Source: Acidimicrobiia bacterium (GTDB lineage: Bacteria > Actinomycetota > Acidimicrobiia > Spongiisociales > UBA5794). Taken from it: a stretch of DNA of 64,000 bases. The notes beneath the pieces are model-generated. The model had not been told where the DNA came from, made no database searches, and saw only the letters and a program-made list of their open reading frames with translations. Each line of letters opens with the position of its first letter. Positions within the stretch are counted from its first letter, which is position 1. The stretch spans positions 19,525-83,524 of the forward strand of contig JBFIXI010000002.1 of NCBI GenBank assembly GCA_041605955.1, given 5' to 3'. This document shows positions 1 through 64,000 of this stretch, in pieces. The position numbers and the translations under genes were made by a program.

Positions 1-261
1 CTCAAGGAGGGCGCCAAGACGAGAGCGCCGGGATCCGGCGACGGCGACGGCCGAGACCGAGGACGGCGCGATGGCGGGCGTGACCGCGGCCGGGACGGCG
101 GACGACGCGATCGCAGTCGCTCGAGTCGAGACCGGGGCGACCGGGGCGACCGGGGTGACCGGGGTGACCGGGGTGACCGGGGTGACCGCGGCTCCAAGCC
201 ACGGTCCAAGCCGGGTCGTAGCGTCGTCTCATTCGAGGATGAGTTCGAGAGCGGTCTCTAG
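1..261 (+). CDS. 3' end of a CDS entering from upstream. Arg/Asp/Gly-rich C-terminal tail (...RDRGDRGDRGDRG...SFEDEFESGL*), possibly the tail of an RNA-binding protein or DEAD-box helicase
   Basis: Frame +1 is open from the window edge to a TAG at about 259-261. It is absent from the ORF track because it has no Met. The composition is typical of RG/RD-rich tails. It converges on the ybaK stop. Confidence 0.3.
   Translation, partial: LKEGAKTRAPGSGDGDGRDRGRRDGGRDRGRDGGRRDRSRSSRDRGDRGDRGDRGDRGDRGDRGSKPRSKPGRSVVSFEDEFESGL
130..192. repeat. 9-bp tandem repeat GACCGGGG(C/T), 6 perfect copies plus 1 degenerate
   Basis: Read directly in the sequence. It encodes (GDR)n in frame +1. The HPGHPG ORF on the minus strand is its reverse complement. 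Confidence 0.8.
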
Positions 262-746
262 ATCGCCACGGTGACGAGCCGCGGGTTCAGCAGCGCGGCG
301 GCATCAGCGTATGCCACCTCGATCAGAAACCCGCGCTTGCCGCCGTTGATGACGATCGACTCGTAATCGGCGATGGTCGCCTCGCAGTAGATCGGGAGCG
401 GCTGACGCAGGCCGAAGGGGGATGTGCCGCCCACCTGGTAGCCGGTGGTTTGCTCGGCGATCTTCGGCGAAGCCATCTGCACCGACTTGACGCCGAGCAC
501 CCGAGCCAGCTGCTTGAGGGACACCTCACGGTCGCCGTGCATCAGCAGGCACACGAGGTTGCCCTTCGACGTTTCCAGGATGAGAGTTTTGACGACCCGC
601 GACGGTTCCAAGCCGAGCTGGCCGGCGGCTCCAGCCGCCCCGCCACCGACGTCGTAGTCGTAGCGGTACTCGCCATGGTTGACTCCGGCGGCGCGCAGCA
701 TCCGGATTGCAGGCGTAACGGGGTGCTTTTTGGCCATGGGTGCCAC
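258..746 (-). CDS. ybaK: Cys-tRNA(Pro)/Cys-tRNA(Cys) deacylase, YbaK/EbsC family
   Basis: 162-aa ORF whose length and sequence are typical of standalone YbaK trans-editing proteins (GXXXP motif region, conserved K...SPxxxxxxTG pattern). Confidence 0.65.
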   Translation of the reverse strand: MAPMAKKHPVTPAIRMLRAAGVNHGEYRYDYDVGGGAAGAAGQLGLEPSRVVKTLILETSKGNLVCLLMHGDREVSLKQLARVLGVKSVQMASPKIAEQTTGYQVGGTSPFGLRQPLPIYCEATIADYESIVINGGKRGFLIEVAYADAAALLNPRLVTVAI

Positions 747-1007
747 CGAATTTAGGTCTCACGACCCAGCCCCGCACAGATAAAATCGGAATTGGGAGCA
801 AGCAGTTCGCGGCCGCGTGGTAGCGGCCGGGGTTCGGCTTCGTAGTCGGACTCCGGCTCACGCGGTCGTCTGACCACCCGGCTCGGTTCCATTTGAGCCA
901 TTTCAGATATGGCTACCGAAGTCTGGGTATCAGTTGGATATCGTTGGCTTGGGCAGACCCCGACGGGGTCGACCACGCACCATCGGTCAGGGGGCTTGGT
1001 GTCTGGT

Positions 1008-3983
1008 ATGAGGAGGCGCCGCACCGGCGTCGAGGTAGGCAAACGACTCGCCGCGGCCGTGGCATTGGCCGTGGCGCTGGCGGCGATGCCCGGCGTTGCT
1101 GCCGCGACGGTGCCCTTCCCGATGGTTCCAATCGATGGGTGGGACACCAACGGCAAGGTGTTCGCAGTCAAGGTGATCGGCGACACGGTCTACGTAGGAG
1201 GCAACTTCACGACCGTGCGCGCCCCCGGCAACGCCACGACTCTGCCGCGTAACAACCTCGCCGCCTTCGACATGATCACCGGTGACATCTTGCCCTTCAC
1301 GGCGGACACCAACAACACAGTGCGCGCCCTCGAGTCCGACGGAGCCACGCTTTGGGTGGGCGGCAACTTCTCGTTGATCGGTGGACAATCGAGGTCAGGC
1401 CTGGCGGCCGTAGACGCCGAGACCGGCGCAGTGCTGGCCACCTTCGACGTATCTAACAACGGAGCGGTATATGGGCTCGGTCTCGGCAATGGTCGGCTCT
1501 ACGCCGGGGGCTTCTTCACGGTCATCGAGGGTGTGCCGCAGCAGCGGGTGGCATCGTTGGATCCCGCAACGGGAACACCCGACCCGGTGTTCCAAGCGGC
1601 GGCCAACGAGTCAGCTCGGGATGTCGTTGTGTCCGGCAACGGGCGGCTCTTCGTTGGCGGCGGCTTCACTGAGATCGGCGGCACGCTCGAGCAGTACCTC
1701 GTGGAGCTCGACCCCGCTACTGGGGCGGTCGTGGGCCCCGGCTTCGCCCAGGCGGATGCTCCCATTCTCGACATCGACGTGACGCCCGATGGCTCGATGG
1801 TCTTTGCTGCCGTTGCCGGCTTCCAGAATCGGGCTCAGGGGTGGAGCACGTTCGACGGCTCGCGGCGTTGGTATCACCGCGCCATGGGAGACGTCCAGGC
1901 GGTTGCCTATTACGACGGCATCCTGTACTTCGGTTTTCACGAGGGGTTCGAAGACGACTTATCGGTACGTATGCTGGCCGTGGACGTGCTCACGGGCGAG
2001 CTCGAGGGCTTCCGACCCTCGATCAACAGCTTCTTTGGGGTCTGGGCAATCGATGCCAACGCGAACGGGCTCGCCGCCGGCGGCGAGTTCACTGAAGTGT
2101 CCGGGGTCGCCACCAAAGGGATTGCCGTGTTCCCGGGCAACGGCACGCCACCCGACACGACACCCCCCGATGCGCCGAGCGGGCTCCATGTGCCGTCGTC
2201 GTATGGAGGGACCATCGTCGTGGCGTGGGAGACGCCGTTCGACGACCGCGGGGTGAGCTACTACCGGGTGTTCCGGGACGGGGCGCTGATCGGCGAGACC
2301 CTGGATACGAGCTTCTTCGACACCAGCGTCGCCCCGGACACCGTGTATGCATACCGGGTGCAGGCCTCCGATCTCGCCGGAAACCTTTCCGGTATGAGCG
2401 CCGTGCTCGAGGTGAAGTCTTGGACCAGCCTGGCCGCATCGGGCGACGTGTGGCGCCATGACGACACGCCACAGACGACTTCCGGCTGGCAGACGGTCGG
2501 GTTCGACGACGGCGGCTGGGCAACGGGTAGCTCCCAACTCGGGTTCGGCGAGGGTGACGAGTCCACGGTGCTCCAGCCGGGATCGATGACCTATTACTTC
2601 CGCAGGGGCTTCTTCATCCCGGCCGGGCGTGTGGTCGACGCCGCTCAGCTGGGACTGGTGCGTGACGACGGTGCAGTGATCTACATCAACGGTCAGGAGG
2701 TGCATCGCGACAACATGCCCGCCGGGCCGATCACCGCCACCACCCCGGCGGTGGCCACGGTGGCCGGCGACGACGAGTCCCGTTGGTACGAGACGATCCT
2801 CGCCACCGACGCATTCCAGCAGGGACAGAACGTCATTGCCGTCGAGATTCACCAGCGCTCCCTGGGGAGCTCCGATGTGTCGTTCGATCTGCGTCTCGAC
2901 GTCGACTTGGTCGGGGAGGTGCTCGACACCGAGCCGCCCACGCGGCCCCGCTTGCTCAAGGCAACGGCGAGGACGTCCACCCGAATTCGGGTGAGCTGGC
3001 AGCCGGCCTCGGACAATGTGGGGGTTGCCCGCTACTTCGTCTACCGCGACGGCGTGGAGATCGCGTCGACGACGTCGCTGGCGTATCTGGACAAGAAGCT
3101 GTGGCCGCTCACCGAGTACACCTACAAGGTCTATGCGATGGATGAAGCCGGCAACTTGTCGCCGCGCAGTCGGATTCGGCGAGCAACGACGCTGGCCGAC
3201 GAGATACCTCCCAAGAAGCCGAAGAACGTGACGTTGACGGCAACTCCCACCACGATCTTCGTCAACTGGCAGCCGGCGTTCGACAACGTGGCGGTCAGCC
3301 ACTATCGCGTCAAGAGTGCCGGGAAGCTGTTGGGGACCACGCCGGGTACCTCGTTCGAGATAACGGGGCGGGAGCCCGAAACGCGGTATCACGTTGCGGT
3401 CCAGGCGGTCGACGTCTTCGGCAATCTTGGCGAGAAGGTGCATCGCTGGATTACGACACCCGCGGCAGGCGCGACGTATGTTCCCGTCCCTGCTGGGCAG
3501 GTGTGGCGATACCGCGATGATGGTTCGGATCAGGGAACCACGTGGCGAGCAGCCAGCTTCGACGACTCGGCATGGGATGCCGGATCTGCCGAACTGGGCT
3601 ACGGGGATGGCGATGAGGCGACGGTGGTGGCGAGCGGGCCGGACGGCGATCGTCACATCACCACCTATTTCCGGGACGACTTCGAGATCGTCGACGCCGC
3701 CGCGGTGAACGAGCTGCGGCTGCGGCTGATACGCGATGACGGTGCGGTGGTCTACATAAATGGTGATGAGGTATACCGCAACAACATGCCGGGGGGCCCG
3801 ATCGACTTTACGACCCGGGCCGCTACCAAGATCTTGGGAAGCGCCGAACGGGAGTGGGTCGTGGTCTCGCTGCCCACAGATGCCCTGGTAACCGGCACGA
3901 ATGTGATCGCGGTGGAGATACATCAGATCAGTCGCACCAGCAGCGATATCTCATTCGATGCCGAGCTGACAGTCAATCCCTGA
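1008..3983 (+). CDS. Large secreted multidomain protein: signal peptide, a GGxF-repeat beta-propeller-like region, FN3 domains, and two copies of an unidentified domain of about 170 aa
   Basis: ORF 909..3983. An internal Met at about 1008 is followed by RRRR and then a hydrophobic ALAVALAAMPGVAAA signal peptide. There are repeated '(V/L)(Y/W/F)VGG(N/G/F)F' blades, three FN3-like segments ('VSWQPASDNVGVARYFVYRDG', 'FVNWQPAFDNVAVSHYRV') and a duplicated W...GW...LG(F/Y)G(E/D)GDE...YY/YFR...IRDDGAV(I/V)YINGxEV.R.NMP domain. Confidence 0.6.
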   Translation: MRRRRTGVEVGKRLAAAVALAVALAAMPGVAAATVPFPMVPIDGWDTNGKVFAVKVIGDTVYVGGNFTTVRAPGNATTLPRNNLAAFDMITGDILPFTADTNNTVRALESDGATLWVGGNFSLIGGQSRSGLAAVDAETGAVLATFDVSNNGAVYGLGLGNGRLYAGGFFTVIEGVPQQRVASLDPATGTPDPVFQAAANESARDVVVSGNGRLFVGGGFTEIGGTLEQYLVELDPATGAVVGPGFAQADAPILDIDVTPDGSMVFAAVAGFQNRAQGWSTFDGSRRWYHRAMGDVQAVAYYDGILYFGFHEGFEDDLSVRMLAVDVLTGELEGFRPSINSFFGVWAIDANANGLAAGGEFTEVSGVATKGIAVFPGNGTPPDTTPPDAPSGLHVPSSYGGTIVVAWETPFDDRGVSYYRVFRDGALIGETLDTSFFDTSVAPDTVYAYRVQASDLAGNLSGMSAVLEVKSWTSLAASGDVWRHDDTPQTTSGWQTVGFDDGGWATGSSQLGFGEGDESTVLQPGSMTYYFRRGFFIPAGRVVDAAQLGLVRDDGAVIYINGQEVHRDNMPAGPITATTPAVATVAGDDESRWYETILATDAFQQGQNVIAVEIHQRSLGSSDVSFDLRLDVDLVGEVLDTEPPTRPRLLKATARTSTRIRVSWQPASDNVGVARYFVYRDGVEIASTTSLAYLDKKLWPLTEYTYKVYAMDEAGNLSPRSRIRRATTLADEIPPKKPKNVTLTATPTTIFVNWQPAFDNVAVSHYRVKSAGKLLGTTPGTSFEITGREPETRYHVAVQAVDVFGNLGEKVHRWITTPAAGATYVPVPAGQVWRYRDDGSDQGTTWRAASFDDSAWDAGSAELGYGDGDEATVVASGPDGDRHITTYFRDDFEIVDAAAVNELRLRLIRDDGAVVYINGDEVYRNNMPGGPIDFTTRAATKILGSAEREWVVVSLPTDALVTGTNVIAVEIHQISRTSSDISFDAELTVNP

Positions 3984-3989
3984 GGCTGG

Positions 3990-4018
3990 TTGTCAATCGA
4001 ACATATGTTCGATATGAT
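3990..4018 (+). promoter_or_regulatory. SOS promoter TTGTCA-N17-TATGAT with the LexA box TCGAACATATGTTCGA (about 3997-4012) filling the spacer
   Basis: Perfect palindrome matching the actinobacterial LexA box TCGAAC-N4-GTTCGA. Near-consensus -35 and -10 elements sit at 17-nt spacing, about 15 nt upstream of the imuA' start. Confidence 0.7.
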
Positions 4019-4032
4019 CTACTCCCGCGCAG

Positions 4033-4737
4033 GTGGGATGTCGAGATGCGGAGGTCCTCGTGGTTGCCCAGATGGGGCGGGCAGTCGAACTACTTGCGGC
4101 TCATCCTGCCGTTGCTGTCGACGATGGACTTGCCCCCGCTCGATCCTTCGATCTGCGATTGGAGCGGGGAAGGGTCATCGGCCTGATTGGTCATCCCGGT
4201 TTCGGCCTCACCCGGATCGGGTTGTCACTACTGGCAGCCCACTCCGGCAACAGCCCGATTGTGTACGTCGATGTGCGTGGGTGGTTGTGTCCGCTGGCAG
4301 CATGGGAGTCGGGAGTCGACCCGGAGCAACTGGTAGTAGTGCGTTGTGACGACCCGGTGCGCTGGGGCCGGGCCCTGATGGCTCTGCTCGAAGGGGTCGG
4401 TTGGGTATATGCCGAGGTTCCCAGGGGGGTCAAGGAGGCGCAGCTACGTCGGGTCGCCGGTCTCGTGCGGGCGCGCCGCTCGGCTTTGATCCTACGTCCC
4501 ATTCAAGGCGACCTTCCCGGCGGGGTTGCCTTCCTACGCATCCAAGCAAGCAACGTGGGCTGGGAAGGCACCGACAACGGCCACGGCAAGCTGACGGCGC
4601 GCTCCCTATCGCTGATCGCCTCGGGTAAGGCAACCCGTGGCATGGCCCGCGAAATCGAGCTGGAGGACGATGGGACGGACGCTTTGCGTTTGGTATCCGG
4701 ACTGGCCGCTGCGCCGCCCGGACGTGCCGCTGGATAG
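4033..4737 (+). CDS. imuA: ImuA'-like SOS mutagenesis protein: inactive RecA/SulA-fold with a degenerate Walker A (GHPGFGLT)
   Basis: Sits directly downstream of the LexA box and is followed by the imuB-like gene. RecA-like fold signature with Walker A lacking the Lys. The start may instead be the internal ATG at about 4072. Confidence 0.55.
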   Translation: MGCRDAEVLVVAQMGRAVELLAAHPAVAVDDGLAPARSFDLRLERGRVIGLIGHPGFGLTRIGLSLLAAHSGNSPIVYVDVRGWLCPLAAWESGVDPEQLVVVRCDDPVRWGRALMALLEGVGWVYAEVPRGVKEAQLRRVAGLVRARRSALILRPIQGDLPGGVAFLRIQASNVGWEGTDNGHGKLTARSLSLIASGKATRGMAREIELEDDGTDALRLVSGLAAAPPGRAAG

Positions 4738-6142
4738 CGCAGCTCAGGCAGTGGGCGAGGACAATCGAGTGCTCGCCGTCAACCAACTGGGCTGGGAGGC
4801 GGGGATTCGCCACGGAATGCGCCGCGGAGAAGCCGAAGCCATCTGTCCCAATGTGGTCACGATCGCCAGCGATCCGGGAATCGAGGCGGTTCGCTTCGAG
4901 CCGGTTGCTCGAGCTATCGAAGAGCTCGTTCCCAATATCGAGCTGACCGCTCCCGGTTTGGTGTTTGCCCCGGTGGCCGGAGCGATCAAGTACTACGGAG
5001 GGGAAGAGCCACTGGTGGCACGGATCGCCAAAGAGATCGATTTGGTCACCGGTCCCGGGTTCAAGATCGGCTTGGCGGCCGGACCCTTTGCGGCTCAGCG
5101 GGCGGCTGAGCTTGCCGATCCAATCCGTATCGTCGATGACGACGCTGAGTTTCTCGCCTCGCTCGACATTGCCTCTCTGGGCAGTGAAGAGTTGGCGGCT
5201 ACTTTCCGCTGGTTGGGAATCACCACTCTGGGTGCGCTGGCTGATCTGCCTCGAGAAGCGATCATCACGAGATTCGGATCTCTCGGAGGGGAGGCCCATC
5301 GGTTGGCTAATGGCTTGGACCGGGTTCCCCACGCCAGGCAAATACCTTCCGATCTCGATGTGGAGGAAGTGTTTACGCCCCCACTGGACAATCTGGAACA
5401 GGCCGCCTTCGTCGCTCGTGCCATGGCCAATCGACTCGTCTCCGAGTTGCGCGCTCATGGAGCCGCGCCCCATCGGGTGGTCGTGACTGCGGAGGCTGCC
5501 GATGGAACGCTGCGGGTGCGCACCTGGCGCAATCGGGACCCGTTCGATGAGGGATCGCTTACGGAGCGGGTTCGCTGGCAATTGCGGGCGTGGCTCGACA
5601 GTGCCCGCTTCCAGAGTGGCCCCGGGATTCGCGGTGGATTGGTGAGGCTGCGGATTGCCCCTGCGGATGTCTCTGACCGCGGAAGACAGCTGGTGCTCAG
5701 CGAAGACGCTCATTCCGCGGCCGAAGTCGAGCGGGCTCTGATTCAGACACAAGCAATTGTCGGTATCGAGGGCGTGATGCAGGCTCGTCCCAAGGGCGGG
5801 CGGCTTCCCAGAGATCGGGTTGCCTGGTATCGATGGGGGGATACTCCTCCTGACGTAGCCGACGATGCCCCCTGGCCGGCTCGTATTCCGGACCCGTCGC
5901 CGGCACTGGTTCCTCCGGAGCCTCCCCGGCTCGAGGTGGAGTGGGACGGGGGTATGCCCACCCGGGTCCGGTTGGGCAGCCGGTGGGTCGAGATCCTCTC
6001 ATGGGCGGGCCCTTGGCGCGACATCGGCCGTTGGTGGAAAGGAGAAGGACCCTGTGATCGTTATCAGTTGGTCACGTCTGCAGGGGCATTCCTATGCGAA
6101 GTGCACGAAGGAAGCGCATTCCTGATAGGAGTGTACGACTGA
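4670..6142 (+). CDS. imuB: ImuB, a Y-family DNA polymerase-like (catalytically inactive) mutasome subunit
   Basis: N-terminus 'LCVWYPDWPL' plus a UmuC/DinB-like fold. Cassette context is imuA' upstream and dnaE2 in the window. The ORF track begins at 4637. I prefer the ATG at about 4670, which still overlaps the imuA' 3' end. Confidence 0.6.
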   Translation: MGRTLCVWYPDWPLRRPDVPLDSAAQAVGEDNRVLAVNQLGWEAGIRHGMRRGEAEAICPNVVTIASDPGIEAVRFEPVARAIEELVPNIELTAPGLVFAPVAGAIKYYGGEEPLVARIAKEIDLVTGPGFKIGLAAGPFAAQRAAELADPIRIVDDDAEFLASLDIASLGSEELAATFRWLGITTLGALADLPREAIITRFGSLGGEAHRLANGLDRVPHARQIPSDLDVEEVFTPPLDNLEQAAFVARAMANRLVSELRAHGAAPHRVVVTAEAADGTLRVRTWRNRDPFDEGSLTERVRWQLRAWLDSARFQSGPGIRGGLVRLRIAPADVSDRGRQLVLSEDAHSAAEVERALIQTQAIVGIEGVMQARPKGGRLPRDRVAWYRWGDTPPDVADDAPWPARIPDPSPALVPPEPPRLEVEWDGGMPTRVRLGSRWVEILSWAGPWRDIGRWWKGEGPCDRYQLVTSAGAFLCEVHEGSAFLIGVYD

Positions 6143-6155
6143 GAGGGGCGCGTCC

Positions 6156-6905
6156 TCAGCGCCGCGTACCCATGAGCGCCTCTCGTTGCGCCTGGTACTC
6201 CTTTTCGATCACGCGGTGGGTTCGCGCGCGTAACTCATCTAGGTCTGCCAAAGTCAAGCCCTGGACCGAGATCGGCTCATGAATCACGGCTCGGATCGGT
6301 CCCCCCATGACGATCTTGGTGTGGGGACGCCATGCCTCCCAGGTCCCGGCGATCGTCACCGGAATGATGTCGAGCCCGGTCGTGATCGCGATGCGAAAAG
6401 CCCCCTTCTTGAACGAAGCCATCTCCCCGGTCAAAGACCGGGTTCCTTCCGGAAAGATGATCAAGGACTGGCCGCGAGCTTGGGCTGCCGCTACTCCGGC
6501 GTTGACCTCCGAGTGGATGGCGGCACCTCGCACTCGGTCGACCCGTACGATCCCAATCAGCCCCATGGCTTGCTTGAAGATGGGGATCTTGAACAGCTCG
6601 GCCTTGGCGAGATAGCGGATCGGCATACGAGTGGCCAGGAACATCACCGGGATGTCGAGGTTCGAAAGGTGGTTGCCAATAAACACGAACTGTCCGGTCG
6701 GGTCGATGTTGTCCTGTCCTTCAGTATCCAGGCGGCACCCGGCCAGGGCCAGGAAGAAGCTGCTCCAGCCGTGAATCACTCGCTCGACGATGGGGGCATC
6801 GCGTCGCACCAGGGACAACCCGGCCACGACGGCCGACGCCAGCAACGTCCCAATCACGAAGACGGGGGCCAGCAGAATCGTTCGTAGCCCTCGCAGCACC
6901 TTCAT
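6156..6905 (-). CDS. 1-acyl-sn-glycerol-3-phosphate acyltransferase (LPLAT/PlsC family)
   Basis: HxxxxD-type acyltransferase motif region ('FIGNHLSNLDIPV') and 'FPEGTRS'. The ORF track extends to 7211, but that N-terminal extension runs across the divergent neighbour. I placed the start at the internal Met (MKVLRGL...). Confidence 0.65.
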   Translation of the reverse strand: MKVLRGLRTILLAPVFVIGTLLASAVVAGLSLVRRDAPIVERVIHGWSSFFLALAGCRLDTEGQDNIDPTGQFVFIGNHLSNLDIPVMFLATRMPIRYLAKAELFKIPIFKQAMGLIGIVRVDRVRGAAIHSEVNAGVAAAQARGQSLIIFPEGTRSLTGEMASFKKGAFRIAITTGLDIIPVTIAGTWEAWRPHTKIVMGGPIRAVIHEPISVQGLTLADLDELRARTHRVIEKEYQAQREALMGTRR

Positions 6906-6944
6906 GGGATTAGCGTAGCGGTGGCGAAATTCGGGTCTAACGGC

Positions 6945-8123
6945 ATGGTTGTTCGCAAGCTGAGTGTCGATCGGGCGCGGCGCGCCGCCCTGGCCGCGCA
7001 AGGCTTGGCGCGGCCGGCGCCGCCCGGCCGGGTGGACCGGCGCCATTTTCGGCGTTTGTTCGCCGACATCGGGCTGCTGCAGCTCGACTCGGTCAACGTG
7101 CTGGAGCGGTCCCATTATCTGCCGGTCCTGGCCCGGCTCGGCGAATACCGGAAGCCAGACCTGGATCGATACACGGTCGAGTCGGGTGAGGTTTTCGAGT
7201 ATTGGGGCCATGAGGCATCGCTATTGCCGGTAGAGCTCTACCCGCTGCTGCGCTTCAGAATGAACGGCCTCAAGCCATGGCGCCGGGTGCGGGCGCTGAT
7301 GGAAGACCATCCCGGATACGTTGAGTCGGTCTACGACGAGGTGGTCGCCCGGGGGCCGATGACCGTGGGGGACCTTGCCGACCCCGGACGCCGCTCCGGC
7401 AGCTGGTGGGGTTGGGGCAACGGGAAGATCGCGCTCGAGTGGCTGTTCGCATCCGGCCGCATCACCGCCTACCGCACCGCCAATTTCACACGCGTCTACG
7501 ACCTCCCGGAGCGGGTACTGCCCGCCTCCGTCTTGGAGGCCGAACCCGTCTCCCGTCACGAGGCCTACCGGCGCCTACTCGTGCGATCCGTGCAGCACCA
7601 TGCCGTCGGTACCGCCGCGGACCTGGCCGACTACTACCGGTTGCACGGGCCCAGTGCCCGCCCCATCCTGGCCGAGCTGGCCGACGAGGGCGTGATCGCT
7701 CGGGTCGAGGTGCCGGGGTGGAGGGGTCCGGTTTACGCCGATCCTGACCTGTCTGTGCCGCGCCGGGTGACCGGATCCGCACTGTTGAGCCCATTCGATC
7801 CTGTTGTCTGGGCGCGTGACCGTGCCGAGCGACTATTCGACTTCCGCTACCGCATTGAGATCTACGTGCCGAAGTCGAAAAGAGTCTTCGGCTACTACGT
7901 GCTGCCCTACCTGCTAGATGGTGAGCTGGTGGGTCGCGTCGACTTGAAGGCGGACCGACACGCCGGACTGCTGCGGGTGCAGGCCGCTCACGCAGAGCCG
8001 GGTGTCGATGCGCGCCGAGTCGCCGCCGCGATGTGGAGCGATCTCGCGAGCATGGCTCGCTGGCTGGGTCTCGACGGAATCGCAGTATCTGGCGAAGGCA
8101 ATCTCAAGCTGCCGGGCGGATGA
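6945..8123 (+). CDS. Winged-helix DNA-binding protein of the YcaQ/AlkZ family (DNA interstrand-crosslink glycosylase-like)
   Basis: About 390 aa. N-terminus 'LSVDRARRAALAAQGL', the C-terminal 'YVPKSKRVFGYYVLPYLLDGELVGRVDLKADR' and the overall layout match the HTH_42/YcaQ family. The ORF track start at 6921 is GTG. An ATG at 6945 is likelier. Confidence 0.5.
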   Translation: MVVRKLSVDRARRAALAAQGLARPAPPGRVDRRHFRRLFADIGLLQLDSVNVLERSHYLPVLARLGEYRKPDLDRYTVESGEVFEYWGHEASLLPVELYPLLRFRMNGLKPWRRVRALMEDHPGYVESVYDEVVARGPMTVGDLADPGRRSGSWWGWGNGKIALEWLFASGRITAYRTANFTRVYDLPERVLPASVLEAEPVSRHEAYRRLLVRSVQHHAVGTAADLADYYRLHGPSARPILAELADEGVIARVEVPGWRGPVYADPDLSVPRRVTGSALLSPFDPVVWARDRAERLFDFRYRIEIYVPKSKRVFGYYVLPYLLDGELVGRVDLKADRHAGLLRVQAAHAEPGVDARRVAAAMWSDLASMARWLGLDGIAVSGEGNLKLPGG

Positions 8124-9447
8124 AGGCTCCGCCCAAGCGCACATTGGCTTCGAGCGGCACTGCGAATTGCGCGCCGTTGCGCGGGTTGATGATGATCAGC
8201 TCGCTCGTGCTCGGCGTCCATACGAAGAACCACTGCCCATCCTGGGAGAAACCCACCGTGCTGCGGGGATCCTGACTTGGCAGGGGGATGAGGCGCAGCG
8301 AGCGCGTGTCGAGCCGCTGCAGCACCAGCGCCGTACGAATGCCGCCGCTGACGGTGCGTCCTACCCACACTCCGTCAGGTGACAAGCTCCAGCGGCCGTC
8401 GGAGGCGAAGATCGACTCGCCGTCGGCGAGGTCCTCGCGGGGTGGAATAGTGGAGACGGTGAAGGCAGTGTTCGGAGCGCTGGAGGGCTCGAGCACGACT
8501 ATCTCCGTCGGCACGATGGCGACTGTGACGTCAATAGAGACACCCGCCGCTTCGAGCGCGTCCTCGGTGCCCACTGCAACGACTCTTCCCGAGCGGCTGG
8601 CCCGCAACGGCTCGGCGGCGGCCTGCGCCAGCACCCGACCTTCGGTGTCACGCAGGACGGTCAGCGCCGGCTGCTTGACGATTATCTGTCCCGTACTGTC
8701 ATCGATGAGGTTGACCGGCGGGGCGAGGTATTCCGCCAGGACCAGGCCGTGGTCCGTCCAGCCCATCAGCCAGCTGTTGCCTGGCAGGTCGCCGACGCGA
8801 CGTATCTCGCCGTCCGGCGGCCTCATATAGAGCGCCGTCTCCTTCGATACCTGATCTGTTCCCACCCAGGCAATCGTGCCGCTCCCGGCCGGATCCCAAG
8901 CGAACCCGTGACTGCCGACGAAGATGGGCTCCTGGCGCTGCCAGCCTCCAACGTGGAGCGCCCGGGCCCGCCCCGCCGTCTCGTAGGCGATGAAGTCCAA
9001 TGAGGCGGGCTCCGGTTGGACCGATATGGTGCGGGTGCTGCTCAACACGAAGCTCTGCGCCTGGCCACGGCCGGCATCCCAGAATGTCATGCGGTCGCCC
9101 TCGCGGCTCTGGCTGAAGGCGATCAGTCCGCCTTCCAGCCAGGGAACCAGCTCACTCAAGAGGGGCGGTGATGTGGTTGTTGTCGGAGTCGCACTCGAAG
9201 GCACTGCTGGGTCTTCGTCGGAGACAAGCGGTGCCAGCGTGACAAAACCACCCGAGCCCACTGCGGGACCGCTCTCGGGCTCGGGTCGGCCGGTACCGGC
9301 CAGCCACAGCGCGAAGACGATCACGGCAGCAAGTGCCAGCAGGGCCGGAGGCCATTGGCCCCCGGAGCGCGGCATGCGGCGGCCGGCGTCGTCTGGTCGA
9401 AGCGGCGGCAGCGGAGTGATGCGGCCGCGACCCTCGGGTGCCTCCAT
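8104..9447 (-). CDS. Secreted or membrane-anchored protein: N-terminal TM/signal, Pro/Thr-rich linker, TolB/PD40-like beta-propeller repeats
   Basis: Hydrophobic segment 'WPPALLALAAVIVFALWLAG', then a P/T-rich stretch, then repeats with W/G-rich blades. Start chosen at the internal Met (MEAPEG...). The ORF track extends to 9681 across the divergent promoter region. Confidence 0.4.
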   Translation of the reverse strand: MEAPEGRGRITPLPPLRPDDAGRRMPRSGGQWPPALLALAAVIVFALWLAGTGRPEPESGPAVGSGGFVTLAPLVSDEDPAVPSSATPTTTTSPPLLSELVPWLEGGLIAFSQSREGDRMTFWDAGRGQAQSFVLSSTRTISVQPEPASLDFIAYETAGRARALHVGGWQRQEPIFVGSHGFAWDPAGSGTIAWVGTDQVSKETALYMRPPDGEIRRVGDLPGNSWLMGWTDHGLVLAEYLAPPVNLIDDSTGQIIVKQPALTVLRDTEGRVLAQAAAEPLRASRSGRVVAVGTEDALEAAGVSIDVTVAIVPTEIVVLEPSSAPNTAFTVSTIPPREDLADGESIFASDGRWSLSPDGVWVGRTVSGGIRTALVLQRLDTRSLRLIPLPSQDPRSTVGFSQDGQWFFVWTPSTSELIIINPRNGAQFAVPLEANVRLGGAFIRPAA

Positions 9448-9552
9448 CGGGAGGGATGGTAATACGCGGGGACCACCCTGATTACTGGTGGGCCCGTTGG
9501 GGCGAGGGGAGGGTCTAACGTGCCTTCCTAGCCGATTCCCGAAGGGAGAACG

Positions 9553-10458
9553 ATGGTGGATTTCACGGACCGGGTCGCGATCGTCACCGGCGCCGGCGGT
9601 GGACTTGGTCGGTCGCACGCCCTGCTGCTGGCGTCGCTGGGCGCCGCCGTGGTCGTCAACGACTTGGGGGGCACGGTCCACGGCGAGGGATCATCGGCCC
9701 GCGCCGCGGACGGCGTCGTTGCCGAGATCGAAGCGAGTGGAGGAGTGGCCGTTGCCGACTACAACTCGGTGGCGGCTCCGGAGTCGGCCCGCGCCATCGT
9801 CGAACGCGCCTTGGAGGAGTTCGGCCGAGTCGACATCCTCATCAACAACGCCGGCATCCTGCGGGACCGCTCGTTCGCCAACATGACGGACGAGGAGCTT
9901 CGCGCAGTCCTCGACGTTCACCTGCGCGGCGCCTTCTACGTGACTCAGCCAGCTTTCATTCATATGAAGGAGCACGGCTACGGTCGCATCATCATGACGT
10001 CGAGCGCGTCGGGCATCATGGGCAACTTCGGGCAATCCAACTATGGAGCCGCCAAGATGGGCCTGATCGGGCTCATGAATGTGTTGGCGTTGGAGGGCGC
10101 CAAGTACGGCATCAAGGTCAACGCCATTGCGCCCATCGCCGGCACCCGGATGACTCGTGACATCCTCGGTGAGGTATTCGACTACTTCCGGCCCGAGTTG
10201 GTCTCACCGGCGGTCGCCTACCTTGCGTCGGAGGAGTGCGAACTGTCGGCGGAGGTCTGGTCTGTGGGAGGCGGTTCGGTGAGTCGGGTCTTCATCGCGC
10301 TCGCCGAGGGCTACTTCAAACATCCGCATCAGGGCGACCTGACCGTTGACGATATCGTGGCCAACCTCGCCGAGATCCGCTCCGAGGACGGCTACATCAT
10401 CCCGTATTCCTCCCAGGACGAATTCGCCAAGCTGGGTCCGCGCCTGCTCGACGGATGA
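9553..10458 (+). CDS. SDR-family oxidoreductase, MFE-2-like (3R)-hydroxyacyl-CoA dehydrogenase type
   Basis: TGAGGGLG Rossmann motif, 'NDLGG...G...SSAAD.VV.EI...GG.A.A.YNSV' and 'NNAGILRDRSF', then YxxxK. Confidence 0.65.
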   Translation: MVDFTDRVAIVTGAGGGLGRSHALLLASLGAAVVVNDLGGTVHGEGSSARAADGVVAEIEASGGVAVADYNSVAAPESARAIVERALEEFGRVDILINNAGILRDRSFANMTDEELRAVLDVHLRGAFYVTQPAFIHMKEHGYGRIIMTSSASGIMGNFGQSNYGAAKMGLIGLMNVLALEGAKYGIKVNAIAPIAGTRMTRDILGEVFDYFRPELVSPAVAYLASEECELSAEVWSVGGGSVSRVFIALAEGYFKHPHQGDLTVDDIVANLAEIRSEDGYIIPYSSQDEFAKLGPRLLDG

Positions 10459-11033
10459 CCGCACCGCAGCCGGGGGCCGACGCCTCCAAGGACGAATGGC
10501 GGAACTGGGCGCGTCTCGTTCGCGCCGAGCTCGACTGGGAGGCGGCGACGGTGGCGATCGACGACTCGCTGGTCGCTTGGGGGCCGTTGCGGTCTGCTAC
10601 CACGGTGTTGACGTACCTGCCAATGGCCGCCGAGGTGAATCTCCAACCGCTGCTGGAGAGCGACCTCCCCTGCCGCTGGGTCACCACCCGCACCCCGGAA
10701 ACGGGACGAATGCTCACTCTGCACGAGTTGGGCGGTCCTCTGGAGGTTCACGCCTACGGGTATCTGCAGCCTCACGCCTCCGCGCCGCAGGTCGACCCGT
10801 TGGATATCGACGTGATGCTGGTCCCCGGGCTCGCTTTCGACCTGTGGGGGAACCGGCTCGGGCGGGGCGCCGGGTACTACGACCGGCTGTTGACAATGGC
10901 CCGTCCCGATGCGCTGTTGCTCGGTATCGTTCCGGTGGCGCTGGTGGTCGATCGCCTGCCCGCCGGGGCCCATGACGTACCCATGACCCACCTTGCAACG
11001 GAAGAAGGCGTGATCGAGACGGCCCGACCGTGA
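10455..11033 (+). CDS. 5-formyltetrahydrofolate cyclo-ligase
   Basis: 'LVPGLAFDLWGNRLGRGAGYYDR' signature. ATGA overlap with the upstream SDR gene. Confidence 0.7.
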   Translation: MTAPQPGADASKDEWRNWARLVRAELDWEAATVAIDDSLVAWGPLRSATTVLTYLPMAAEVNLQPLLESDLPCRWVTTRTPETGRMLTLHELGGPLEVHAYGYLQPHASAPQVDPLDIDVMLVPGLAFDLWGNRLGRGAGYYDRLLTMARPDALLLGIVPVALVVDRLPAGAHDVPMTHLATEEGVIETARP

Positions 11034-11521
11034 CTGCCGCCTCGCACTTGCCGGCGGCCACCAGACGATTCCTGGCGTCGGTCGGCGACGTGGGCGTCAC
11101 CATCGAGCCAGTCGTCTTTCCAGAAGATACCAGGACATCGGCACAGGCGGCAGCCGCGCTCGGATGTGAGGTTGCCGAGATCACGAAGTCCCTGGTGTTC
11201 ATGGCCGATGAGGAGCCGGTGATGGTGTTGATCGCCGGAAATCGCCGGGTGGACGTGGCTGCGGTCGCCAAAGTCGTTGATGCCCAACGGGTACGACGGG
11301 CGCAGCTAGAGGAGGTGAGGAATCACACCGGTTTCGTCGCCGGAGGAACTCCTCCATTCGGGCATGTAAAGGCGATGCGGGTTCTTGCCGATCGTTCCAT
11401 TGACAGCAACGATGTCGTGTGGGTCGCTGCGGGGTCGCCGAAGAGCGTTTTCGCGATCGGCGTAGCGGACCTGGTGCGGCTCTCCGAGGCCGTTTGGGTC
11501 GATGTAGCAGAAGAGGTATGA
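11030..11521 (+). CDS. YbaK/ProX-like aminoacyl-tRNA deacylase domain protein
   Basis: 163 aa with 'GGTPPFGH' and the K-x-L motif of the YbaK/ProRS-associated editing domain. It is the second YbaK-like gene in the window. Confidence 0.55.
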   Translation: MTAASHLPAATRRFLASVGDVGVTIEPVVFPEDTRTSAQAAAALGCEVAEITKSLVFMADEEPVMVLIAGNRRVDVAAVAKVVDAQRVRRAQLEEVRNHTGFVAGGTPPFGHVKAMRVLADRSIDSNDVVWVAAGSPKSVFAIGVADLVRLSEAVWVDVAEEV

Positions 11522-11527
11522 GCCAAA

Positions 11528-12085
11528 ATGGGAACCTGGCAAGACGCAACAGCACTGATCGTGATCGACGTCCAGATGGGCTTCAACGACACCGGCTACT
11601 GGGGCGAGCGCAACAACCCGAACTGTGAGCTGAATATCGGCGATCTGCTGGAGGCCTGGCGCAAGCAAAGCTGGCCCGTGGTGTTCGTCAAACACAACTC
11701 GCTGGACGAGCGCTCGCCGCTGCACAAGAACCATCCGGGGAACGCGTTCAAGCCGGTGATGGAGGGTAACCCGGACTTGCTCATCGAGAAGTCGACTCAC
11801 TCGGCGTTCTTCGGAACGCCCGATCTGCATCGGTGGCTTCAGGACGAGGGCATCACCAGCATCGCCATCTGCGGCATCCAGACCAACATGTGTTGCGAGT
11901 CCACGGCCCGCATGGCCTCCGATCTGGGCTACGACGTGCTGTTCATCATCGACGCGACACACACATTCGATATCACTCCGCCGGACGGCCAAGGGATCAG
12001 GGCACGTGACGTCTCTCGCACCACGCAGCTCCAGCTCGATGGGCAGTTCGGGCGGGTGGTGCACACCAAGGAGCTGATCGGCTAG
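11528..12085 (+). CDS. Isochorismatase-family cysteine hydrolase
   Basis: 'ALIVIDVQ.GF', the catalytic Cys region 'ICGIQTNMCCESTARMA' and 'DVLFIIDA'. Confidence 0.65.
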   Translation: MGTWQDATALIVIDVQMGFNDTGYWGERNNPNCELNIGDLLEAWRKQSWPVVFVKHNSLDERSPLHKNHPGNAFKPVMEGNPDLLIEKSTHSAFFGTPDLHRWLQDEGITSIAICGIQTNMCCESTARMASDLGYDVLFIIDATHTFDITPPDGQGIRARDVSRTTQLQLDGQFGRVVHTKELIG

Positions 12086-12096
12086 CTCCGGCTGGG

Positions 12097-13095
12097 CTAA
12101 GGCTTCACTTGAACCAATCGGGTCGCATTGACCCGCGCCCGGGTGGGGCCCGGCTGCACTGCGGCGTCGGCGGCCGCCAGCAGCTCGACTCCATCCAACT
12201 GCACAACCGCATGTACCGCGCCGTCCTGGAAACGGCGCGCTAGCACTTCCACGTCAAGCGATCCGTCGGCATCGATCGTGATGGCTCCGGGAAGGAAGGC
12301 GATGTGATGTCGGCCGTCTGGCAGTCGCACAGGAACCTGGGCTCCAGCGATCTCGGCCCTTCCGTCGCTGACCGAGACGTCGGCCAGCACCGGGAAGCCA
12401 AGGAGCGTGGCTACGGCAGCATCACCGGGATCCGCCCACAGCTTCTCCGGCGTGCCCTGCGCCACCTTGCGGCCGGCGTCGAGCACGACGACCTGATCGG
12501 ACACGGCAAAGGCCTCATAGTGGTCGTGAGTCACGTAGAGAGCAGTAACGCCCAGCTCGCCGAAGATTCGTTGCATGTCGGCCAACAACTGGTCGCGGCG
12601 GGCCCGGTCGAGCGCGCCCAGCGGTTCGTCGAGGAGGACCAGCTCCGGCTCGGGTGCCAACGTCCGGGCCAGCCCAACCCGCTGTTGCTCACCTCCCGAC
12701 AGATCCGCCACGCGACGCGACTCGTATCCGGCCAACCCGACCAGATCGAGCATATGGCGGACGCGGGCCTGCGACCAGTCGTCGGGTCGATTCTGCATGC
12801 GCAGCCCGAATGCGATGTTGCGGCCGACGTCGAGATGCGGGAACAGTGCGTAGTCCTGGAACATCAGGCCGAACTGGCGCTGATGGGCGGGCACCGCAGT
12901 GATGTCTCGACCTCGCCACGACACCTCTCCGGCATCGGGAACGACCAGCCCGGCTATGACCCGCAACAACGTGGTCTTGCCCGAGCCCGACTCTCCCATG
13001 ATCGCGGTGATCGATCCCTCGGCCACTTCGAGGCTCACGTCGGCCAGAGCCTCCGTGGTCCCATACGTCACCGACAACGACTGGCATCGCAGCAT
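12097..13095 (-). CDS. ABC transporter ATP-binding protein (thiamine/Fe3+-type, ThiQ/FbpC-like) with a C-terminal TOBE-like domain
   Basis: Walker A GESGSGKTT, signature LSGGEQQRV and Walker B LLLDEP. Confidence 0.75.
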   Translation of the reverse strand: MLRCQSLSVTYGTTEALADVSLEVAEGSITAIMGESGSGKTTLLRVIAGLVVPDAGEVSWRGRDITAVPAHQRQFGLMFQDYALFPHLDVGRNIAFGLRMQNRPDDWSQARVRHMLDLVGLAGYESRRVADLSGGEQQRVGLARTLAPEPELVLLDEPLGALDRARRDQLLADMQRIFGELGVTALYVTHDHYEAFAVSDQVVVLDAGRKVAQGTPEKLWADPGDAAVATLLGFPVLADVSVSDGRAEIAGAQVPVRLPDGRHHIAFLPGAITIDADGSLDVEVLARRFQDGAVHAVVQLDGVELLAAADAAVQPGPTRARVNATRLVQVKP

Positions 13096-14717
13096 CAGAA
13101 TTCCTGGGCGGTATCGCTGCGCCAGCGCTCGACGACGAATATCCCGGCGGCGGTTACCAGCATCAGCACGGTCGCAGCAGCCATCGCTTGGCCGAATGTT
13201 GCGGTGCCCGGCCGGGTGAGCAGCCGATACACGGCGATGGGGAGGGTGGGGACATCGGGTCTGGCAATGAAGCTGGTGGCACCGAATTCACCCATCGACA
13301 CGGCAAAGGCGAAGGCCCCGCCTACCAACAGCGCCCGGCGCACGATGGGAAGATCGATCTCGAGCCATACTCGGCGGGGCGCCGCCCCGAGCACTGCCGC
13401 CGCCTCCCGAAGGCGTCCCTCGATGCTCCGCAAAACGGGAAGCGAGGTGCGAACAACGAAAGGTACCGCGACGAGCGCGTGCGCGATCGGCAACAACCAA
13501 AAGGACGTGCGCAGATCGATCGGCGCGTCCAAGGCCAGGAGAAAGCCGAAGCCGAGCGTGACTGCAGATGTGCCGAGCGGCAACATGATGAGCACGTCGA
13601 GCGACTGGCCAGCCCGACCGCGGGCGCGGTTGATTGCCCATGAGGTCAGTATCCCGATCGCGAGGGCGATCAGCGTCGCCAGCAGCGCGATCCATAGCGA
13701 GTTCGTCACCGCTTCTGCGGCGGGGACGAAGAGGGCGCTCGTCGGCTCGACGAGGGCCGTGTAGTTGGCCAGGCCCCAGCCAGATTCTGTCGAGATCGAG
13801 CGGACCACGATGGCCGCCAAAGGAGCACCGAGCAACAGCGCCATCGCGGTCAGGTTGCAGGCGACAACCATGCGCTGCCGCCATGTTGCTACCCGCAGGG
13901 CCGTGGCGCGCACCGCCGCGACTTTGCCCGGCACGGCGCGGCGGCGTTGATAGCGCGAGTAGAACCACAGCACGCCCACGATCCCTACGAGCTGGACGAT
14001 TGCCAGGGCGGCCGCCGCCGGCAGATTGAGCAGGCTCTTGGCCTGCCGCCATATCTCCACCTCGATCGTCGAGTGCACCAGATCTCCGAGAATCAGCACC
14101 ACTCCGAACGACGTGAAGCTGAAGAGAAACACGATCGACGCCGCCGAGGCTATCGAGGGCAAGATGAGCGGCAGGGTCACGTGACGAAAGGTCCGCCAGC
14201 GGTCGGCGCCCAACGATGCTGCCGCATCGCCCAGCTTGGGATCGAGCCTCTCCCAGGCTGCGGAGACCGTCCGGACCACGACTGCATAGTTGAAGAAGAC
14301 ATGGGCGATGAGGATTGCCCATACCGTGCGCCTCAGATCGATGCCCAGCGGGCCCTCGGGGCCGAGGACGGTGAGGAATGCGCCGCCCACGACCACAGTC
14401 GGCATGATGAACGGCACGGTCACCGCCGCCTTGACCAACCGTTTGCCCCTGAAGTTGTAGCGCCCTAGCACGTAGGCCCCTGGCAGGGCAAGGGCGACGG
14501 TGAGCAGCGTTGACGCGGTTGCTTGCCAGAGGGTGAACCAGGCGATCGCCCGCAGTGAAGGACGGCTGAGCACCTCCCACACCCCGATGTCGGTTCCCGT
14601 CCCGGTGATTCCCGTAACCAGGATCGTCGCCAGCGGATAAACGAAGAAGTAGCCGAAGAACGCAACAGGAACTGCGGTGAGGGCCCACCGCTGCCACCTG
14701 CCGGCGGCGGCTCTCAT
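13095..14717 (-). CDS. ABC transporter permease with two fused permease domains (ThiP/FbpB-like)
   Basis: Two sets of about 6 TM helices with EAA-like loops. Start set at the internal Met (MRAAAGRW...), which gives an ATGA overlap with the substrate-binding protein gene. The ORF track extends to 14933 inside the upstream gene. Confidence 0.7.
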   Translation of the reverse strand: MRAAAGRWQRWALTAVPVAFFGYFFVYPLATILVTGITGTGTDIGVWEVLSRPSLRAIAWFTLWQATASTLLTVALALPGAYVLGRYNFRGKRLVKAAVTVPFIMPTVVVGGAFLTVLGPEGPLGIDLRRTVWAILIAHVFFNYAVVVRTVSAAWERLDPKLGDAAASLGADRWRTFRHVTLPLILPSIASAASIVFLFSFTSFGVVLILGDLVHSTIEVEIWRQAKSLLNLPAAAALAIVQLVGIVGVLWFYSRYQRRRAVPGKVAAVRATALRVATWRQRMVVACNLTAMALLLGAPLAAIVVRSISTESGWGLANYTALVEPTSALFVPAAEAVTNSLWIALLATLIALAIGILTSWAINRARGRAGQSLDVLIMLPLGTSAVTLGFGFLLALDAPIDLRTSFWLLPIAHALVAVPFVVRTSLPVLRSIEGRLREAAAVLGAAPRRVWLEIDLPIVRRALLVGGAFAFAVSMGEFGATSFIARPDVPTLPIAVYRLLTRPGTATFGQAMAAATVLMLVTAAGIFVVERWRSDTAQEF

Positions 14718-15751
14718 GAGCGCATGATCTCCGTCCAGTCTTCGATCCAGCGCTCGCGGTTGGCGTCGATGAGTTCGGGCTCCATCGTCGCCGGCGCTGC
14801 CGGGATCTCGGTGTGCTCGACGAACTCGGGGGGGAGGGCGGCGTCGGTGCGCGCCGGGAACACGAACATGTTCAGCGGCATGTCCTCCTGGAACCGCTTG
14901 CTGATCATGAAGTCGATGAAGCGTCGGGCCCACGGCTCAGCTTCGGTACCCGCTAGTACCCCGGCGTATTCGATCTGGCGGAAGCAACCGGGCAGCACCA
15001 CGCCAGTCGGGGCAACCGCGGGGCGGGGGTCGGAGAAGATGACTCCCGCAGGCGGCGACGACGCGTAGGAGACGACCAGCGGACGGGTGCCGGAGCCGCC
15101 GCCGGAGAACTCCGACCAGTAGGCCGCCTCCCAATCGGGGGCCACGAGGACGTCGTTGTCGCGCAGGTCGGCCCAGAAATCTCGCCACGTGTACGACGCG
15201 TCGTCGGGGAACTCGACAATCGTTGCCAACAGGAAAGCCAGCCCGGGCGACGAGGTGGCCGGGTTCTCGACGACGAGCTGTCCCGCATATGCGGGATGGG
15301 TCAAATCCCGCAGGTTGGTGGGCACTGCCAGCCCCGCATCCGCCAGCCCGGCCTTGTCGTAATTGAGGCAGACGTCACCGAAGTCGATGGGGGTGACGCG
15401 GTCGTTGCCTCCGAGGCCTGGGGTCAGTGCGTCGGCATCGTCCGGCCGATACGGCGCGAAGATCTCTGCGTTGAGGGCTCGCGACAGGAATGTGTTGTCG
15501 ATGCCGTAGAGGACGTCCGCAATCGGGGCGTCTTTCGTGAGGATGGCTTGGCTCACCATCGTGCCGGCATCCCCGCCATCGAGCACCCGTACGGCGACAC
15601 CGGTGTCCGCCGCGAACTCCTCGAGGATCCCCTCGGACACGGCGAACGAGCTGTGCGTCAGCAGGACGATCTCGGAGGGGGACGCGTCGTCTCCACAACT
15701 TGCGGCCAGTAGCGCTACGACCGTCAGCCAGACTCCCAGCCGGCGGCTCAC
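14714..15751 (-). CDS. ABC substrate-binding lipoprotein (thiamine/iron TbpA/FbpA family)
   Basis: Lipobox 'LLAASCG' and periplasmic-binding-protein fold features. It lies in an operon with the TPK, permease and ATPase genes. Confidence 0.6.
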   Translation of the reverse strand: MSRRLGVWLTVVALLAASCGDDASPSEIVLLTHSSFAVSEGILEEFAADTGVAVRVLDGGDAGTMVSQAILTKDAPIADVLYGIDNTFLSRALNAEIFAPYRPDDADALTPGLGGNDRVTPIDFGDVCLNYDKAGLADAGLAVPTNLRDLTHPAYAGQLVVENPATSSPGLAFLLATIVEFPDDASYTWRDFWADLRDNDVLVAPDWEAAYWSEFSGGGSGTRPLVVSYASSPPAGVIFSDPRPAVAPTGVVLPGCFRQIEYAGVLAGTEAEPWARRFIDFMISKRFQEDMPLNMFVFPARTDAALPPEFVEHTEIPAAPATMEPELIDANRERWIEDWTEIMRS

Positions 15752-16437
15752 CTCTCCTCCCTTTCATGAATGACGAGAAGGGTCCCGGTACCTACTTCGA
15801 TCGTCGCTGCATCCGCCAACAGTTCATTGCTTATACCGCGGGTGGTCGCACTCGGCAGCGATTCGTCGTGCAGCGGCCACCTGAGGCCGGTGGTCGAGAT
15901 CCCGGTGACGTCGCCGTCCACCGGTATCAGCGATACGAGATCGGCCGGATGCCCATCGAGGTGCTGCGGCCTGTGGTTGTTGACGACGTGGATCTCGGCA
16001 CGCGGAATCAGCCAACAGATGTCGACGTGGGCATACTTGGCGCCGGCGAGCAGGCTGGCGGTACCCAGCAGGTGGGAGATGCGGCCACCGGCCCCGCCGA
16101 TCACGACTATGGATCTCGCGCCGTAGGCGCACGCCATATCGAGAGCCAACTCGAGGTCGGTAGCGTCCTTGTCAACGGGGTACCGCTCGATGCGGCTCCC
16201 TAGTCGCTCCGCCTCCCGTAACGACTGCGGTGAGGCCGAGTCCATGTCGCCGATCACGACCGTTACCGGTAGGCCGAGCTGCAGAGCGAGCTCGATCCCG
16301 GAGTCGGCGGCGATCACCAGTGAGATGGCGCCCCCGATGCGGGGGAGCTGACCCGACCAAGGAGCGCCGCCGGCGGCGACCAGGGCACGCTCGTAGTTTC
16401 CGGATGTCCCGGCTGCGCTGTCGGGGGGAGTTTCCAC
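15748..16437 (-). CDS. Thiamine pyrophosphokinase (TPK/ThiN type)
   Basis: 'VVIGGAGGRISH' catalytic region plus a C-terminal thiamine-binding domain. It sits directly behind a TPP riboswitch. Confidence 0.65.
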   Translation of the reverse strand: METPPDSAAGTSGNYERALVAAGGAPWSGQLPRIGGAISLVIAADSGIELALQLGLPVTVVIGDMDSASPQSLREAERLGSRIERYPVDKDATDLELALDMACAYGARSIVVIGGAGGRISHLLGTASLLAGAKYAHVDICWLIPRAEIHVVNNHRPQHLDGHPADLVSLIPVDGDVTGISTTGLRWPLHDESLPSATTRGISNELLADAATIEVGTGTLLVIHEREER

Positions 16438-16540
16438 GCACTTCCTCCGCTGGATTTAGCCAGTTCAGGTTCCACGGGTCGCCGGCACCTCGCAGTTGCG
16501 AATCGCCGCCCTCTCAGCCCGCTGTGGCGCGAGCTCCCCG
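16434..16540 (-). ncRNA. TPP (THI-box) riboswitch
   Basis: Minus-strand sequence CCACAGCGGGCTGAGAGGG...GACCCGTGGAACCTGAACTGGCTAAATCCAGCGGAGGAAG-TGC-GTG(start). It carries the CUGAGA motif, a GGG/ACCC pairing, a GAACCUGA...CUGG-loop-CCAGCG pyrophosphate-sensor helix, and a 3' GGAGGAAG that doubles as the RBS. Confidence 0.7.
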
Positions 16541-16683
16541 GGGTGGTTTGCAGTCCGATTGTAGCGAAGCTTTGCAAGTGATTAGACACTTGACAGATCT
16601 GGTGGGAATGTGACATCATATAGACATTAGAAAGACATCATCACTATGTCGAGATGGTGTCACGCTCCTCAGGAGGCGGGGTC

Positions 16684-16842
16684 ATGATCTGGTACAACAA
16701 CATCGATGCGGTCAATGCGATCCGGCTGGGCATCCATGAGGATCTGGTGGGCTCCCGTCGGGGGCGGAGGTCCCGTCGGGCTCGCGGGCTCCGCCTGGTC
16801 GGCCCCGGAGATCACCAACTCCCATATCACGGGCTCCGGTAG
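16684..16842 (+). CDS. Possible small ORF (52 aa, Arg-rich) with a consensus RBS
   Basis: AGGAGG sits 8 nt upstream of the ATG. It lies in the divergent region between the riboswitch and the RHH gene. I recognise no homology. Confidence 0.2.
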   Translation: MIWYNNIDAVNAIRLGIHEDLVGSRRGRRSRRARGLRLVGPGDHQLPYHGLR

Positions 16843-16866
16843 GCCCCTAGTGTCACGCAGGTAACC

Positions 16867-17307
16867 ATGCAGATCGAAGTGATACTCGATGGGATCGCAG
16901 AGGCGGTCGAGCAGCAGCTCTCGCTCGGCGACGGGGGAGAAGCACTCGAGGGCGCGGCGGTGGCCCTGATGGCCGCGTTGCGCCCAGCGCTCCAGCAAGC
17001 GGCCTATCGCATCGCCGAGCAAGCGGCCACCGAGGTAGGTGCCCAGCTGCAGGGCTACTCGGTAAGCGTGGTCCTGGAGGACGCAGAGCCGTCGTTGCTG
17101 GTGCGTGAGGACCCGGCCTCACGTTCCTTCCAGTCGGACGACCTGTCGGCCCGGATCACGCTGCGTCTACCAGATTCCCTCAAGGATGATCTCGAAGCTG
17201 CCGCCGGGGAGGCAGGCGACTCCGTCAACGCGTTCGTGGTCAAGGCGCTGTCGAGTCGGGCCGGGCGACGAGCCGCTCGCCGGATCACCGACACATTCGA
17301 GACGTGA
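16867..17307 (+). CDS. Protein with a C-terminal ribbon-helix-helix (CopG/Arc-like) domain, possibly HicB-like
   Basis: C-terminal 'ARITLRLPDSLKDDLEAAAGEAGDSVNAFVVKAL' has the beta-alpha-alpha pattern of RHH. Its stop overlaps the GTG start of the next gene (GTGA). Confidence 0.4.
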   Translation: MQIEVILDGIAEAVEQQLSLGDGGEALEGAAVALMAALRPALQQAAYRIAEQAATEVGAQLQGYSVSVVLEDAEPSLLVREDPASRSFQSDDLSARITLRLPDSLKDDLEAAAGEAGDSVNAFVVKALSSRAGRRAARRITDTFET

Positions 17308-18074
17308 GACGCGAGACCTTTGCAGTTTCGGGCCGGCTGTTCTTCGAGCTGGTGACCGGCTCGGGCGATGTCGAGGTGCTTCCCGGTTCAGGCGACGAGG
17401 TGGTGGTTGAGCTCCGGGGCGGCCCCGAGGCCTCCTACACAGTGGAGCTGACCGGCTCCGACCTTCGGGTGTGGCCTCCCGTCAAGCACGGCGGCAAGCG
17501 GCGGCGGGCCAGCACCGACATCCGGGTGCAATTGCCCGCCTCCTGCTCTGGGGATATCCGCACCGCCTCCGGCGACGTTGTTGTGATAGCGCCCTTGTGG
17601 GACTTGGCGGTGGCGACAGCCAGTGGGGATCTGCGGGTTGCCGAGCCGATCAGCGGGGAGCTCGAGGTCAAGACGGCCTCGGGTGATGTGAGGTTGGACG
17701 ACGTTGCGGGCCGCGCGGCCATCACGACGGCGTCGGGGAATGCGACGCTCGGCAACGTTGCGGGCGATCTGAGGTTCAGCAGTGCGAGTGGCGACGTGCG
17801 CGCCGCGGCGGTGGCCGGCACTGTCGAGATCAGGACAGTGTCCGGCAATGTGACGGTGCAGTCGGCCGCGGGTCCGACAGTGCGAACGAGAACATTGTCG
17901 GGGGACGTGAGGCTGGGGATTCCGCCGGGACGAACCGTCGATCTCGACATGCAGACGTTGTCGGGTGAGGTGGTGAACCGCCTCGGGGAACCTTCTGCAT
18001 TCACGGGCACCCGCATTCCGCTGGCCATTTCTGTGCAGACCGTCTCGGGCGACCTGCAATTGGAGAGTGCCTGA
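17304..18074 (+). CDS. DUF4097-type beta-strand-repeat protein (putative adhesin/LiaG-like fold)
   Basis: Repeated 'SGDV/SGNV...T.SG' segments every 15-20 aa across about 250 aa. Translationally coupled to the upstream RHH gene. Confidence 0.55.
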   Translation: MRRETFAVSGRLFFELVTGSGDVEVLPGSGDEVVVELRGGPEASYTVELTGSDLRVWPPVKHGGKRRRASTDIRVQLPASCSGDIRTASGDVVVIAPLWDLAVATASGDLRVAEPISGELEVKTASGDVRLDDVAGRAAITTASGNATLGNVAGDLRFSSASGDVRAAAVAGTVEIRTVSGNVTVQSAAGPTVRTRTLSGDVRLGIPPGRTVDLDMQTLSGEVVNRLGEPSAFTGTRIPLAISVQTVSGDLQLESA

Positions 18075-18090
18075 ACGCTCACCGGCCCCA

Positions 18091-19110
18091 TCACTCATCC
18101 ATGCGCCGCCCGATCCAACGATCGATCTCCCCCCAAACTTCGTAGAGCCACCGCGCCCGCTCTCGCCTGCTGCGCGGAATGTCGACGGCCTTGATTCGCG
18201 TGAGAGCAATATTCACTGTCCGCCCAACGAGAGCGCCCGACCACAGATCGCCGACCTTGGCAAAGCCCTCCAACCCCTGATGCGCTCCCACGACGACGTC
18301 GGCGCCACTGTCGAGAAGCGCCAAGGTGCCGCCCGGCCGAGGCGGCATCACATGGCGCAATCGCTCTGCAGCCTCCACCAGAGTGTCGCCGGCATCTCGC
18401 ATCCGCTGCAACGCCCGCGCCTGACGTGCCGGGGTGAATCGGGTGCCCTCCGGGTAGATGAGAACGCCATCGTTTGGTCCGAGGTTCTCGCTCAGAGCCC
18501 GAATCCTCCGCAACTCGGCGCGCGGATCACTCGCCTCCCTGTCGACGAAGTAGTTGGGCAGGCGTTTGCCGGCGACGTCCAGTGAGGGGAGCATCAACAG
18601 TTCCCGCTTGATCACCCACCGCAGCCGGATTCCGAGATCGGCGGTCAGCAGCACAGCCGGCAACAGGTTGTCGACGATGCTGGCGTGGCGGAACATGGCC
18701 ATGATCGGGCCGGGCGAAGCGACTTCCTGGCCGGCTACCGCCAGCTCGAGCCGGAAAATGCGCTGCACCGTATTCAGCAACGTGCGTGCCCACCACACTT
18801 GAATCTGCCACGCATCGTTCTGCAGGCGCACCTCGCCGCCACCGAGCCCCGCTCGCAGCCATGAGACGAAGAGCCAACCCAGCCCGTACAGCTCGACTGC
18901 GAAGAACACGAAGCCGAATCCGAGCAACCGCAGCGTCATCGCCGGCTTGCGGGCGACGATCCACCGGACTCCATCGGCGATCACAGCACCAGGGACGAGG
19001 ATCGGGGCCAGCGCAGTCAGCGCCAGGAAGATGAGTATCGAGCGGGGGATCGTGACCAGCCTGCGGCGAATGACCCGTCCTCGAGGTTCTGGGGTGTTGG
19101 CGCCAGCCAT
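18091..19110 (-). CDS. Membrane-associated acyltransferase (LPLAT/PlsC-like, glycerol-phosphate acyltransferase family)
   Basis: N-terminal TM helices, 'FRHASIVD' (H..D-like) and 'YPEGTRF' acyltransferase motifs. Confidence 0.55.
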   Translation of the reverse strand: MAGANTPEPRGRVIRRRLVTIPRSILIFLALTALAPILVPGAVIADGVRWIVARKPAMTLRLLGFGFVFFAVELYGLGWLFVSWLRAGLGGGEVRLQNDAWQIQVWWARTLLNTVQRIFRLELAVAGQEVASPGPIMAMFRHASIVDNLLPAVLLTADLGIRLRWVIKRELLMLPSLDVAGKRLPNYFVDREASDPRAELRRIRALSENLGPNDGVLIYPEGTRFTPARQARALQRMRDAGDTLVEAAERLRHVMPPRPGGTLALLDSGADVVVGAHQGLEGFAKVGDLWSGALVGRTVNIALTRIKAVDIPRSRRERARWLYEVWGEIDRWIGRRMDE

Positions 19111-19163
19111 GATTCGTTATCCGATCGCTCACCTGGGCGGTGGGCACATCCCATGATGGGAGA

Positions 19164-19892
19164 TCAAGTGTTCGCCCGCCACACTGCAACGGGCTCACCT
19201 TCCGAGACGGGCACTCCTCCCGCAATCTCGTTGGTGAGGGCAAACCCCTGCACATTTCCGACGACCTGGAAGGGCGCCTGGTCGGGATTGGCGCCGAGCA
19301 CGCCGGCCGAGATCACCCGGTCGTCCACTATGGCCCAGAGCTGATAGGTTCGCGACGCATCGAGTGTCGGCAGGTTGTCTGCATAGAGAAAGCCGATGCC
19401 ATCTCGACCCACGACGATGCGCGCCTCAACCGGGCTGCCGTCGTTTGCAGTCAACGTGGCGACGATAGCCGTGGGGTCCTCCAGCAGCTCGTCGATGGCG
19501 ACTTCGACTCCCGGGTTCGATCGCTCCGCCAGCAGGCGCAGCACGCTGATCCCCAGGACCGTGACGAGGGCAACCGCGGCGATCGAGAGCGCGGCCGTGA
19601 CGCGCGTCAGGCGGGAGCGGCCTCTTGCCAACGTCGCTGCCGCCGCATTGGGCGGGGGGGAGGTCGAGATCTGCTCGGCTATGTGTTCCCAGACGAGCGG
19701 AGCCGGCGTCGCCGGGGTGGGGTCGACAGCGTGGGCCAGTACAGCCAGCACGGCGCGATGCTCGTCGAGCTCAGCCCGCAATGCGGCGTCGTGGGCCAGC
19801 GCAGCCTCGACCCAAGTACGTTCCGCGGCGTCGACCGAATCCACGGCATAGGCCGCCACCAGGTCGAGCAGCTCGGTTCGCGAGGAGGTCAT
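19164..19892 (-). CDS. Anti-sigma factor (RskA-type, anti-sigma-K-like)
   Basis: N-terminal zinc-less ASD helix 'LLDLVAAYAVDSVD', a TM segment, and a C-terminal RskA-like domain. ATGA overlap with the upstream ECF sigma gene. Confidence 0.6.
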   Translation of the reverse strand: MTSSRTELLDLVAAYAVDSVDAAERTWVEAALAHDAALRAELDEHRAVLAVLAHAVDPTPATPAPLVWEHIAEQISTSPPPNAAAATLARGRSRLTRVTAALSIAAVALVTVLGISVLRLLAERSNPGVEVAIDELLEDPTAIVATLTANDGSPVEARIVVGRDGIGFLYADNLPTLDASRTYQLWAIVDDRVISAGVLGANPDQAPFQVVGNVQGFALTNEIAGGVPVSEGEPVAVWRANT

Positions 19893-20509
19893 GGCATGAC
19901 TCCCGCCGCAGACAATTGGCCTTTGAGGCGCCTCATCCCGGTGCGGATGCGGCTCTTGATGGTGCCCTCGGGCTCGTCGAGCGCGGCCGCGACCTGGCGA
20001 TAGGTGTAGCCGTGGAAATAGGCGAGCTCGATGGCCCGGCGCTCTTGTTCAGCGAGACCGGCAACGGCTTGGCGCACCTTGTCCGACGCAACGTTCGCCC
20101 ACACTTGGCTCTCGATGTCGGGGGGTCGCGGGACATCCATGAACCGCTCCCGCTTCTCGCGCTCCTTGCGCGCCAGCTCGGAGCGAAGCATGTCGATGCT
20201 GCGGCCATGGGTATCGGCCAGCAAGAAGGAACGCACCGCGCCGCGGGCCGGGTCATACCGTTCGGGCCGGTTCCACAAACGGAGGAACACCTCCTGAGTC
20301 ACCTCCTCCGCCATCTCGGGGCTCTTCACGAGCCGCCGGGCGAGCGCGAACACAGACCCTCCGTGGCGATCGTATAGTTCGGAGAGCGCCGCTTCGTCGT
20401 AGCGCGCGACGGCCATCACCAAGCCGGCATCGGACGCTTCGATGCCTCGGGTCCCGCTAAACCGATTATCCGACACTGTGTTTGGAGCCTCTGTGGCAAG
20501 CGCGAGCAT
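19889..20509 (-). CDS. ECF-family RNA polymerase sigma-70 factor (SigK-like)
   Basis: Regions 2 and 4 ('VTQEVFLRLW', 'LAEQERRAIELAYFHGYTYRQVAAALDEPEGTIKSRI'). Start set at an internal Met. The ORF track extends to 20611. Confidence 0.7.
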   Translation of the reverse strand: MLALATEAPNTVSDNRFSGTRGIEASDAGLVMAVARYDEAALSELYDRHGGSVFALARRLVKSPEMAEEVTQEVFLRLWNRPERYDPARGAVRSFLLADTHGRSIDMLRSELARKEREKRERFMDVPRPPDIESQVWANVASDKVRQAVAGLAEQERRAIELAYFHGYTYRQVAAALDEPEGTIKSRIRTGMRRLKGQLSAAGVMP

Positions 20510-20680
20510 GGACGTGACTCTTTTCGGCTGCGACGGTAATACGGAGGTCGGAAGGTTGTCGGATGACGGTCTGCTTCGTCCGACGCGACCAGATGCAGCC
20601 AGGTAGACCAAGACTATGTTGGGGGCATGACAGCAGTCCGGGATACCATTGGATGGCCAACCGGCGGCGAGGTCCGGCCA

Positions 20681-21289
20681 ATGATCATCGGCGTGGCGGG
20701 CGGTTCAGGATCGGGCAAGACGACGATCGCCCATGCCGTTGTGGAAAACGTCGGCACCGATGTGGTCTCGCTGATTCAGCACGACTCGTACTACAGGGAT
20801 TTGTCGCATTTGGACCTGCCCGACAGGCAGGAGATCAACTTCGACCACCCGGACAGCCTCGAGACCGAGCTGCTGGTGCACCATCTAGAGGAGTTGCGGT
20901 CGGGGCGCGGCGTCGAAGTGCCGGTCTACGACTTCGGGATCCACACTCGGACCACTCGGACTGTCCCAGTTGCGCCGGAGGCGGTCATCATGGTGGAGGG
21001 GATTCTGGTCCTCGCCGAGGTGGCACTGCGCAAGCTGATGGACCTCCGGATCTACGTAGACACTGACCCGGACCTGCGGTTCATCCGTCGGCTGCAGCGG
21101 GACCTCGATGAGAGGGGCCGGTCGCTGGATTCGGTGACCCAGCAGTACCTGAACACCGTGCGACCAATGCATCTGCAATTCGTCGAGCCGTCGAAGCGAT
21201 ACGCCGACATCATCGTTCCCGACGGCTACAACCATTCCGTCGTTGGCACGGTCACCTCGATGATTCGTAACTTCCTCGACGGGCGGTGA
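20681..21289 (+). CDS. udk: Uridine kinase
   Basis: 'IIGVAGGSGSGKTT' P-loop and 'YRDLSHLDL...INFDHPDS' uridine-kinase signature. ORF track start 20627, likelier start MIIGV at 20681. Confidence 0.75.
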   Translation: MIIGVAGGSGSGKTTIAHAVVENVGTDVVSLIQHDSYYRDLSHLDLPDRQEINFDHPDSLETELLVHHLEELRSGRGVEVPVYDFGIHTRTTRTVPVAPEAVIMVEGILVLAEVALRKLMDLRIYVDTDPDLRFIRRLQRDLDERGRSLDSVTQQYLNTVRPMHLQFVEPSKRYADIIVPDGYNHSVVGTVTSMIRNFLDGR

Positions 21290-22076
21290 TCGGCGGCGGC
21301 AAGCGCTCCAATAGCTGGTCGAGCACATCGTTCCACGCTGTGGCGAACAGGGCGTGTCCTGCTCCCGAGGCGTGAAACAGGTCGGCTGCGTACATGCCGT
21401 TCTCGTTCTCCGGATCGTCGAAACTGTCCCACATAGATCCCCATGAGGTCGTCTTCGGAAGCCTGAGGCGGTGGGCCACGCGGGCGATGGCCCGATCGAA
21501 CGAGCGCGCCCGCACCCGGGCCCACGCCCTACCGATATTGGGCAAGCGGGGCAAGGGACCGAGGTCGCCGAGCCCGGAGACGCCCACTGCAGGGATTCGC
21601 TCGGCCAAGCGCCGGAGAATCTCGTAGAGGTCGCGTTCGAAATCGGTTACCGAGACCGCCCGCAGGGCGTCGTTGGCCCCTACGCACACCAATGCCAAGT
21701 CCGGCGCCTCGGCGATTGCGGGTGCCACCTGGTACTTCAGCACGTCACTTGCCCTGGTCCCGCCCACCGCGAAGCTCACCAAGGTGACCTGGTAGTCGGC
21801 TGTCAGTCGGTGGCCGATGCGGCGAGCCCAGCATTCGTCGATGGGATGGACGCCTGGCGCAGTGACCGAGCTGTCGCCCAGCAGAGCGATCTTGAGGGGA
21901 GGCTTGTTGGAATCGCCCAGCACACCGCTGGGGTCCTGGTTGGTCAAGCTCGGCAAGTCCGGGCGATGGCCCGTGTGCCACAGCTGGCCGAAGAGAATCC
22001 CCAAAGCGGCCAGCGGCCTCTTCGCCAGTCTCTTCGCGGTCGCCATCTGAGCCATCCTCGCGCGCCCGGCCGGCAA
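21252..22076 (-). CDS. SGNH/GDSL-family hydrolase
   Basis: 'IALLGDSS' (GDS block I), 'GGTRASD' and 'GANDAL' blocks, then DxxH at the C-terminus. The start is uncertain (the track start appears to be TTG, with internal ATGs 7-10 codons in). Confidence 0.55.
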   Translation of the reverse strand: MPAGRARMAQMATAKRLAKRPLAALGILFGQLWHTGHRPDLPSLTNQDPSGVLGDSNKPPLKIALLGDSSVTAPGVHPIDECWARRIGHRLTADYQVTLVSFAVGGTRASDVLKYQVAPAIAEAPDLALVCVGANDALRAVSVTDFERDLYEILRRLAERIPAVGVSGLGDLGPLPRLPNIGRAWARVRARSFDRAIARVAHRLRLPKTTSWGSMWDSFDDPENENGMYAADLFHASGAGHALFATAWNDVLDQLLERLPPPITARRGSYESSR

Positions 22077-22091
22077 GCGTAGCCAGCGGAT

Positions 22092-23177
22092 TCAGACGTT
22101 GAAACGGAAGCGAATCACGTCTCCCTCTTGGACGATGTAGTCCTTGCCTTCGAGACGCCACTTGCCGGCTGCCTTGGCGCCGGCCTCTCCGCCCAGAGCG
22201 ACGAAGTCCTCGCAAGTCACGACCTCGGCCCGGATGAAGCCTCTCTCGAAGTCGGTGTGGATCAGGCCGGCAGCGCGCAGTGCGGTAGATCCGCGCCGGT
22301 ATGTCCACGCCCTGACTTCTTTCTCACCAGTGGTGAAGAACGTGTTGAGGCCCAGTGCCCGATATGCCGCCCGGACGACCTTGTCGAGACCCGACTCTTC
22401 CAGGCCCAACGCGGCGAGGAACTCCGGGCGATCTTCCGGAGCGAGCTCGGCGATCTCGGCCTCGGCCTTGCCGTCGATCACGACCAGCTCCGACCCCTCC
22501 GCCTCGGCAATCTCGGCTATCGCCGCCAAGGCGTTCTCATCGGCAATCTCATCGATGTTGGCCACATACAGCACGGGCTTGGCGGTGAGCAGATGCAGCT
22601 CTCCGGCGTGAGCCAGCTCCGAGCTCGTCAGCGGAACCGTCCTGGCCGGGTCGCCTGCGCGCAACGCAGCGGCCAGTTTCTCAACTACGCGTCGCGCCGC
22701 GTCCGCGGTCCGATCCCCAGACTTGGCGCGCCGGGCGTGACGTTCGGCGGCTCTCTCCACCGTCGCCAGGTCGGCGATCGCCAGCTCGGTATGGATGGTC
22801 GCGATGTCTTCGACCGGATCGACCCGACCGCCCACGTGGCTCACATTGGGGTCCTCGAAGACCCTCACGACATGGGCGATCGCATCCACCTCGCGGATGT
22901 AGCCGAGGAACTGATTGCCGAGCCCCTCGCCCTGGGAGGCACCGGCTACCAGTCCGGCGATGTCCGTGAACTCGATGGTGGTGGGCACCACCTCCCGGGG
23001 CTGCACGATGGCGGCGATCTCGTACAAACGAGGGTCGGGCACCAAGGCCACGCCCACATTGGGATCGACAGTGGCAAAGGGGTAGTTGGCTGCCACTGCG
23101 CCGGCGGCGGTCAGTGCGTTGAACAGCGTGGATTTGCCCACGTTGGGGAGACCGACGATGCCGCAAGTGATGCCCAT
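22092..23177 (-). CDS. ychF: Redox-regulated ribosome-binding ATPase YchF
   Basis: '[18 protein letters not shown]' P-loop and TGS domain. Full-length, about 360 aa. Confidence 0.85.
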
Positions 23178-23257
23178 TCAGAAACCTCGGGTGGCTGCGG
23201 AGGCCGGAGCATAGGCCGGAGGCGAAAGACGAGACGGACGTCGGCGAGCCGCGTAGT

Positions 23258-24451
23258 GTGAGCGCCATGCGGATTGGGGCCGTGGCGCTGGGAGGGCTGT
23301 TCCTGCTGGGTGCGTTGGTAGCGCCCAGTCGGGTAATTGCTGCGCTCGGCGTGGAGGGCCACCCGCGGTGCACGCTCGACGGCGTTGCTGCGGGATATAC
23401 GTGGTGGGCAGACGAAGAGCACGTAGCAATCACCGATGAGCCCGTGCTGGAGTGGAACGGCATGATCGTCGATGCCAACCAGGTGGACTGCTCTGCTGTT
23501 CTCGCGTGCTTGCGGGAACGGCCCGAGATGGCCGGACGCGCCGCCACGATGGTCGGCGGTGACGCGGCCGACCACATCGTCGGAACCAACGGACCGGACC
23601 TCATCGTTGGTGGGCCCGGACCGGATCGCCTGGAGGGGAGGCGGGGCCGCGACACTCTGTGCGGGGGCACCGGTGATGATGTGATCGTTGGCGGTGGGGG
23701 GGCCGACCATCTGTCGGGACGATGGGGTCGCGATGAGTTGCGCGGCGGACCCCGAGACGACCGCATCGACGGGGGCAATGGCGACGATGCACTGTTCGGC
23801 GGGAGCGATCCCGATGTGCTCCTGGGGAGCGCCGGACGCGATGGTTTGTACGGCGGTGACGGAGACGATGTGCTGCGAGGCGGTCCCTCGCGCGATGTGT
23901 GTTTCGGCGAGGGCGGGCTCGATTCGTTTGCTCATTGCAGCGTCGCGGCCGACGACGATGTCCAGTACGGAGCCGGCCCGGTCCACGTCATTCGAGCGCA
24001 AGTCGACCCGTTGCTCGACGAGTCGCTGGCGCAGTTCACCGCCTATGTGGATTGGATCCTGTCCGACCCCCGTAGCTGGCTCGGCGACGGCTCGGTGACA
24101 TGGCGGCGCGTCGGTCCGGACGATCCCGCCGATCTCAGCATCATCTTGGCGGCACCGGAGACCGTCGACGCGATCTGCTTCCCGTTGCGGACCGGCGGCT
24201 ACTTCTCATGTCGCAACGGGGACAAGATCGGCATCAACATCAACCGGTGGAACACCGCCACGGATTGGTGGCCCGTCAGCCTTCACATCTACCGGACCTA
24301 TGTGATCAATCACGAAGTGGGGCACTATCTGGGACACGGCCACGTCAGTTGCCCCGGCGACGGGGAGCTGGCCGACGTGATGCAGCAGCAGACCAAAGGG
24401 CTCGATGGCTGTGTCGCCAACGGGTGGGTGTTCCCGGAGGGTCCACCGTGA
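23258..24451 (+). CDS. Secreted protein: signal peptide, RTX-like beta-roll (about 9 GGxGxDxL nonapeptide repeats), and a C-terminal DUF3152-like zincin domain with HEVGHYLGHGH
   Basis: N-terminal 'MRIGAVALGGLFLLGALVA' signal. Repeats 'GGTGDDVIVGGGGADHLSG...GGNGDDALFGG...GGDGDDVLRGG'. HExxHxxGxxH lies near the C-terminus. Confidence 0.6.
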   Translation: MSAMRIGAVALGGLFLLGALVAPSRVIAALGVEGHPRCTLDGVAAGYTWWADEEHVAITDEPVLEWNGMIVDANQVDCSAVLACLRERPEMAGRAATMVGGDAADHIVGTNGPDLIVGGPGPDRLEGRRGRDTLCGGTGDDVIVGGGGADHLSGRWGRDELRGGPRDDRIDGGNGDDALFGGSDPDVLLGSAGRDGLYGGDGDDVLRGGPSRDVCFGEGGLDSFAHCSVAADDDVQYGAGPVHVIRAQVDPLLDESLAQFTAYVDWILSDPRSWLGDGSVTWRRVGPDDPADLSIILAAPETVDAICFPLRTGGYFSCRNGDKIGININRWNTATDWWPVSLHIYRTYVINHEVGHYLGHGHVSCPGDGELADVMQQQTKGLDGCVANGWVFPEGPP

Positions 24452-24717
24452 GCGATGCCGTCGCCGCCGTTGAGGAGCTCCTTGCCGAGGCCGCCGCGGC
24501 GCATCACGAGGCTTTCAAAGAGACGGACGGGGTCGACCCGGAGTGGCCGTTGTGGTACGCCACATACCTGGCAAGTCGGCTTGGTCCCATGTCCGGTTTC
24601 CGGGGGACGCGATCCGAGCTCGTCTACTGGCTGATCCGGCTGGACCGTGAGTATCGAGAAATCGACTCGGCGGTGCCGTGGACGCGCTTCTATGCGGTCA
24701 GAATCGCCGCGCTTTGA
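24448..24717 (+). CDS. Small hypothetical protein (about 89 aa), translationally coupled
   Basis: Its GTG overlaps the stop of the upstream gene (GTGA) and its own stop overlaps the TTG/ATG of the next ORF. No recognisable family ('DPEWPLWYATYL'). Confidence 0.35.
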   Translation: MSDAVAAVEELLAEAAAAHHEAFKETDGVDPEWPLWYATYLASRLGPMSGFRGTRSELVYWLIRLDREYREIDSAVPWTRFYAVRIAAL

Positions 24718-25706
24718 CTGAGACGCCTCCGGTGGAGCTCAGCAAACTCATCGAGGCGAGCGATCTCGACGGGCTGGTGCGATACGCCGAGCGGCTCGTG
24801 GCGAATCGTGACTGGGCGGGGCTGGTCGAGATGCGCGACCTCTGCCGAGAGGCGACGGGGCGGGGCAAACAGGTGTGGGGGGCCGCCCACTATGCGGAGT
24901 ATCGGCTGGCGCTCGACGGGCCCGCCGAGTACGCAACCGCAGTGATCAAATCGGGTGCCGGCCGCTTTGCCCCCGGCCCACTTTGGGAGGTGGCAGCCTC
25001 GACCCACAGTTGGGATGAGCTCAGCTCCGTCACCGACCCGGCGCTACGCGCCTTGATTGCCCATGAGCGTTTGCTGCGGGGCGACGAGGTCGATGCGGCC
25101 GATGTCGATCGAGCCGTGGTCGATGCCCCGCTCGCCCTTGCCGTATGGGAGCCGGACTATCCCCGAGCGGTGTACCGGTCGGATGGGGCCGACTTTCCCG
25201 AGCTGGAGATCCTGGCACCGGCCGCGTGGGTCGATCTGCCGGCACAGCCGGGCCCTTCCTCGGCTCACACCGATCCGGTGATCGCGTTGCTCGACCTGGT
25301 GGAGCCTTGGCTGGAGAGCTCCAACGGCCGTGGCGAAGGAGTCGCCGTGGAGGGTGGAGGCCTCGAAGCGATTCGGGCGCTGGGACCGCGCCGGGTGCGG
25401 GCGGAGGAAGTCACACTGCGCCAAGCCGTGGCGGTGATGGCATGGACCGGGGCGTCGGGGGGCGCCCATGGGAGACGCCGGGGCACGCCGGTGGGCCGGG
25501 CGCTTGCCCTTTGGGCGGTTGCGGTGATCACCGGGCTGGACGATGCCTGGCCGGTCGATCTAGACGAGCTGGGTGAAGCGGGTTCAGAGATGAGATGGCT
25601 GGTCTGGGACCCGGGCGAACAGGCCGGCGGATGGCACTTCCACCTGGCGGTGGCGGACCCCATGGACGGGCTGGCATGGGCAATCAGTGCAGTGGATGCA
25701 CCCTGA
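24714..25706 (+). CDS. Hypothetical protein (about 330 aa), third member of the coupled triplet
   Basis: Long ORF in the same direction whose start overlaps the stop of the small gene. Its composition looks like coding sequence, but I recognise no domain. Confidence 0.4.
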   Translation: MTETPPVELSKLIEASDLDGLVRYAERLVANRDWAGLVEMRDLCREATGRGKQVWGAAHYAEYRLALDGPAEYATAVIKSGAGRFAPGPLWEVAASTHSWDELSSVTDPALRALIAHERLLRGDEVDAADVDRAVVDAPLALAVWEPDYPRAVYRSDGADFPELEILAPAAWVDLPAQPGPSSAHTDPVIALLDLVEPWLESSNGRGEGVAVEGGGLEAIRALGPRRVRAEEVTLRQAVAVMAWTGASGGAHGRRRGTPVGRALALWAVAVITGLDDAWPVDLDELGEAGSEMRWLVWDPGEQAGGWHFHLAVADPMDGLAWAISAVDAP

Positions 25707-25712
25707 CAGCGC

Positions 25713-26732
25713 TCACAGGTGGGGCATCACCTCGGCAGCAATCCGATCCATCAGCTCAGTCTGGGGGCCGAGGTGGAGGGTATGGAGGTAGGAGCGGGCG
25801 ACGAACTCGACGGGAACGCCGGCCCGAGCGCGCATCGTATTGAGCTGTTCGACGATCCAGTCGGCCGGCCCCACGAACACGGTTCTTTGGCGCAAGTCAT
25901 CGCGCCGGCCCGGCGTGAGCAGCGGAGCCGCGGGGATCGAGCCCAGCCGGGAGGCCGATGCGACCATGTCCTCGTATTTCCACGTGAGGTGCCAGATGTG
26001 CTGGCCCGCCTCGTCCCAGCCGCGGCGGAAGTCGCTGGCCGGATACATTATCGAGTAGTGGAGCCAGCGGAACTTGCTCGGATCCCGTCCAACAGCCTCC
26101 ATCTCTTCCGTGGCCCAGCGCACCTGTTGCACCAGCCGCTCCGCCGGAGCGTTGCTGAACAGACCGTCGGCCTGTCTGGCGGCGCGCCGCACCGCGGCCT
26201 CCGCACCGCCCCCACTGACGATGTCGATGCGGCGCTGCGGGGTGGGCCGGATACCCACCCGGGGTAGTTGATAGATCTCGCCGTTGTGCTCGATGGGCTC
26301 GCCGGTCCATGCCTTGGGGAGGATCTGCAGGATCTCCGACGTGGCCCGGCCCCGCAATCGTTTGCCCGGGCCGAGCGCTGCCAGCTCGACGGGTGACCAT
26401 CCCAAGCCCAGGCCCAGCGTCAGCCGGCCTTTCGATATGAGTTGGACGGTGGCCGCATCCTCGGCGAGGCGGATCGGGTCGTGCATCGGCGCCAGCAACA
26501 CCCCGGTCCCGATGCCGATCGTGGTCGTGCGGGCGGCGATTGCCGCGCTCGTAACCAGCAACGAGGGCATATACCCGTCGTCTACGAAGTGATGTTCGGT
26601 GGTCCAGACGGAGCTGAACCCGAGCTTTTCGGCGTGGGAGGCCAAGCGCAACGTCTCGTCGTAGGCCTGCTCCCAGTCCTTGGACTCCCCCGGCCGCAGT
26701 TGCGCTGAGAGCAGCCCAAAGCCCAACCCCAT
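25713..26732 (-). CDS. LLM-class (luciferase-like) flavin/F420-dependent oxidoreductase
   Basis: 'FSSVWTTEHHF', 'LGLGLGW' and the TIM-barrel LLM pattern. Confidence 0.7.
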   Translation of the reverse strand: MGLGFGLLSAQLRPGESKDWEQAYDETLRLASHAEKLGFSSVWTTEHHFVDDGYMPSLLVTSAAIAARTTTIGIGTGVLLAPMHDPIRLAEDAATVQLISKGRLTLGLGLGWSPVELAALGPGKRLRGRATSEILQILPKAWTGEPIEHNGEIYQLPRVGIRPTPQRRIDIVSGGGAEAAVRRAARQADGLFSNAPAERLVQQVRWATEEMEAVGRDPSKFRWLHYSIMYPASDFRRGWDEAGQHIWHLTWKYEDMVASASRLGSIPAAPLLTPGRRDDLRQRTVFVGPADWIVEQLNTMRARAGVPVEFVARSYLHTLHLGPQTELMDRIAAEVMPHL

Positions 26733-26777
26733 CAGGTCACGCTCTCACCGACGGTGCCAACCTGGCAGAAGGTTCAC

Positions 26778-27152
26778 CTAGAGGTGGGCCCGGGCGGTTT
26801 CGTCATCGTCCACGGCAACCGCAAAGTGGAGGCCCTCGGCAGACGAATGGAGCAGGTACATCGCTTCGATGTTGACACCCGTGTTCGCCAGGGCCTCCGC
26901 CATGTCGGCTAGTGCTCCCGGCTTGTCGTGGAGGACAGCACTGATGACGCGCCGCTCCTCGAAGCTCATGCCTGCACTCGACAGCACGCGGCGGGCGGCT
27001 TCCTCTTCGTCCACGACGAGCTTGACGAACCCGTCGGTGCCGGATGTGATGGCGGCTAACGCTTCGATGTTGACGCCGGCGGTCGCCATCTCCCTAGAGA
27101 GCATTGCGAGCTGCCCTGGCCGGTTGGCGAGCTTCACTGAGAATTCGATCAT
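26778..27152 (-). CDS. Tandem ACT-domain protein
   Basis: Two 'L..RPG.LA.....A..G.NIEA' ACT repeats. Confidence 0.55.
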   Translation of the reverse strand: MIEFSVKLANRPGQLAMLSREMATAGVNIEALAAITSGTDGFVKLVVDEEEAARRVLSSAGMSFEERRVISAVLHDKPGALADMAEALANTGVNIEAMYLLHSSAEGLHFAVAVDDDETARAHL

Positions 27153-27215
27153 GGACCCAGATTACGACGTTTCACTCTCGCGCGGCTAGTCGAAGTTTGA
27201 ATCCGGGCATCTACC

Positions 27216-27839
27216 ATGCGGCCGAACGTAGAAAGGATGTATGTGGCCGAGAACGCGCCGCCCGGCTGGTACCAAGCCGCGACCGACCCGCCAGGCACCG
27301 AGCGCTACTGGGATGGCAACCAGTGGTCTGCCGACACACGACCGGCGGCCACGTCGCCTGCTGCGCCGCCGGAGGTCGCCACCGGCGATCGGGTCACTCC
27401 TCACGGACGCCAGATCGCCTCGGCCGGATCGCGTATCGGGGCACGGCTCATCGACGTCCTCATCATCGTCCTGATATCGGCGCCGCTCGTATTTCCCAAC
27501 ATGACGATCGAGAACGGTGTCGTCACCTACGAGAACTTTGCGATCCAATGGCTCGTGGCTGCCATTGGTGCGGCCTACGAGATCTTGTTCACCGCGTTGC
27601 GTAGCGCCACCCCCGGAAAGATGCTCGTCGGCATCGAGATAGTGCGTAAGTCCGATGGCCACGTCCCCATCGGCTTTGGCACCGCGGCGCTGCGATGGTC
27701 CCCCAACCTCTTGAACTACGTGGCCACCGGGTTGGGGGGAGTAGTCGTCCTGCTGTCGCTGATCCTCTTGTTTGCCGATCGGATGCGGCGAACGGTATTC
27801 GACTTCGTCGGGCAGACGTTCGTGGTCAGCAAACGCTGA
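27216..27839 (+). CDS. RDD-family membrane protein with an N-terminal DUF2510-like 'GWY...P.GTERYWDG..W' segment
   Basis: R..D..D pattern (RLIDVLI...) and 3 TM helices. Likely start at the internal Met at about 27237. Confidence 0.6.
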   Translation: MRPNVERMYVAENAPPGWYQAATDPPGTERYWDGNQWSADTRPAATSPAAPPEVATGDRVTPHGRQIASAGSRIGARLIDVLIIVLISAPLVFPNMTIENGVVTYENFAIQWLVAAIGAAYEILFTALRSATPGKMLVGIEIVRKSDGHVPIGFGTAALRWSPNLLNYVATGLGGVVVLLSLILLFADRMRRTVFDFVGQTFVVSKR

Positions 27840-27845
27840 CGGGCG

Positions 27846-28502
27846 ATGGCACGTCGCCGCCGTCCTCGGCCAAGGGGCTGGTACGAGAAGCAGGGTGATC
27901 CGCCGGGCACGGAGCGGTTCTGGGATGGGGAGAAGTGGGGCCCCAATCCGCGCTACAAGCGGGGCGCTGCCCCGCCGCCGGCACGGGTGGACGAGCCGGC
28001 CCTCGCCGCGGCCGAGCCGACGCAGAGCACGGTTTGGGCTCGCATCAGCGCCAGGTCGGTAGACACCCTGGTTCTGCTCTTCCCGTGGTACTGGCTCTTC
28101 ACCAGGGCGTTCACCACGGAGGTGGGGGCCGGCGGCGAGGCCGTCACCACAACTCACGCTCTCTACCTGTGGCTGGCCGCCGCCATGGTCATCGCCTTCG
28201 ACGTGGGGTTCACCGCAACCTGGGGGGCGACTCCCGGGAAACGCCTGGTCGGTTTGATGATCGTCGATCGCGACGAACGCAAGAGCCCTCCCGGGTGGGG
28301 CCGATCGATCTTGCGGGCCACCCCGTTGCTGTTGGTGGTGGCGGTGTTGTTGCTGCCCTTGCTGTGGTTGGCCTGCGTGGTCTTCATGTTCGTCGACAAG
28401 AAGCAACGCTCGCTCTTCGACTTGTCAGGTGCAACGTTGGTCGTGATCGATCCGCGTCGCTCCGACCGTCTGGCCCGGCCGCGGAAGCCCAAGGCGACGT
28501 AG
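27846..28502 (+). CDS. RDD-family membrane protein, paralogue of the preceding gene (DUF2510-like N-terminus)
   Basis: Same architecture ('GWYEKQGDPPGTERFWDGEKW', RDD core 'TPGKRLVGLMIV'). Confidence 0.6.
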   Translation: MARRRRPRPRGWYEKQGDPPGTERFWDGEKWGPNPRYKRGAAPPPARVDEPALAAAEPTQSTVWARISARSVDTLVLLFPWYWLFTRAFTTEVGAGGEAVTTTHALYLWLAAAMVIAFDVGFTATWGATPGKRLVGLMIVDRDERKSPPGWGRSILRATPLLLVVAVLLLPLLWLACVVFMFVDKKQRSLFDLSGATLVVIDPRRSDRLARPRKPKAT

Positions 28503-28515
28503 GTTCCGTTCATGG

Positions 28516-28575
28516 CCCAGCCGAGGTAAGCCCAGCCGAGGTAAGCCCAGCCGAGGTAAGCTCAGCCGAGGTAGC
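28516..28575. repeat. 15-bp tandem repeat CCCAGCCGAGGTAAG, 3 perfect copies plus 1 degenerate, abutting the dnaE2 LexA box
   Basis: Read directly in the sequence. Confidence 0.8.
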
Positions 28576-28577
28576 AA

Positions 28578-28593
28578 TCGAACATATGTTCGA
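28578..28593 (+). promoter_or_regulatory. LexA box TCGAACATATGTTCGA upstream of dnaE2
   Basis: Perfect TCGAAC-N4-GTTCGA palindrome. The surrounding 20 nt (CAATCGAACATATGTTCGAT) are identical to the imuA' site. A TAAGCT -10-like hexamer ends about 8 nt before the dnaE2 ATG, so the transcript would be leaderless or nearly so. Confidence 0.7.
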
Positions 28594-28610
28594 TGTAAGC
28601 TGGCTGGTCC

Positions 28611-31600
28611 ATGACGTCAGCTGCCCGCCACAACGCCAATGCAGCGTTCATCGAAACTGGGCCCCACAATGCAGGGCCCCTAAACGCAGGGGTCCGATAT
28701 GCAGAGCTCCATTGCCACACCAACTACAGCTTTCTCGATGGAGCCTCCCATCCTTTCGAGCTGGTAGCTAGAGCCGCCGAGTTGGGTTATACCGCGCTCG
28801 GCGTCGTAGATCACGATGGCTTCCGTGGCGCCGCCAAGGTTCATCAAGCCGCTGGCCACGTGGGGATGGCTGTGGTCTATGGAACCGAAGTAGGAATGCC
28901 GCCCGATTTCGTCGAAGTCTCGCCATCCCCAGCAGTCGCCGAGCCGGTAGCTCCGTTGTCTCCGCCTTCGCGACGTGGCCGGATTCGTCGCATGCACGGG
29001 TCGAAGCCGGCGACCAAGGCGACCTCTGATCATCTCGTGCTCCTGGCGCCGGATCCGGCCGGATATGCCGCCATCAGCGATTTCGTCACCAAGGGGCAGA
29101 TGCGGGGAGCCAAAGATGCTCCGCGCTACAGCTATGCCGAGCTGGAGACGGCTGCCCGAATTGGCAATCTGGTGGCGCTCACCGGTTGCTGGCAAGGGGC
29201 AGTTCCTCGGGCCGCCCAAGCAGGCGATTTCGACGCCGCGCTGCAGGCGGCCGCTCGACTGCGCAACATCTTCGGCAGTCGTCTCTACGTCGAGCTATGG
29301 CACCACGCCATGCCGGAAGACGATGCTCGCAATGACATCCTCGCCGAAGTGGCGCATCGCCTCGGTTTGGAGACTGTGGCGACCAACAACGTCCACTACG
29401 TCGACCGCTCCCAAGCTGATCTATCCGAGGTACTCGCCGCTATCGGAGGTCGTCGCAACCTGGACTTGGCCGACGGCTTCCGCCCCGCCACCGATGAGCG
29501 TTACTTACGCAGCGCAAGGGAGATGGCGGCGCGTTTTGCCCGTTATCCGGGTGCCGTCGAACGGGCTGCTGAGTTGGGGGCAGAGCTGGCGTTCGATCTC
29601 CAGCTGCTGGCGCCTGAGCTGCCCGACTTCCCGATGCCGGGAGCTTTCACGACCGAAGACGAGTACCTCCGTCAGCTCGTGCTCGACGGGGCTCGCCGGG
29701 TATATCCCGGTGATGGCCCCGGCGGCATCGAGCGGCATGCGCTGGATCGGATCAATCACGAGCTGGAAGTCATCGAAGAGCTCGGCTTCGCCGGCTTCTT
29801 CCTGGTGGCCTGGGACATCGTCCAGTTCGCCCGCAGCCGCAACATCTACTGTCAGATACGCGGCTCGGGAGCAGATTCCGCCATCTGCCGCTGCATCGGG
29901 CTCACTCGCGTCGATCCCATCCGGCTCCAGCTTCCGTTCGAGCGGTTCCTCTCGTCCGAGCGGGGTCGACCGCCCGACATAGACATCGATTTCGAGGCGG
30001 AGCGCCGCGAGGAGGTCATTCAGTACTGCTACAGCCGATACGGCCGAGAGCGAGCCGCCATGGTGGCCAACGTCATCACCTACCGGGCTCGCTCGGTGCT
30101 CCAGGACGTGGGCAAGGCTTTCGGGCTCACCCAGGCGCAGGTCAACGCTCTCACCAAGTATCTCGACAGCCGCAGCCCCCGCCATCTACGGGAAGAGCTC
30201 AACCTCCCGGCGGGACTGACGAGTGAGCTGATCTACGACGTGTGCTGGCGCCTCGACGGCTTCCCGCGCCACCTCGGCATCCACTCCGGGGGGATGGTCG
30301 TGGCCAAGCGGCCGCTGTGGGAGGTGGTGCCGATCGAGTGGGGCCGGATGGAGGACCGTACCGTGTTGCAGTGGGACAAGGACGATTGTGCCGTCATGGG
30401 CATCGTCAAGTTCGATCTGCTGGCTCTGGGGGCGATGAATGGTCTCCACTTGACGGTCGATGCCATTCGCGAGGCTCACGGCGTCGACATCGATCTGGCA
30501 ACGATTCCGCAAGAGCCGGTGATCTACGACATGCTGACCCGAGCGGACACCGTAGGCATCTTCCAGGTCGAATCGCGCGCCCAGATGGCAACGCTGCCCC
30601 GGATGAAGCCGAAGACCTTCTACGACTTGGCGGTCGAGGTGGCGTTGATCCGTCCCGGCCCCATTCAGGGCCACTCCGTGCATCCGTACCTACGGCGGCG
30701 TAACGGAGAGGAGCCGGTGCGCTATCCCCACCCCCTTGCCGAGCCGATCTTGAAGAAGACGTTGGGCGTGCCCGTCTTCCAGGAGCAGTTGATGGAGCTG
30801 GCGCGGCTGTGTGCCGGTTTCAGCTCGGGGCAGTCTGATCGGCTACGCCAAGCGATGACACACAAACGTTCCGACGAGGCGATGGCCGAGCTCCGCGACG
30901 AGGTCTATGCCGGGATGGCGCGCAACGGGGTGACCGGCAGTGCCGCGGACGAGATCTGGGAGAAGCTGCAGGGGTTCGCCTCGTTCGGCTTTCCAGAGTC
31001 GCACTCGGTGTCGTTCGCCTACATCGTCTATGCCGCCTCGTGGTTGCGCTACCACTGGCCGGCCGAGTTCCTGATGGGCCTACTCAATGCCCAGCCGATG
31101 GGCTTCTATTCACCGCACACTCTCGTCCAAGACGGCATTCACCATGGGGTGATCGTGCTGCCTCCCGATGTCAACCACTCCCAATTCGACTGCACCATCG
31201 AGCATGTTCGGGCCGATCCGAACGACATTGCTGAGTATCTCGGACTTAGGTGGCGGCGGGGGAGGGGCGCCATCGACGATCCGGTGCGCGCCGCCGTTGC
31301 AGTGCGCATCGGATTGCGCTACGTGCGCAACCTCGGGGATGCCGAGATCACTCGTATCGAGGCCGCCCGTCGTGTCGCCGGGCCGTTCACCAGTCCCGAG
31401 GATCTGGCGCAGCGCACCGGTCTGCCGCTCGACGCACTCGAGGGATTGGCAGCGTCCGGTGCGCTGCAATCGCTCGACTTGGAGCGTCGGGAGGGGATCT
31501 GGGCTGCTGGAGCCCTCGCTGAGCTCGGTCCCGATCGGCTGGCGCTCGCGCCAGGAGCCCGCCCGCCCGAGCTGGCCGAGATGGATCGCTACGAGCGGGT

Positions 31601-31991
31601 GAAGGCAGACTTGTGGTCGACGTCGCTCTCTGTGACGCATCCAGTCTCGTTCATCCGCAACGAGCTGACCGCGGTGGGATGTCTGACGATTCAACAAGCC
31701 CTCGAGCTGCGTAAGCACGGCACCAAAGCGCGCGTCGGTGGATTGGTGACTCACAGACAACGTCCCGGCACGGCCAACGGGGTGCGGTTCCTCAACCTCG
31801 AGGACGAGACGGGCCTGCTCAACGTCGTCGTGCTTCCCCCGGTATGGGACGCCAACTATGAGATTGCTCGCAAGTCGATCGGAGTAGTCATCGAAGGGGT
31901 CCTCGAATACCGCGACGGGGTCACCAACTTGGTCTCGCATCGGTTCGAGGATTGGCCGGTACTGGCGGTGAAGTCCCGGGACTTCCGCTAG
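28611..31991 (+). CDS. dnaE2: Error-prone DNA polymerase III alpha-like subunit DnaE2 (ImuC)
   Basis: PHP domain 'YAELHCHTNYSFLDGAS', a pol III alpha core, and a C-terminal OB fold. About 1100 aa. LexA box upstream, with imuA'/imuB in the window. Confidence 0.8.
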   Translation: MTSAARHNANAAFIETGPHNAGPLNAGVRYAELHCHTNYSFLDGASHPFELVARAAELGYTALGVVDHDGFRGAAKVHQAAGHVGMAVVYGTEVGMPPDFVEVSPSPAVAEPVAPLSPPSRRGRIRRMHGSKPATKATSDHLVLLAPDPAGYAAISDFVTKGQMRGAKDAPRYSYAELETAARIGNLVALTGCWQGAVPRAAQAGDFDAALQAAARLRNIFGSRLYVELWHHAMPEDDARNDILAEVAHRLGLETVATNNVHYVDRSQADLSEVLAAIGGRRNLDLADGFRPATDERYLRSAREMAARFARYPGAVERAAELGAELAFDLQLLAPELPDFPMPGAFTTEDEYLRQLVLDGARRVYPGDGPGGIERHALDRINHELEVIEELGFAGFFLVAWDIVQFARSRNIYCQIRGSGADSAICRCIGLTRVDPIRLQLPFERFLSSERGRPPDIDIDFEAERREEVIQYCYSRYGRERAAMVANVITYRARSVLQDVGKAFGLTQAQVNALTKYLDSRSPRHLREELNLPAGLTSELIYDVCWRLDGFPRHLGIHSGGMVVAKRPLWEVVPIEWGRMEDRTVLQWDKDDCAVMGIVKFDLLALGAMNGLHLTVDAIREAHGVDIDLATIPQEPVIYDMLTRADTVGIFQVESRAQMATLPRMKPKTFYDLAVEVALIRPGPIQGHSVHPYLRRRNGEEPVRYPHPLAEPILKKTLGVPVFQEQLMELARLCAGFSSGQSDRLRQAMTHKRSDEAMAELRDEVYAGMARNGVTGSAADEIWEKLQGFASFGFPESHSVSFAYIVYAASWLRYHWPAEFLMGLLNAQPMGFYSPHTLVQDGIHHGVIVLPPDVNHSQFDCTIEHVRADPNDIAEYLGLRWRRGRGAIDDPVRAAVAVRIGLRYVRNLGDAEITRIEAARRVAGPFTSPEDLAQRTGLPLDALEGLAASGALQSLDLERREGIWAAGALAELGPDRLALAPGARPPELAEMDRYERVKADLWSTSLSVTHPVSFIRNELTAVGCLTIQQALELRKHGTKARVGGLVTHRQRPGTANGVRFLNLEDETGLLNVVVLPPVWDANYEIARKSIGVVIEGVLEYRDGVTNLVSHRFEDWPVLAVKSRDFR

Positions 31992-32082
31992 ATCCCGACG
32001 GTCCGTCGGCTCGGCAACGAGGGGCAGTTGGTCCCTAGGTCGATCGAGGCTGGAGGGCATAGCATGGGGGCAGGCCATTGGG

Positions 32083-32946
32083 ATGGGCCGTGCCGATACC
32101 GCTAAGGAGCGCGAAGCGATGAACGATCAGATGCCGATCTTGGTGCCGGTTGACGATGCAAGCGATCTACGGGCAGTTGATTTCGCCGTTCAGCTGGCAT
32201 CCATCCTCGGGATCGAGGTGCGGGCCTTCTCCGTCGTCTCGACGCCCGCCATGGCCGGCGATCGGCAGACTGCCGTCGCGCGCGCAATCGGTGAGCGGGC
32301 CGTCCCAATCGAAGTGCGGGTTGTCATCGGGGATGCCGTGGATACTGCCATCGTCGAAGCTGCCGCCGCCGCGTCCACCGTCTGCATGACCACGGCCGCC
32401 ACCCTGCTGCCTCACGAGGGCCACTTCGGCTCCATTGCAGAATCGGTGGTGCGATCCATCGGTCGTCCGGTCGTCCTGTTGGGCCCCAAAGCGAGCGGAC
32501 ATTTGGAGATCGAAGGGGCGCGGCTCGTCATTCCCATCGACGGCTCGGTTGCCGGGGAGTACGTCATCGACGGCGCCACCCGCCTGGCCGTGGCACTGGG
32601 TGCCGAGGTGTGGGTCGTGACGGTTGTCACCCCCCATCAGGTTCGCCAAGCCGAGGCGGTGTCCGGGGTCGATTTCGGCGCGATCGAGTCCGGCTACGTG
32701 CGGCGGGTAGCCAAGGCGATCAGTGACGAGATGGGCACCCAGGCGCAGTTCGAAGTCCTGCACGGTAGCGATCCGGCCGCGGCGATACTCGACTTCCTCG
32801 AGCCCGGCGGTCTGGTCGCGATGAGTACGCACGGTCGAACCGGATTGGCCCGGATCTTCGCCGGCTCGGTGACTACTCACGTGGTTGCCGGATCCCATCA
32901 GCCGGTGATGGTGGTGCGACCGCCCGACCACGTCCTGACCGAGTAG
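32083..32946 (+). CDS. Universal stress protein with tandem UspA domains
   Basis: Two USP repeats ('ILVPVDDS...', 'LVIPIDGS...GSV'). The start is probably the internal Met at about 32119. Confidence 0.6.
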   Translation: MGRADTAKEREAMNDQMPILVPVDDASDLRAVDFAVQLASILGIEVRAFSVVSTPAMAGDRQTAVARAIGERAVPIEVRVVIGDAVDTAIVEAAAAASTVCMTTAATLLPHEGHFGSIAESVVRSIGRPVVLLGPKASGHLEIEGARLVIPIDGSVAGEYVIDGATRLAVALGAEVWVVTVVTPHQVRQAEAVSGVDFGAIESGYVRRVAKAISDEMGTQAQFEVLHGSDPAAAILDFLEPGGLVAMSTHGRTGLARIFAGSVTTHVVAGSHQPVMVVRPPDHVLTE

Positions 32947-32950
32947 CTCA

Positions 32951-34489
32951 CTACGGGCGAAGCGCTCGCCGCATGATCTTGCCGGTGCTGGTACGCGGCA
33001 GCTCGCTCACGAAGTCGACCCGGCGCGGCACCTCGTGGGCGGCCAGCCGTTGCCGGACATGCTCCTGCAGCTCGCGGGCCAACGCGTCGCCGGCGCGCCC
33101 CGGCTCGCGGAGCACGACGAAGGCCGCCGGTATCTCCCCGCGGATGTCGTCGGGGACTCCGACCACGGCACACATGGCGACCGCCGGATGCTGCAACAGC
33201 GACTCTTCGATCTCGCCCGGGCCGATGCGATACCCCATCGAGAGGATGACGTCGTCCTTGCGGCTGCGAAACCACAGGTAGCCGTCGCGGTCCTCGACAC
33301 CGAGATCGCCGGTGAGCAGCCAGTCGCCCCGATACTTGGCGGCCGTCGCCTCGGGGCGCTGCCAGTACTCCAGCATCATGACCGGGTCTGGAGCGCGCAC
33401 ACAGATCTCGCCTACCTCGCCCACCAGGCGGTTCCCGACGTCGTCGAACACTGCCACCTCGTGGCCGGGCAGGGCTCGCCCCATCGAGCCGGGCCGAACC
33501 GGCCACACCGCCGCGCAGTTCCCGACCACGAGGTTGGCTTCAGTCTGCCCATAACCCTCATTGATGCGGCAACCCAGCGCGGATTGGGACCAGGCGAGCA
33601 CCTCCTCGCCGAGGGCCTCACCGCCGGTGAAGATGGCTCGCAGCGCTAGATCATTGCTGCCGACCCCGGCGGCGCGCATCATCTTGAGCGCCGTCGGTGG
33701 CAGAAACGCCAGGGTGACCCGCTGAGTGGCGATCAGATCGACGGCCGACTGCGGATCGAAGTCATTCTCCGCCGTGAGGACCGGCATGCCGAAATACCAG
33801 GCCGGAATCAAGACGTCCATCAGGCCACCGATCCAGGCCCAGTCGGCCGGTGTCCATATCACGTCGTCGGGCTGCGGGGGGAACTCGTAGTAGGCCTCGA
33901 AGCCGGGCAGATGGCCAAACAACGAACGATGCGCATGTAGGGCGCCTTTGGGCGGTCCGGTGGTTCCCGACGTGTAGATCAGGTAGGCCGGGTCTTCGGC
34001 CGCCGTGGCGACCGGCGCCGGTAGCGGCTCGGACGCAGCGAGGCAGGCGAATTCTTCACCGATCGCAACGATCGGTACCTGGGATGCCTCCCGGACCTTG
34101 GTGACATTGTCGGGACTGACTATGGCCAACTTGGCGCCGGAGTCCTCGAGTCGGTAGGCGAGGGCATCCGGCCCGAACACCGAGGCCACCGGCAGCGACA
34201 CTGCCCCCAGCTTCCACGCCGCCAGGTGAGCGATCCCGGTCTCCAGCGCTTGTGGCGCCACGACGGCAACCCGGTCACCGCGGCCGACACCCCGAGCCCG
34301 CATTCCTGCGGCCACCCGGCTCGACATCTCGGCTATCTCGCCGAACGTGTGAAATCGCTCCTCCCCAGACGCGGTGACGGCGATGAGGGCGACCCGGCTG
34401 GGGGGATGCACGTCGCTGCACGCCCGGCCCATGTTGAAGCGCGTTGGGATGGACCATTTGAACCGCTCTCGCAGAGACTGATAGGTCAT
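32951..34489 (-). CDS. AMP-forming acyl-CoA synthetase/ligase
   Basis: AMP-binding motif 'YTSGTTGPPKG' and the acyl-CoA synthetase core. Start set at the internal Met (MTYQSLRERF...). The ORF track extends to 34792. Confidence 0.7.
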   Translation of the reverse strand: MTYQSLRERFKWSIPTRFNMGRACSDVHPPSRVALIAVTASGEERFHTFGEIAEMSSRVAAGMRARGVGRGDRVAVVAPQALETGIAHLAAWKLGAVSLPVASVFGPDALAYRLEDSGAKLAIVSPDNVTKVREASQVPIVAIGEEFACLAASEPLPAPVATAAEDPAYLIYTSGTTGPPKGALHAHRSLFGHLPGFEAYYEFPPQPDDVIWTPADWAWIGGLMDVLIPAWYFGMPVLTAENDFDPQSAVDLIATQRVTLAFLPPTALKMMRAAGVGSNDLALRAIFTGGEALGEEVLAWSQSALGCRINEGYGQTEANLVVGNCAAVWPVRPGSMGRALPGHEVAVFDDVGNRLVGEVGEICVRAPDPVMMLEYWQRPEATAAKYRGDWLLTGDLGVEDRDGYLWFRSRKDDVILSMGYRIGPGEIEESLLQHPAVAMCAVVGVPDDIRGEIPAAFVVLREPGRAGDALARELQEHVRQRLAAHEVPRRVDFVSELPRTSTGKIMRRALRP

Positions 34490-34596
34490 CGCCTCGTGGG
34501 GAATGAGCGTGCGGGGTATTCGCTCCGGCCGGGGAGTTGATGAGTGGGCCACTGTGTCGAGTCTACGAATCGCCGCGGTGCGCCTAGGCTGCGCCG

Positions 34597-35115
34597 ATGG
34601 CGAAGATGGTGCTGACGGTCTTCGGCGACGATCGGGCGGGTCTGGTCGACTCGCTCTCCGAAGTGATCGCCGATCATGGCGGAAGTTGGGACAAGAGCTA
34701 TATGGCGGAGCTGGCCGGGAAGTTCGCAGGCGTAGTCGCCGTGACCGCACCCGACACCAAGGTCGCCCGCCTGCTGGCCGGGCTCGAGCCACTGCGCGCC
34801 GGCGGGTTGGAGATAACCGTTCACGCCGTCGAGGAGGAAGCGGTCACCCAGCCCCATCGGGAGTTGAGCCTGCAAGTCTCGGGCCACGACCATCCCGGCA
34901 TCATTCACGACGTTTCACATGCGCTGGCCGAGCGCGGGATCAGCATCGCCGAATTGTCCACGGAGATTCGGGAGGCGCCGATGGGTGGCGGAACCCTCTT
35001 CGAGGCGCATGCCACCTTGCACGCCCCCGAGGAGCTGTCGCTGGCGGAGCTGCTGGCGGCTGCCGAAAAGCTGGAAGACGAGCTCGCCATTCACATCGAG
35101 CTGACCGCCGACTGA
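34597..35115 (+). CDS. ACT-domain regulatory protein (GcvR-like)
   Basis: Two ACT-like halves ('LTVFGDDRAGLVDSLSEVIADHGG', 'LQVSGHDHPGIIHDVSHALAERGISI'). Confidence 0.5.
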   Translation: MAKMVLTVFGDDRAGLVDSLSEVIADHGGSWDKSYMAELAGKFAGVVAVTAPDTKVARLLAGLEPLRAGGLEITVHAVEEEAVTQPHRELSLQVSGHDHPGIIHDVSHALAERGISIAELSTEIREAPMGGGTLFEAHATLHAPEELSLAELLAAAEKLEDELAIHIELTAD

Positions 35116-35117
35116 CG

Positions 35118-36227
35118 TCAGCCGCGGAAGGCCGCCTCGATTGATGAAAGGGCGGCGTCGATGTCGGCAGCCTCGATCCCCAGGTGGGTCACAGCACGGA
35201 CGCGGTGGCTACCCATCGGCAACATGACCACGCCCTGCTCTCGCAGCCGGCGACAGAAGGTGTCGGCGTCGATCGTCGACAGATCGAAGTAGACGATGTT
35301 GGTGGCTACCGCCGCCGGATCGAGATCGACGGTGGGCATCTCGGCGAGGCCGGCGGCCAAGCGAGCAGCATTCGCGTGGTCTTCGGGGAGCCGATCCCGG
35401 TGATGCGTCACCGCGTGGAGCGCAGCCGCCGCGATCACTCCTGCTTGGCGGAAGCCGCCGCCATACATCTGCTTGAAGCGACGGGCTCGGGATACGAGAT
35501 CGGTCGAGCCGACCAGGGCTGAGCCGATGGGGGCTCCCAACCCTTTGGAGAAACAGACGCTGATCGTGTCGAACGGCGCCGCATAGGCGGCTTCGGCGAT
35601 CCCGGAGGCGGCTGCCGCGTTCCACAACCGGGCGCCGTCGAGATGGCTGGCCGCTCCTCCCGCCTTGGCGGCCGCAACGACCGCTTCGAGCCGCGCCAGC
35701 GGCCAAATGGTGCCGCCGGCGGCGTTGTGAGTGTTTTCGCACTCCACCAGAGTCACCGGCGCAATGAGATGGTCCGGGATGCCCGTTGCCGGTTTCGGCA
35801 TCGCCGCCTCCACCTGGTGCGCCTCGAAGGTGCCGGCCTCGCCGGGAAGCTGCTGGACGGTCAGGCCGGCGAGCGCGTTGGCGGCCCCCATCTCATGAGT
35901 GTCGATGTGCGCCCCGGCGGCGGCCAGCACGACGTCGCCGGGCTGGGTATGGGTGCGCAGGGCGATCTGGTTGGACATAGTGCCCGACGGCACATAGACG
36001 GCGTCGTCCTTGCCGAGTACCGCGGCCACCGTGGTCTCGAGCTCGCGGACGGTGGGATCGTCTCGGAAGACGTCGTCGCCGACTTCGGCGGCGGCCATCG
36101 CCTTGCGCATGGCCTCGGTTGGCTGGGTCACGGTGTCGGAACGCAGATCGATCACGGCCGTCTCTCTGGGAATCGTCGGGCGCCCAAGATACCTAGCATC
36201 GAGCCAGCGTCGAAACGGGAGGGTCAT
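35118..36227 (-). CDS. ltaE: Low-specificity L-threonine aldolase (PLP-dependent)
   Basis: 'IDLRSDTVT' N-terminus, threonine-aldolase fold, and PLP lysine region '[14 protein letters not shown]'. The start is uncertain. The ORF track extends to 36302. Confidence 0.65.
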
Positions 36228-36723
36228 GACTACGAAATCCGACGAGCTGTTGGTCGAGATGAAAGAGAAGCGGGCTGCGGTCCGCGAGCTGTTGGCCCGC
36301 ACCCCAGACGACTACGCCGAGGTCCGCGAGCTGTGGAAGGCCCACTCGCTCGCCGAAGATGCTCGTGACATCGCCGGCTTGATGGCGACGTTGACCGACG
36401 ATTGTGTCTACGAGCTGGTGCAGACCGGTCACCGCTGGGAGGGCCACTCCGGGGCGACCCAGTTCTATATGGGGTTGCTGGGAGCGTTCCCCGACATCGA
36501 CTTCAACCTGACGCACATCGTCATCGGCCCCCAAGGGGTCTGTGAGGAGGCGGTGGCCACCGGCACCCATCAAGCGGAATGGATCGGTTGGCAGCCCAGC
36601 GGGGAGCGAGTGACCTTCCGGGTAGTGATCTTTTTCCCGTGGGATGCGGATCGCAAGCTATTCACCGGGGAGCGGGTCTACACGTTCTTTCCGGACGAAA
36701 CGCCCCTAGCCGCGGCCGACTAG
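36226..36723 (+). CDS. SnoaL-like/NTF2-fold protein (ester-cyclase-like)
   Basis: About 165 aa with a polyketide-cyclase SnoaL-like pattern ('[23 protein letters not shown]'). The ORF track start at 36010 is an artefact overlapping ltaE. I chose the internal Met. Confidence 0.45.
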
Positions 36724-37209
36724 CCGGCCTACCGACCTCGGCTGCAGGAGGAAGACCAGCTCGCCGCGGGCGTGCAGCGCATCCGCCCAGTCCCGGATGT
36801 ACAGCTCGATGCCGGCAATGGTTGCCGTCTTCATGGCGACCGCCCCGCCGGTTACGTGAGCCACCAGGGATCCCCACGCCGGCTGGTGGCCGACGAGCAT
36901 CACCGCCTGTGCTGCGGGATCTACGTCCAGTAGCACTTCGAGCGCGCCGGTTGCCGACGTGCCGTAGAGCTCCTCTCGGTATTGAATTGGTGTCTCCCAA
37001 GATCCGGCGGCGGCAGCCAGCTGGGCCGTGGTAGCGGCCCGACGCGCCGTCGAGGAGATCACCAAATCGGGTACCTGTCCCATGCCGGCAAGGACCTTGC
37101 CCATCGCAGCTGCGGCGGCACTGCCCCGTGCATTGAGAGGTCGGTCATGGTCGGGACGCCCCGTCGACCAGTCCGACTTGCCGTGGCGCATTATGAGGAG
37201 GCGCTTCAC
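36706..37209 (-). CDS. Histidine-phosphatase-family protein (SixA-like phosphohistidine phosphatase)
   Basis: 'LLIMRHGKS' catalytic RHG motif plus the histidine-phosphatase fold. Confidence 0.6.
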   Translation of the reverse strand: MKRLLIMRHGKSDWSTGRPDHDRPLNARGSAAAAAMGKVLAGMGQVPDLVISSTARRAATTAQLAAAAGSWETPIQYREELYGTSATGALEVLLDVDPAAQAVMLVGHQPAWGSLVAHVTGGAVAMKTATIAGIELYIRDWADALHARGELVFLLQPRSVGRLVGRG

Positions 37210-38087
37210 GATTCGAGCCTAACCAGGGACCCGCCGCAGTATGCGGTCATGGCGGCGATGAAAGCGCGAGCTGGCGGCGCCACCGCGGGATCGGACCGGG
37301 CGGCGATGAGAACATCGCGCGTTGCTACGTCGTTCATCACTCGGTTGAGCGGGGTCTGGTCGGCCACATCGGGAGGCAGCACAGTGAGGCTCCCGGTCAG
37401 TGCGGCAAGCTCGCGCAACACCGCCGGATTGCCGCTTTCCACAGCCACCCGCGGCTCGATACCCGCTTCTGCCAGGCCGGCGTCGATGGCCGCTCGTGTC
37501 CTGGATCCGGTTGGATAGAGGGCCCAGGTCCGGTCGGATATGGGGCCCGGGTTCCCGTAGAGGTGCATCGGCTCCGTCGCCAAGAGAGCGGCCGCGGTCG
37601 TCCTAGTTGGGCCGATCATCACGGCAATATCGATCCGGAAGTCGACGAGTGCTTCCTCCAGTTCGTCGGAACCGGCAACCATGATTGACAGCTCGATCCC
37701 CGGGTGGTCGGCTCGAAACCGACTGAGTCGATCTCTGAAGAGGTAGAGCGCCGCGGCGTCTATGAGACCTAGCCGCAAGCGGCCGGTTCGTCCCGACCGT
37801 CGGCTGTCCAGATCGGCGGCGAGGCTCTCACTCTCGCCCAGCACCCGGCGGGCATAGCCGGCGACGAGCTCGCCGGCATCAGTGAGCCGGCGGCGCCGGC
37901 CGTCCCGCTCGAGCAGCCGTTCCCCGACGACCTGCTCCAGACGAGCTATACCCTGGGAAAGGGCACTCTGCGAGATCCCAATCAAGGCCGCGGCGTCGGC
38001 AAAAGTATCTCCCTCGGCGACGGCGTTGAAATAGCGGAGCTGCTGGAGCGTGAGCCCCTCGAACTCGAAGTAGTCGATGTCGAACAC
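37206..38087 (-). CDS. LysR-family transcriptional regulator
   Basis: HTH 'LQQLRYFNAVAEGDTFADAAALIGISQSALSQGIARLE' plus an LTTR substrate-binding domain. The ORF track extends to 38201 through the AT-rich intergenic region. The start is probably the GTG near 38087. Confidence 0.65.
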   Translation of the reverse strand: MFDIDYFEFEGLTLQQLRYFNAVAEGDTFADAAALIGISQSALSQGIARLEQVVGERLLERDGRRRRLTDAGELVAGYARRVLGESESLAADLDSRRSGRTGRLRLGLIDAAALYLFRDRLSRFRADHPGIELSIMVAGSDELEEALVDFRIDIAVMIGPTRTTAAALLATEPMHLYGNPGPISDRTWALYPTGSRTRAAIDAGLAEAGIEPRVAVESGNPAVLRELAALTGSLTVLPPDVADQTPLNRVMNDVATRDVLIAARSDPAVAPPARAFIAAMTAYCGGSLVRLES

Positions 38088-38097
38088 GGAGAACACT

Positions 38098-38117
38098 ATA
38101 TAAGAGTTTCTTATATA
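38098..38117. promoter_or_regulatory. Candidate LTTR operator: a perfect 9-bp inverted repeat TATATAAGA-gtt-TCTTATATA (T-N11-A core) in an AT-rich island
   Basis: Read directly. It lies in the divergent region between the LysR gene and the inositol-3-phosphate synthase gene. The local AT content contrasts sharply with the roughly 70% GC surroundings. Confidence 0.45.
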
Positions 38118-38192
38118 TAACTTCAGAAACATTCGCTTGTCCGATCGAACGGCCTCGCGTAGGTTTCTTGATGTGCTACTGAAAGGAAGGAC

Positions 38193-39425
38193 GTGAACCA
38201 AGCTCCCGCCGGCAAGCTGCGCATCCTAACCCCGGGCCTCGGGGCCGTGGCGTCAACGTTCATGGCCGGCGTGCTGCTGGCTCGGCGCGATCTTGCCAAG
38301 CCGATCGGGTCACTGACGGAGTACGCCCACATCGACGACGAGCCGCTGCAGTCGCTCGTAGCCGGCCTCGACGACATCTTGTTCGGCGCCTGGGACATCT
38401 ACGACGAATCGGCATATGAGGTAGCGGCTCGCTCAGGCGTACTCTCGCCGGCGCATCTGGCGGCGGTGGAAGACGAGCTACGCGACATTCGGCCGCGCCA
38501 AGGAGTGTTCGACCCGCGCTGGGTCAAAGCGCTCGACGACGCCAATCACGTCAAGCGAGGCGACAACCTCATGGAGCTGGCCGATCAGCTGAGCGCCGAT
38601 ATCGAATCCTTCCGGCTGGCCGGCGAGCGGCTGGTCATGATCTGGTGCGGCTCCACCGAGGCGTATCACGAGCCGACGGAGGTCCATCGAGATCTGGACG
38701 CGTTCGAACGCGGCCTCAAGGCCAACGATCCGGCCATCGCCCCCAGCCAGGTCTACGCATACGCCGCGGTGCGGGCCGGCGTTCCATTCGCCAACGGAGC
38801 GCCCAACCTCACGCTGGACTTCCCGGCACTCGTCGAGTTGGCCGAGCTGCACGACGTGCCAATTGCGGGCAAGGACTTCAAAACCGGCCAGACGCTGATC
38901 AAGACCATCCTGGCGCCGGGACTTCGGTCTCGCCAGATCGGAGTGCGGGGATGGTTCTCCACCAACATCCTGGGGAACCGGGACGGGGAGGTGCTCGATC
39001 ACCCCGACAACTTCAGAACCAAAGAGGCGTCCAAGCTCGGGGTGCTCGATTCGCTACTGGAGCCGGCGCGTAATCCGGACCTGTACGGCGACATCACCCA
39101 CGAAGTGCGAATCCACTACTACCCGCCGCGGGGTGACGACAAAGAGGGTTGGGACAACGTCGACATCTTCGGCTGGCTGGATTACCCCATGCAGATCAAG
39201 GTCAATTTCCTGTGCCGCGACAGCATCTTGGCAGCGCCGATCGTGCTCGACCTGGCGCGGTTGCTGGACCTGGCCGCCCGCAAGGGCCACGCAGGGGTGC
39301 AGGACTGGCTCGGCTACTACTTCAAGAGCCCACAGGTAGCGGCCGCCGGCGCCCGGGTGGAGCATGACCTGTTCCGCCAGGAGCGGCTCATGTTCGATCA
39401 GATCGCCAAGCTGGCGGCCGGCTGA
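38193..39425 (+). CDS. Inositol-3-phosphate synthase (myo-inositol-1-phosphate synthase family)
   Basis: About 410 aa MIPS-family protein, with NAD-binding and catalytic regions ('GSTEAY', 'NGAPNLT', 'DFKTGQT'). Confidence 0.65.
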   Translation: MNQAPAGKLRILTPGLGAVASTFMAGVLLARRDLAKPIGSLTEYAHIDDEPLQSLVAGLDDILFGAWDIYDESAYEVAARSGVLSPAHLAAVEDELRDIRPRQGVFDPRWVKALDDANHVKRGDNLMELADQLSADIESFRLAGERLVMIWCGSTEAYHEPTEVHRDLDAFERGLKANDPAIAPSQVYAYAAVRAGVPFANGAPNLTLDFPALVELAELHDVPIAGKDFKTGQTLIKTILAPGLRSRQIGVRGWFSTNILGNRDGEVLDHPDNFRTKEASKLGVLDSLLEPARNPDLYGDITHEVRIHYYPPRGDDKEGWDNVDIFGWLDYPMQIKVNFLCRDSILAAPIVLDLARLLDLAARKGHAGVQDWLGYYFKSPQVAAAGARVEHDLFRQERLMFDQIAKLAAG

Positions 39426-39462
39426 AGCCGGCTCGCCACTCGGCGGGACATGCGCGTTGCGA

Positions 39463-40590
39463 TCAGCCGCCGAGGCGCTCTGCCACGTAGTCGATTGCAC
39501 CCGTCAAGATGTCCACGTCACCCGGCTCCACGTTGGGGAAGCAGGCGACCCGCAACTGGTTGCGGCCGAGCTTGCGATAGCCGAAGGTATCGACCACGCC
39601 GTTGGCCCGTAGCACTGCTTCCACGGTGTCGGCGTCGATCGTGTCCACCAGATCGATCGTCACGGTGGTCGGGGAGCGCAAAACGGGGTCGGTGACGAAC
39701 GGGTTGGCGATCGGGCTCGATTCGGCCCATTCGTAGATCGTGGTGGACGACGCGGCGGCCCGCTTGATGCCCCAATCCAAGCCGCCGTTGCTGAGCATCG
39801 TTTCGATCTGCTGCGCCAGCAGGAAGAGGGTCGCTATGGCCGGCGTGTTGTAGGTCTGGTTCTTACGTGAGTTGTCGAGCGCGGTCTTCAGGTTGAGGAA
39901 TGGAGGTATCCACCTATCGGATGCGGCCAGACGCTCGATGCGGTCGATAGCGGCAGGGGAGCAGATAGCCAGCCACAACCCGCCGTCGGCCCCGAAGGCT
40001 TTCTGCGGAGAGAAGTAGTAGACGTCGTAGTGGGCGTTGTCGACCGCGATGGCTCCGGCCGCAGATGTGGCGTCGACGAGCATCAGACCCTCGCCGTCGG
40101 CGGGGCGGGCTACCGGCAGGGTCACCCCGGTCGACGTCTCGTTGTGGATGAGTGCATAGGCATCGACCGAAGCGTCGGCGACCAACGAGGCGCCGGCGCC
40201 GTAGTCGCCCGCAATCACTTGGGGATCGGCGAGATGAGGTGCCCCGGCGGTGACCGCGGCGAACTTCGCCGAGAACTCGCCGATTGCCACGTGTTGGCTG
40301 CGGTGTTCGATGAGACCGAAAGCGGCAGCATCCCAGAAGGCGGTGGCTCCGCCGTTTCCCAGCACCACCTCGAAACGCTCACCGATCCCGTACAGGTCGG
40401 CGAGGCCCTCTTGAACCGCGGCTACTACCCGGCGAACTGCGGGTTGACGGTGGCTGGTGCCCATCAGGGAGCTTCCACTGGCGGCAAGCGCATCCAGGCT
40501 CGCCACCAGCACCTTGGAGGGTCCGGAACCGAACCGTCCATCGCTCGGCAGCAGGTCGGCAGGAAGCTTGATATCGGGAAGATCGGTCAT
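39463..40590 (-). CDS. serC: Phosphoserine aminotransferase (actinobacterial SerC type)
   Basis: 'DGRFGSGPSKV' N-terminus and an aminotransferase class V fold. Confidence 0.8.
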   Translation of the reverse strand: MTDLPDIKLPADLLPSDGRFGSGPSKVLVASLDALAASGSSLMGTSHRQPAVRRVVAAVQEGLADLYGIGERFEVVLGNGGATAFWDAAAFGLIEHRSQHVAIGEFSAKFAAVTAGAPHLADPQVIAGDYGAGASLVADASVDAYALIHNETSTGVTLPVARPADGEGLMLVDATSAAGAIAVDNAHYDVYYFSPQKAFGADGGLWLAICSPAAIDRIERLAASDRWIPPFLNLKTALDNSRKNQTYNTPAIATLFLLAQQIETMLSNGGLDWGIKRAAASSTTIYEWAESSPIANPFVTDPVLRSPTTVTIDLVDTIDADTVEAVLRANGVVDTFGYRKLGRNQLRVACFPNVEPGDVDILTGAIDYVAERLGG

Positions 40591-40648
40591 GGATGCAGAT
40601 GGTTAGGGTGGGCGATCAGAGGCTAATGCGCTGAGGAGAGTAACAACC

Positions 40649-41854
40649 ATGTCAGCTGGGTCCCACGAGCTGTCACAGCGTGCCAGCGAGCTCGCCGAGT
40701 CGGCAACGCTGGCCATCACGACTCGCGCCGCCGCACTCAGGGCGGCCGGCCACGACGTGATCGGCTTTGGGGCCGGCCAACCCGACTTTCCCACCCCAGC
40801 TCCGATCATCGCGGCGGCGGCCGCCGCCGCCGCCGAGAAGCGGAATCACGGCTACACGCCGGCCGGGGGCCTGCCCGAGTTCCGCGAAGCGATCGCCGCC
40901 AAGACCATCCGCGACTCGGGGTTCGATGTGTCGGCCTCCGAAGTCGTGGTGACCAACGGCGGCAAGCACGCTGTATATGCCACTTGCCAAGTGTTGCTGA
41001 ATCCGGGCGACGAGGTCTTGCTGCCGTCGCCTTTCTGGGTGTCTTATCCGGAGTCCGTGCGGCTGGCCGGGGGAGTGCCAGTGCCGGTGGTCACCGATGC
41101 CGGCAGCGGCTTTCAGGTGTCGATCGATCAGCTCGAGGCCGCCTGCACAGATCGGACGAAGCTGCTCATCTTCGTCTCTCCCTCGAACCCGACCGGAGCC
41201 GTCTATTCCCCAGAGGCAGTGGCCGCCGTCGGGGCTTGGGCGGCCGAGCGGGAAATCTGGGTGATGACGGACGAGATCTACGAGCACCTGGTCTACGGCG
41301 AGGCGCGCCATGTCTCGATGCCGGTGGTGGCGCCCGAGATACGCGACCGTTGTGTTGTCGTCAATGGGTGCTCCAAGACCTATGCCATGACGGGGTGGCG
41401 GGTCGGTTGGCTGATCGGCCCCCAGGAGGTGGCCGCGGCGGCGATCCGTCTGCAGTCCCACATGACGTCGAATGTCTCCAACGTGGCGCAGTGCGCCGGC
41501 TTGGAGGCGGTGGTCGGCGGGCTCGAGGCGGTCGCCGAGATGAAGCTGGCGTTCGATCGGCGACGCCGGACGATGCACCGGATGCTGAACGAGATCGGCG
41601 GCGTGGACTGTCTAGAACCGGAAGGGGCGTTCTACGCCTTTCCGTCCGTGACGGGTCTGCTCAATCGGCCGCTGGGAGGCGGGCGGACCGCAGCTACCTC
41701 GGCGGAGCTAGCCACCCTCGTGCTGGAGGAGGCCAAAGTGGCGTTCGTGCCCGGCGAGGCCTTCGGGGCTCCTGGCTACGCCCGCTTCTCCTTTGCGCTC
41801 GGTGACGACGACCTGGTGGAGGGTCTCAGCCGGATCGCCAAGCTCGCCCAGTAG
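40649..41854 (+). CDS. Aspartate/aromatic aminotransferase (PLP-dependent, class I)
   Basis: 'GQPDFPTP', 'NPTG', and the '[16 protein letters not shown]' PLP-lysine region. Confidence 0.8.
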
Positions 41855-41869
41855 CTCGGCCGCGGCGGC

Positions 41870-43063
41870 TCAGCTGCCGCCCAGCCAGCCGATCACCCCG
41901 GCCCACTCCTTCGAGTCCGGATCGAGCATTCCAAAGTGGTCCGCGCCCCGGTGGACTTGGATGACGACGTCGTCGCCTGCGGCGTGGGCCGCCGCCACAT
42001 ATGCCTGGGACATAGCAAGTGGCACGCGATCGTCGTGATCGCCGTGGACGATGAGCTGAGTGGCCCCCAGCGGGAGCAACTCGATCGGGGACGATGTCCG
42101 GTAGCGCTCCGGCCCGTCGGCGGGAGAGCGGCGCAGAAAACTCTCGACGGCGCCATCGTCTAGATGGAGCCGGTGCGCCTCGGCGAGATCGGCAACCGGC
42201 GCCAAAGCCACCACCCGGGTCGGTATGACAGCCGCTTCGGTGGCGGATTGGTCGTCGTGAAGGCGGGGCCGGACTGCGCTCCACAACGCCAGCTGTCCGC
42301 CGGCTGAGTGCCCGATGGCGACGACGTCGGTCAAATCCAGGTTGTGTGCTCCGGCGAGCTCCGCGAGATGGTCACATGCTTCCGCTACGTCCTCCATGGT
42401 CACGGGCCAGCCGCCACCGCTGCCCACGCGGTGATACTCGACGTTCCACGTCGCCCATCCTCTGCTGTGCAGGTCGACGGCGAGCTGGTCCATCAGATCG
42501 AGCGTCCAGACATCGTGCCAGAAACCCCCGTGGAGCAAGATGGCTACCGGGTGCGGGCCGCCGTGGGGCGGCACGCGCAGTTCACCGTATTGGCTGTCCG
42601 CCGAACCGTAGGCGAGGCGTTGCGCGGGGACGGCAGTCGTTGCCGCAATGCGGCGCAGCGCGTCGTAGTAGCCCCGCAGGCCTCGTCCGTAGATCTGGTG
42701 GTCGGCGGCGACGCCGGTGACGGAGCGACGCCGCCACGGCTCTCGCGCCCGAATGTTGGAGATGTGGACTTCGACCGTCAGCTTGTCGACGGCGACGAGC
42801 GCGTCGTAGAGGGCGTAGCTGTAATGCGAGAGGGCCCCCGGGTTGATGAGCACTGCGTCGGCCTCGGCGCGGCCGCCATGCAGGGCGTCGATCAGCGCTC
42901 CCTCGTGATTGCTCTGGAAGAAGCTGCACTCGAGACCGAGTTGCTCGGCCCATGCCGTGATCTGGTTTTCCAGCTCGGCGAGCGTTGTCGAGCCGTATAC
43001 CTCGGGCTGGCGAGTACCCAGCAGATTCAAGTTGGGCCCGTGGACCACCAGGACATGTGCCAT
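41870..43063 (-). CDS. aroQ: Fusion protein: an N-terminal type II 3-dehydroquinate dehydratase (AroQ) joined to a C-terminal alpha/beta-hydrolase (esterase/lipase-like)
   Basis: The N-terminal roughly 145 aa ('VLVVHGPNLNLLGTRQPEVYG...NPGALSHYSYAL...HISN') match type II DHQase. The C-terminal roughly 250 aa carry 'HGGFW' and GHSAGG (GxSxG) plus downstream Asp/His. It is a single uninterrupted ORF. Confidence 0.7.
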   Translation of the reverse strand: MAHVLVVHGPNLNLLGTRQPEVYGSTTLAELENQITAWAEQLGLECSFFQSNHEGALIDALHGGRAEADAVLINPGALSHYSYALYDALVAVDKLTVEVHISNIRAREPWRRRSVTGVAADHQIYGRGLRGYYDALRRIAATTAVPAQRLAYGSADSQYGELRVPPHGGPHPVAILLHGGFWHDVWTLDLMDQLAVDLHSRGWATWNVEYHRVGSGGGWPVTMEDVAEACDHLAELAGAHNLDLTDVVAIGHSAGGQLALWSAVRPRLHDDQSATEAAVIPTRVVALAPVADLAEAHRLHLDDGAVESFLRRSPADGPERYRTSSPIELLPLGATQLIVHGDHDDRVPLAMSQAYVAAAHAAGDDVVIQVHRGADHFGMLDPDSKEWAGVIGWLGGS

Positions 43064-43110
43064 TGCTGCCAGAGGCTACGGCGGGGCGCCGACCCCTACA
43101 ACAAGGCGGT

Positions 43111-43890
43111 TCATCCTGCGGTCGGGATCGAATCCGGGACCGGTACGAGATGCTCCGGCAGCAGCGCTTTGGCCTCGTTCACAACCGCGGTAGACAATGT
43201 TGCCGGCGTGACCGGGGCCAGAGCTTCGAGCTCGGCGACGATTGCCGACACGACCGCAGCGACAGTCAGCTGAGGCTGTTGATCCGTCAAGGCTCCCGTG
43301 GCGCTCGGGTCGAACTCCAGCCCCAGTGCGCGGTACACGGGATGGAGGGCCCGATTCACCTCGGCGGCGCCATTCACGACGATCACGCCGCCTACGTGAG
43401 CCGCCCGCCGCGCCAGGCGCTGGCCCACCCCCATGACCTTGCGGCCTCCAGAGTGGTGAACGCTGAAGCGTCCCGGACAGTATTCGCCGGGAATCTCACC
43501 AATTGCGGCGGCCACTCCCACCCGGCCAAACGCCCGCACCAACAGCTCAGACAAGCCGACGAACCCTTCCTGGATCCGAGCGCGCGGATCGTCAATGGCT
43601 CGAGTCCAGCTGAAAGCCAGTGTTTCCTCGTGGAACACGGCGGCGCGGCCCCCGGCAAGGCGCAGCAGCGGCGTATAGTCCATGTCGCGAGCGGCCGCGG
43701 CGGCAATGGCAAACCCGGGCGATATGGCGTCGCGCTTCCCGAAGGCGAGCACGCGACCCGGCGAGTAGATACGAAACGTCTCGCCGAGCCGCTCCGCCGA
43801 CACGGCCCGCAGCAGGGCGCGGGCCAGGGTGGTGTCGAGCCCGGGAACGGCGGGAAACGAATCCATGACGAGGCTGATGTGGCGGCTCAT
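43111..43890 (-). CDS. Lipoate-protein ligase/octanoyltransferase-family (BPL/LPL catalytic domain) protein
   Basis: LplA/LipB-like pattern ('RRATGGGAV'-equivalent 'RLAGGRAAVFHEE', lysine region). Confidence 0.5.
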   Translation of the reverse strand: MSRHISLVMDSFPAVPGLDTTLARALLRAVSAERLGETFRIYSPGRVLAFGKRDAISPGFAIAAAAARDMDYTPLLRLAGGRAAVFHEETLAFSWTRAIDDPRARIQEGFVGLSELLVRAFGRVGVAAAIGEIPGEYCPGRFSVHHSGGRKVMGVGQRLARRAAHVGGVIVVNGAAEVNRALHPVYRALGLEFDPSATGALTDQQPQLTVAAVVSAIVAELEALAPVTPATLSTAVVNEAKALLPEHLVPVPDSIPTAG

Positions 43891-43897
43891 GGCCGAA

Positions 43898-43936
43898 CCC
43901 TATACCTGGGCCCTATACCTAGGCCCTATACCTGGG
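43898..43936. repeat. 13-bp tandem repeat CCCTATACCTRGG, 3 copies, in a divergent intergenic region
   Basis: Read directly. Each unit contains the -10-like hexamer TATACC. Confidence 0.75.
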
Positions 43937-43940
43937 CGCC

Positions 43941-44702
43941 GTGACCGCCTGTCTCGGATCAGCCGGGATTGCGGCGAGGCGTCGGTATCCTGGGGCCGTG
44001 CACTTCTCCACAACCACTGGAACATTGTGGCGCGCCGCGCTCGCCGGTGCCGTGTTGGTAGCCGGGCTCACCGCGTGCGGCGACACGGGTTTGCTCGACG
44101 GGCTGGGAGGGCGCACCCAGACCGCGGTGCTCGGCGAAGTCTCGACGACGTCGACCATACCGATCGTCGTCGGCGAGGACGATACGCTCGGTGTGGTCCT
44201 CGCCTCCGACGTGGCCTGGTGGAACGACAACATCGAAGGCGAAGCGACCGGTGAGAAGAACTACATTGTCGCACGAGTTTGGGAGCGCAACCCCCATCAG
44301 CGCTTTCATCAGGCGAGCCGGCTCGAGATCGTTCAGGCAATTCCCAACATCGGCTTTCCAGGAATCGTCCCGGAAGACGTCCGGTTCATCACCAGCCAGC
44401 TGGTCTACGACACTGCGTCCGCGACTCTCGATGCCGAGTTCTCGGCTGCGTTCGGATTGTGGCCGGTGGAGCCCTACACCGTCCAAGACGCCAGCCTCGC
44501 AGTCCTGCGCGTGGGCGACGCCGATGAGTTTCGGATCGACGGCATCGTCGCCGATGTGGTGAACGACGGCCTCAGCCTCAGCTGGACGGCGGGCCAACAC
44601 CGGTACGAGTTGTTCTGTCGGACGGGCGTCAACGACGAGTTGTGCTGGCAGATGGCAGAGTCGACAGTGAACCTGACGTCGCTGTTGCCCACGACCACTT
44701 AG
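43941..44702 (+). CDS. Hypothetical lipoprotein
   Basis: 'LAGAVLVAGLTACGD' lipobox. The true start is probably a downstream GTG/TTG at about 43999-44030. Confidence 0.4.
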   Translation: MTACLGSAGIAARRRYPGAVHFSTTTGTLWRAALAGAVLVAGLTACGDTGLLDGLGGRTQTAVLGEVSTTSTIPIVVGEDDTLGVVLASDVAWWNDNIEGEATGEKNYIVARVWERNPHQRFHQASRLEIVQAIPNIGFPGIVPEDVRFITSQLVYDTASATLDAEFSAAFGLWPVEPYTVQDASLAVLRVGDADEFRIDGIVADVVNDGLSLSWTAGQHRYELFCRTGVNDELCWQMAESTVNLTSLLPTTT

Positions 44703-44856
44703 CGGCCCGGCGCGCCAATCTGGGCTCCACAGCGACCTAAGCTCGGGACGGCTTCCAATAACGGGCTCGAAGGAGGTTGGCATTTTCCATTCCGGCGGAT
44801 GGTGGTCCTATGTCCGCTTCGACGAGGACCAAGATCGTCCCGAGGTCGACCGGGCC

Positions 44857-46689
44857 TTGCTGCGGCGTGTCATTGCTTATGGGCGGCCATACAAGTGGCT
44901 GATTGGGCTCGTGTTCGTCACGATCCTGGTGATCACCGGCCTCAGCTTGGTGCCTCCGCTGCTGATGCGGGCCCTGATCGACGACGCCATTCCGGCCAAA
45001 GACATCGGATGGGTGACCGGGTTGGGCATCGCCATGGTCGCAGTGCCTCTCGTGAGCGGCGCTGCCGGGGTGCTGCAACGGTGGGCATCGGCCTTCATCG
45101 GTGAGGGCATCATCTACGACTTGCGCTGCCAGCTCTACAGCCACCTGCAGCGGATGTCGCTGGGCTTCTACACCTCGACGCGGACCGGCGAGCTGATGAG
45201 CCGCCTCAACAACGATGTAGTCGGTGCCCAGCAAGCGGTGACCGGCACGTTCGTGACTCTGGTCTCCAATTCGGTTGCAGTGGTTGCCGTGCTCGTGATC
45301 ATGCTGCGCCTCCAGTGGCTGCTCACGCTGCTGGCGGTGGCGATCCTGCCTCTGTTCATAATCGCCTCCCGCCAGGTGGGCCGAGTGCTGCGCGCCGTGC
45401 GCCGCAAGCAGATGGAGCACAACGCGGCAATGAGCGCTCACATGCAGGAGACGCTCTCGGTGTCGGGGGCGCTGCTCGTCAAGCTGTTTGCTCGCGGCAA
45501 CTACGAGGAGGGCCGTTTCGCCGGGCATGCTGCTCACGTGCGGGATCTAGGGGTCCGTCAGGCGATCATCGGACGCTGGTTCTTCATGGCGCTGGGGCTC
45601 GCCAGCGCTATCGGCACCGCCGCCGTGTTCTGGACGGGAGCCGTGATGGTGATCAACGAGACGTTGACCGTGGGCACCATCGTGGCGCTCTCTGCCTACC
45701 TCACGCAGCTCTACGGACCGCTGTCGGGCTTGTCGAACGCTCGGGTGGAGTTCGCAACTTCGCTGGTCTCGTTCGAGCGAGTGTTCGAAGTGCTCGACTT
45801 GCCGCTCGACGTGAGCCAGCCCGTCAATCCGACTCCGATGCCGGCCATGCAGGGCGCCGTCGAGTTCCGCAACGTTTCCTTCTCGTACGGAGCCGGCAAC
45901 ACGGGAGGTCTCGAATCGATCCGCCGCTATACCTGGAGCGGCGTTACCGAAGGGGACGGCGGAGAGCGTCTTGCGGCGCCGTCCGGTCTGGCACTGCGCG
46001 ATGTTTCCTTTCGCGTCGAGCCCGGCGACCTCGTTGCCCTCGTTGGGCCTTCCGGAGCGGGCAAGACGACCACGACCTATCTCGTTCCTCGGCTCTACGA
46101 CGCCACCGCGGGGACGGTGCTCGTGGACGGGCACGATGTGCGCCGATGGGATCTCGCCCAGCTGGCGCGCGGCATCGGGGTCGTTACGCAGGAGTCGTAC
46201 TTGTTCCACGACACCATCGCCGCCAATCTGAGCTACGCCAATCCCGACGCGTCGATGGCCGAGATCGAAGCGGCTGCGGCGACTGCCAACATCGCGGAGT
46301 TCATCGAGGGGCTTCCACTCGGCTACCAGACGGTGGTCGGCGAGCGGGGTTACCGCCTCTCCGGGGGGGAGAAGCAGCGCATCGCCATCGCCCGGGTGGT
46401 GCTCAAGGATCCGCGAATCCTGATCCTCGACGAGGCAACGTCCCACCTCGACGCCCAGTCCGAGACCATGATCCAAGAGGCGCTGGAGAGAGTGATGCAC
46501 GGCCGTACGTCGCTGGTGATCGCCCACCGCCTGTCGACCATCCTGTCCGCTGACCGGATTCTCGTGCTCAGCGGAGGTCGCTTGGTCGAGGAGGGAACCC
46601 ACGAAGACCTGTTGGCCCACGGGGGGCTGTATGCGGACCTGTACCGAACTCAGTTTCGTGCCGTCGAGGCGGGCTTTGCCGAGGCTTAG
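44857..46689 (+). CDS. ABC transporter fused permease/ATP-binding protein (type I exporter, MsbA-like)
   Basis: 6-TM exporter domain plus Walker A 'GPSGAGKTT', 'LSGGEKQRIAIAR' and 'LILDEATS'. TTG start. Confidence 0.75.
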   Translation: MLRRVIAYGRPYKWLIGLVFVTILVITGLSLVPPLLMRALIDDAIPAKDIGWVTGLGIAMVAVPLVSGAAGVLQRWASAFIGEGIIYDLRCQLYSHLQRMSLGFYTSTRTGELMSRLNNDVVGAQQAVTGTFVTLVSNSVAVVAVLVIMLRLQWLLTLLAVAILPLFIIASRQVGRVLRAVRRKQMEHNAAMSAHMQETLSVSGALLVKLFARGNYEEGRFAGHAAHVRDLGVRQAIIGRWFFMALGLASAIGTAAVFWTGAVMVINETLTVGTIVALSAYLTQLYGPLSGLSNARVEFATSLVSFERVFEVLDLPLDVSQPVNPTPMPAMQGAVEFRNVSFSYGAGNTGGLESIRRYTWSGVTEGDGGERLAAPSGLALRDVSFRVEPGDLVALVGPSGAGKTTTTYLVPRLYDATAGTVLVDGHDVRRWDLAQLARGIGVVTQESYLFHDTIAANLSYANPDASMAEIEAAAATANIAEFIEGLPLGYQTVVGERGYRLSGGEKQRIAIARVVLKDPRILILDEATSHLDAQSETMIQEALERVMHGRTSLVIAHRLSTILSADRILVLSGGRLVEEGTHEDLLAHGGLYADLYRTQFRAVEAGFAEA

Positions 46690-46696
46690 CTTGCTG

Positions 46697-47269
46697 ATGG
46701 CCCTGGTGGCAGCCGCGATGGCGTGCAGCTCCAGCCCGCCGCTACCGGCGGCGGAGTACTTCTCGGTGGTAGAGGAGGAGCTGATACGGCTGGACCAGGC
46801 CACCAAGGACCTGACCGACCGTTACGCACTGGAGCTGGACAAGGAGATCGAGCTGCTGGTTGCCACGAGGGAAGCCGAGAGCGGCGAGCCGGCCGACGGG
46901 GTGCTCGACGCCATCGTCGACGTCGCCCGCGCCAAGATGCAGGCGATCATCTCGGCCCACACCGGCCAAGTCGACCTGTTCACCGAGCGCATCGGCGGAC
47001 TCATCCCGCCAGATGCGGTATCCAGCAGTCATCAGGAGTTGGTGGCGTCCTTCGCTACTTGGGCGAGCACCGCGGAAGCGACACTGCTCCAACTCGAGAC
47101 CGCCGCCGGGCTCGGCGAACTGGCGGCGGCGCTGACCGCCTCGCCCTATGCCGACGCTCAGCTGCGGGTGGATCAAGCTTGCCGGGCGTTGATCGCCAAC
47201 GCAGCAGGAGCCGGGATCGAGCTGTCATGCCCCGGCGCCCGGGTCGAGATGTTGGCGGTGGCCCCATGA
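46697..47269 (+). CDS. Hypothetical lipoprotein (coiled-coil-rich)
   Basis: 'MALVAAAMACSS' signal and lipobox. The ORF track start at 46631 overlaps the ABC gene. I chose the internal Met. Confidence 0.4.
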   Translation: MALVAAAMACSSSPPLPAAEYFSVVEEELIRLDQATKDLTDRYALELDKEIELLVATREAESGEPADGVLDAIVDVARAKMQAIISAHTGQVDLFTERIGGLIPPDAVSSSHQELVASFATWASTAEATLLQLETAAGLGELAAALTASPYADAQLRVDQACRALIANAAGAGIELSCPGARVEMLAVAP

Positions 47270-47784
47270 GGCTGACATGCCTGCTCGGCTTGGTGCTCGT
47301 CGTCGGCTGTGGTGGCGCCGATTCGACTCCCGATTCGATGGGCACGGAAGGGGCGCCGGTCACGACCGGTCCCGTGGTCGCCAATCCGGTGACCACGAGT
47401 CCGGTTGAGACGGCACCGCCGACAACGTCGCCGACGGCAACTTCGCCGGTTACGACGACACCTATCGGGGCGGCCGACTGTCCTGAGGTACTGGCGGTCG
47501 AACTGACGGAGACGGCACTGGGAGTCTTCACTGTCAGCGCCACCGTGCGATCCGTCGACATCGCCGGGGTCAGCTATGCAGACGCGTGGGAGGTGCGCGC
47601 CCTCGACGGTACCGTCCTCGGAACGAGGATCTTGGCCCACCCCCATCCCAATGAGCAGCCGTTCACCAGATCGCTCTCCGCCGTCGAGATTCCCCGGGAG
47701 ATCACTGCGGTCGAGGTGGAGGCGCGCGACTCGGTGCGCGGCTTTTGCGGGGTGGGGCTGACGGTGGAAGTGCCGCACTCGTGA
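47266..47784 (+). CDS. Hypothetical lipoprotein with a Pro/Thr-rich linker
   Basis: 'MRLTCLLGLVLVVGCGG' lipobox. ATGA overlap with the upstream gene. The frame is reported inside ORF 46723..47784. Confidence 0.45.
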   Translation: MRLTCLLGLVLVVGCGGADSTPDSMGTEGAPVTTGPVVANPVTTSPVETAPPTTSPTATSPVTTTPIGAADCPEVLAVELTETALGVFTVSATVRSVDIAGVSYADAWEVRALDGTVLGTRILAHPHPNEQPFTRSLSAVEIPREITAVEVEARDSVRGFCGVGLTVEVPHS

Positions 47785-48320
47785 GTGTCGACTACCCCGT
47801 ATGGACAGGCGAGGAGTGGGTCGAGATGCCGATCCCATCGATGGAAGGCCAGGGAATCGTGATTCCCAACGTGGCCGCCGTGGTCTACACCGAAGATCGC
47901 ACCCAGCTGCTGCTGCAACGGCGTGACAAGCCGAACGAGGTAGTCAGGGGGCGCCTCGAAGTACCGGGGGGGCGCTGGGGAGCAGGGGAGTCCGCCGAGG
48001 AGGCTGTGCGCCGTGAGGTCTTCGAGGAAACCGGGGTCTCCGTCATCGAGCTGTTGACGGGATCTCGCAAGTACGACTTCCCGGCGGGGTTGGCAGTTGA
48101 GGCTTCTTCCCCCTCGGCGGTGGTGGCCGGGCTGACGGGGGCTTATCCGGCGCTGCTCGTGGCGTTCGAATGCATTGGTGCCGGGGTTCCCCGCCCTGTT
48201 CCGGGTGAGACCGCCGCCCCGTCATGGTGGGAGATCGCCGCGGTGCGCGACCATCTGGAGAATGACCCGGACGACTTCGTGTGGCAAGCCGCGGCGGTTC
48301 TGCGCGAGGTGTTGGCTTGA
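47781..48320 (+). CDS. NUDIX hydrolase
   Basis: Nudix box 'GGRWGAGESAEEAVRREVFEETG'. Its GTG start overlaps the stop of the upstream gene. Confidence 0.65.
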   Translation: MSVDYPVWTGEEWVEMPIPSMEGQGIVIPNVAAVVYTEDRTQLLLQRRDKPNEVVRGRLEVPGGRWGAGESAEEAVRREVFEETGVSVIELLTGSRKYDFPAGLAVEASSPSAVVAGLTGAYPALLVAFECIGAGVPRPVPGETAAPSWWEIAAVRDHLENDPDDFVWQAAAVLREVLA

Positions 48321-48330
48321 GGCGCCCTCA

Positions 48331-48852
48331 CTAGTCGCCGTCGCTCACCTCTTCGTCGATCAGCTCCTTGGGCTCCGGAGGTACCACTAAGACGGGGCGA
48401 CCTGACTCGAGCATGACTCGGGCCGAGACGCTCTCCCAGGCAGACTGATCGAAGATCTGACGGGTCGCGCCGAGCACGATGACGCCGGCGTCGATGTCGC
48501 GCGCCAGTCGGGAGATCGTCAGCGCCGGATCCTCCCCTTCGCGGAAGATCGCCTTCGACTCGATGCCGGAGGCTGCCAACGCCGCCACCAGCGGCTCGGT
48601 GAGCCGGCGACCTCGCTCCTCGACGTAGCGGGCGATCAGGGCGTCCTCCTCGTCCGTCCAGCTGGCGGTGCTCCTTTCGGACAGAGGGTGCCAACTGTCA
48701 CCGCGGAGCTCCTCTAGGAAAGAGCGAGGGACTTCTATGACCGTCGTCACCGTGCACTTGCCACGTTCGCCGAGGAGGCGTTTGGCGAAATCGACGACCG
48801 GGCCCGGGCTGAGAACCCCGGTGGTGGCAACGAGAACGTGCATTGCACGCAT
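48331..48852 (-). CDS. Universal stress protein (single UspA domain)
   Basis: 'HVLVATTG' and 'GVIVLGATRQ' USP pattern. Start at an internal Met. The ORF track extends to 49038. Confidence 0.6.
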   Translation of the reverse strand: MRAMHVLVATTGVLSPGPVVDFAKRLLGERGKCTVTTVIEVPRSFLEELRGDSWHPLSERSTASWTDEEDALIARYVEERGRRLTEPLVAALAASGIESKAIFREGEDPALTISRLARDIDAGVIVLGATRQIFDQSAWESVSARVMLESGRPVLVVPPEPKELIDEEVSDGD

Positions 48853-48951
48853 TTTAGGAATGCGAGGGGAGCAGGGTCGGCCAGACGCAGCTGAACAATC
48901 GGTTAATTGCGCCCCGTCGGATGCGGTTTGGCGTCCGGCTTCGATACGATG

Positions 48952-49650
48952 TTCGTCGTGACCTCCACAGAAGCAAACCGCGTCCTTGTCGTCGATGATG
49001 AGCCGATGGTGCTCGAGGTGGTCTCCACGTATCTCCAACGTGACGGCTTCCGGGTCACAACGGCCAGCAGCGGAGCCGAGGCCCTGGCCGCAGTCGATCG
49101 CGATCCGCCGGATCTGTTGGTGCTGGACGTCATGTTGCCCGAGATCGATGGTTTCGATCTACTGGCACGCATCCGCCGTTCAAGCGATATGCCGGTCATC
49201 CTGCTCACTGCCCGCACCGAGGAGCCGGACCGGGTGCTCGGCCTCGAGCTGGGCGCCGATGACTACGTGGTCAAGCCGTTCTCGCCGCGGGAACTGGCCG
49301 CCCGAGTGAGGTCGGTGTTGCGCCGTGCCCAGCCCCGCAAGATGGAGGCGGCCTTGGAGTACGGCGACCTCGTCATCAACGGCATCACTCGCGAAGTCAC
49401 TCTGGCCGGGGAGGTCATACCCACGACTCCGAAGGAGTTCGATCTGTTGGCGTTTCTGGCGGCGTCGCCGCGTCAAGTCTTCAGTCGGGCGCAGCTGCTC
49501 GAACAGGTATGGGACTCATCGGCCGATTACCAGGATCCCTCGACGGTGACGGTGCATATTCGGCGGCTGCGGCAAAAGCTGGAGGCGGACGCCGAGAACC
49601 CCCGCTGGTTGCACACCGTTTGGGGAGTCGGATACCGCTTTGAGCCCTGA
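48952..49650 (+). CDS. OmpR-family two-component response regulator
   Basis: Receiver domain (DD...D...K) plus a winged-helix trans_reg_C domain ('TVHIRRLRQKLE...GVGYRF'). Start chosen at the internal Met at 48952. Confidence 0.8.
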   Translation, partial: FVVTSTEANRVLVVDDEPMVLEVVSTYLQRDGFRVTTASSGAEALAAVDRDPPDLLVLDVMLPEIDGFDLLARIRRSSDMPVILLTARTEEPDRVLGLELGADDYVVKPFSPRELAARVRSVLRRAQPRKMEAALEYGDLVINGITREVTLAGEVIPTTPKEFDLLAFLAASPRQVFSRAQLLEQVWDSSADYQDPSTVTVHIRRLRQKLEADAENPRWLHTVWGVGYRFEP

Positions 49651-49665
49651 CGTATTGATCGAGAG

Positions 49666-50883
49666 ATGAGTCGACACAGTGGGTCTGCAATGAAGGCAAT
49701 CGTCGGTTTGCTCGGTGTGGTGGTCTTGGGAATAGCCACTTTCGAGGTCACGATGCGGCCCTCGGCAGCGGAGCGGTTTCAAATCATCGCCATATTCGTC
49801 GCGATGGCGGTGGTGGCCGCCGCCGTGGGTCTTCTGTTTCCTCGATTCATCGCCTTTCGTTCGCTCCAGTCATCCGTGATTGCGATTGCAGTGCTCGCCG
49901 TGGCTCTGGTGGTCATGTCGGCTGTGCTTTCAGCTGCGCTCATGTCCTTCAGTGTCCACGATATGACCGTTCTGGTAGTCGTCCTCGCGTTCGGGCTGGG
50001 GCTGGGCCTGATGACGGCGATGGCGCTGGCCCGCCCACTGGCAGATGACCTGGACCGAATTCGGGAGACGGCTGACCGGGTCGCTCATGGCGATCTGGAG
50101 GTGCGAACCGGCGTTGCGCGCCACGACGAGCTGGGGATGGCTGCCGGCGCCATCGATGCCATGATTGCGCGCCTGCAAGCCGCTACCCAGGAACGCAGCA
50201 GGCAGCAAGCGGCCCGCCGGGAGTTTCTCGCCGCAGTCGGACACGACTTGCGGTCCCCGTTGGCGGCGCTACGCGCCACGGTCGAAGCGCTCGAAGACGG
50301 ACTCTCCCCGGATCCGGAGCGATACCTCGGTTCGATGCGCGCCGACGTCGATGCCTTGTCCCAGCTGGTCGACGATCTATTCCTGCTGTCGACCATCGAG
50401 TCGGGCAACCTGACGTTCGAGCGGATGCCCGTCGACGTCGCGGAGATCGCCGACGAGTCGCTGGAGGCCTTGCAGCCCGTGGCGCGTCAATGCGAGGTGG
50501 AGCTGCGGCTGGAGGTCGACGGCCGGGTGGCGGCCGCCGCCGGACCGGCCCAGGTCGGCCGCGTGATTCGGAATCTCGTCGACAACGCCATCCGTCACTC
50601 GCCACCGGGATCCGAAGTGGTCGTCGAGGTGGCCAACAGTGATGGCGCGCTGGTCACGGTCACGGACGAGGGGCCCGGCTTCGCCCCCGATATGCTCGTA
50701 AAGGCGTTCGATGGCTTCGTGACCGGCGACCCCGCCCGGAGTCGATCCAGCGGGGGAGCCGGCCTCGGCTTGGCGATCGCCCGGGGGCTCGTCGAGGCTC
50801 ACGGTGGGTCGATTTGGGCCGAGGCGGGCAACGGTGGCAAGGTTGTCTTCGCCCTGCCCGTGTTGGCCAGTATGCGAGAGTGA
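49666..50883 (+). CDS. Sensor histidine kinase (TM, HAMP, HisKA, HATPase)
   Basis: H-box 'AAVGHDLRSPLAAL' plus N, G1 and G2 boxes ('DNAIRHS', 'DEGPGF', 'GGAGLGLAIA'). Confidence 0.75.
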   Translation: MSRHSGSAMKAIVGLLGVVVLGIATFEVTMRPSAAERFQIIAIFVAMAVVAAAVGLLFPRFIAFRSLQSSVIAIAVLAVALVVMSAVLSAALMSFSVHDMTVLVVVLAFGLGLGLMTAMALARPLADDLDRIRETADRVAHGDLEVRTGVARHDELGMAAGAIDAMIARLQAATQERSRQQAARREFLAAVGHDLRSPLAALRATVEALEDGLSPDPERYLGSMRADVDALSQLVDDLFLLSTIESGNLTFERMPVDVAEIADESLEALQPVARQCEVELRLEVDGRVAAAAGPAQVGRVIRNLVDNAIRHSPPGSEVVVEVANSDGALVTVTDEGPGFAPDMLVKAFDGFVTGDPARSRSSGGAGLGLAIARGLVEAHGGSIWAEAGNGGKVVFALPVLASMRE

Positions 50884-50888
50884 TCCGC

Positions 50889-51389
50889 GTGACGTCAGTC
50901 GAGACCCTCAACAAGGTGCTGTGGAAGATCCCCAACGTGTTGTGCCTCATCGGCAGCCGCGCCGGGGACGAGCGCAACGGGATGACCCAGAGCTGGGTGA
51001 CCCAGGTCTCCATGGAGCCGGTGCTGGTCGCCATCTCGGTCGACACATCGGCCGTCACCAATCGGCTGATCCGCGAGGGCGGTTCTTTCAGCATCAACCT
51101 ATGGGATCGGGAGGACACTCGTCCGTTCGTCAAGTTCTCCAAGCCGGCAACATTCGATGGTGCCAGCTTGAACGGGCGGCCCGTATTCGAGGGCACGACC
51201 GGGGTGCCGATCTTCTCTGAGGCGGTGGCCTGGATCGAGTGCCGGGTCGATCAGATCATCCCCTGCGGTACTCACGACCTTTTCTTGGGAGAGGTGATTG
51301 CCGCTGACATCCGCGACGACGACGCAGCCATCGCCCGTATCGAGGACACGAGAATGAAGTACGGCGGCGTCAAGCGGGGCGGTCACTGA
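50889..51389 (+). CDS. Flavin reductase-family protein (NADH:FMN oxidoreductase-like)
   Basis: Flavin_Reduct pattern ('ICLIGSRAGDERNGMTQSW', 'GTHDLFLGEV'). The likely GTG start lies just after the kinase stop. The ORF track start at 50814 overlaps the kinase. Confidence 0.6.
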   Translation: MTSVETLNKVLWKIPNVLCLIGSRAGDERNGMTQSWVTQVSMEPVLVAISVDTSAVTNRLIREGGSFSINLWDREDTRPFVKFSKPATFDGASLNGRPVFEGTTGVPIFSEAVAWIECRVDQIIPCGTHDLFLGEVIAADIRDDDAAIARIEDTRMKYGGVKRGGH

Positions 51390-51400
51390 GGAGGGCGGAG

Positions 51401-52174
51401 TTGGAGCTACGAATCGACGGCAAGGTCGCCATAGTCACCGGCGCCAGCCGGGGCATCGGCGAAGCCACGGCCGCAGAGCTACTCGCCAGCGGGGCGAAGG
51501 GCGTGGCGATAACGAGTCGCCGTGAGGAGAACATAAGCGCCGCCGCCGAACGTATCGGCGAGAGCGAGCGGCTGATGGCCCTGGCGGCCCGCGCCGACAG
51601 CGAGTCGGATGCCGAGGCCACGGTGCAGGCGGTGATCGACCACTTCGGGAGTTGCGACATCCTGGTCAACAATGCGGGCACGAACCCATCAGCAGGCAAC
51701 CTGGCAGACGTGGATCTGGGGGCCGTCGCCAAGACGTGGGAGGTCAACCAGCTCGGTCCGCTGCTGTGGGCTCGGGCCGCATGGCGGCATTACATGGCAG
51801 CCAACGGCGGGTCGATCGTCAACGTGGCGTCGGTCGGCGGGATGAGCCCTGGGCCGATGATCGGAGCGTACAACGTGTCCAAGGCAGCGCTGATTCACTT
51901 GACGCGGCAACTCGCTATGGAGTTCGCTCCTCGGGTGCGGGTGAATGCCGTGGCGCCGTCGGTGGTACGTACCCGACTAGCCGCCGCGCTGTGGGAAGGC
52001 ATCGAGGAGCACACTGCGGCGGCTCACCCGCTCGGACGGATCGGGGAGCCGCACGACATCGCAGCTGCGGTGCTGTTCCTGGTGTCCGACGCCGCCTCTT
52101 GGATCACGGGAGTGACTCTTCCGGTCGACGGTGGAGTCACTGGGGCGTCCTCGGCGAGCAGCCTCAGTGGCTGA
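51401..52174 (+). CDS. SDR-family oxidoreductase (FabG-like)
   Basis: 'TGASRGIG', 'NNAG' and a 'YNVSKAAL' catalytic YxxxK. Confidence 0.75.
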   Translation: MELRIDGKVAIVTGASRGIGEATAAELLASGAKGVAITSRREENISAAAERIGESERLMALAARADSESDAEATVQAVIDHFGSCDILVNNAGTNPSAGNLADVDLGAVAKTWEVNQLGPLLWARAAWRHYMAANGGSIVNVASVGGMSPGPMIGAYNVSKAALIHLTRQLAMEFAPRVRVNAVAPSVVRTRLAAALWEGIEEHTAAAHPLGRIGEPHDIAAAVLFLVSDAASWITGVTLPVDGGVTGASSASSLSG

Positions 52175-52466
52175 ACCGACCCCGGAGCCGCGGCGCATCG
52201 AAGTCACCGACAAGCAACGGTTGGAGATCGAATGGGCCGACGGGGCGGTCACGACGATGACGGCCCCGGAGGTGCGGGCGTTCTGCCAGTGCGCCGGCTG
52301 CCGCGAGCTGGACCCGCAGCTGCGCACGGTGGCGGCGCACGCTCACGCCACGATCGAGAGCGCGTCGCTGGTCGGCGGATATGCGGTCAACTTCGTGTTC
52401 GGGCCCGACGGCCACGGCACGGGGATCTACCCGTTTGCCGAGTTGCGCCGCTATCGGTCGCCCTGA
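52167..52466 (+). CDS. DUF971-family small protein
   Basis: 'IEVTDKQRLEIEWADG...CQCAGC' pattern with a zinc-ribbon-like CxC. GTG start overlapping the SDR stop. Confidence 0.45.
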   Translation: MAEPTPEPRRIEVTDKQRLEIEWADGAVTTMTAPEVRAFCQCAGCRELDPQLRTVAAHAHATIESASLVGGYAVNFVFGPDGHGTGIYPFAELRRYRSP

Positions 52467-52834
52467 GCCTCCAGAGCCTCGAGCAATTCGGCGCGCCGCC
52501 TCTCCAAGGCCCTGCGCCGGTCGGCCGCGTTGTCGGCGATCGACTCGTTGATCCGACGCCGATACGCGGCCGGGTCGGTGACCATCTTGTAGCTCTCGTT
52601 GAGCGCCGGCTTGATGGCGACCTCGGTCATGGCTTCCAGCTGGGCGGTGACGCTCTCCAGCTCCGCTTCGAGGGTCGCCACCGGTCGGGTCGCGTCGGCC
52701 CGCAGCCGGGCCCGAGCGCGCAGCTCGTCACGCTGCGCCTCCAAGGCAGCCCTTGTGGGCCCTGCAGGTAGGTCGGCGATCTGTTGGCTGAGCTGCAGAA
52801 CCTCGGCGAGCGTGGCATCCACTTCGTCGGTCAT
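52451..52834 (-). CDS. Hypothetical coiled-coil protein (127 aa) immediately downstream of lhr
   Basis: Heptad-like Ala/Arg/Glu-rich helices. There is a 4-nt gap after the lhr stop. No family recognised. Confidence 0.35.
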   Translation of the reverse strand: MTDEVDATLAEVLQLSQQIADLPAGPTRAALEAQRDELRARARLRADATRPVATLEAELESVTAQLEAMTEVAIKPALNESYKMVTDPAAYRRRINESIADNAADRRRALERRRAELLEALEAQGDR

Positions 52835-52838
52835 GAGG

Positions 52839-55800
52839 TCACCGGGCGCTCCCCAGGCTGAGCCCCTTGTAACCCGCTTTGAGGCCGGCTGCGATCAGGT
52901 CGGCACCGACAAGGGTGGTGGCGGCCGGGGTGCCGTCGATCTGCTCAAGCGCCGTGGGTCGAGATTGGCGTTCCATGAGGGCGATTATGGCGGCGGTGGT
53001 CGTGTCGCGGTCGGCATCGAAAGTCAGCGCGCGGCGGCTTCCCTTCTCCAGGTATGCCGCCAGCTTGCCATCGGCAAGGGCTACTGCGGCCCCGGCACGG
53101 CGGGCCGGGGCGCCTCCCGCCGACTCCGGCCAGGCGATCGTGGCACCGTACGGGTTGGCCGGGTCCACTGCGCTCAGGGTGACGATTCCGGTCTCTCCGC
53201 CGGCGCGCAGCCGGTCTACCGCACCCGGCATAGCGAACTGGGCGCCACCTTGACCTTCGATGAAATAGCCGCGGCGCGCCTTGCCGGCGTCTTCGAGGGC
53301 ACTGAATACCGGGTACAGCCCGGCAAAGCCTCCGGGCACTCCCTCGGTGAGCACAGCCTCGCGAGTCACTACGCCGTGGCGGGTGAGTAGCTGCTCGGCC
53401 AGGGCGGCCACCCTGGCCTCGGCCGCTACCGGCTCATCGCGCCTCAAGACGTCCTCGACGAGATACCAGCGCCCGGTGGCCGCGGCCGGAGTCGCCGCCG
53501 AGACGTGAGGCCGTCCCCGCCGGCGAGAATTGCGACGCCGGCCCCATAGGAACGCTCGCAGCGGCGCCAGGGTGTCGTTGGTGACCTCGCCTGCCCAGAC
53601 GAGATCCCACAGCGCGGCCACGACCTGCTCCGGGTCGCCCCCTTCGGCGGCTACGTAGAGGTCTCGGAAGAACGATGCGCCGCGGGCGCTGAGGTGATGG
53701 CGCAGCCGATCGTGGATCGTGCCGGCGGGCGGCTCGAGGGGCATGTCCCAGTGCAGTAGAGGGGCCTGTTCCCGCAGATACAGTGCCACTCGCCCGTCTC
53801 GTAGACCCAGAGCCTGTCGCCCCACCCATACCAGATCACCCGAGGCGAGCAGGTCGTCGAGCATGGCAGGCTCGTATCTCATTCGGTCCGGAAGGATCGA
53901 GGACTCGAGCTCGCTGGCGGGAAGGGTGGCTCCTTGCAGGCTGCGGATGACGTCGAGCAATCGACTAGGGCTTGCAGAGGTTTCGCCGACGCCGTGCCAC
54001 CCCGGCAGGAACCGGCCCAGAGCCGCCACGTCGACCGCTTCGACCTCGCGTCGGAGCTTGGCCAGTGAGCGCCGCCGGAGTCTGCGCAGGACCTCAACGT
54101 CCACCCAGTCGTGATCGGAGGCCCCGCCGGGGCGATAGGTCCCGCGGCTGACCCGGTTGGCTTGTTCGAGCCGGTTGAGGACCTCGGTCACGGCCGCCAC
54201 CGGCAATCCGAGCGCAGCTGCCGCGTCCGCCGCGGAGAACGGGCTGTGAGTGCGGGCGTAGCGACCGACGACATCGCCGAGTGAGTCGGCAACCGGTTCC
54301 AGCAACGATTCGGCGATTCCGGGAGGTGGGGAAACGCCGAGAGCGTCACGCAACCGGGCAACATCCTCGACGGCGGCGAGTACCTCACGTCCGGCGACCC
54401 GTACCGGCGCGATGCGGCGTTGCTGCTGTAGCTCGTCGAGCCACTGTTGGCTGGCGGCGGGATCGGCAGCTCGGTCGGCGACCTCTGTGGTGGTGAGCGG
54501 GCCGAGATCGCGCAGCATGTCGTGCAGGTGGTCTCGGCTGGTGATGCGTCGCTCCGCCGACAGGCGCTGCAGATCCAGCTCCACCGACTCGACGACATCG
54601 GGATCCAGGAGATCGCGGAACTCCGGGTCGCCGAGTATCTCGCGCAGTAGGGAGCGGTCAAGCGTCAGGGCGGCGGCGCGTTTCTCGGCCACCGGCGCGT
54701 CGTATTCGTACATGAACGACGCGATGAAGTCGAACATGAGCGAGGAGGCCATCGGGCTCGGCGTGTCGAGCTCGATCTGGTGAACCCGCGTCTTGCGTCC
54801 GGCGACATCTCGTAGGACTTCGATGACGGCGGGCAGGTCGAAGTGGTCCTGGAGGATTTCTCGATAGGTCTCGAGCACGACCGGAAACGACCCATAACGT
54901 TTCGCCACCGAAAGCAGATCGGCGGCCCGCCGGCGCTGCAGCCACAACGGCGTGCGCGACCCGGGGCGGCGACGGGGGAGTAGGAGCGACCGGGCGGCGG
55001 CCTCACGAAAACGGGCGGTGAACAGCGCGCTGTCTCCGACCTCCTCGAGCAACAGCTCCTCCATCTCGTCCGGCGCGATGATCAGGGTGGCCGCAGCCGG
55101 CGGGGTGTCCACGTCCGGGAATCGGAACATGATCCCGTCGTCGGCCCAGATCACATCCACCTCGCCCCCGTGTTCCTGCCGGTAACGGCGGCGAGCCGCC
55201 AGCGCCCACGGCGCGTGCACCCGTGAGCCGAAGGGAGACAGCACCGCTACTCGCCAATCACCGATTTCGTCTCGGAATTGCTCGACGACGATTGAGCGGT
55301 CGGTCGGCAGTGTCCCTGTTGTGGCTTTCTCGGCGGCGATGAACGCCGCCAGGTTGGCCGCCGCCCATGGGTCCAGCCGGTAGCGCGCTTCGAGGAGGCC
55401 GGTTGCGGCCGACTCGTCGAGGGCCCCGATCTCGCGCACAAAGGCGCCCACGGCCCGACCCAATTCGAGGGGCCGTCCGGGTCCGTCCCCATGCCAGAAG
55501 GGCATGCGCGCCGGAGTGCCGGCTTCGGCGGGGAGAACGGTCACCCGATCATGGGTGATCTCGGCGATCTTCCAGGATGACGCCCCGAGCACGAAGACAT
55601 CGCCGGGACGGCTTTCGTAGACCATCTCCTCGTCGAGCTCGCCCACCTTGCCGCCCTCTGGTAGCACGACCGTATAGAGCCCCCGATCGGGAATGGTTCC
55701 CGGGTTGGTGACGGCGAGCATCCGGGCGTTGCTGCGAGCTTCGATGACGCCTTCGACGCGATCCCACACGATGCGGGGGCGCAGCTCGGCGAACTCGTCG

Positions 55801-57242
55801 CTGGGGTAGCGGCCGGCGAGCATGTCGAGCACCGCTTCGAGACCGGCGCGGGTCAAGTCGCGGTAGGGCGCAGCACGCCGAATCAGGCTATGGATGTCGT
55901 CGACGGCGTGCCGCCCCGTCGCCGCCATCGCCACGATGTGCTGAGCCAACACGTCGAGCGGGTTGCGCGGTATCCGGGTCGATTCGATGGCGCCCGCATA
56001 CATCCGGTCGACGACCACCGCAGTCTCGAGGAGGTCGCCGCGGTGCTTGGGGAACACCTTGGCAACCGAGGCGGCGCCGACCTGGTGGCCGGCTCGGCCG
56101 ACTCTTTGTAGGCCGCGGGCCACCGAATTGGGGGACTCGACGAGGAGCACCAGGTCGATGGCCGCCATGTCGATACCGAGCTCGAGGGTGGAGGTCGCCA
56201 CGACACCCTTCAGTTCGCCGCGCTTCAACCGACCTTCGATCTCGATCCGCTGCTCGCGAGACACCGAGCCGTGATGCGACTGGACGAGCTCCTCTCCGGC
56301 CAACCGGTTCAGCTCGGCCGCTAGTCGCTCCGCCAAGCCGCGGGAGTTGACGAAGAGCAAAGTGGACGTATGGGTTTGAATCAGCTCTAGCAGTCGCGGA
56401 TACATGGCGGGCCAGATGGAGCGCTTGGCCGGCTCGTTGGGATCCGGCTGCGCTCCATCAACTGCCGGCACCGGTGTCTCCTCGGGGCGGTTCATGTCGG
56501 CCACCGGGACGACGATCTGCACGTCGAGCTCCTTCTCCCACGGAGCATCGACGACGGTCACCGGACGCGGGGTCCACTGGTCGCCACTGAGCTCGCCGCC
56601 CCCGAGGAACTCGGCGATGGCCTCCAGCGGTCGCTGTGTCGCCGACAGGCCGATGCGTTGCGGAACGGCCTCCGTGAGCTGGTTGAGACGCTCCAGGCTG
56701 AGCGCCAGATGCGAGCCCCGCTTCGTGCCCGCCACGGAGTGAATCTCGTCGACGATGACCCACCGGACGGTACGGAGGATGCGGCGGGCCTGCGACGTGA
56801 GCATCAGATACAGCGATTCAGGCGTAGTGATGAGGATGTCAGGCGGGTGTCGCAACATCGCCTGGCGCTCACCCGCCGGGGTGTCGCCGGTCCGCATGGC
56901 AGTCGATAGCCGTGGTTGCTCCGTTTGCATCCGTTGCGCGGCCAGTTGGATACCTTGGAGCGGAGCCCGCAGGTTCCGCTCCACATCGTATGCCAGAGCC
57001 TTCATGGGGGAGATGTACAGAACCCGGCACCGATCTCCTTCGGCTGGGATCGGCTCTGCGGCCAGCCGGTCGATGGCCCACAGAAAGGCCGCCAGCGTCT
57101 TGCCGGAGCCGGTGGGCGCATGGATCAGGGTGTTATCGCCGGCGGCGATGGCTTCCCACCCCTTGACCTGGGCTGCGGTGGGCTCCGGGAAGGCCGATTC
57201 GAACCATGCCCGGGTCGGCTCCGAGAACAGACGTAGCGCCAT
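52839..57242 (-). CDS. lhr: Lhr-family ATP-dependent DNA helicase (large helicase-related), full length with the C-terminal Lhr-CTD
   Basis: 'HAPTGSGKT' Walker A, DEIH box, superfamily 2 helicase motifs, and about 1467 aa with the long Lhr C-terminal extension. Confidence 0.85.
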   Translation of the reverse strand: MALRLFSEPTRAWFESAFPEPTAAQVKGWEAIAAGDNTLIHAPTGSGKTLAAFLWAIDRLAAEPIPAEGDRCRVLYISPMKALAYDVERNLRAPLQGIQLAAQRMQTEQPRLSTAMRTGDTPAGERQAMLRHPPDILITTPESLYLMLTSQARRILRTVRWVIVDEIHSVAGTKRGSHLALSLERLNQLTEAVPQRIGLSATQRPLEAIAEFLGGGELSGDQWTPRPVTVVDAPWEKELDVQIVVPVADMNRPEETPVPAVDGAQPDPNEPAKRSIWPAMYPRLLELIQTHTSTLLFVNSRGLAERLAAELNRLAGEELVQSHHGSVSREQRIEIEGRLKRGELKGVVATSTLELGIDMAAIDLVLLVESPNSVARGLQRVGRAGHQVGAASVAKVFPKHRGDLLETAVVVDRMYAGAIESTRIPRNPLDVLAQHIVAMAATGRHAVDDIHSLIRRAAPYRDLTRAGLEAVLDMLAGRYPSDEFAELRPRIVWDRVEGVIEARSNARMLAVTNPGTIPDRGLYTVVLPEGGKVGELDEEMVYESRPGDVFVLGASSWKIAEITHDRVTVLPAEAGTPARMPFWHGDGPGRPLELGRAVGAFVREIGALDESAATGLLEARYRLDPWAAANLAAFIAAEKATTGTLPTDRSIVVEQFRDEIGDWRVAVLSPFGSRVHAPWALAARRRYRQEHGGEVDVIWADDGIMFRFPDVDTPPAAATLIIAPDEMEELLLEEVGDSALFTARFREAAARSLLLPRRRPGSRTPLWLQRRRAADLLSVAKRYGSFPVVLETYREILQDHFDLPAVIEVLRDVAGRKTRVHQIELDTPSPMASSLMFDFIASFMYEYDAPVAEKRAAALTLDRSLLREILGDPEFRDLLDPDVVESVELDLQRLSAERRITSRDHLHDMLRDLGPLTTTEVADRAADPAASQQWLDELQQQRRIAPVRVAGREVLAAVEDVARLRDALGVSPPPGIAESLLEPVADSLGDVVGRYARTHSPFSAADAAAALGLPVAAVTEVLNRLEQANRVSRGTYRPGGASDHDWVDVEVLRRLRRRSLAKLRREVEAVDVAALGRFLPGWHGVGETSASPSRLLDVIRSLQGATLPASELESSILPDRMRYEPAMLDDLLASGDLVWVGRQALGLRDGRVALYLREQAPLLHWDMPLEPPAGTIHDRLRHHLSARGASFFRDLYVAAEGGDPEQVVAALWDLVWAGEVTNDTLAPLRAFLWGRRRNSRRRGRPHVSAATPAAATGRWYLVEDVLRRDEPVAAEARVAALAEQLLTRHGVVTREAVLTEGVPGGFAGLYPVFSALEDAGKARRGYFIEGQGGAQFAMPGAVDRLRAGGETGIVTLSAVDPANPYGATIAWPESAGGAPARRAGAAVALADGKLAAYLEKGSRRALTFDADRDTTTAAIIALMERQSRPTALEQIDGTPAATTLVGADLIAAGLKAGYKGLSLGSAR

Positions 57243-57275
57243 GGCGGCAGCGTAATGCGCTGGTGTGACATATCT
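57243..57275 (-). promoter_or_regulatory. Candidate leaderless lhr promoter: TGTCACAC-N8-TACGCT-N6-ATG (RecA-NDp/PafBC-like architecture)
   Basis: The minus strand reads ...GATATGTCACACCAGCGCATTACGCTGCCGCCATG. The -10-like TAnnnT ends 6 nt before the start codon, which is leaderless geometry. The upstream half matches TGTCRGTG at 5 of 8 positions with correct 8-nt spacing. Confidence 0.3.
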
Positions 57276-57315
57276 CGGGGCGGCAGGCCGGCTGCCGCAA
57301 GCTAAATAACAAAAT

Positions 57316-57346
57316 CGTCTTAGGCGCGCTCAGCGCGCGTAAGACG
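57316..57346. repeat. Near-perfect 14-bp-stem inverted repeat CGTCTTAGGCGCGC-TCA-GCGCGCGTAAGACG in the lhr/HAD divergent region. A second hairpin GCGGCAG-gccgg-CTGCCGC lies at about 57281-57299
   Basis: Read directly. One mismatch in the 14-bp stem. Confidence 0.6.
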
Positions 57347-57398
57347 GCCTCAGCGATCCGGTGCGGGCAAAAAGCCGTCCGACCGATACGATTCGGCG

Positions 57399-58106
57399 GT
57401 GACTTCAACCAATAGCCGGCCGGTGGTCTTCGACCTGTTCCACACCCTTGTCGACCCGGACGACTTCCGCCCCAACAGCTTCAACCGCCTCGAGGCCTCC
57501 GCCGCAGTGCTCGGGGTCGGTTACCCGGCGTTCGACGCCGCCTGGCAGGCCGCCCTCCCGGACCTAGTCCGTGGGCGGATTGCCGTCCGCGGTTTTCTGC
57601 GCCAGCTAGCCCGGGCCAACGGCAGGCCGGCGCGGACGCTCGACATCGCTCCGGCGGCGGAACCGCTGGGTCGCTACCAGGATCTCGCATTGATCCATCC
57701 CCGTCGGCAAGCCATCGAACTCCTGGACGGTATGCGGGACCGCCGCATCGGGCTACTCACAAATTGCCACGATCGGGACATCGAGGCTTGGCCGCAGTCC
57801 CCGTTGCGCAAACGGGTCGACCACGCCGTCTTCTCCACCACGGCACATGTCGCCAAGCCGGACCCGGAGGCATACGAAGCCATCTTGGCGGTGATGGAGG
57901 TGGCCGCTACCCAAGTCGTCTACGTGGGTAACGGAGGCGACGACGAATTGGCCGGTGCGGCGGCCGCCGGTATTGGAACGGTCGTCCATTTCAGCGCCTT
58001 CGACGATGCGCGCCGCCGGGTCGACGCCGTGGAACGGTCGCGCCGCGCCGCACAGGCGGACACCTCAGTGAGGACTTTCGACGATCTCGTCCGCCTGTTG
58101 ACTTGA
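57399..58106 (+). CDS. HAD-family hydrolase
   Basis: Motif I 'VVFDLFHTLV', motif II/III regions, and a 'YVGNGGDDE' motif IV-like segment. Confidence 0.6.
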   Translation: MTSTNSRPVVFDLFHTLVDPDDFRPNSFNRLEASAAVLGVGYPAFDAAWQAALPDLVRGRIAVRGFLRQLARANGRPARTLDIAPAAEPLGRYQDLALIHPRRQAIELLDGMRDRRIGLLTNCHDRDIEAWPQSPLRKRVDHAVFSTTAHVAKPDPEAYEAILAVMEVAATQVVYVGNGGDDELAGAAAAGIGTVVHFSAFDDARRRVDAVERSRRAAQADTSVRTFDDLVRLLT

Positions 58107-58123
58107 ATCCCAGCGGGCCGGGT

Positions 58124-58630
58124 TCAATCCGGGGCGGGCTCACCTAGATAGGCGGGCCTGGGGAGGCTGATAATGCCGTCCTCGTCGGCATACAGCCACC
58201 ATCCGGAGCGTACGTCCAAGCGGCCGATCCGCAATACCACGCCGACCTGGCCCTGGCCCCGCTTGATGCTGCGCTGCGGAGTCGAGCCGAGAGCGCGGAT
58301 GCCGAGCGGCAGTTCGCGCAGGGCGGCGACGTCGCGCACGCAGCCCTCCACGACGACGCCTCTCCAACCGTTGGCGACCGCCACCCCGCCGAGCTGGTCT
58401 CCCAGCAGCGCCACCCGCATCGAACCGCCGCCGTCGATCACCAGGATGCGGCCTTCTCCCGGCGACTCCAAAGCCTGGACGACCATGCTGTTGTCCTCGA
58501 AACAGCGCACGGTCTCCACCTGCCCGCCGAAACGGGATATGCCCCCGTAGTCGCGGAATGCGAGATCGGCCACGCTGACCTTGTTGGGAAACGCGTCGCA
58601 GATATCGGCGGTAGGAGGGAAGGCGTCCAT
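58124..58630 (-). CDS. rraA: RraA-family protein (RNase E regulator / 4-hydroxy-4-methyl-2-oxoglutarate aldolase fold)
   Basis: About 165 aa with the RraA/MenG-like pattern ('GRILVIDGGGS', 'GDQLGGVAVANGWRGVVVEGCVRD'). Confidence 0.6.
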   Translation of the reverse strand: MDAFPPTADICDAFPNKVSVADLAFRDYGGISRFGGQVETVRCFEDNSMVVQALESPGEGRILVIDGGGSMRVALLGDQLGGVAVANGWRGVVVEGCVRDVAALRELPLGIRALGSTPQRSIKRGQGQVGVVLRIGRLDVRSGWWLYADEDGIISLPRPAYLGEPAPD

Positions 58631-58722
58631 CAGGCGAGCCTAGACCCACTCTGCGGCGTTGCCGCTGGCGGGAGGCTCCGCGCCGGCTTGCGTGTAACGA
58701 GGTTGTCAGGGCCGAGTATCAA

Positions 58723-58768
58723 CGTCGGGTGTCATCGTCGGGTGTCATCGTCGGGTGTCAGCGTCGTG
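58723..58768. repeat. 13-bp tandem repeat CGTCGGGTGTCAT, 3.5 copies, upstream of rraA
   Basis: Read directly. Each unit contains TGTCA. Confidence 0.75.
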
Positions 58769-58790
58769 AATCGGGCCGGAGCGAAATCGG

Positions 58791-59540
58791 CTACCGCTGC
58801 GTCGCTGCCACTATGGCGGCGGCCAAGGCGGCGTCGACGGGTGCGTCGATGTCGCCGTTCGGCTTGGCGGCGCTGCCGACTATCAAACCGTCGGCAACCT
58901 CCAAGTAGGACGGGGCAGTTTGCGTATTCACTCCCGAGCCGACGTAGAGAGCAGCGTCGCCGATGGCGGCCCGCGCCTCCTTGAGGTGGACGGGATCCGG
59001 TGCCTTGCCCGTTGCGACCCCGGACACGATGACGGCGTCGGCACCACCGCGGCCGACGAGCTCTTCCGCCGCTTGCGGGAGGGTGACGCCGCCGGGCGGC
59101 ACCGCGTGCTTGACGAACACGTCCGCCAGGATGGCGACGTTGGCCCCGAGCTGTGCTCGCAGGCGGGTTACCTCGGCCGCCTTGCCGATGATCGGCCCCT
59201 GATCCGTGAACATCATTCCCGCCAGCACGTTGACGCGGATGTAGTCGGCTTGCGAGGCGGCCGCAATAGACATGGCGCTCAACGCGTCGTTGCGTAGCAC
59301 GTTGATGCCGAGCGGCCGGGTGACCGCCTCCCTGATCGCGGCCACTGCCCGTGCCATGGCCGCCACCGTCACCGCCGGAACCCGATCGGCGAAGAAAGGA
59401 GCGTCGCCGTAGTTCTCCACCATCAGCCCATCGAATCCGGCGGATTCCAGAGTCACCGCGTCGGCGACCGCGGCGGCGAGAACGGCCTCCATGTCTCCAT
59501 CGAATCCGGGGGAGCCGGGCAGCGCCCGGAGGTGGACCAT
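58791..59540 (-). CDS. BtpA/SgcQ-family TIM-barrel protein
   Basis: 'MVHLRALPGSPGF' is the typical family N-terminus. Start set there. The ORF track extends to 59696. Confidence 0.55.
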   Translation of the reverse strand: MVHLRALPGSPGFDGDMEAVLAAAVADAVTLESAGFDGLMVENYGDAPFFADRVPAVTVAAMARAVAAIREAVTRPLGINVLRNDALSAMSIAAASQADYIRVNVLAGMMFTDQGPIIGKAAEVTRLRAQLGANVAILADVFVKHAVPPGGVTLPQAAEELVGRGGADAVIVSGVATGKAPDPVHLKEARAAIGDAALYVGSGVNTQTAPSYLEVADGLIVGSAAKPNGDIDAPVDAALAAAIVAATQR

Positions 59541-59593
59541 GCCGATCAATCGCGGGAGGCTGTTTTGCCCGGTCGGAGTCGGGCCCACGCGCT

Positions 59594-60349
59594 TCAGTAG
59601 GCCCTGACGACGCGCAGCGCCACCTCGGCCTGCTCGCCCTCGGCTTTCAGATTGGTGGCCGACAAGTCGAGGCGATGCACGGCCAACCGGCACCATTCCC
59701 CGGCGATGCCCTTGATGACGTTCTCGGCATCTTCGGGGCCGTACACCCAGCGGGCATAGTTGGGGCCCATCAGCTCGACGCGAATCCCGCCTGCGGGGAA
59801 CTCCTCGCCGGCCAACTCGAAGGACCAGGGCAGCATTCGATGCGCCAACCAGGCGACGTGGCGCAGGCGAGCCGTGTCGTTGAGCGGATCATCTTCGGGC
59901 TCGCCGGTGAAACGGTCGGCCAGAGCCATCTTGATGTCGAGCCCGTGTGCCCAAGTCTCCATCAGCCGCAAGGTGGCGAACGCTCTGGCGCTCATCGGCG
60001 CCAGAACCCAATCGATCCGATCCGAGGGTGCTTTCTTCGACAAGGCGTCGACGACTGCGGCGCGTCCGGACCGCCACCACTCGATGACTTCTTGATATCG
60101 CTTGGGGCGTCCCTCGCGTACCCCCTGGGCGGTCCACTCATCGATTTCGTCGAGGGTCATTTGACGGGGGCCCTTGCCGGCGACTGCATCCGCCGCCGCC
60201 CATTCGGTGAAGGCCAGGTGGCTTATGGTGTCCTGGATCGACCACCCGGGCGCCATCGTCGGGAGCTTCCAGTCGCGTTCATGCAGCCCCTGGAGGAACT
60301 GATCCAGAGACTGCTCTTCGGCGACCAGATCGGAAAGGATCTCCCGCAT
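59594..60349 (-). CDS. Mycothiol-dependent maleylpyruvate isomerase-like (MDMPI/DinB_2 N-terminal domain family, TIGR03083-like) protein
   Basis: 'WSIQDTISHLAFTEW' metal-binding HxxxE-type motif region at the N-terminus. Start at the internal Met (MREILSDL). The ORF track extends to 61099, antisense to the next gene. Confidence 0.5.
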   Translation of the reverse strand: MREILSDLVAEEQSLDQFLQGLHERDWKLPTMAPGWSIQDTISHLAFTEWAAADAVAGKGPRQMTLDEIDEWTAQGVREGRPKRYQEVIEWWRSGRAAVVDALSKKAPSDRIDWVLAPMSARAFATLRLMETWAHGLDIKMALADRFTGEPEDDPLNDTARLRHVAWLAHRMLPWSFELAGEEFPAGGIRVELMGPNYARWVYGPEDAENVIKGIAGEWCRLAVHRLDLSATNLKAEGEQAEVALRVVRAY

Positions 60350-60378
60350 GGGCCAATATTCTACTTCGCCGCCGCAAG

Positions 60379-61425
60379 CTAACGCCCGGAGACCCATCCG
60401 TTGAGCCGATTCACCAGCTGACGTAGCCGACCCATGTCGCGGCGGTTGAAGTGGAACATGATGCGGTCCAGCTGCGGATGGTCGTCGTCGCGTGCTTCGT
60501 GGCTGGTGATCTCCGTCGCCTCGATGACGCCGGAGACGACGATGTCGGCGAACTCGCGGTTGAGCGCAGCCAGCTGCTCGGCAGATGGGCCCTCTTTCAT
60601 ACGAATGACGAGCTTCCCCTCTACATAACGTTGGGAGTGGTAATTGCGGTAGAAGTGGAGGATCTCGTCCCGGGCTGCTGTGGGGTCGTGGGTGTGTAGG
60701 AACAGGTTGGTGTCGTCCTTCGAGATCATTCCCTGTTCGAGGAGCACGTCGACGAAGCCTCGCCACGCCTCCCAGTATCCGGTGCCGGGGGCATCGAGCA
60801 GGACGATAGGAGCCAGGGGCGCTTTTCCGGTTTGGATGAGCGTGAGCAGCTCGAATGCCTCGTCGAGCGTTCCAAAGCCACCGGGGAACATGACAAACGC
60901 GTCCGACTCCTTGACGAACATCAGCTTGCGGGTGAAGAAGTACTTGAAGTTGATGAGCCGGCTCTCGTGGAGGAACTCGTTGTTGGTGGCCTCGAACGGC
61001 AGCCGTATCGCCACGCCGAAGCTGCGCTCGACACCGGCGCCCTGGTTGCCGGCACGCATGATGCCGGGCCCGGCCCCGGTCACCACCATCCACCCGCATT
61101 CTTCCGCCATGATCCGAGCGTATTCAGAAGCCAGTTTGTAGTTCGGGTCATCGTCTGGAGTGCGCGCCGAGCCGAAGATCGTGACCTTCGGGATGTGCTG
61201 GTACTTGGAGAAGATCAAGAAGGCGTACCGCATCTCCTTGAGCGCACTGTTGGTCAGCTTGAGGTTGCCGACGTCGTTGTTGTCCCGCAGCATTTTCAGG
61301 CCGGTAACGAGGATCTCGGCGACGAGCTGGTCGTCCCTCTCGTCACCGGGCTCGCCGCCGACCGCATCGTGGACCAGCTGGCGCAGCCGCGCGTCGAGTT
61401 CGGGATCACCGAGGTTGTAACTCAT
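60379..61425 (-). CDS. LOG-family protein (cytokinin riboside 5'-monophosphate phosphoribohydrolase-like, long form)
   Basis: 'PGGFGTLDE' and 'GxGxxGxMxA' LOG motifs. N- and C-terminal extensions give about 348 aa. Confidence 0.7.
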   Translation of the reverse strand: MSYNLGDPELDARLRQLVHDAVGGEPGDERDDQLVAEILVTGLKMLRDNNDVGNLKLTNSALKEMRYAFLIFSKYQHIPKVTIFGSARTPDDDPNYKLASEYARIMAEECGWMVVTGAGPGIMRAGNQGAGVERSFGVAIRLPFEATNNEFLHESRLINFKYFFTRKLMFVKESDAFVMFPGGFGTLDEAFELLTLIQTGKAPLAPIVLLDAPGTGYWEAWRGFVDVLLEQGMISKDDTNLFLHTHDPTAARDEILHFYRNYHSQRYVEGKLVIRMKEGPSAEQLAALNREFADIVVSGVIEATEITSHEARDDDHPQLDRIMFHFNRRDMGRLRQLVNRLNGWVSGR

Positions 61426-61488
61426 GGAGAGTCAACGGTACAACGGATTGGCGCCGTCTTTGGCCGGTTCGGGCGGTAGCGTGCCGGG

Positions 61489-62136
61489 GTGCACATCATC
61501 TGGGATTGGAACGGGACGTTGTTCGACGACCTCCACATCGTTGTCGATGCGGTCAACGCTTCCCTGGCCGCCATCGACTCCGATCTGCGACTCGATGCAG
61601 ACGGCTATCGCGATCACTACCGGCGCCCGGTGCGAGAGTTCTACGACGCCATGCTGCCCCGACCGGTCACGGATGCCGAGTGGGAGATCATCAATGACGT
61701 CTTCCACGAGGCCTATGTGGATCTGCTCCACTTGGCGCATCCGGCCGGCGATGCCCATCAGGCGATCGCGGCCGCACAGGACCGGAGGGTGTCGCAGTCG
61801 ATTCTCTCGATGTGGGCGCACCACCAGCTCGTTCCCACCGTGGCGGCGCACCGGCTCGACTTGCACATGGCGGCGGTGCGGGGCGCAGATATGGCGCGCG
61901 GAGAGCGCAAGCAGGAGCTCTTGATCAAGCATCTGGCCGAGCTGCCCGCCGACGGCCGGGTGGTGATGATCGGGGACACCTTCGACGATGCTGTCGCCGC
62001 CTCCCAAGCCGGCATCGAGATGATCTTCTACAACGGCGGCTCTCATCATCGGGACGACCTGGTGGCGACGGGAGTGCCCGTAGCCGACACGCTGCTGCAA
62101 GCGCTCGAGCTCGCCGTGACGACGTTGGAGACTTAG
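61489..62136 (+). CDS. HAD-family hydrolase (phosphoglycolate-phosphatase-like)
   Basis: Motif I 'IIWDWNGTLFDD' and motif IV 'MIGDTFDD'. Confidence 0.6.
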   Translation: MHIIWDWNGTLFDDLHIVVDAVNASLAAIDSDLRLDADGYRDHYRRPVREFYDAMLPRPVTDAEWEIINDVFHEAYVDLLHLAHPAGDAHQAIAAAQDRRVSQSILSMWAHHQLVPTVAAHRLDLHMAAVRGADMARGERKQELLIKHLAELPADGRVVMIGDTFDDAVAASQAGIEMIFYNGGSHHRDDLVATGVPVADTLLQALELAVTTLET

Positions 62137-62174
62137 GTCACCGTCGGCCGGTCGAACCGCCTGCATGCACCCCA

Positions 62175-63161
62175 CTAGAACGGCGACTTGCTGGGGCCGA
62201 CCCGCAGGACCGCCGCCCATACCGTCTCATAGTGGTCACGGTCGTAGGGATCGATGTGGGGGAGCACCATCTCCTCCCAGGAGCGCCGCAGCGGATCGCT
62301 GGTGTGGGCATACATGCGGAGGCCCGCCGGAATCCGATCGAGCACGGTGCGCAGCGACATCGGGGTCTCCACCCGGGTGCGAGCATCGGTCGAGGTGAAG
62401 GAGGCGTTGACCTCCGCCGCCAGCTTGGCGATTGCCGTCGAGTACTCCGTGCGCAAGCCGGCATGGCGCCGCGTCAGCATGGCGGTCAGCTCGTCTTCGG
62501 TAGGGAAGTCCTTCTCCCAGATGATCCAGCGGTCGGCAAATGCCTTGTTGAGGGTTTGCGTGCCGGCGTAGTCCCGCAGGTCGGTCGGGTTGAGAGTGCC
62601 GAAGACGCGCACGTCGGGGCGCAACCGCACCATCTCGCCCGTGGGGAGTTCCAACGCCTGGTGGCGGTCGAGCAAGCCGTGAAGCGCGAAGAGCGTTTCC
62701 GCGCCGGCGGCGTTCAGCTCTGACAGATTGATCACCGCCGGACCGCGCAGCGCTCGGGTGATATCGCCGTCCTCCCAGCGGCTCTCGGTGCCTCCCTTGC
62801 CGTCGCCGTGCAGCTTGACCGAGCCGATCAGCGTAATGTCGCGCACCTCGCCGGTGAGCGGGATGCGGTAGTGAGGCAGCTTGAGAATGGCGGCGAACTG
62901 CTCGAGATCGTGATCCTTGCCGGTTCCCATGTGGCCGCGCAGCGCCAGGTGGAGCGGTGTGTCGGAGAAATGCTCACGCCGCACGCGCTCGAGCGCCGCC
63001 AGCCGGTAGAGCATGCCCAGGTCGATGTAGTAGGGGTCCGGTTCGGGGATGTGCGCCATCCGCGCCGCGTAATCCGGGACGTCCTTGGGGACTTCGGCGA
63101 TCTCGAGCTCGATCGGCTTGCCCTCGCCCGCCGGATCCTCGAACGTGACCGTCTTAGCCAT
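62175..63161 (-). CDS. AAA_5/MoxR-CobS-like ATPase
   Basis: Walker A-like 'GHMGTGKD', which has Asp in place of Ser/Thr. Walker B-like 'VINLSELN'. Sensor region and a C-terminal helical domain. Its start overlaps the upstream VWA gene stop by about 8 nt. Confidence 0.55.
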   Translation of the reverse strand: MAKTVTFEDPAGEGKPIELEIAEVPKDVPDYAARMAHIPEPDPYYIDLGMLYRLAALERVRREHFSDTPLHLALRGHMGTGKDHDLEQFAAILKLPHYRIPLTGEVRDITLIGSVKLHGDGKGGTESRWEDGDITRALRGPAVINLSELNAAGAETLFALHGLLDRHQALELPTGEMVRLRPDVRVFGTLNPTDLRDYAGTQTLNKAFADRWIIWEKDFPTEDELTAMLTRRHAGLRTEYSTAIAKLAAEVNASFTSTDARTRVETPMSLRTVLDRIPAGLRMYAHTSDPLRRSWEEMVLPHIDPYDRDHYETVWAAVLRVGPSKSPF

Positions 63162-64000
63162 GCGTGCTCCTCACTAGGTGACTGAACTGGGTGGTGCCCG
63201 GGGTCGACGCACTGCGGCTCGCCTGCAGCCACCACCCTTCGCCTGCGGTGCCGGCCATGGTCTTCAACAACGTGGACCGCACCCCGTCGACCATCGCCGC
63301 AGCCAAGGTCTCCGGCGTCTCGACTATCTGATGACGGGTATAGGCGGTGCGGACGGTGTCATCGCCGACTCCGATGCCGAGCACGGTGGCTCCGCTCAAC
63401 TCCACGGAATGGACACACTCGGCGAGATCATTCACCGAGCCCCGCGTCATGCCGTCGGCCAGTACCACGATGATGCGATGGTTGACGTGGCGCGCCGCTA
63501 ATCGCTTGGCGCTGTAGGCGAGGTTGTACTCGTCCACGTTCGCCGCCTTCTCGAACATCGACAGTGGGGGGCCGCCGGTGCGATCCAGCCGCACTTGACG
63601 GGCCGCGTCCTGAGGGTCGGCTGCCATGTAGAAGAGGCCGGCGATGCCGTCCTCGGCCAAGCGCCAGCGATCGTCGAAGCTCTTGAGCAGGTAGTGGTTG
63701 ACCGTGCGCGTCAGGCGCTCGGCGGCTCCGCCTTGAGTCCGGCGTAGGCCTCCGGTCGCGTCGGCCCGCCGGGCGATGTAGCTGGCCTCGGTGTCGTCGG
63801 CCTGGGCGACGAAGCTGCGGTTGAAGACGGCCACTTCGAAGTCGATCTGCAGCTCGTCGCATAGTCGCGCCAGCGTCCAAGCCCCGAGCGTGGCGGCCGC
63901 CAGTGCCCATGGGGACTTGCGTCCGCCTCGGGTCGGGCGAGGTTGCAGCATCGAGGCCGAGCCGTCGACCAGCAGGCTGACGCCGTACGAGCGGCGGGTC
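63154..64000 (-). CDS. VWA-domain protein (CobT/NorD-like), 5'-truncated by the window edge
   Basis: The frame stays open upstream of the listed Met to the window end. The upstream codons encode 'GVSLLVDGSASM', a MIDAS DxSxS motif. A VWA fold follows ('RIIVVLADGMTRGS'). Confidence 0.55.
   Translation of the reverse strand, partial: TRRSYGVSLLVDGSASMLQPRPTRGGRKSPWALAAATLGAWTLARLCDELQIDFEVAVFNRSFVAQADDTEASYIARRADATGGLRRTQGGAAERLTRTVNHYLLKSFDDRWRLAEDGIAGLFYMAADPQDAARQVRLDRTGGPPLSMFEKAANVDEYNLAYSAKRLAARHVNHRIIVVLADGMTRGSVNDLAECVHSVELSGATVLGIGVGDDTVRTAYTRHQIVETPETLAAAMVDGVRSTLLKTMAGTAGEGWWLQASRSASTPGTTQFSHLVRSTHG

Follow-up and report, generated by a model that had tools for sequence, protein, structure and literature searches.

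The window, by which we mean the whole 64,000-nucleotide stretch of DNA analysed here, carries imuA'-imuB and dnaE2, which with a probability of about 90% form a LexA-controlled error-prone DNA repair system (SOS mutasome) of the actinobacterial type. The genes lie on the same strand in two units, imuA'-imuB at 4060-6142 and dnaE2 at 28611-31991. This layout is already known, as the split two-locus mutasome of Mycobacterium tuberculosis, and is real but ordinary. Established here are the sequences and the families to which the proteins belong, the fact that catalytic and ATPase residues have been lost, and, from relatives, that operators, promoter geometry and synteny are conserved. A first-pass annotation had read the region as a split, LexA-gated imuA'-imuB/dnaE2 system, and this biological reading is supported at the sequence level by family models and by operators conserved in relatives. 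The comparison set comprised 160 related loci. The regulatory features are as follows.

3990..3995, + strand: -35 element TTGTCA of the imuA'-imuB promoter (promoter scan)
3997..4012, no strand assigned: putative LexA operator 1, TCGAACATATGTTCGA, a perfect palindrome within the -35/-10 spacer of imuA'
4013..4018, + strand: -10 element TATGAT of the imuA'-imuB promoter, abutting the operator (promoter scan)
28578..28593, no strand assigned: putative LexA operator 2, TCGAACATATGTTCGA, a perfect palindrome 17 nt 5' of the dnaE2 ATG
28594..28602, + strand: candidate weak -10 of dnaE2, either TGTAAG (28594-28599) or TAAGCT (28597-28602), assigned by analogy with relatives

Operators and promoters

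The 20-mer CAATCGAACATATGTTCGAT occurs in exactly two copies in the window, at 3994-4013 upstream of imuA'-imuB and at 28575-28594 upstream of dnaE2, and did not appear in 100 shuffles, in keeping with the earlier observation that both units are preceded by the same 20 nt. Each copy contains, as had also been noted, a perfect TCGAAC-N4-GTTCGA box, and the perfect palindrome is found nowhere else in the window; the two boxes (3997-4012 and 28578-28593) are 24,581 nt apart. All remaining matches in the window have one or two mismatches, occur at roughly chance frequency and are intragenic, and a search for additional LexA boxes in the window, including before the AlkZ-like glycosylase and the Lhr helicase, found none. 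The shared 20-mer consists of the 18-nt palindrome ATCGAAC-ATAT-GTTCGAT and only two further bases, and the extended operator AA-TCGAACATATGTTCGA-T is also found in relatives, therefore the identity reflects a consensus operator and not a duplicated promoter. We rejected a duplicated promoter because sequence identity ends at the operator.

At imuA', the promoter scan returned a sigma-70-like match at 10 of 12 positions with a 17-nt spacer, so the description of a near-consensus TTGTCA/TATGAT promoter stands. The box, which had been said to fill this spacer exactly, does lie inside it but covers 16 of its 17 positions. This geometry of -35, box and -10 is conserved in 76 related imuA' loci, where a TTGnCn element recurs 1-2 nt 5' of the box and a TAnnnT hexamer starts 0-2 nt past it. 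The same scan found no sigma-70 consensus promoter upstream of dnaE2; as such, the notion of identical LexA-box promoters is correct for the operators but not for the promoters, which differ. In relatives, a TAnnnT hexamer (TATAGT, TAGAAT, TAGACT) abuts the dnaE2 box, with the start codon 7-12 nt further on, and by analogy the dnaE2 transcript is a candidate for a leaderless or near-leaderless message with its weak -10 at 28594..28602. In Actinobacteria it is common for the -35 to be weak and for transcripts to be leaderless. A search for the mycobacterial RecA-independent (RecA-NDp) promoter motif gave no matches.

A tandem repeat of 15 nt x 3.9 abuts the dnaE2 operator in the window. The repeat unit was found in 0/160 related loci and, being missing from all of them, is not a conserved regulatory element.

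It is conceivable that the level or timing of dnaE2 expression is not coupled to that of imuA'-imuB, through a promoter that is weaker or under extra control and with the 15-nt array acting as a binding or spacing element, but we regard this as improbable. The disparity between the imuA' promoter and the undetectable consensus at dnaE2 would fit such uncoupling, as would the array beside the operator and the second repeat within the N-terminal extension of DnaE2; however, the operator is identical and perfectly placed, relatives that have no repeat show the same geometry of box, -10 and start, and both the absence of the repeat from all 160 related loci and the frequency of weak -35 elements and leaderless starts in this phylum count against it. 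Co-regulation despite the physical split, as proposed in the first-pass annotation, is the reading favoured by the identity of the two operators and by their conservation in relatives at imuA' and dnaE2 alike.

Arrangement of the two units

The gap between the imuB stop (6142) and the dnaE2 ATG (28611) measures 22.5 kb, in agreement with the separation of about 22 kb given previously. The intervening 22 kb hold about 25 genes with housekeeping or metabolic roles, among them ychF, udk, an ECF sigma/anti-sigma pair and an ABC transporter, and no mobile-element genes (integrase, transposase) were found in this block. Synteny was tiled from the imuB side and from the dnaE2 side, which together span the whole block. 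On the imuB side, dozens of species-level genomes across Acidimicrobiia share the order imuB-AcylT-AlkZ-SDR-FTHFcl-YbaK-isochorismatase-ABC-SBP, and on the dnaE2 side the order RskA-ECF-Udk-GDSL-YchF-hyp-LLM-ACT-dnaE2 recurs in two loci (L081 and L100). Since the intervening housekeeping genes are syntenic, the split is in all likelihood ancestral and not a rearrangement, the distinction for which a comparison with related genomes had been proposed.

In 32 of the 40 loci with enough flanking sequence, no dnaE2 was seen within about 8.6 kb of imuB, and the split is the majority state in Acidimicrobiia. The view that it is unusual thus fails for this phylum, M. tuberculosis being split likewise, and the statement that the cassette is usually contiguous holds for the proteobacterial operon but not here.

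A recent event in this genome, in which a mobile element or genomic island was inserted into a contiguous operon or a rearrangement broke it, is very unlikely. Contiguous cassettes with an 8-nt gap do exist (L049, L074, L079), and imuB and dnaE2 are collinear in order and orientation, as an insertion would leave them. Against this, the block is made up of housekeeping and metabolic genes, its flanks are shared by dozens of genomes at imuB and by the two loci at dnaE2, and a conserved operator of its own precedes dnaE2 in every close relative; any insertion would be old and at clade level, as follows from the conserved synteny and operators, and would not be specific to this genome. Mobile insertion was rejected on the absence of mobile genes from the block together with the conserved synteny.

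Conservation of the operators

Both boxes in the window match the mycobacterial LexA consensus, which has been experimentally defined as TCGAAC-N4-GTTCGA with the core CGAAC-N4-GTTCG (PMC3381160). Of 76 related imuA' loci, 75 have a box ahead of the gene, which is perfect in 66 and is the same 16-mer, TCGAACATATGTTCGA, in 49; for dnaE2, all 20 close loci that include its N-terminus have one directly upstream (16 perfect, four with one mismatch). Furthermore, dnaE2 also has its own box in six loci in which it lies about 6.4 kb from imuB. The annotated genes of the window include neither lexA nor recA, and the missing lexA would leave room for binding by a non-LexA regulator, or for palindromes that arose by chance and have no function. 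Either of these is hardly credible given that the sequence equals the mycobacterial LexA consensus, that zero perfect sites are expected in the window by chance, and that the palindrome is conserved at exactly imuA' and dnaE2 across about 100 loci.

Gene identities

Open reading frames at 4033-4737, 4637-6142 and 28611-31991 were confirmed by an ORF check of the window. The genes and the motifs within them are as follows.

4060..4737, + strand: imuA', RecA-fold accessory protein, predicted ATPase-dead (NF058630 match, RecA fold)
4189..4212, + strand: degenerate Walker A motif GHPGFGLT, Lys replaced by Leu, aligning to RecA GPESSGKT
4670..6142, + strand: imuB, Y-family hub protein, predicted catalytically inactive (Pfam IMS; dyad absent)
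5687..5704, + strand: probable beta-clamp-binding motif QLVLSE, ImuB residues 340-345, aligning with QLGLWG/QPGLWG of distant ImuBs
28611..31991, + strand: dnaE2 (ImuC), error-prone C-family DNA polymerase (NF004225 above cutoff)

Placing imuA'-imuB at 4033..6142, as was done initially, is right as to the reading frames but probably not as to the starts. For imuA', GTG 4060 and not 4033 is the most likely start, because homologues begin MVAQ and a GGAGG (4050-4054) lies 5 nt upstream; the alternatives are the GTG at 4033 of the first-pass annotation and the ATG at 4072 of a public gene call (P0001). The imuB start is most likely ATG 4670, because the N-terminus MxRTLCVWYPDWP is conserved. With the starts so reassigned the two genes overlap by 68 nt, and the overlap is 65 or 68 nt in the 58 loci in which both gene ends aligned. 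They are adjacent in 80 of 80 loci.

ImuA' matched the NCBIfam ImuA' model NF058630 with E=9e-13 and 48 bits, under the model's cutoff of 65. A Pfam scan of ImuA' returned no matching model; public homologues carry a precomputed PF27531. There were 603 homologues, the nearest of them 73-81% identical and located in Acidimicrobiia MAGs. When searched alone against the PDB with phmmer the protein gave a marginal RecA match (E=0.14), while the family profile matched RecA alone and aligned GPESSGKT to GxPGxGLT. The AlphaFold model (pLDDT 75 overall, about 90 in the core) gave a top 50 of Foldseek PDB matches that were all RecA, with E about 1e-9. The Lys-less Walker A that had been described for a RecA-fold ImuA' is encoded at the position listed above, and G53, G56, G58, L59 and T60 are invariant across 18 homologues, the substituting Leu included. 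Actinobacterial ImuA2 has been reported without Walker A and B (PMC12926913).

ImuB matched Pfam IMS (1.2e-10) and, weakly, IMS_C. SIDEAYLD, the segment that holds the DE dyad in a solved Pol IV, aligns to TAPGLVFA in ImuB, where there is no acidic residue. Homology extends over the full length, at 29-38%, to ImuBs encoded directly 5' of dnaE2 in more distant contigs. In mutasomes of the ImuA2-ImuB2-DnaE2A type, ImuA' and DnaE2 bind a C-terminal extension of ImuB that comprises a RecA-NT-like motif and an ImuB-C domain; here, about 150 residues beyond the Y-family core align full-length with ImuBs that precede dnaE2 elsewhere. The segment ERALIQTQAIVGIEGVM bears, by eye, a likeness to the RecA N-terminal helix. 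QLVLSE is the probable beta-clamp-binding motif judging from its alignment: the Q at this position is present in 99 of 99 ImuBs, L(+1) in 77 and L(+3) in 81, and the W-G is replaced throughout the window's clade. In M. tuberculosis the motif is 352-QLPLWG-357, and both it and the hub role of ImuB have been described (PMC10421592).

DnaE2 scored 1228.5 bits against NF004225 (error-prone DNA polymerase; cutoff 939), whereas the DnaE1 equivalogs all remained under cutoff (NF004226, 674 vs 1002). Pfam domains were PHP, Pol3 alpha, finger, HHH and OB, and the translation contains PDIDIDF and VKFDLL, which we take to be the catalytic Asp motifs of Pol III alpha. ATG 28611 is the sole in-frame start 5' of the conserved RYAELHCH; the protein begins with a 28-aa N-terminal extension that is missing in relatives and contains the second repeat.

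The profile searches suggested for the three proteins thus uphold ImuA', ImuB and DnaE2. SulA, an active DinB and a housekeeping DnaE1, the identities that the first-pass annotation had set against its own reading, may be dismissed even though older literature called the cassette genes sulA, dinP and dnaE (PMC3901139) and ImuB matches DinB models weakly, since Pfam gave no SulA match and ImuA' has its own model and a RecA fold, the DinB models reach 25-46 bits on ImuB against cutoffs of 256-389 and the DE dyad is missing, and the error-prone polymerase model passes where DnaE1 fails.

Proposed mechanism

That LexA binds, that damage induces both units and that the proteins form a complex is expected here by analogy with mycobacterial experiments. 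In an undamaged cell, a LexA dimer would sit on each 16-bp palindrome and block RNA polymerase at both units, at imuA' from between the -35 and -10 and at dnaE2 from a position abutting the weak -10 by the (near-)leaderless start. DNA damage would activate RecA, leading to self-cleavage of LexA and derepression of both units together. ImuB, as an inactive Y-family scaffold with its QLxL motif and C-terminal extension, would then recruit both ImuA' and DnaE2, the catalytic subunit, to the beta clamp, and the ImuA'/ImuB/DnaE2 complex would carry out mutagenic lesion bypass.

Implications

The mycobacterial type of split, doubly LexA-gated mutasome is also standard in the deep-branching and mostly uncultured Acidimicrobiia. 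The value of this is mainly for annotation, and no new question on SOS mutagenesis is opened: many ImuA' entries of Acidimicrobiia now called 'hypothetical protein' can be renamed, and the near-invariant operator TCGAACATATGTTCGA is usable for predicting SOS regulons in Acidimicrobiia MAGs.

There is a small chance that the twists specific to Acidimicrobiia, namely the overlap, the AlkZ-like neighbourhood and the dnaE2 repeats and extension, have functional meaning. The conserved out-of-frame 65/68-nt imuA'/imuB overlap could set subunit stoichiometry via translational coupling. The recurrent neighbourhood of imuB, acyltransferase and AlkZ-like glycosylase could link bypass by the mutasome to the step in which interstrand crosslinks are unhooked, an idea that, if true, would agree with the mitomycin-C phenotype known for the mutasome of mycobacteria. 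Lastly, the tandem 15-nt repeats and the 28-aa extension, found in this genome alone, might modulate DnaE2 expression or interaction.

Comparison with known systems

The proteobacterial lexA2-imuA-imuB-imuC (dnaE2) cassette of Pseudomonas putida and Caulobacter crescentus is likewise LexA-regulated and damage-inducible and combines a RecA-like protein, an inactive Y-family protein and DnaE2 (PMC3901139, PMC6511836). Unlike the split system of the window it is one contiguous operon, and its proteins belong to the ImuA1/ImuB1 groups as opposed to ImuA2(ImuA')/ImuB2 here (PMC12926913). E. coli umuDC (Pol V) is a functional analogue, being a LexA-repressed and RecA-dependent machine for translesion synthesis and mutagenesis (PMC6511836). 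In umuDC, by contrast, the Y-family polymerase, UmuC, is active, and UmuD'2 and RecA serve as its accessories; there is no C-family polymerase, the LexA motif is different, and the proteins are unrelated in role. The LexA-binding motif of the proteobacterial cassette also differs from the actinobacterial one.

Within Acidimicrobiia, the few MAGs with the 8-nt imuB-dnaE2 gap have a single box, GCGAAC-N4-GTTCGG, while in short-gap cassettes (L043-L045, L050, L053, L055; L102, L103) dnaE2 is 6-9 kb off and has its own box. Orthologues in both kinds are 50-70% identical to those of the window, and the imuA' operator and the imuA'/imuB overlap are alike. Among the Acidimicrobiia cassettes compared, none has a larger directly measured imuB-dnaE2 gap than the window.

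The closest likeness in layout is to mycobacteria, where split imuA'-imuB/dnaE2 has been described for M. tuberculosis and M. smegmatis (PMC6511836, PMC3901139, PMC3381160). In M. tuberculosis, imuA'-imuB (Rv3395c-Rv3394c) and dnaE2 (Rv3370c) match the window in the trio of components and in the two-gene unit. LexA ChIP-seq peaks were found at Rv3395c (3811492-3811767) and dnaE2 (3784705-3784908), and both genes are RecA-dependent and damage-induced (PMC3381160). Induced mutagenesis that requires all three genes, and their induction by damage, are known from mycobacteria (PMC10421592, PMC3381160). In both genomes dnaE2 is downstream on the same strand, the M. tuberculosis peaks being about 26.8 kb apart and the window boxes 24.6 kb. 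The window differs in its class, Acidimicrobiia, in its diverged proteins, with an ImuA' under the NCBIfam cutoff built on Rv3395c, in a clamp motif of QLVLSE instead of QLPLWG, in its intervening genes and in the 28-aa N-terminal extension of DnaE2. Common to both are a separate TCGAAC-N4-GTTCGA operator for each unit, an ImuA' without ATPase motifs, and a catalytically dead ImuB with Q-L-x-L at the equivalent position.

Identity of the mutasome genes

The features of the mutasome in the window are as follows:

3990-3995, imuA' -35 element TTGTCA (promoter scan)
4013-4018, imuA' -10 element TATGAT (promoter scan)
4670-6142, imuB, Y-family IMS domain, start codon most likely ATG at 4670
28611-31991, dnaE2, error-prone DNA polymerase model and domains

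Profile searches upheld the first-pass assignments of these genes. The dnaE2 product scored 1228.5 bits against the NCBIfam error-prone DNA polymerase model (cutoff 939) and 674 against the DnaE1 equivalog (cutoff 1002), carries PHP, Pol III alpha, finger, HHH and OB domains, and keeps the motifs PDIDIDF and VKFDLL. ImuB reached 25-46 bits on the DinB models, whose cutoffs are 256-389, and when aligned to solved Pol IV the catalytic SIDEAYLD is replaced by TAPGLVFA, with the acidic residues absent. The imuA' product matched the NCBIfam ImuA' model, built on Rv3395c (imuA' of Mycobacterium tuberculosis), at E=9e-13, under the curated cutoff. RecA was the sole PDB family matched by a profile of 18 ImuA' homologues, in which GxPGxGLT is invariant and aligns to RecA GPESSGKT; the AlphaFold model (core pLDDT ~90) has RecA for all of its best 50 PDB matches (E ~1e-9). 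The Walker A described earlier as lacking Lys is therefore correct, and no member of the clade departs from this substitution.

The start of imuA' had been placed at 4033 but is probably the GTG at 4060, because homologues begin MVAQ and GGAGG sits 5 nt before this codon. Some public ImuA' gene calls (e.g., P0041 and P0105) extend too far, through the operator, and so carry ...IEHMFD... at the N-terminus, which is ATCGAACATATGTTCGA translated and a convenient marker of wrongly called starts in the family. imuA' and imuB overlap out of frame by 68 nt (4670-4737), a length shared by 52 of the 58 related loci with both gene ends aligned; in the other 6 it is 65 nt. As the ends of both proteins are conserved, the stretch is dual-coding, and presumably serves translational coupling of the two genes. 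Third-position GC is clearly lower in imuA' and imuB (0.67-0.68) than in most neighbours (0.77-0.85), and is 0.76 in dnaE2.

Operators and promoters

The same 20-nt sequence, CAATCGAACATATGTTCGAT, does precede both units as first reported, with two exact copies in the 64-kb window (3994-4013 and 28575-28594) where shuffled sequence is expected to hold none. The perfect 16-bp palindrome TCGAAC-ATAT-GTTCGA occurs in the window solely within these copies, and matches with 1-2 mismatches are intragenic and about as frequent as chance. The imuA' promoter is sigma-70-like (10/12) with a 17-nt spacer; the LexA box lies inside this spacer and occupies 16 of its positions. The same scan found no consensus promoter at the dnaE2 operator site, thus the operators are identical and the promoters, also described as identical, are different. 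The copies have just two bases in common outside an 18-nt palindrome, and relatives share the same extended operator, therefore the identity reflects a consensus site and not a duplication.

The comparison set comprised 80 species-level genome loci (L001-L080) retrieved with the ImuA' profile. imuA' adjoins imuB in every locus, a LexA box stands ahead of imuA' in 75 of the 76 with enough upstream sequence (66 perfect, 49 with the same 16-mer), and the order of -35 (TTGnCn), box and -10 (TAnnnT) is kept. Relatives of dnaE2 were metagenome contigs found with DnaE2, and a LexA box lies immediately upstream of the gene in 20/20 close relatives (at least 65% identity, N-terminus included). In these a TAnnnT hexamer adjoins the box, and 7-12 nt further on comes the start codon, an arrangement that implies leaderless dnaE2 transcripts.

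The dnaE2 operator has a 15-nt tandem repeat on either side (28515-28573 and 28659-28691). The upstream repeat, GCCCAGCCGAGGTAA x3.9, is intergenic and touches the LexA box, and its unit was not found in any of the 160 related loci; the second (x2.2) codes GPHNA-GPLNA within a 28-aa N-terminal DnaE2 extension that close relatives do not have. Elsewhere in the window, at 52839-57242 (-), lies a gene for a Lhr-type large DNA helicase of 1467 aa, preceded by TGTCA-N11-TACGCT, 6 nt and then ATG, a possible leaderless promoter; no LexA box or full RecA-NDp motif was found upstream of it.

Origin of the split

The interval between imuB and dnaE2 measures 22.5 kb, in keeping with the ~22 kb first estimated, and holds ~25 housekeeping or metabolic genes, including:

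acyltransferase; AlkZ-like glycosylase
SDR; 5-formyl-THF cyclo-ligase; YbaK; isochorismatase
ABC transporter; thiamine pyrophosphokinase; ECF sigma/anti-sigma pair; uridine kinase
GDSL lipase; YchF; luciferase-like monooxygenase; ACT and RDD proteins

Named homologues and genome records place the organism among uncultured Acidimicrobiia (Actinomycetota). Whether the split is ancestral or a rearrangement had been left to comparison with related genomes. Rearrangement is ruled out, since none of the ~25 genes is a mobile-element gene, gene order recurs in dozens of genomes for the imuB-proximal half and in contigs L081 and L100 for the dnaE2-proximal half, and contigs L102 and L103 join both ends via a shorter block of 7-9 kb. 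This synteny and linkage point to a split that is ancestral in the clade, with a variable gap. dnaE2 was not seen downstream of imuB in 32 of the 40 loci whose sequence continues past imuB for 8 kb or more. It lies ~6.4 kb from imuB, with its own box (two boxes), in six soil MAGs (L043-45, L050, L053 and L055). Three Candidatus Spongiisocius-type MAGs (L074, L079 and L049; two within the 40, plus L049) have a contiguous imuA'-imuB-dnaE2 with an 8-nt imuB-dnaE2 gap and a single, slightly degenerate box, GCGAAC-N4-GTTCGG. Across these loci, gap sizes form a continuum.

Within the block, the AlkZ-like DNA glycosylase gene (PF06224, 2e-67; 6921-8123, +) is two genes downstream of imuB, and the order imuB-acyltransferase-AlkZ is seen in 44/80 loci; no LexA box precedes it in the window, so the association could simply be a matter of synteny, with no functional connection. 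The ECF sigma factor and its RskA-type anti-sigma factor (19164-20611, -) are syntenic in L081. Immediately upstream of dnaE2, two tandem paralogous RDD/DUF2510 membrane-protein genes (27216-28502, +) were not detected in related loci with sequence upstream of dnaE2 (L081 and L100 included), and therefore may have arisen locally, by insertion or duplication.

Proposed mechanism and comparison with known systems

Two perfect, conserved operators lie over core promoters, and the three proteins show the gains and losses that define their families. By analogy with mycobacteria, LexA would repress both units, RecA-stimulated LexA cleavage would derepress them jointly, and mutagenic bypass would follow once ImuB had tethered ImuA' and DnaE2 to the beta clamp. 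The mycobacterial ImuB clamp motif, 352-QLPLWG-357, is essential (PMC10421592), whereas the aligned segment of the window ImuB is QLVLSE; the Q-L-x-L core is kept and W-G is gone clade-wide, which would seem a minor variation.

The first-pass annotation considered the cassette to be usually contiguous, which holds for Proteobacteria, but the Actinobacteria literature describes this exact split. In M. tuberculosis, Rv3395c and dnaE2 are RecA-dependent and damage-induced, with the consensus TCGAAC-N4-GTTCGA, and have LexA ChIP-seq peaks at 3811492-3811767 and 3784705-3784908, respectively (PMC3381160); the peaks are ~26.8 kb apart on the same strand, compared with 24.6 kb between the two boxes in the window. 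Actinobacterial ImuA2 and ImuB2 without Walker motifs and catalytic residues have also been described (PMC12926913, PMC6511836). The earlier reading of a split mutasome is correct, and this is a real but ordinary case of a known arrangement.

Follow-up and report, generated by a model that had tools for sequence, protein, structure and literature searches.

Three packed, co-directional genes lie on the plus strand of the window, the whole 64,000-nucleotide stretch of DNA from an uncultured Acidimicrobiia bacterium that was analysed, beside a divergent ychF gene. The features discussed below are as follows.

22092..23177, minus strand: ychF, ribosome-binding ATPase (ORF list; Pfam MMR_HSR1 and YchF-GTPase_C on an identical locus)
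23258-24451, plus strand: gene 1 ORF in its longest form, from an alternative upstream GTG at 23258 (397 aa; ORF list)
23267..24451, plus strand: gene 1, predicted exported beta-roll and DUF3152 metzincin-like protein (394 aa; Pfam and homologues)
23267..23347, plus strand: predicted Sec-type signal peptide, about 27 residues (hydrophobicity window, homologue conservation)
23348..23554, plus strand: N-terminal Cys-containing region (C35, C75, C81), between leader and repeats
23555..23932, plus strand: beta-roll, 14 tandem nonapeptides D-x-[LIV]-x-G-G-x-G-x in perfect 9-residue register
23936..24448, plus strand: DUF3152 catalytic domain, metzincin fold, with four invariant Cys and an invariant Met
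24311..24343, plus strand: HEVGHYLGHGH zinc-binding motif (HExxHxxGxxH), read directly from the sequence
24436..24440, plus strand: GGAGG, Shine-Dalgarno-like, inside the end of gene 1 and 7 nt upstream of the ORF2 GTG
24448..24717, plus strand: ORF2, 89-aa acidic Cys-free protein, predicted cytoplasmic; family absent from Pfam
24732..25706, plus strand: ORF3, 324-aa acidic protein, predicted cytoplasmic, distant DUF6183 relative; core gene of Acidimicrobiia

Gene callers, homologues and public assemblies agree on ATG 23267 as the start of gene 1 (394 aa). Its stop overlaps the start of ORF2 in a GTGA at 24448-24451, as an earlier sequence-only reading of this DNA had stated, and the overlap is preceded by the GGAGG; a 4-nt overlap of the two genes (ATGA or GTGA) also occurs in four related loci (L005, L006, L008 and L097). 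The same reading had joined ORF2 to an ORF3 of roughly 330 aa through a TTGA overlap. The overlap is indeed present in the sequence, but the supported start of ORF3 is GTG 24732, which leaves a 14-nt spacer after ORF2 and a product of 324 aa. Database copies are mostly of this length (one Logan copy, P0476, is called at 330 aa), homologue N-termini align at this start, and in close relatives an ATG of ORF3 lies 8-15 nt past the ORF2 stop. Given the 4-nt overlap, the 14-nt spacer and the absence of any terminator-like site on the plus strand, gene 1, ORF2 and ORF3 are probably co-transcribed.

Domains and predicted export of the gene 1 product

Gene 1 matches DUF3152 in Pfam (PF11350; 103.7 bits against a cut-off of 25.1, E 1.4e-29, residues 258-383) as well as HemolysinCabind (E 7e-24), and this combination of RTX repeats with DUF3152 is common to about 45 homologues. 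Together with the hydrophobic predicted leader and the zinc-binding motif, these matches bear out the initial description of a signal peptide, a beta-roll and a metzincin-like DUF3152 domain in one protein. The N-terminus, MRIGAVALGGLFLLGALVAPSRVIAALG, is typical of a Sec-type leader as predicted: hydrophobicity over 19-residue windows reaches its maximum for the protein here (KD 2.0, window starting at residue 11), and the segment is conserved in the homologue alignment and contains neither a twin-arginine motif nor a lipobox. The Cys-containing region that follows is kept in RTX-DUF3152 homologues, and the mature part has 10 Cys in all. Residues ~97-222 form the 14 nonapeptides without a break in register; nine repeats fit the loose pattern GGxGxDxLx, in agreement with the earlier count of about nine. 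In a PDB sequence search this block matched the RTX blocks of CyaA (E 1.6e-33), lipase and serralysin.

In the catalytic domain, N-H-E-V-G-H..G..H is invariant in the homologue alignments (n=28 and n=45), and an invariant Met (VMQQQT) lies 13 residues after the third His, approximately the spacing described for snapalysins (PMC3890501), which makes it the candidate for the Met-turn that metzincins have below the active site. The domain has a metzincin catalytic fold, with snapalysin as its best structural match, and contains two probable disulfides. From these features we infer that the gene 1 product is an extracellular zinc metalloprotease.

The leader would direct this protease through Sec, and outside the cell the 14-repeat beta-roll would bind calcium and then fold, leaving catalysis to the C-terminal snapalysin-like metzincin domain with its HExxHxxGxxH, conserved Met and two probable disulfides. 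Gene 1 does not have the layout of a type I substrate: the repeats are N-terminal, a catalytic domain with probable disulfides comes after them and the leader is hydrophobic and N-terminal. At the locus itself, no ABC/MFP genes adjoin gene 1, the neighbours being ychF, ORF2, ORF3, LLM and ACT. The combination of signal peptide, RTX repeats and metzincin-like domain had been called unusual at the outset for a Gram-positive, which has no type I secretion context; RTX proteins in Actinobacteria lacking a type I secretion system were noted in 2010 (PMC3034196), and the combination is therefore uncommon yet has a precedent. As the beta-roll would leave the Sec channel first, a mirror image of type I serralysins, whose C-proximal repeats leave first, it may nucleate folding in response to calcium, or stabilise the protein. 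Plain DUF3152 and DUF3152+SLH are sister architectures of gene 1, and in the latter the same catalytic domain carries SLH wall-anchoring repeats in place of the beta-roll.

ORF2, ORF3 and their families

The ORF2 family comprises 87 word-indexed homologues and about 1170 cluster representatives, and ORF3 has more than 1700 homologues (285 species genomes) with a mean column identity of 68% in the homologue alignment; the two ORFs are therefore not chance products of a high-GC genome. Within the window's clade the order of the triplet, with its 4-nt overlap, likewise persists as gene 1 identity falls to 49-55%. Thus neither of the two outcomes that the sequence-only reading had named as counting against it, spurious ORFs and lost synteny, was found. 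It had recognised neither downstream protein. ORF2 has no significant match in Pfam, NCBIfam or PDB; for ORF3 a distant relationship to DUF6183 emerged.

In the ORF2 family HH, G, D, W, Y and SELV are invariant. The sequence looks helical, and the weak PDB matches are to designed helical repeat proteins only. Some homologues follow the gene for a glycogen debranching enzyme, some lie between DUF1684 and YjeF_N, and some stand alone; others form fusions with YjeF_N (three cases), DinB, GNAT, glyoxalase or glutaredoxin; ORF2 adjoins ORF3 in two further lineages that have no gene 1 there. These fusions suggest a link with cytoplasmic enzymes of metabolite repair and detoxification, and the family is a large and widespread one not yet in Pfam.

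The N-terminal part of ORF3 is made of helical repeats and its C-terminal part is alpha/beta (AF2 pLDDT 91.4); PDB gave no fold or sequence match. DUF6183 (PF19681) matches 14 of 21 close homologues (57-76% identity) weakly, over residues ~90-290; the best of them scores 35 bits against a cut-off of 26.6, at least two homologues lie above it, and some are named DUF6183 family protein by NCBI. The ORF3 of the window has no DUF6183 match itself at E up to 1 and is best called, by sequence, a distant relative of the family. We found no literature on DUF6183 and no solved relative. Within Acidimicrobiia ORF3 is very well conserved and positionally tied to ychF, and it has no solved structural relative.

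A check for signal peptides and transmembrane segments, proposed with the original observation, gave the same result for both proteins: neither ORF2 nor ORF3 has an export signal or a hydrophobic segment, and each has at most one Cys. Both are predicted to be cytoplasmic. Significant matches to inhibitor, immunity or defence families were absent for both in PADLOC, PHROG, Pfam and NCBIfam.

Conserved neighbours or functional partners

An ORF3-based genome scan gave 80 species loci. About 65 of them have neither gene 1 nor ORF2, and ORF3 keeps 52-63% identity there. In most relatives ychF is the conserved divergent neighbour of ORF3, whereas here gene 1 and ORF2 intervene; the distance between ychF and ORF3 is at most 250 nt in 28 of 65 loci showing both genes, and in the remaining loci purU, a kynureninase-like gene, typA, the gene of an SLH protein or others lie between the two. 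Gene 1 homologues stand alone in two loci (L092 and L095), and RTX-DUF3152, SLH-DUF3152 and plain DUF3152 genes elsewhere are monocistronic. Three arrangements make separate clades in the ORF3 tree: the triplet, gene 1 followed by ORF3, and ORF2 followed by ORF3. The deep branches of this neighbour-joining tree are not well resolved, so that losses cannot be distinguished from gains.

Because related genomes also carry each of the genes without the other two, we consider it likely that the three are adjacent as part of a conserved chromosomal stretch and do not make up a dedicated system of a protease and its partners. The module suggested at first, a protease with its chaperone or inhibitor or a toxin with its immunity protein, is not borne out. 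Under the preferred reading, ORF3 would be a cytoplasmic protein resembling DUF6183, retained beside ychF by nearly all Acidimicrobiia sampled, and ORF2 a small cytoplasmic helical protein from a family that elsewhere occurs in fusion with, or next to, cytoplasmic enzymes of repair and detoxification, YjeF_N foremost among them. Gene 1 and ORF2 sit in the variable gap between ychF and ORF3, which unrelated genes occupy in other lineages, and the arrangement would then have been inherited vertically within one clade. We found no tested function in the literature for any member of DUF3152, DUF6183 or the ORF2 family, so the case for independence is drawn from distribution and localisation.

The conserved 4-nt overlap, seen in the window and in the four related loci, has the look of translational coupling between partners. 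A true functional operon, in which ORF2 and/or ORF3 act on the gene 1 precursor before export (for example as a holdase) or regulate its production, is the less probable reading and, in our view, unlikely. It would explain why triplet and overlap persist from 100% down to 49-55% gene 1 identity, why no terminator-like site interrupts the plus strand, and why RTX-DUF3152 genes are seen mostly directly upstream of ORF3. Leaving the window aside, 11 of the 13 distinct RTX-DUF3152 genes with a visible downstream neighbour lie directly upstream of ORF2-ORF3 or ORF3, as do four of the six that were sampled via gene 1 itself, so some functional link between gene 1 and ORF3 may exist. Against an operon stand the many loci where a well-conserved ORF3 does without gene 1, the ORF2 family's occurrence mainly in other contexts and fusions, and the monocistronic DUF3152 genes of all three architectures. 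Moreover, the whole 10-kb neighbourhood is collinear (sigma/anti-sigma, udk, SGNH, ychF ... LLM, ACT, RDD, dnaE2), and the conserved order is therefore expected from vertical descent alone. A more specific and rather doubtful version has the N-terminal beta-roll serve as a calcium folding ratchet for N-first Sec export, with ORF2, perhaps together with ORF3, handling the precursor in the cytoplasm; if true, three uncharacterised families would gain their first functions.

That ORF2 is a small inhibitor protecting the cell from its own metzincin, like Inh/AprI or like sermetstatin for snapalysin, is very improbable. Its size (89 aa, ~10 kDa) and its place directly after a beta-roll metzincin gene would suit such a role, serralysin operons carry an inhibitor of this kind (PMC3034196), and snapalysin, the best structural match, has a protein inhibitor (4hx3); but such inhibitors, where known, carry a signal peptide and are exported (PMC3034196), whereas ORF2 has no signal peptide and no Cys, looks helical, and belongs to a family that is fused to cytoplasmic enzymes and present without any protease gene. 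Neither ORF2 nor 39 of its relatives matched an inhibitor family (Inh, SSI) in Pfam or NCBIfam. We give equally little credence to gene 1 as a secreted toxin with ORF2 or ORF3 as immunity protein, of the polymorphic or contact-dependent type. RTX repeats do occur in toxins, and a small ORF follows tightly downstream, but the immunity-family searches were negative, ORF3 is a vertically inherited core gene and not a variable immunity gene, and DUF3152 is a widespread actinobacterial family that includes Rv3207c of M. tuberculosis. Near the triplet there is no variable toxin tip, no secretion-system gene and no sign of mobile elements, and base composition is flat. The locus offers a caution: here a start/stop overlap and tight spacing in a compact high-GC genome probably marked no dedicated module.

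Comparison with known systems

The ORF3 group of Acidimicrobiia compares with DUF6183 as a distant, very well conserved branch. For gene 1 the nearest design is that of the serralysins (MEROPS M10B; Pseudomonas AprA, Serratia serralysin), which join the same HExxHxxGxxH metzincin and an RTX beta-roll in one secreted polypeptide. In contrast to serralysins, the domain order of gene 1 is reversed, with the beta-roll N-terminal; its leader is N-terminal and of Sec type, where serralysins have a type I signal at the C-terminus, and no ABC/MFP genes adjoin it; and its catalytic domain is half the size, has two probable disulfides and resembles snapalysin more closely. The match to NCBIfam Zn_serralysin (38 bits, cut-off 500) covers the repeats only and does not place gene 1 among the serralysins, and Pfam Peptidase_M10 gave E 0.25.

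The third zinc ligand of snapalysin is Asp (HExxHxxGxxD), whereas gene 1 has His at this position; snapalysin also lacks a beta-roll, and DUF3152 has four invariant Cys and is ~40 residues longer. The likeness is structural only, with no sequence-level match of gene 1 to snapalysin (M7) in PDB or Pfam. Snapalysin itself (MEROPS M7, the small neutral protease of Streptomyces) is secreted by actinobacteria and belongs to the small metzincins; its C-terminal subdomain is short, and a Met is conserved beyond the third ligand (PMC3890501).

The catalytic domain of gene 1 is 40-56% identical to plain DUF3152 proteins from Micromonospora, Streptomyces, Pseudonocardia and Brevibacterium, and has the same invariant motifs. 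Members of the family are mostly 230-300 aa long, with a low-complexity N-terminal region and without RTX repeats; the RTX-DUF3152 fusion was seen only in the ~45 proteins, and all of those with a source name or a read locus come from Acidimicrobiia-type MAGs. Rv3207c of M. tuberculosis appears in the literature only in computational adhesin and vaccine screens, and the gene 1 protease could supply a first activity for its family. With its reversed order, Sec leader and monoderm host, this protease would be a natural variant of the serralysin design and a test case for whether calcium-triggered beta-roll folding aids export beyond type I secretion.

Gene layout at the locus

Three ORFs lie on the plus strand at 23.2-25.7 kb of the window; G+C is uniform at 63-69% along the window, without a compositional break at the locus.

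Genes at and around the locus (window coordinates; L-numbers denote database loci or contigs)
19889-20611, minus strand: ECF-type sigma factor gene, edge of the collinear block
22092-23177, minus strand: ychF, divergent neighbour
23267-24451, plus strand: gene 1, RTX beta-roll and DUF3152 protein, ATG 23267, 394 aa; start as called in L001-L003, 100% identical public assemblies of this organism
24448-24717, plus strand: ORF2, GTG 24448, 89 aa; start as called in public assemblies, GTGA overlap with the gene 1 stop
24732-25706, plus strand: ORF3, DUF6183-like protein, GTG 24732, 324 aa; called start, 14 nt past the ORF2 stop
27216-28502 and 28611-31991: two tandem RDD-family membrane protein genes, then a 1126-aa DnaE2-type polymerase gene (PHP/DNA_pol3_alpha)

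A sequence-only reading had proposed that both junctions between the three ORFs are start/stop overlaps. The first is as described, the ORF2 start at 24448 lying over the gene 1 stop, with a GGAGG at 24436-24440 upstream. The second, a TTGA overlap with ORF3 starting at TTG 24714, is unsupported: GTG 24732 matches the aligned N-termini of homologues and leaves a 14-nt spacer, and in the closest relatives ORF3 begins with ATG, 8-15 nt past the ORF2 stop. Gene 1 could alternatively start at GTG 23258. There is no terminator-like site on the plus strand within the gene 1-ORF3 region and no Rfam family or tRNA there, and a scan that covers this organism's promoters poorly detected no sigma-70-like promoter. 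Judged from this layout, gene 1, ORF2 and ORF3 are probably read in one transcript. In relatives, the tandem RDD and DnaE2-type arrangement is kept, with DUF2510 on the first RDD gene in homologous loci, and an RskA-type anti-sigma gene follows the ECF-type sigma gene.

Gene order across Acidimicrobiia

A profile scan with ORF3, taking one genome per species, found relatives in 285 genomes. The best 80 loci (L004-L083), almost all of them carrying Acidimicrobiia or Actinomycetota MAG labels, were searched with all neighbouring window proteins and an ORF2 HMM. The stable trait among these ORF3 loci is that ychF adjoins ORF3 divergently. At the 65 loci showing both genes, the gap between them was at most 250 nt in 28, 251-1000 nt in 9 and more than 1 kb in 28, and the larger gaps contain unrelated genes (purU, a kynureninase-like gene, typA, and genes for a 680-aa SLH protein and membrane proteins). 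The spacer behaves as a variable slot with contents that differ by lineage, the protease gene among them. The ychF and DUF6183-like genes form a divergent pair conserved across Acidimicrobiia, often 50-190 nt apart (L009-L083).

The order of the triplet is retained among close relatives, and the full triplet is limited to the window's clade: L004-L008, where ORF3 is 71-74% identical; L097, with gene 1 at 55%, the identical 4-nt overlap and an abutting ORF3; and L089/L090, with gene 1 at 49% and an ORF2 HMM E value of 2e-22. A second clade has the order ychF, purU, gene 1, ORF3 without ORF2 (L023, L058, L061, L091 and also L096). In a third pattern ORF2 precedes ORF3 without gene 1, following an LLM gene in L076 and separated from ORF3 by a membrane-protein gene in L055. 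A simple neighbour-joining tree of ORF3 places each of these states in a group of its own, and about 65 loci have neither gene 1 nor ORF2. RTX-DUF3152 genes also occur without a neighbouring ORF2 or ORF3 (L092, L095), and neither gene accompanies the DUF3152+SLH protein of L093 or the plain DUF3152 protein of L094.

ORF2, ORF3 and the question of a functional module

Both downstream ORFs are conserved beyond this genome and so are not spurious. ORF2 has no match in Pfam, NCBIfam or PDB and is a member of a real family that lacks a Pfam or NCBIfam model, with 87 word-indexed homologues and a profile that finds 1172 cluster representatives (50% identity clusters) at E <= 1e-3 and 580 at E <= 1e-10. 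The pattern HH..G.D..W..Y..SELV is invariant: an HH pair, then G, D, W and Y, then SELV. The protein is acidic, free of Cys and without a hydrophobic segment, which points to a cytoplasmic location. In its longer members the family is fused to YjeF_N (three cases, in either order) or to DinB, GNAT, glyoxalase/VOC or glutaredoxin/GST_N, and these fusions account for the JGI name "NAD(P)H-hydrate epimerase" on several small ORF2 proteins. The family resembles a small accessory domain, so far undescribed, of cytoplasmic enzymes for repair and detoxification. Fusion or adjacency to YjeF_N (NAD(P)HX epimerase) is recurrent (proteins P0328-P0475).

ORF3 has more than 1700 homologues and is very well conserved: a set of 21 sequences at 57-76% identity has a mean column identity of 68%, with conserved motifs including RGKQ[VL]WG, GPLWEVAAS.H and GASGGA[YH]GRRRGTPVGR. 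Of these 21 proteins, 14 match Pfam DUF6183 weakly; the window protein gives no such match. ORF3 lacks both a signal peptide and membrane segments. Its AF2 model is confident (pLDDT 91.4), with an N-terminal helical-repeat part and a C-terminal alpha/beta part, and has no solved structural relative. The highly conserved Gly/Arg-rich loop GASGGA[YH]GRRRGTPVGR lies in the least confident segment of the model and may bind a ligand or nucleic acid.

The sequence-only reading suggested that the three genes form a functional module. Wider sampling argues against a dedicated module, since each gene exists without the others, as does the separation of cytoplasmic ORF2 and ORF3 products from an exported protease. 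A functional link of some kind within the window's clade is unlikely, although five genomes keep the gene 1/ORF2 overlap, most RTX-DUF3152 genes seen sit directly upstream of ORF3, and ORF2 adjoins ORF3 in two lineages without gene 1. Against it, members of the clade share a collinear 10-kb neighbourhood (ECF sigma/anti-sigma, udk, SGNH hydrolase, ychF ... LLM oxidoreductase, ACT, two RDD genes, dnaE2), and the gene order kept there is therefore the expectation from vertical descent alone. Elsewhere, ORF2 homologues have settings unrelated to proteases: ahead of transketolase (L084), between DUF1684 and YjeF_N (L087) or solitary (L086). They overlap the end of varied upstream genes, namely glycogen debranching enzyme (L084 5001-5013), DUF1684 (L087 5001-5013 and 5288) and LLM oxidoreductase (L076 about 5741), so the start/stop overlap is a habit of the ORF2 gene or of these compact genomes and no mark of protease partnership. 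Neither ORF2 nor ORF3 resembles known protease inhibitors, secretion chaperones, immunity or defence proteins; that ORF2 inhibits the protease is highly improbable, and a toxin-immunity arrangement is just as remote. The best reading would be a gene for a Sec-exported, calcium-stabilised metzincin that sits in the variable ychF/ORF3 gap along with one representative of a small, promiscuous gene family.

The gene 1 protein and known secreted proteases

The earlier description of gene 1 (DUF3152-type domain, RTX repeats, signal peptide, HExxHxxGxxH) is upheld; Pfam matches both DUF3152 (E 1.4e-29) and, in four stretches, HemolysinCabind (E 7e-24). The RTX block is more regular than had been estimated, with 14 nonapeptides in a single unbroken 9-residue register (residues about 97-222), and matches the RTX blocks of CyaA, family I.3 lipases and serralysins in sequence. 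The N-terminus, MRIGAVALGGLFLLGALVAPSRVIAALG, is a predicted Sec-type leader that shows neither a twin-arginine motif nor a lipobox, and the mature protein has 10 Cys.

The RTX+DUF3152 architecture occurs in about 45 database proteins, down to about 41% identity; wherever a source name was given or the locus was read, the source is an Acidimicrobiia-type MAG. A DUF3152+SLH architecture is present in other Acidimicrobiia, and Micromonospora, Streptomyces, Pseudonocardia and others commonly encode plain DUF3152 proteins, 230-300 aa long. In the literature no DUF3152 member has a tested function, M. tuberculosis Rv3207c appearing in computational screens only. In the close relative L004 (1148-1477, MAG contig CAMYJM010000551.1), the gene 1 match ends at an early stop codon after 78 catalytic-domain residues, reflecting either a pseudogene or an assembly frameshift. 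In L095 (73-2293), a distant RTX-DUF3152 gene is convergent and slightly overlapping with a second RTX-repeat gene (329 aa), and ORF2 and ORF3 are absent nearby. Actinobacterial RTX proteins without type I secretion genes had already been noted (Linhartova et al., 2010; PMC3034196), and our secretion-gene check covered the 64-kb window of the genome.

The C-terminal 171 residues were modelled confidently (pLDDT 94.1) from an alignment of 44 plain DUF3152 proteins. The homologues share, without variation, NHEVGH..G..H, four Cys and a Met located 13 residues past the third His. The domain is a small metzincin-like zincin whose shape comes nearest to that of snapalysin, although by sequence it is a member of neither M7, the family of snapalysin, nor M10. 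Substrates of type I secretion leave C-terminus first, and their C-proximal RTX block folds upon meeting calcium; the beta-roll of gene 1, placed directly behind its Sec leader, would likewise be the first part to emerge.
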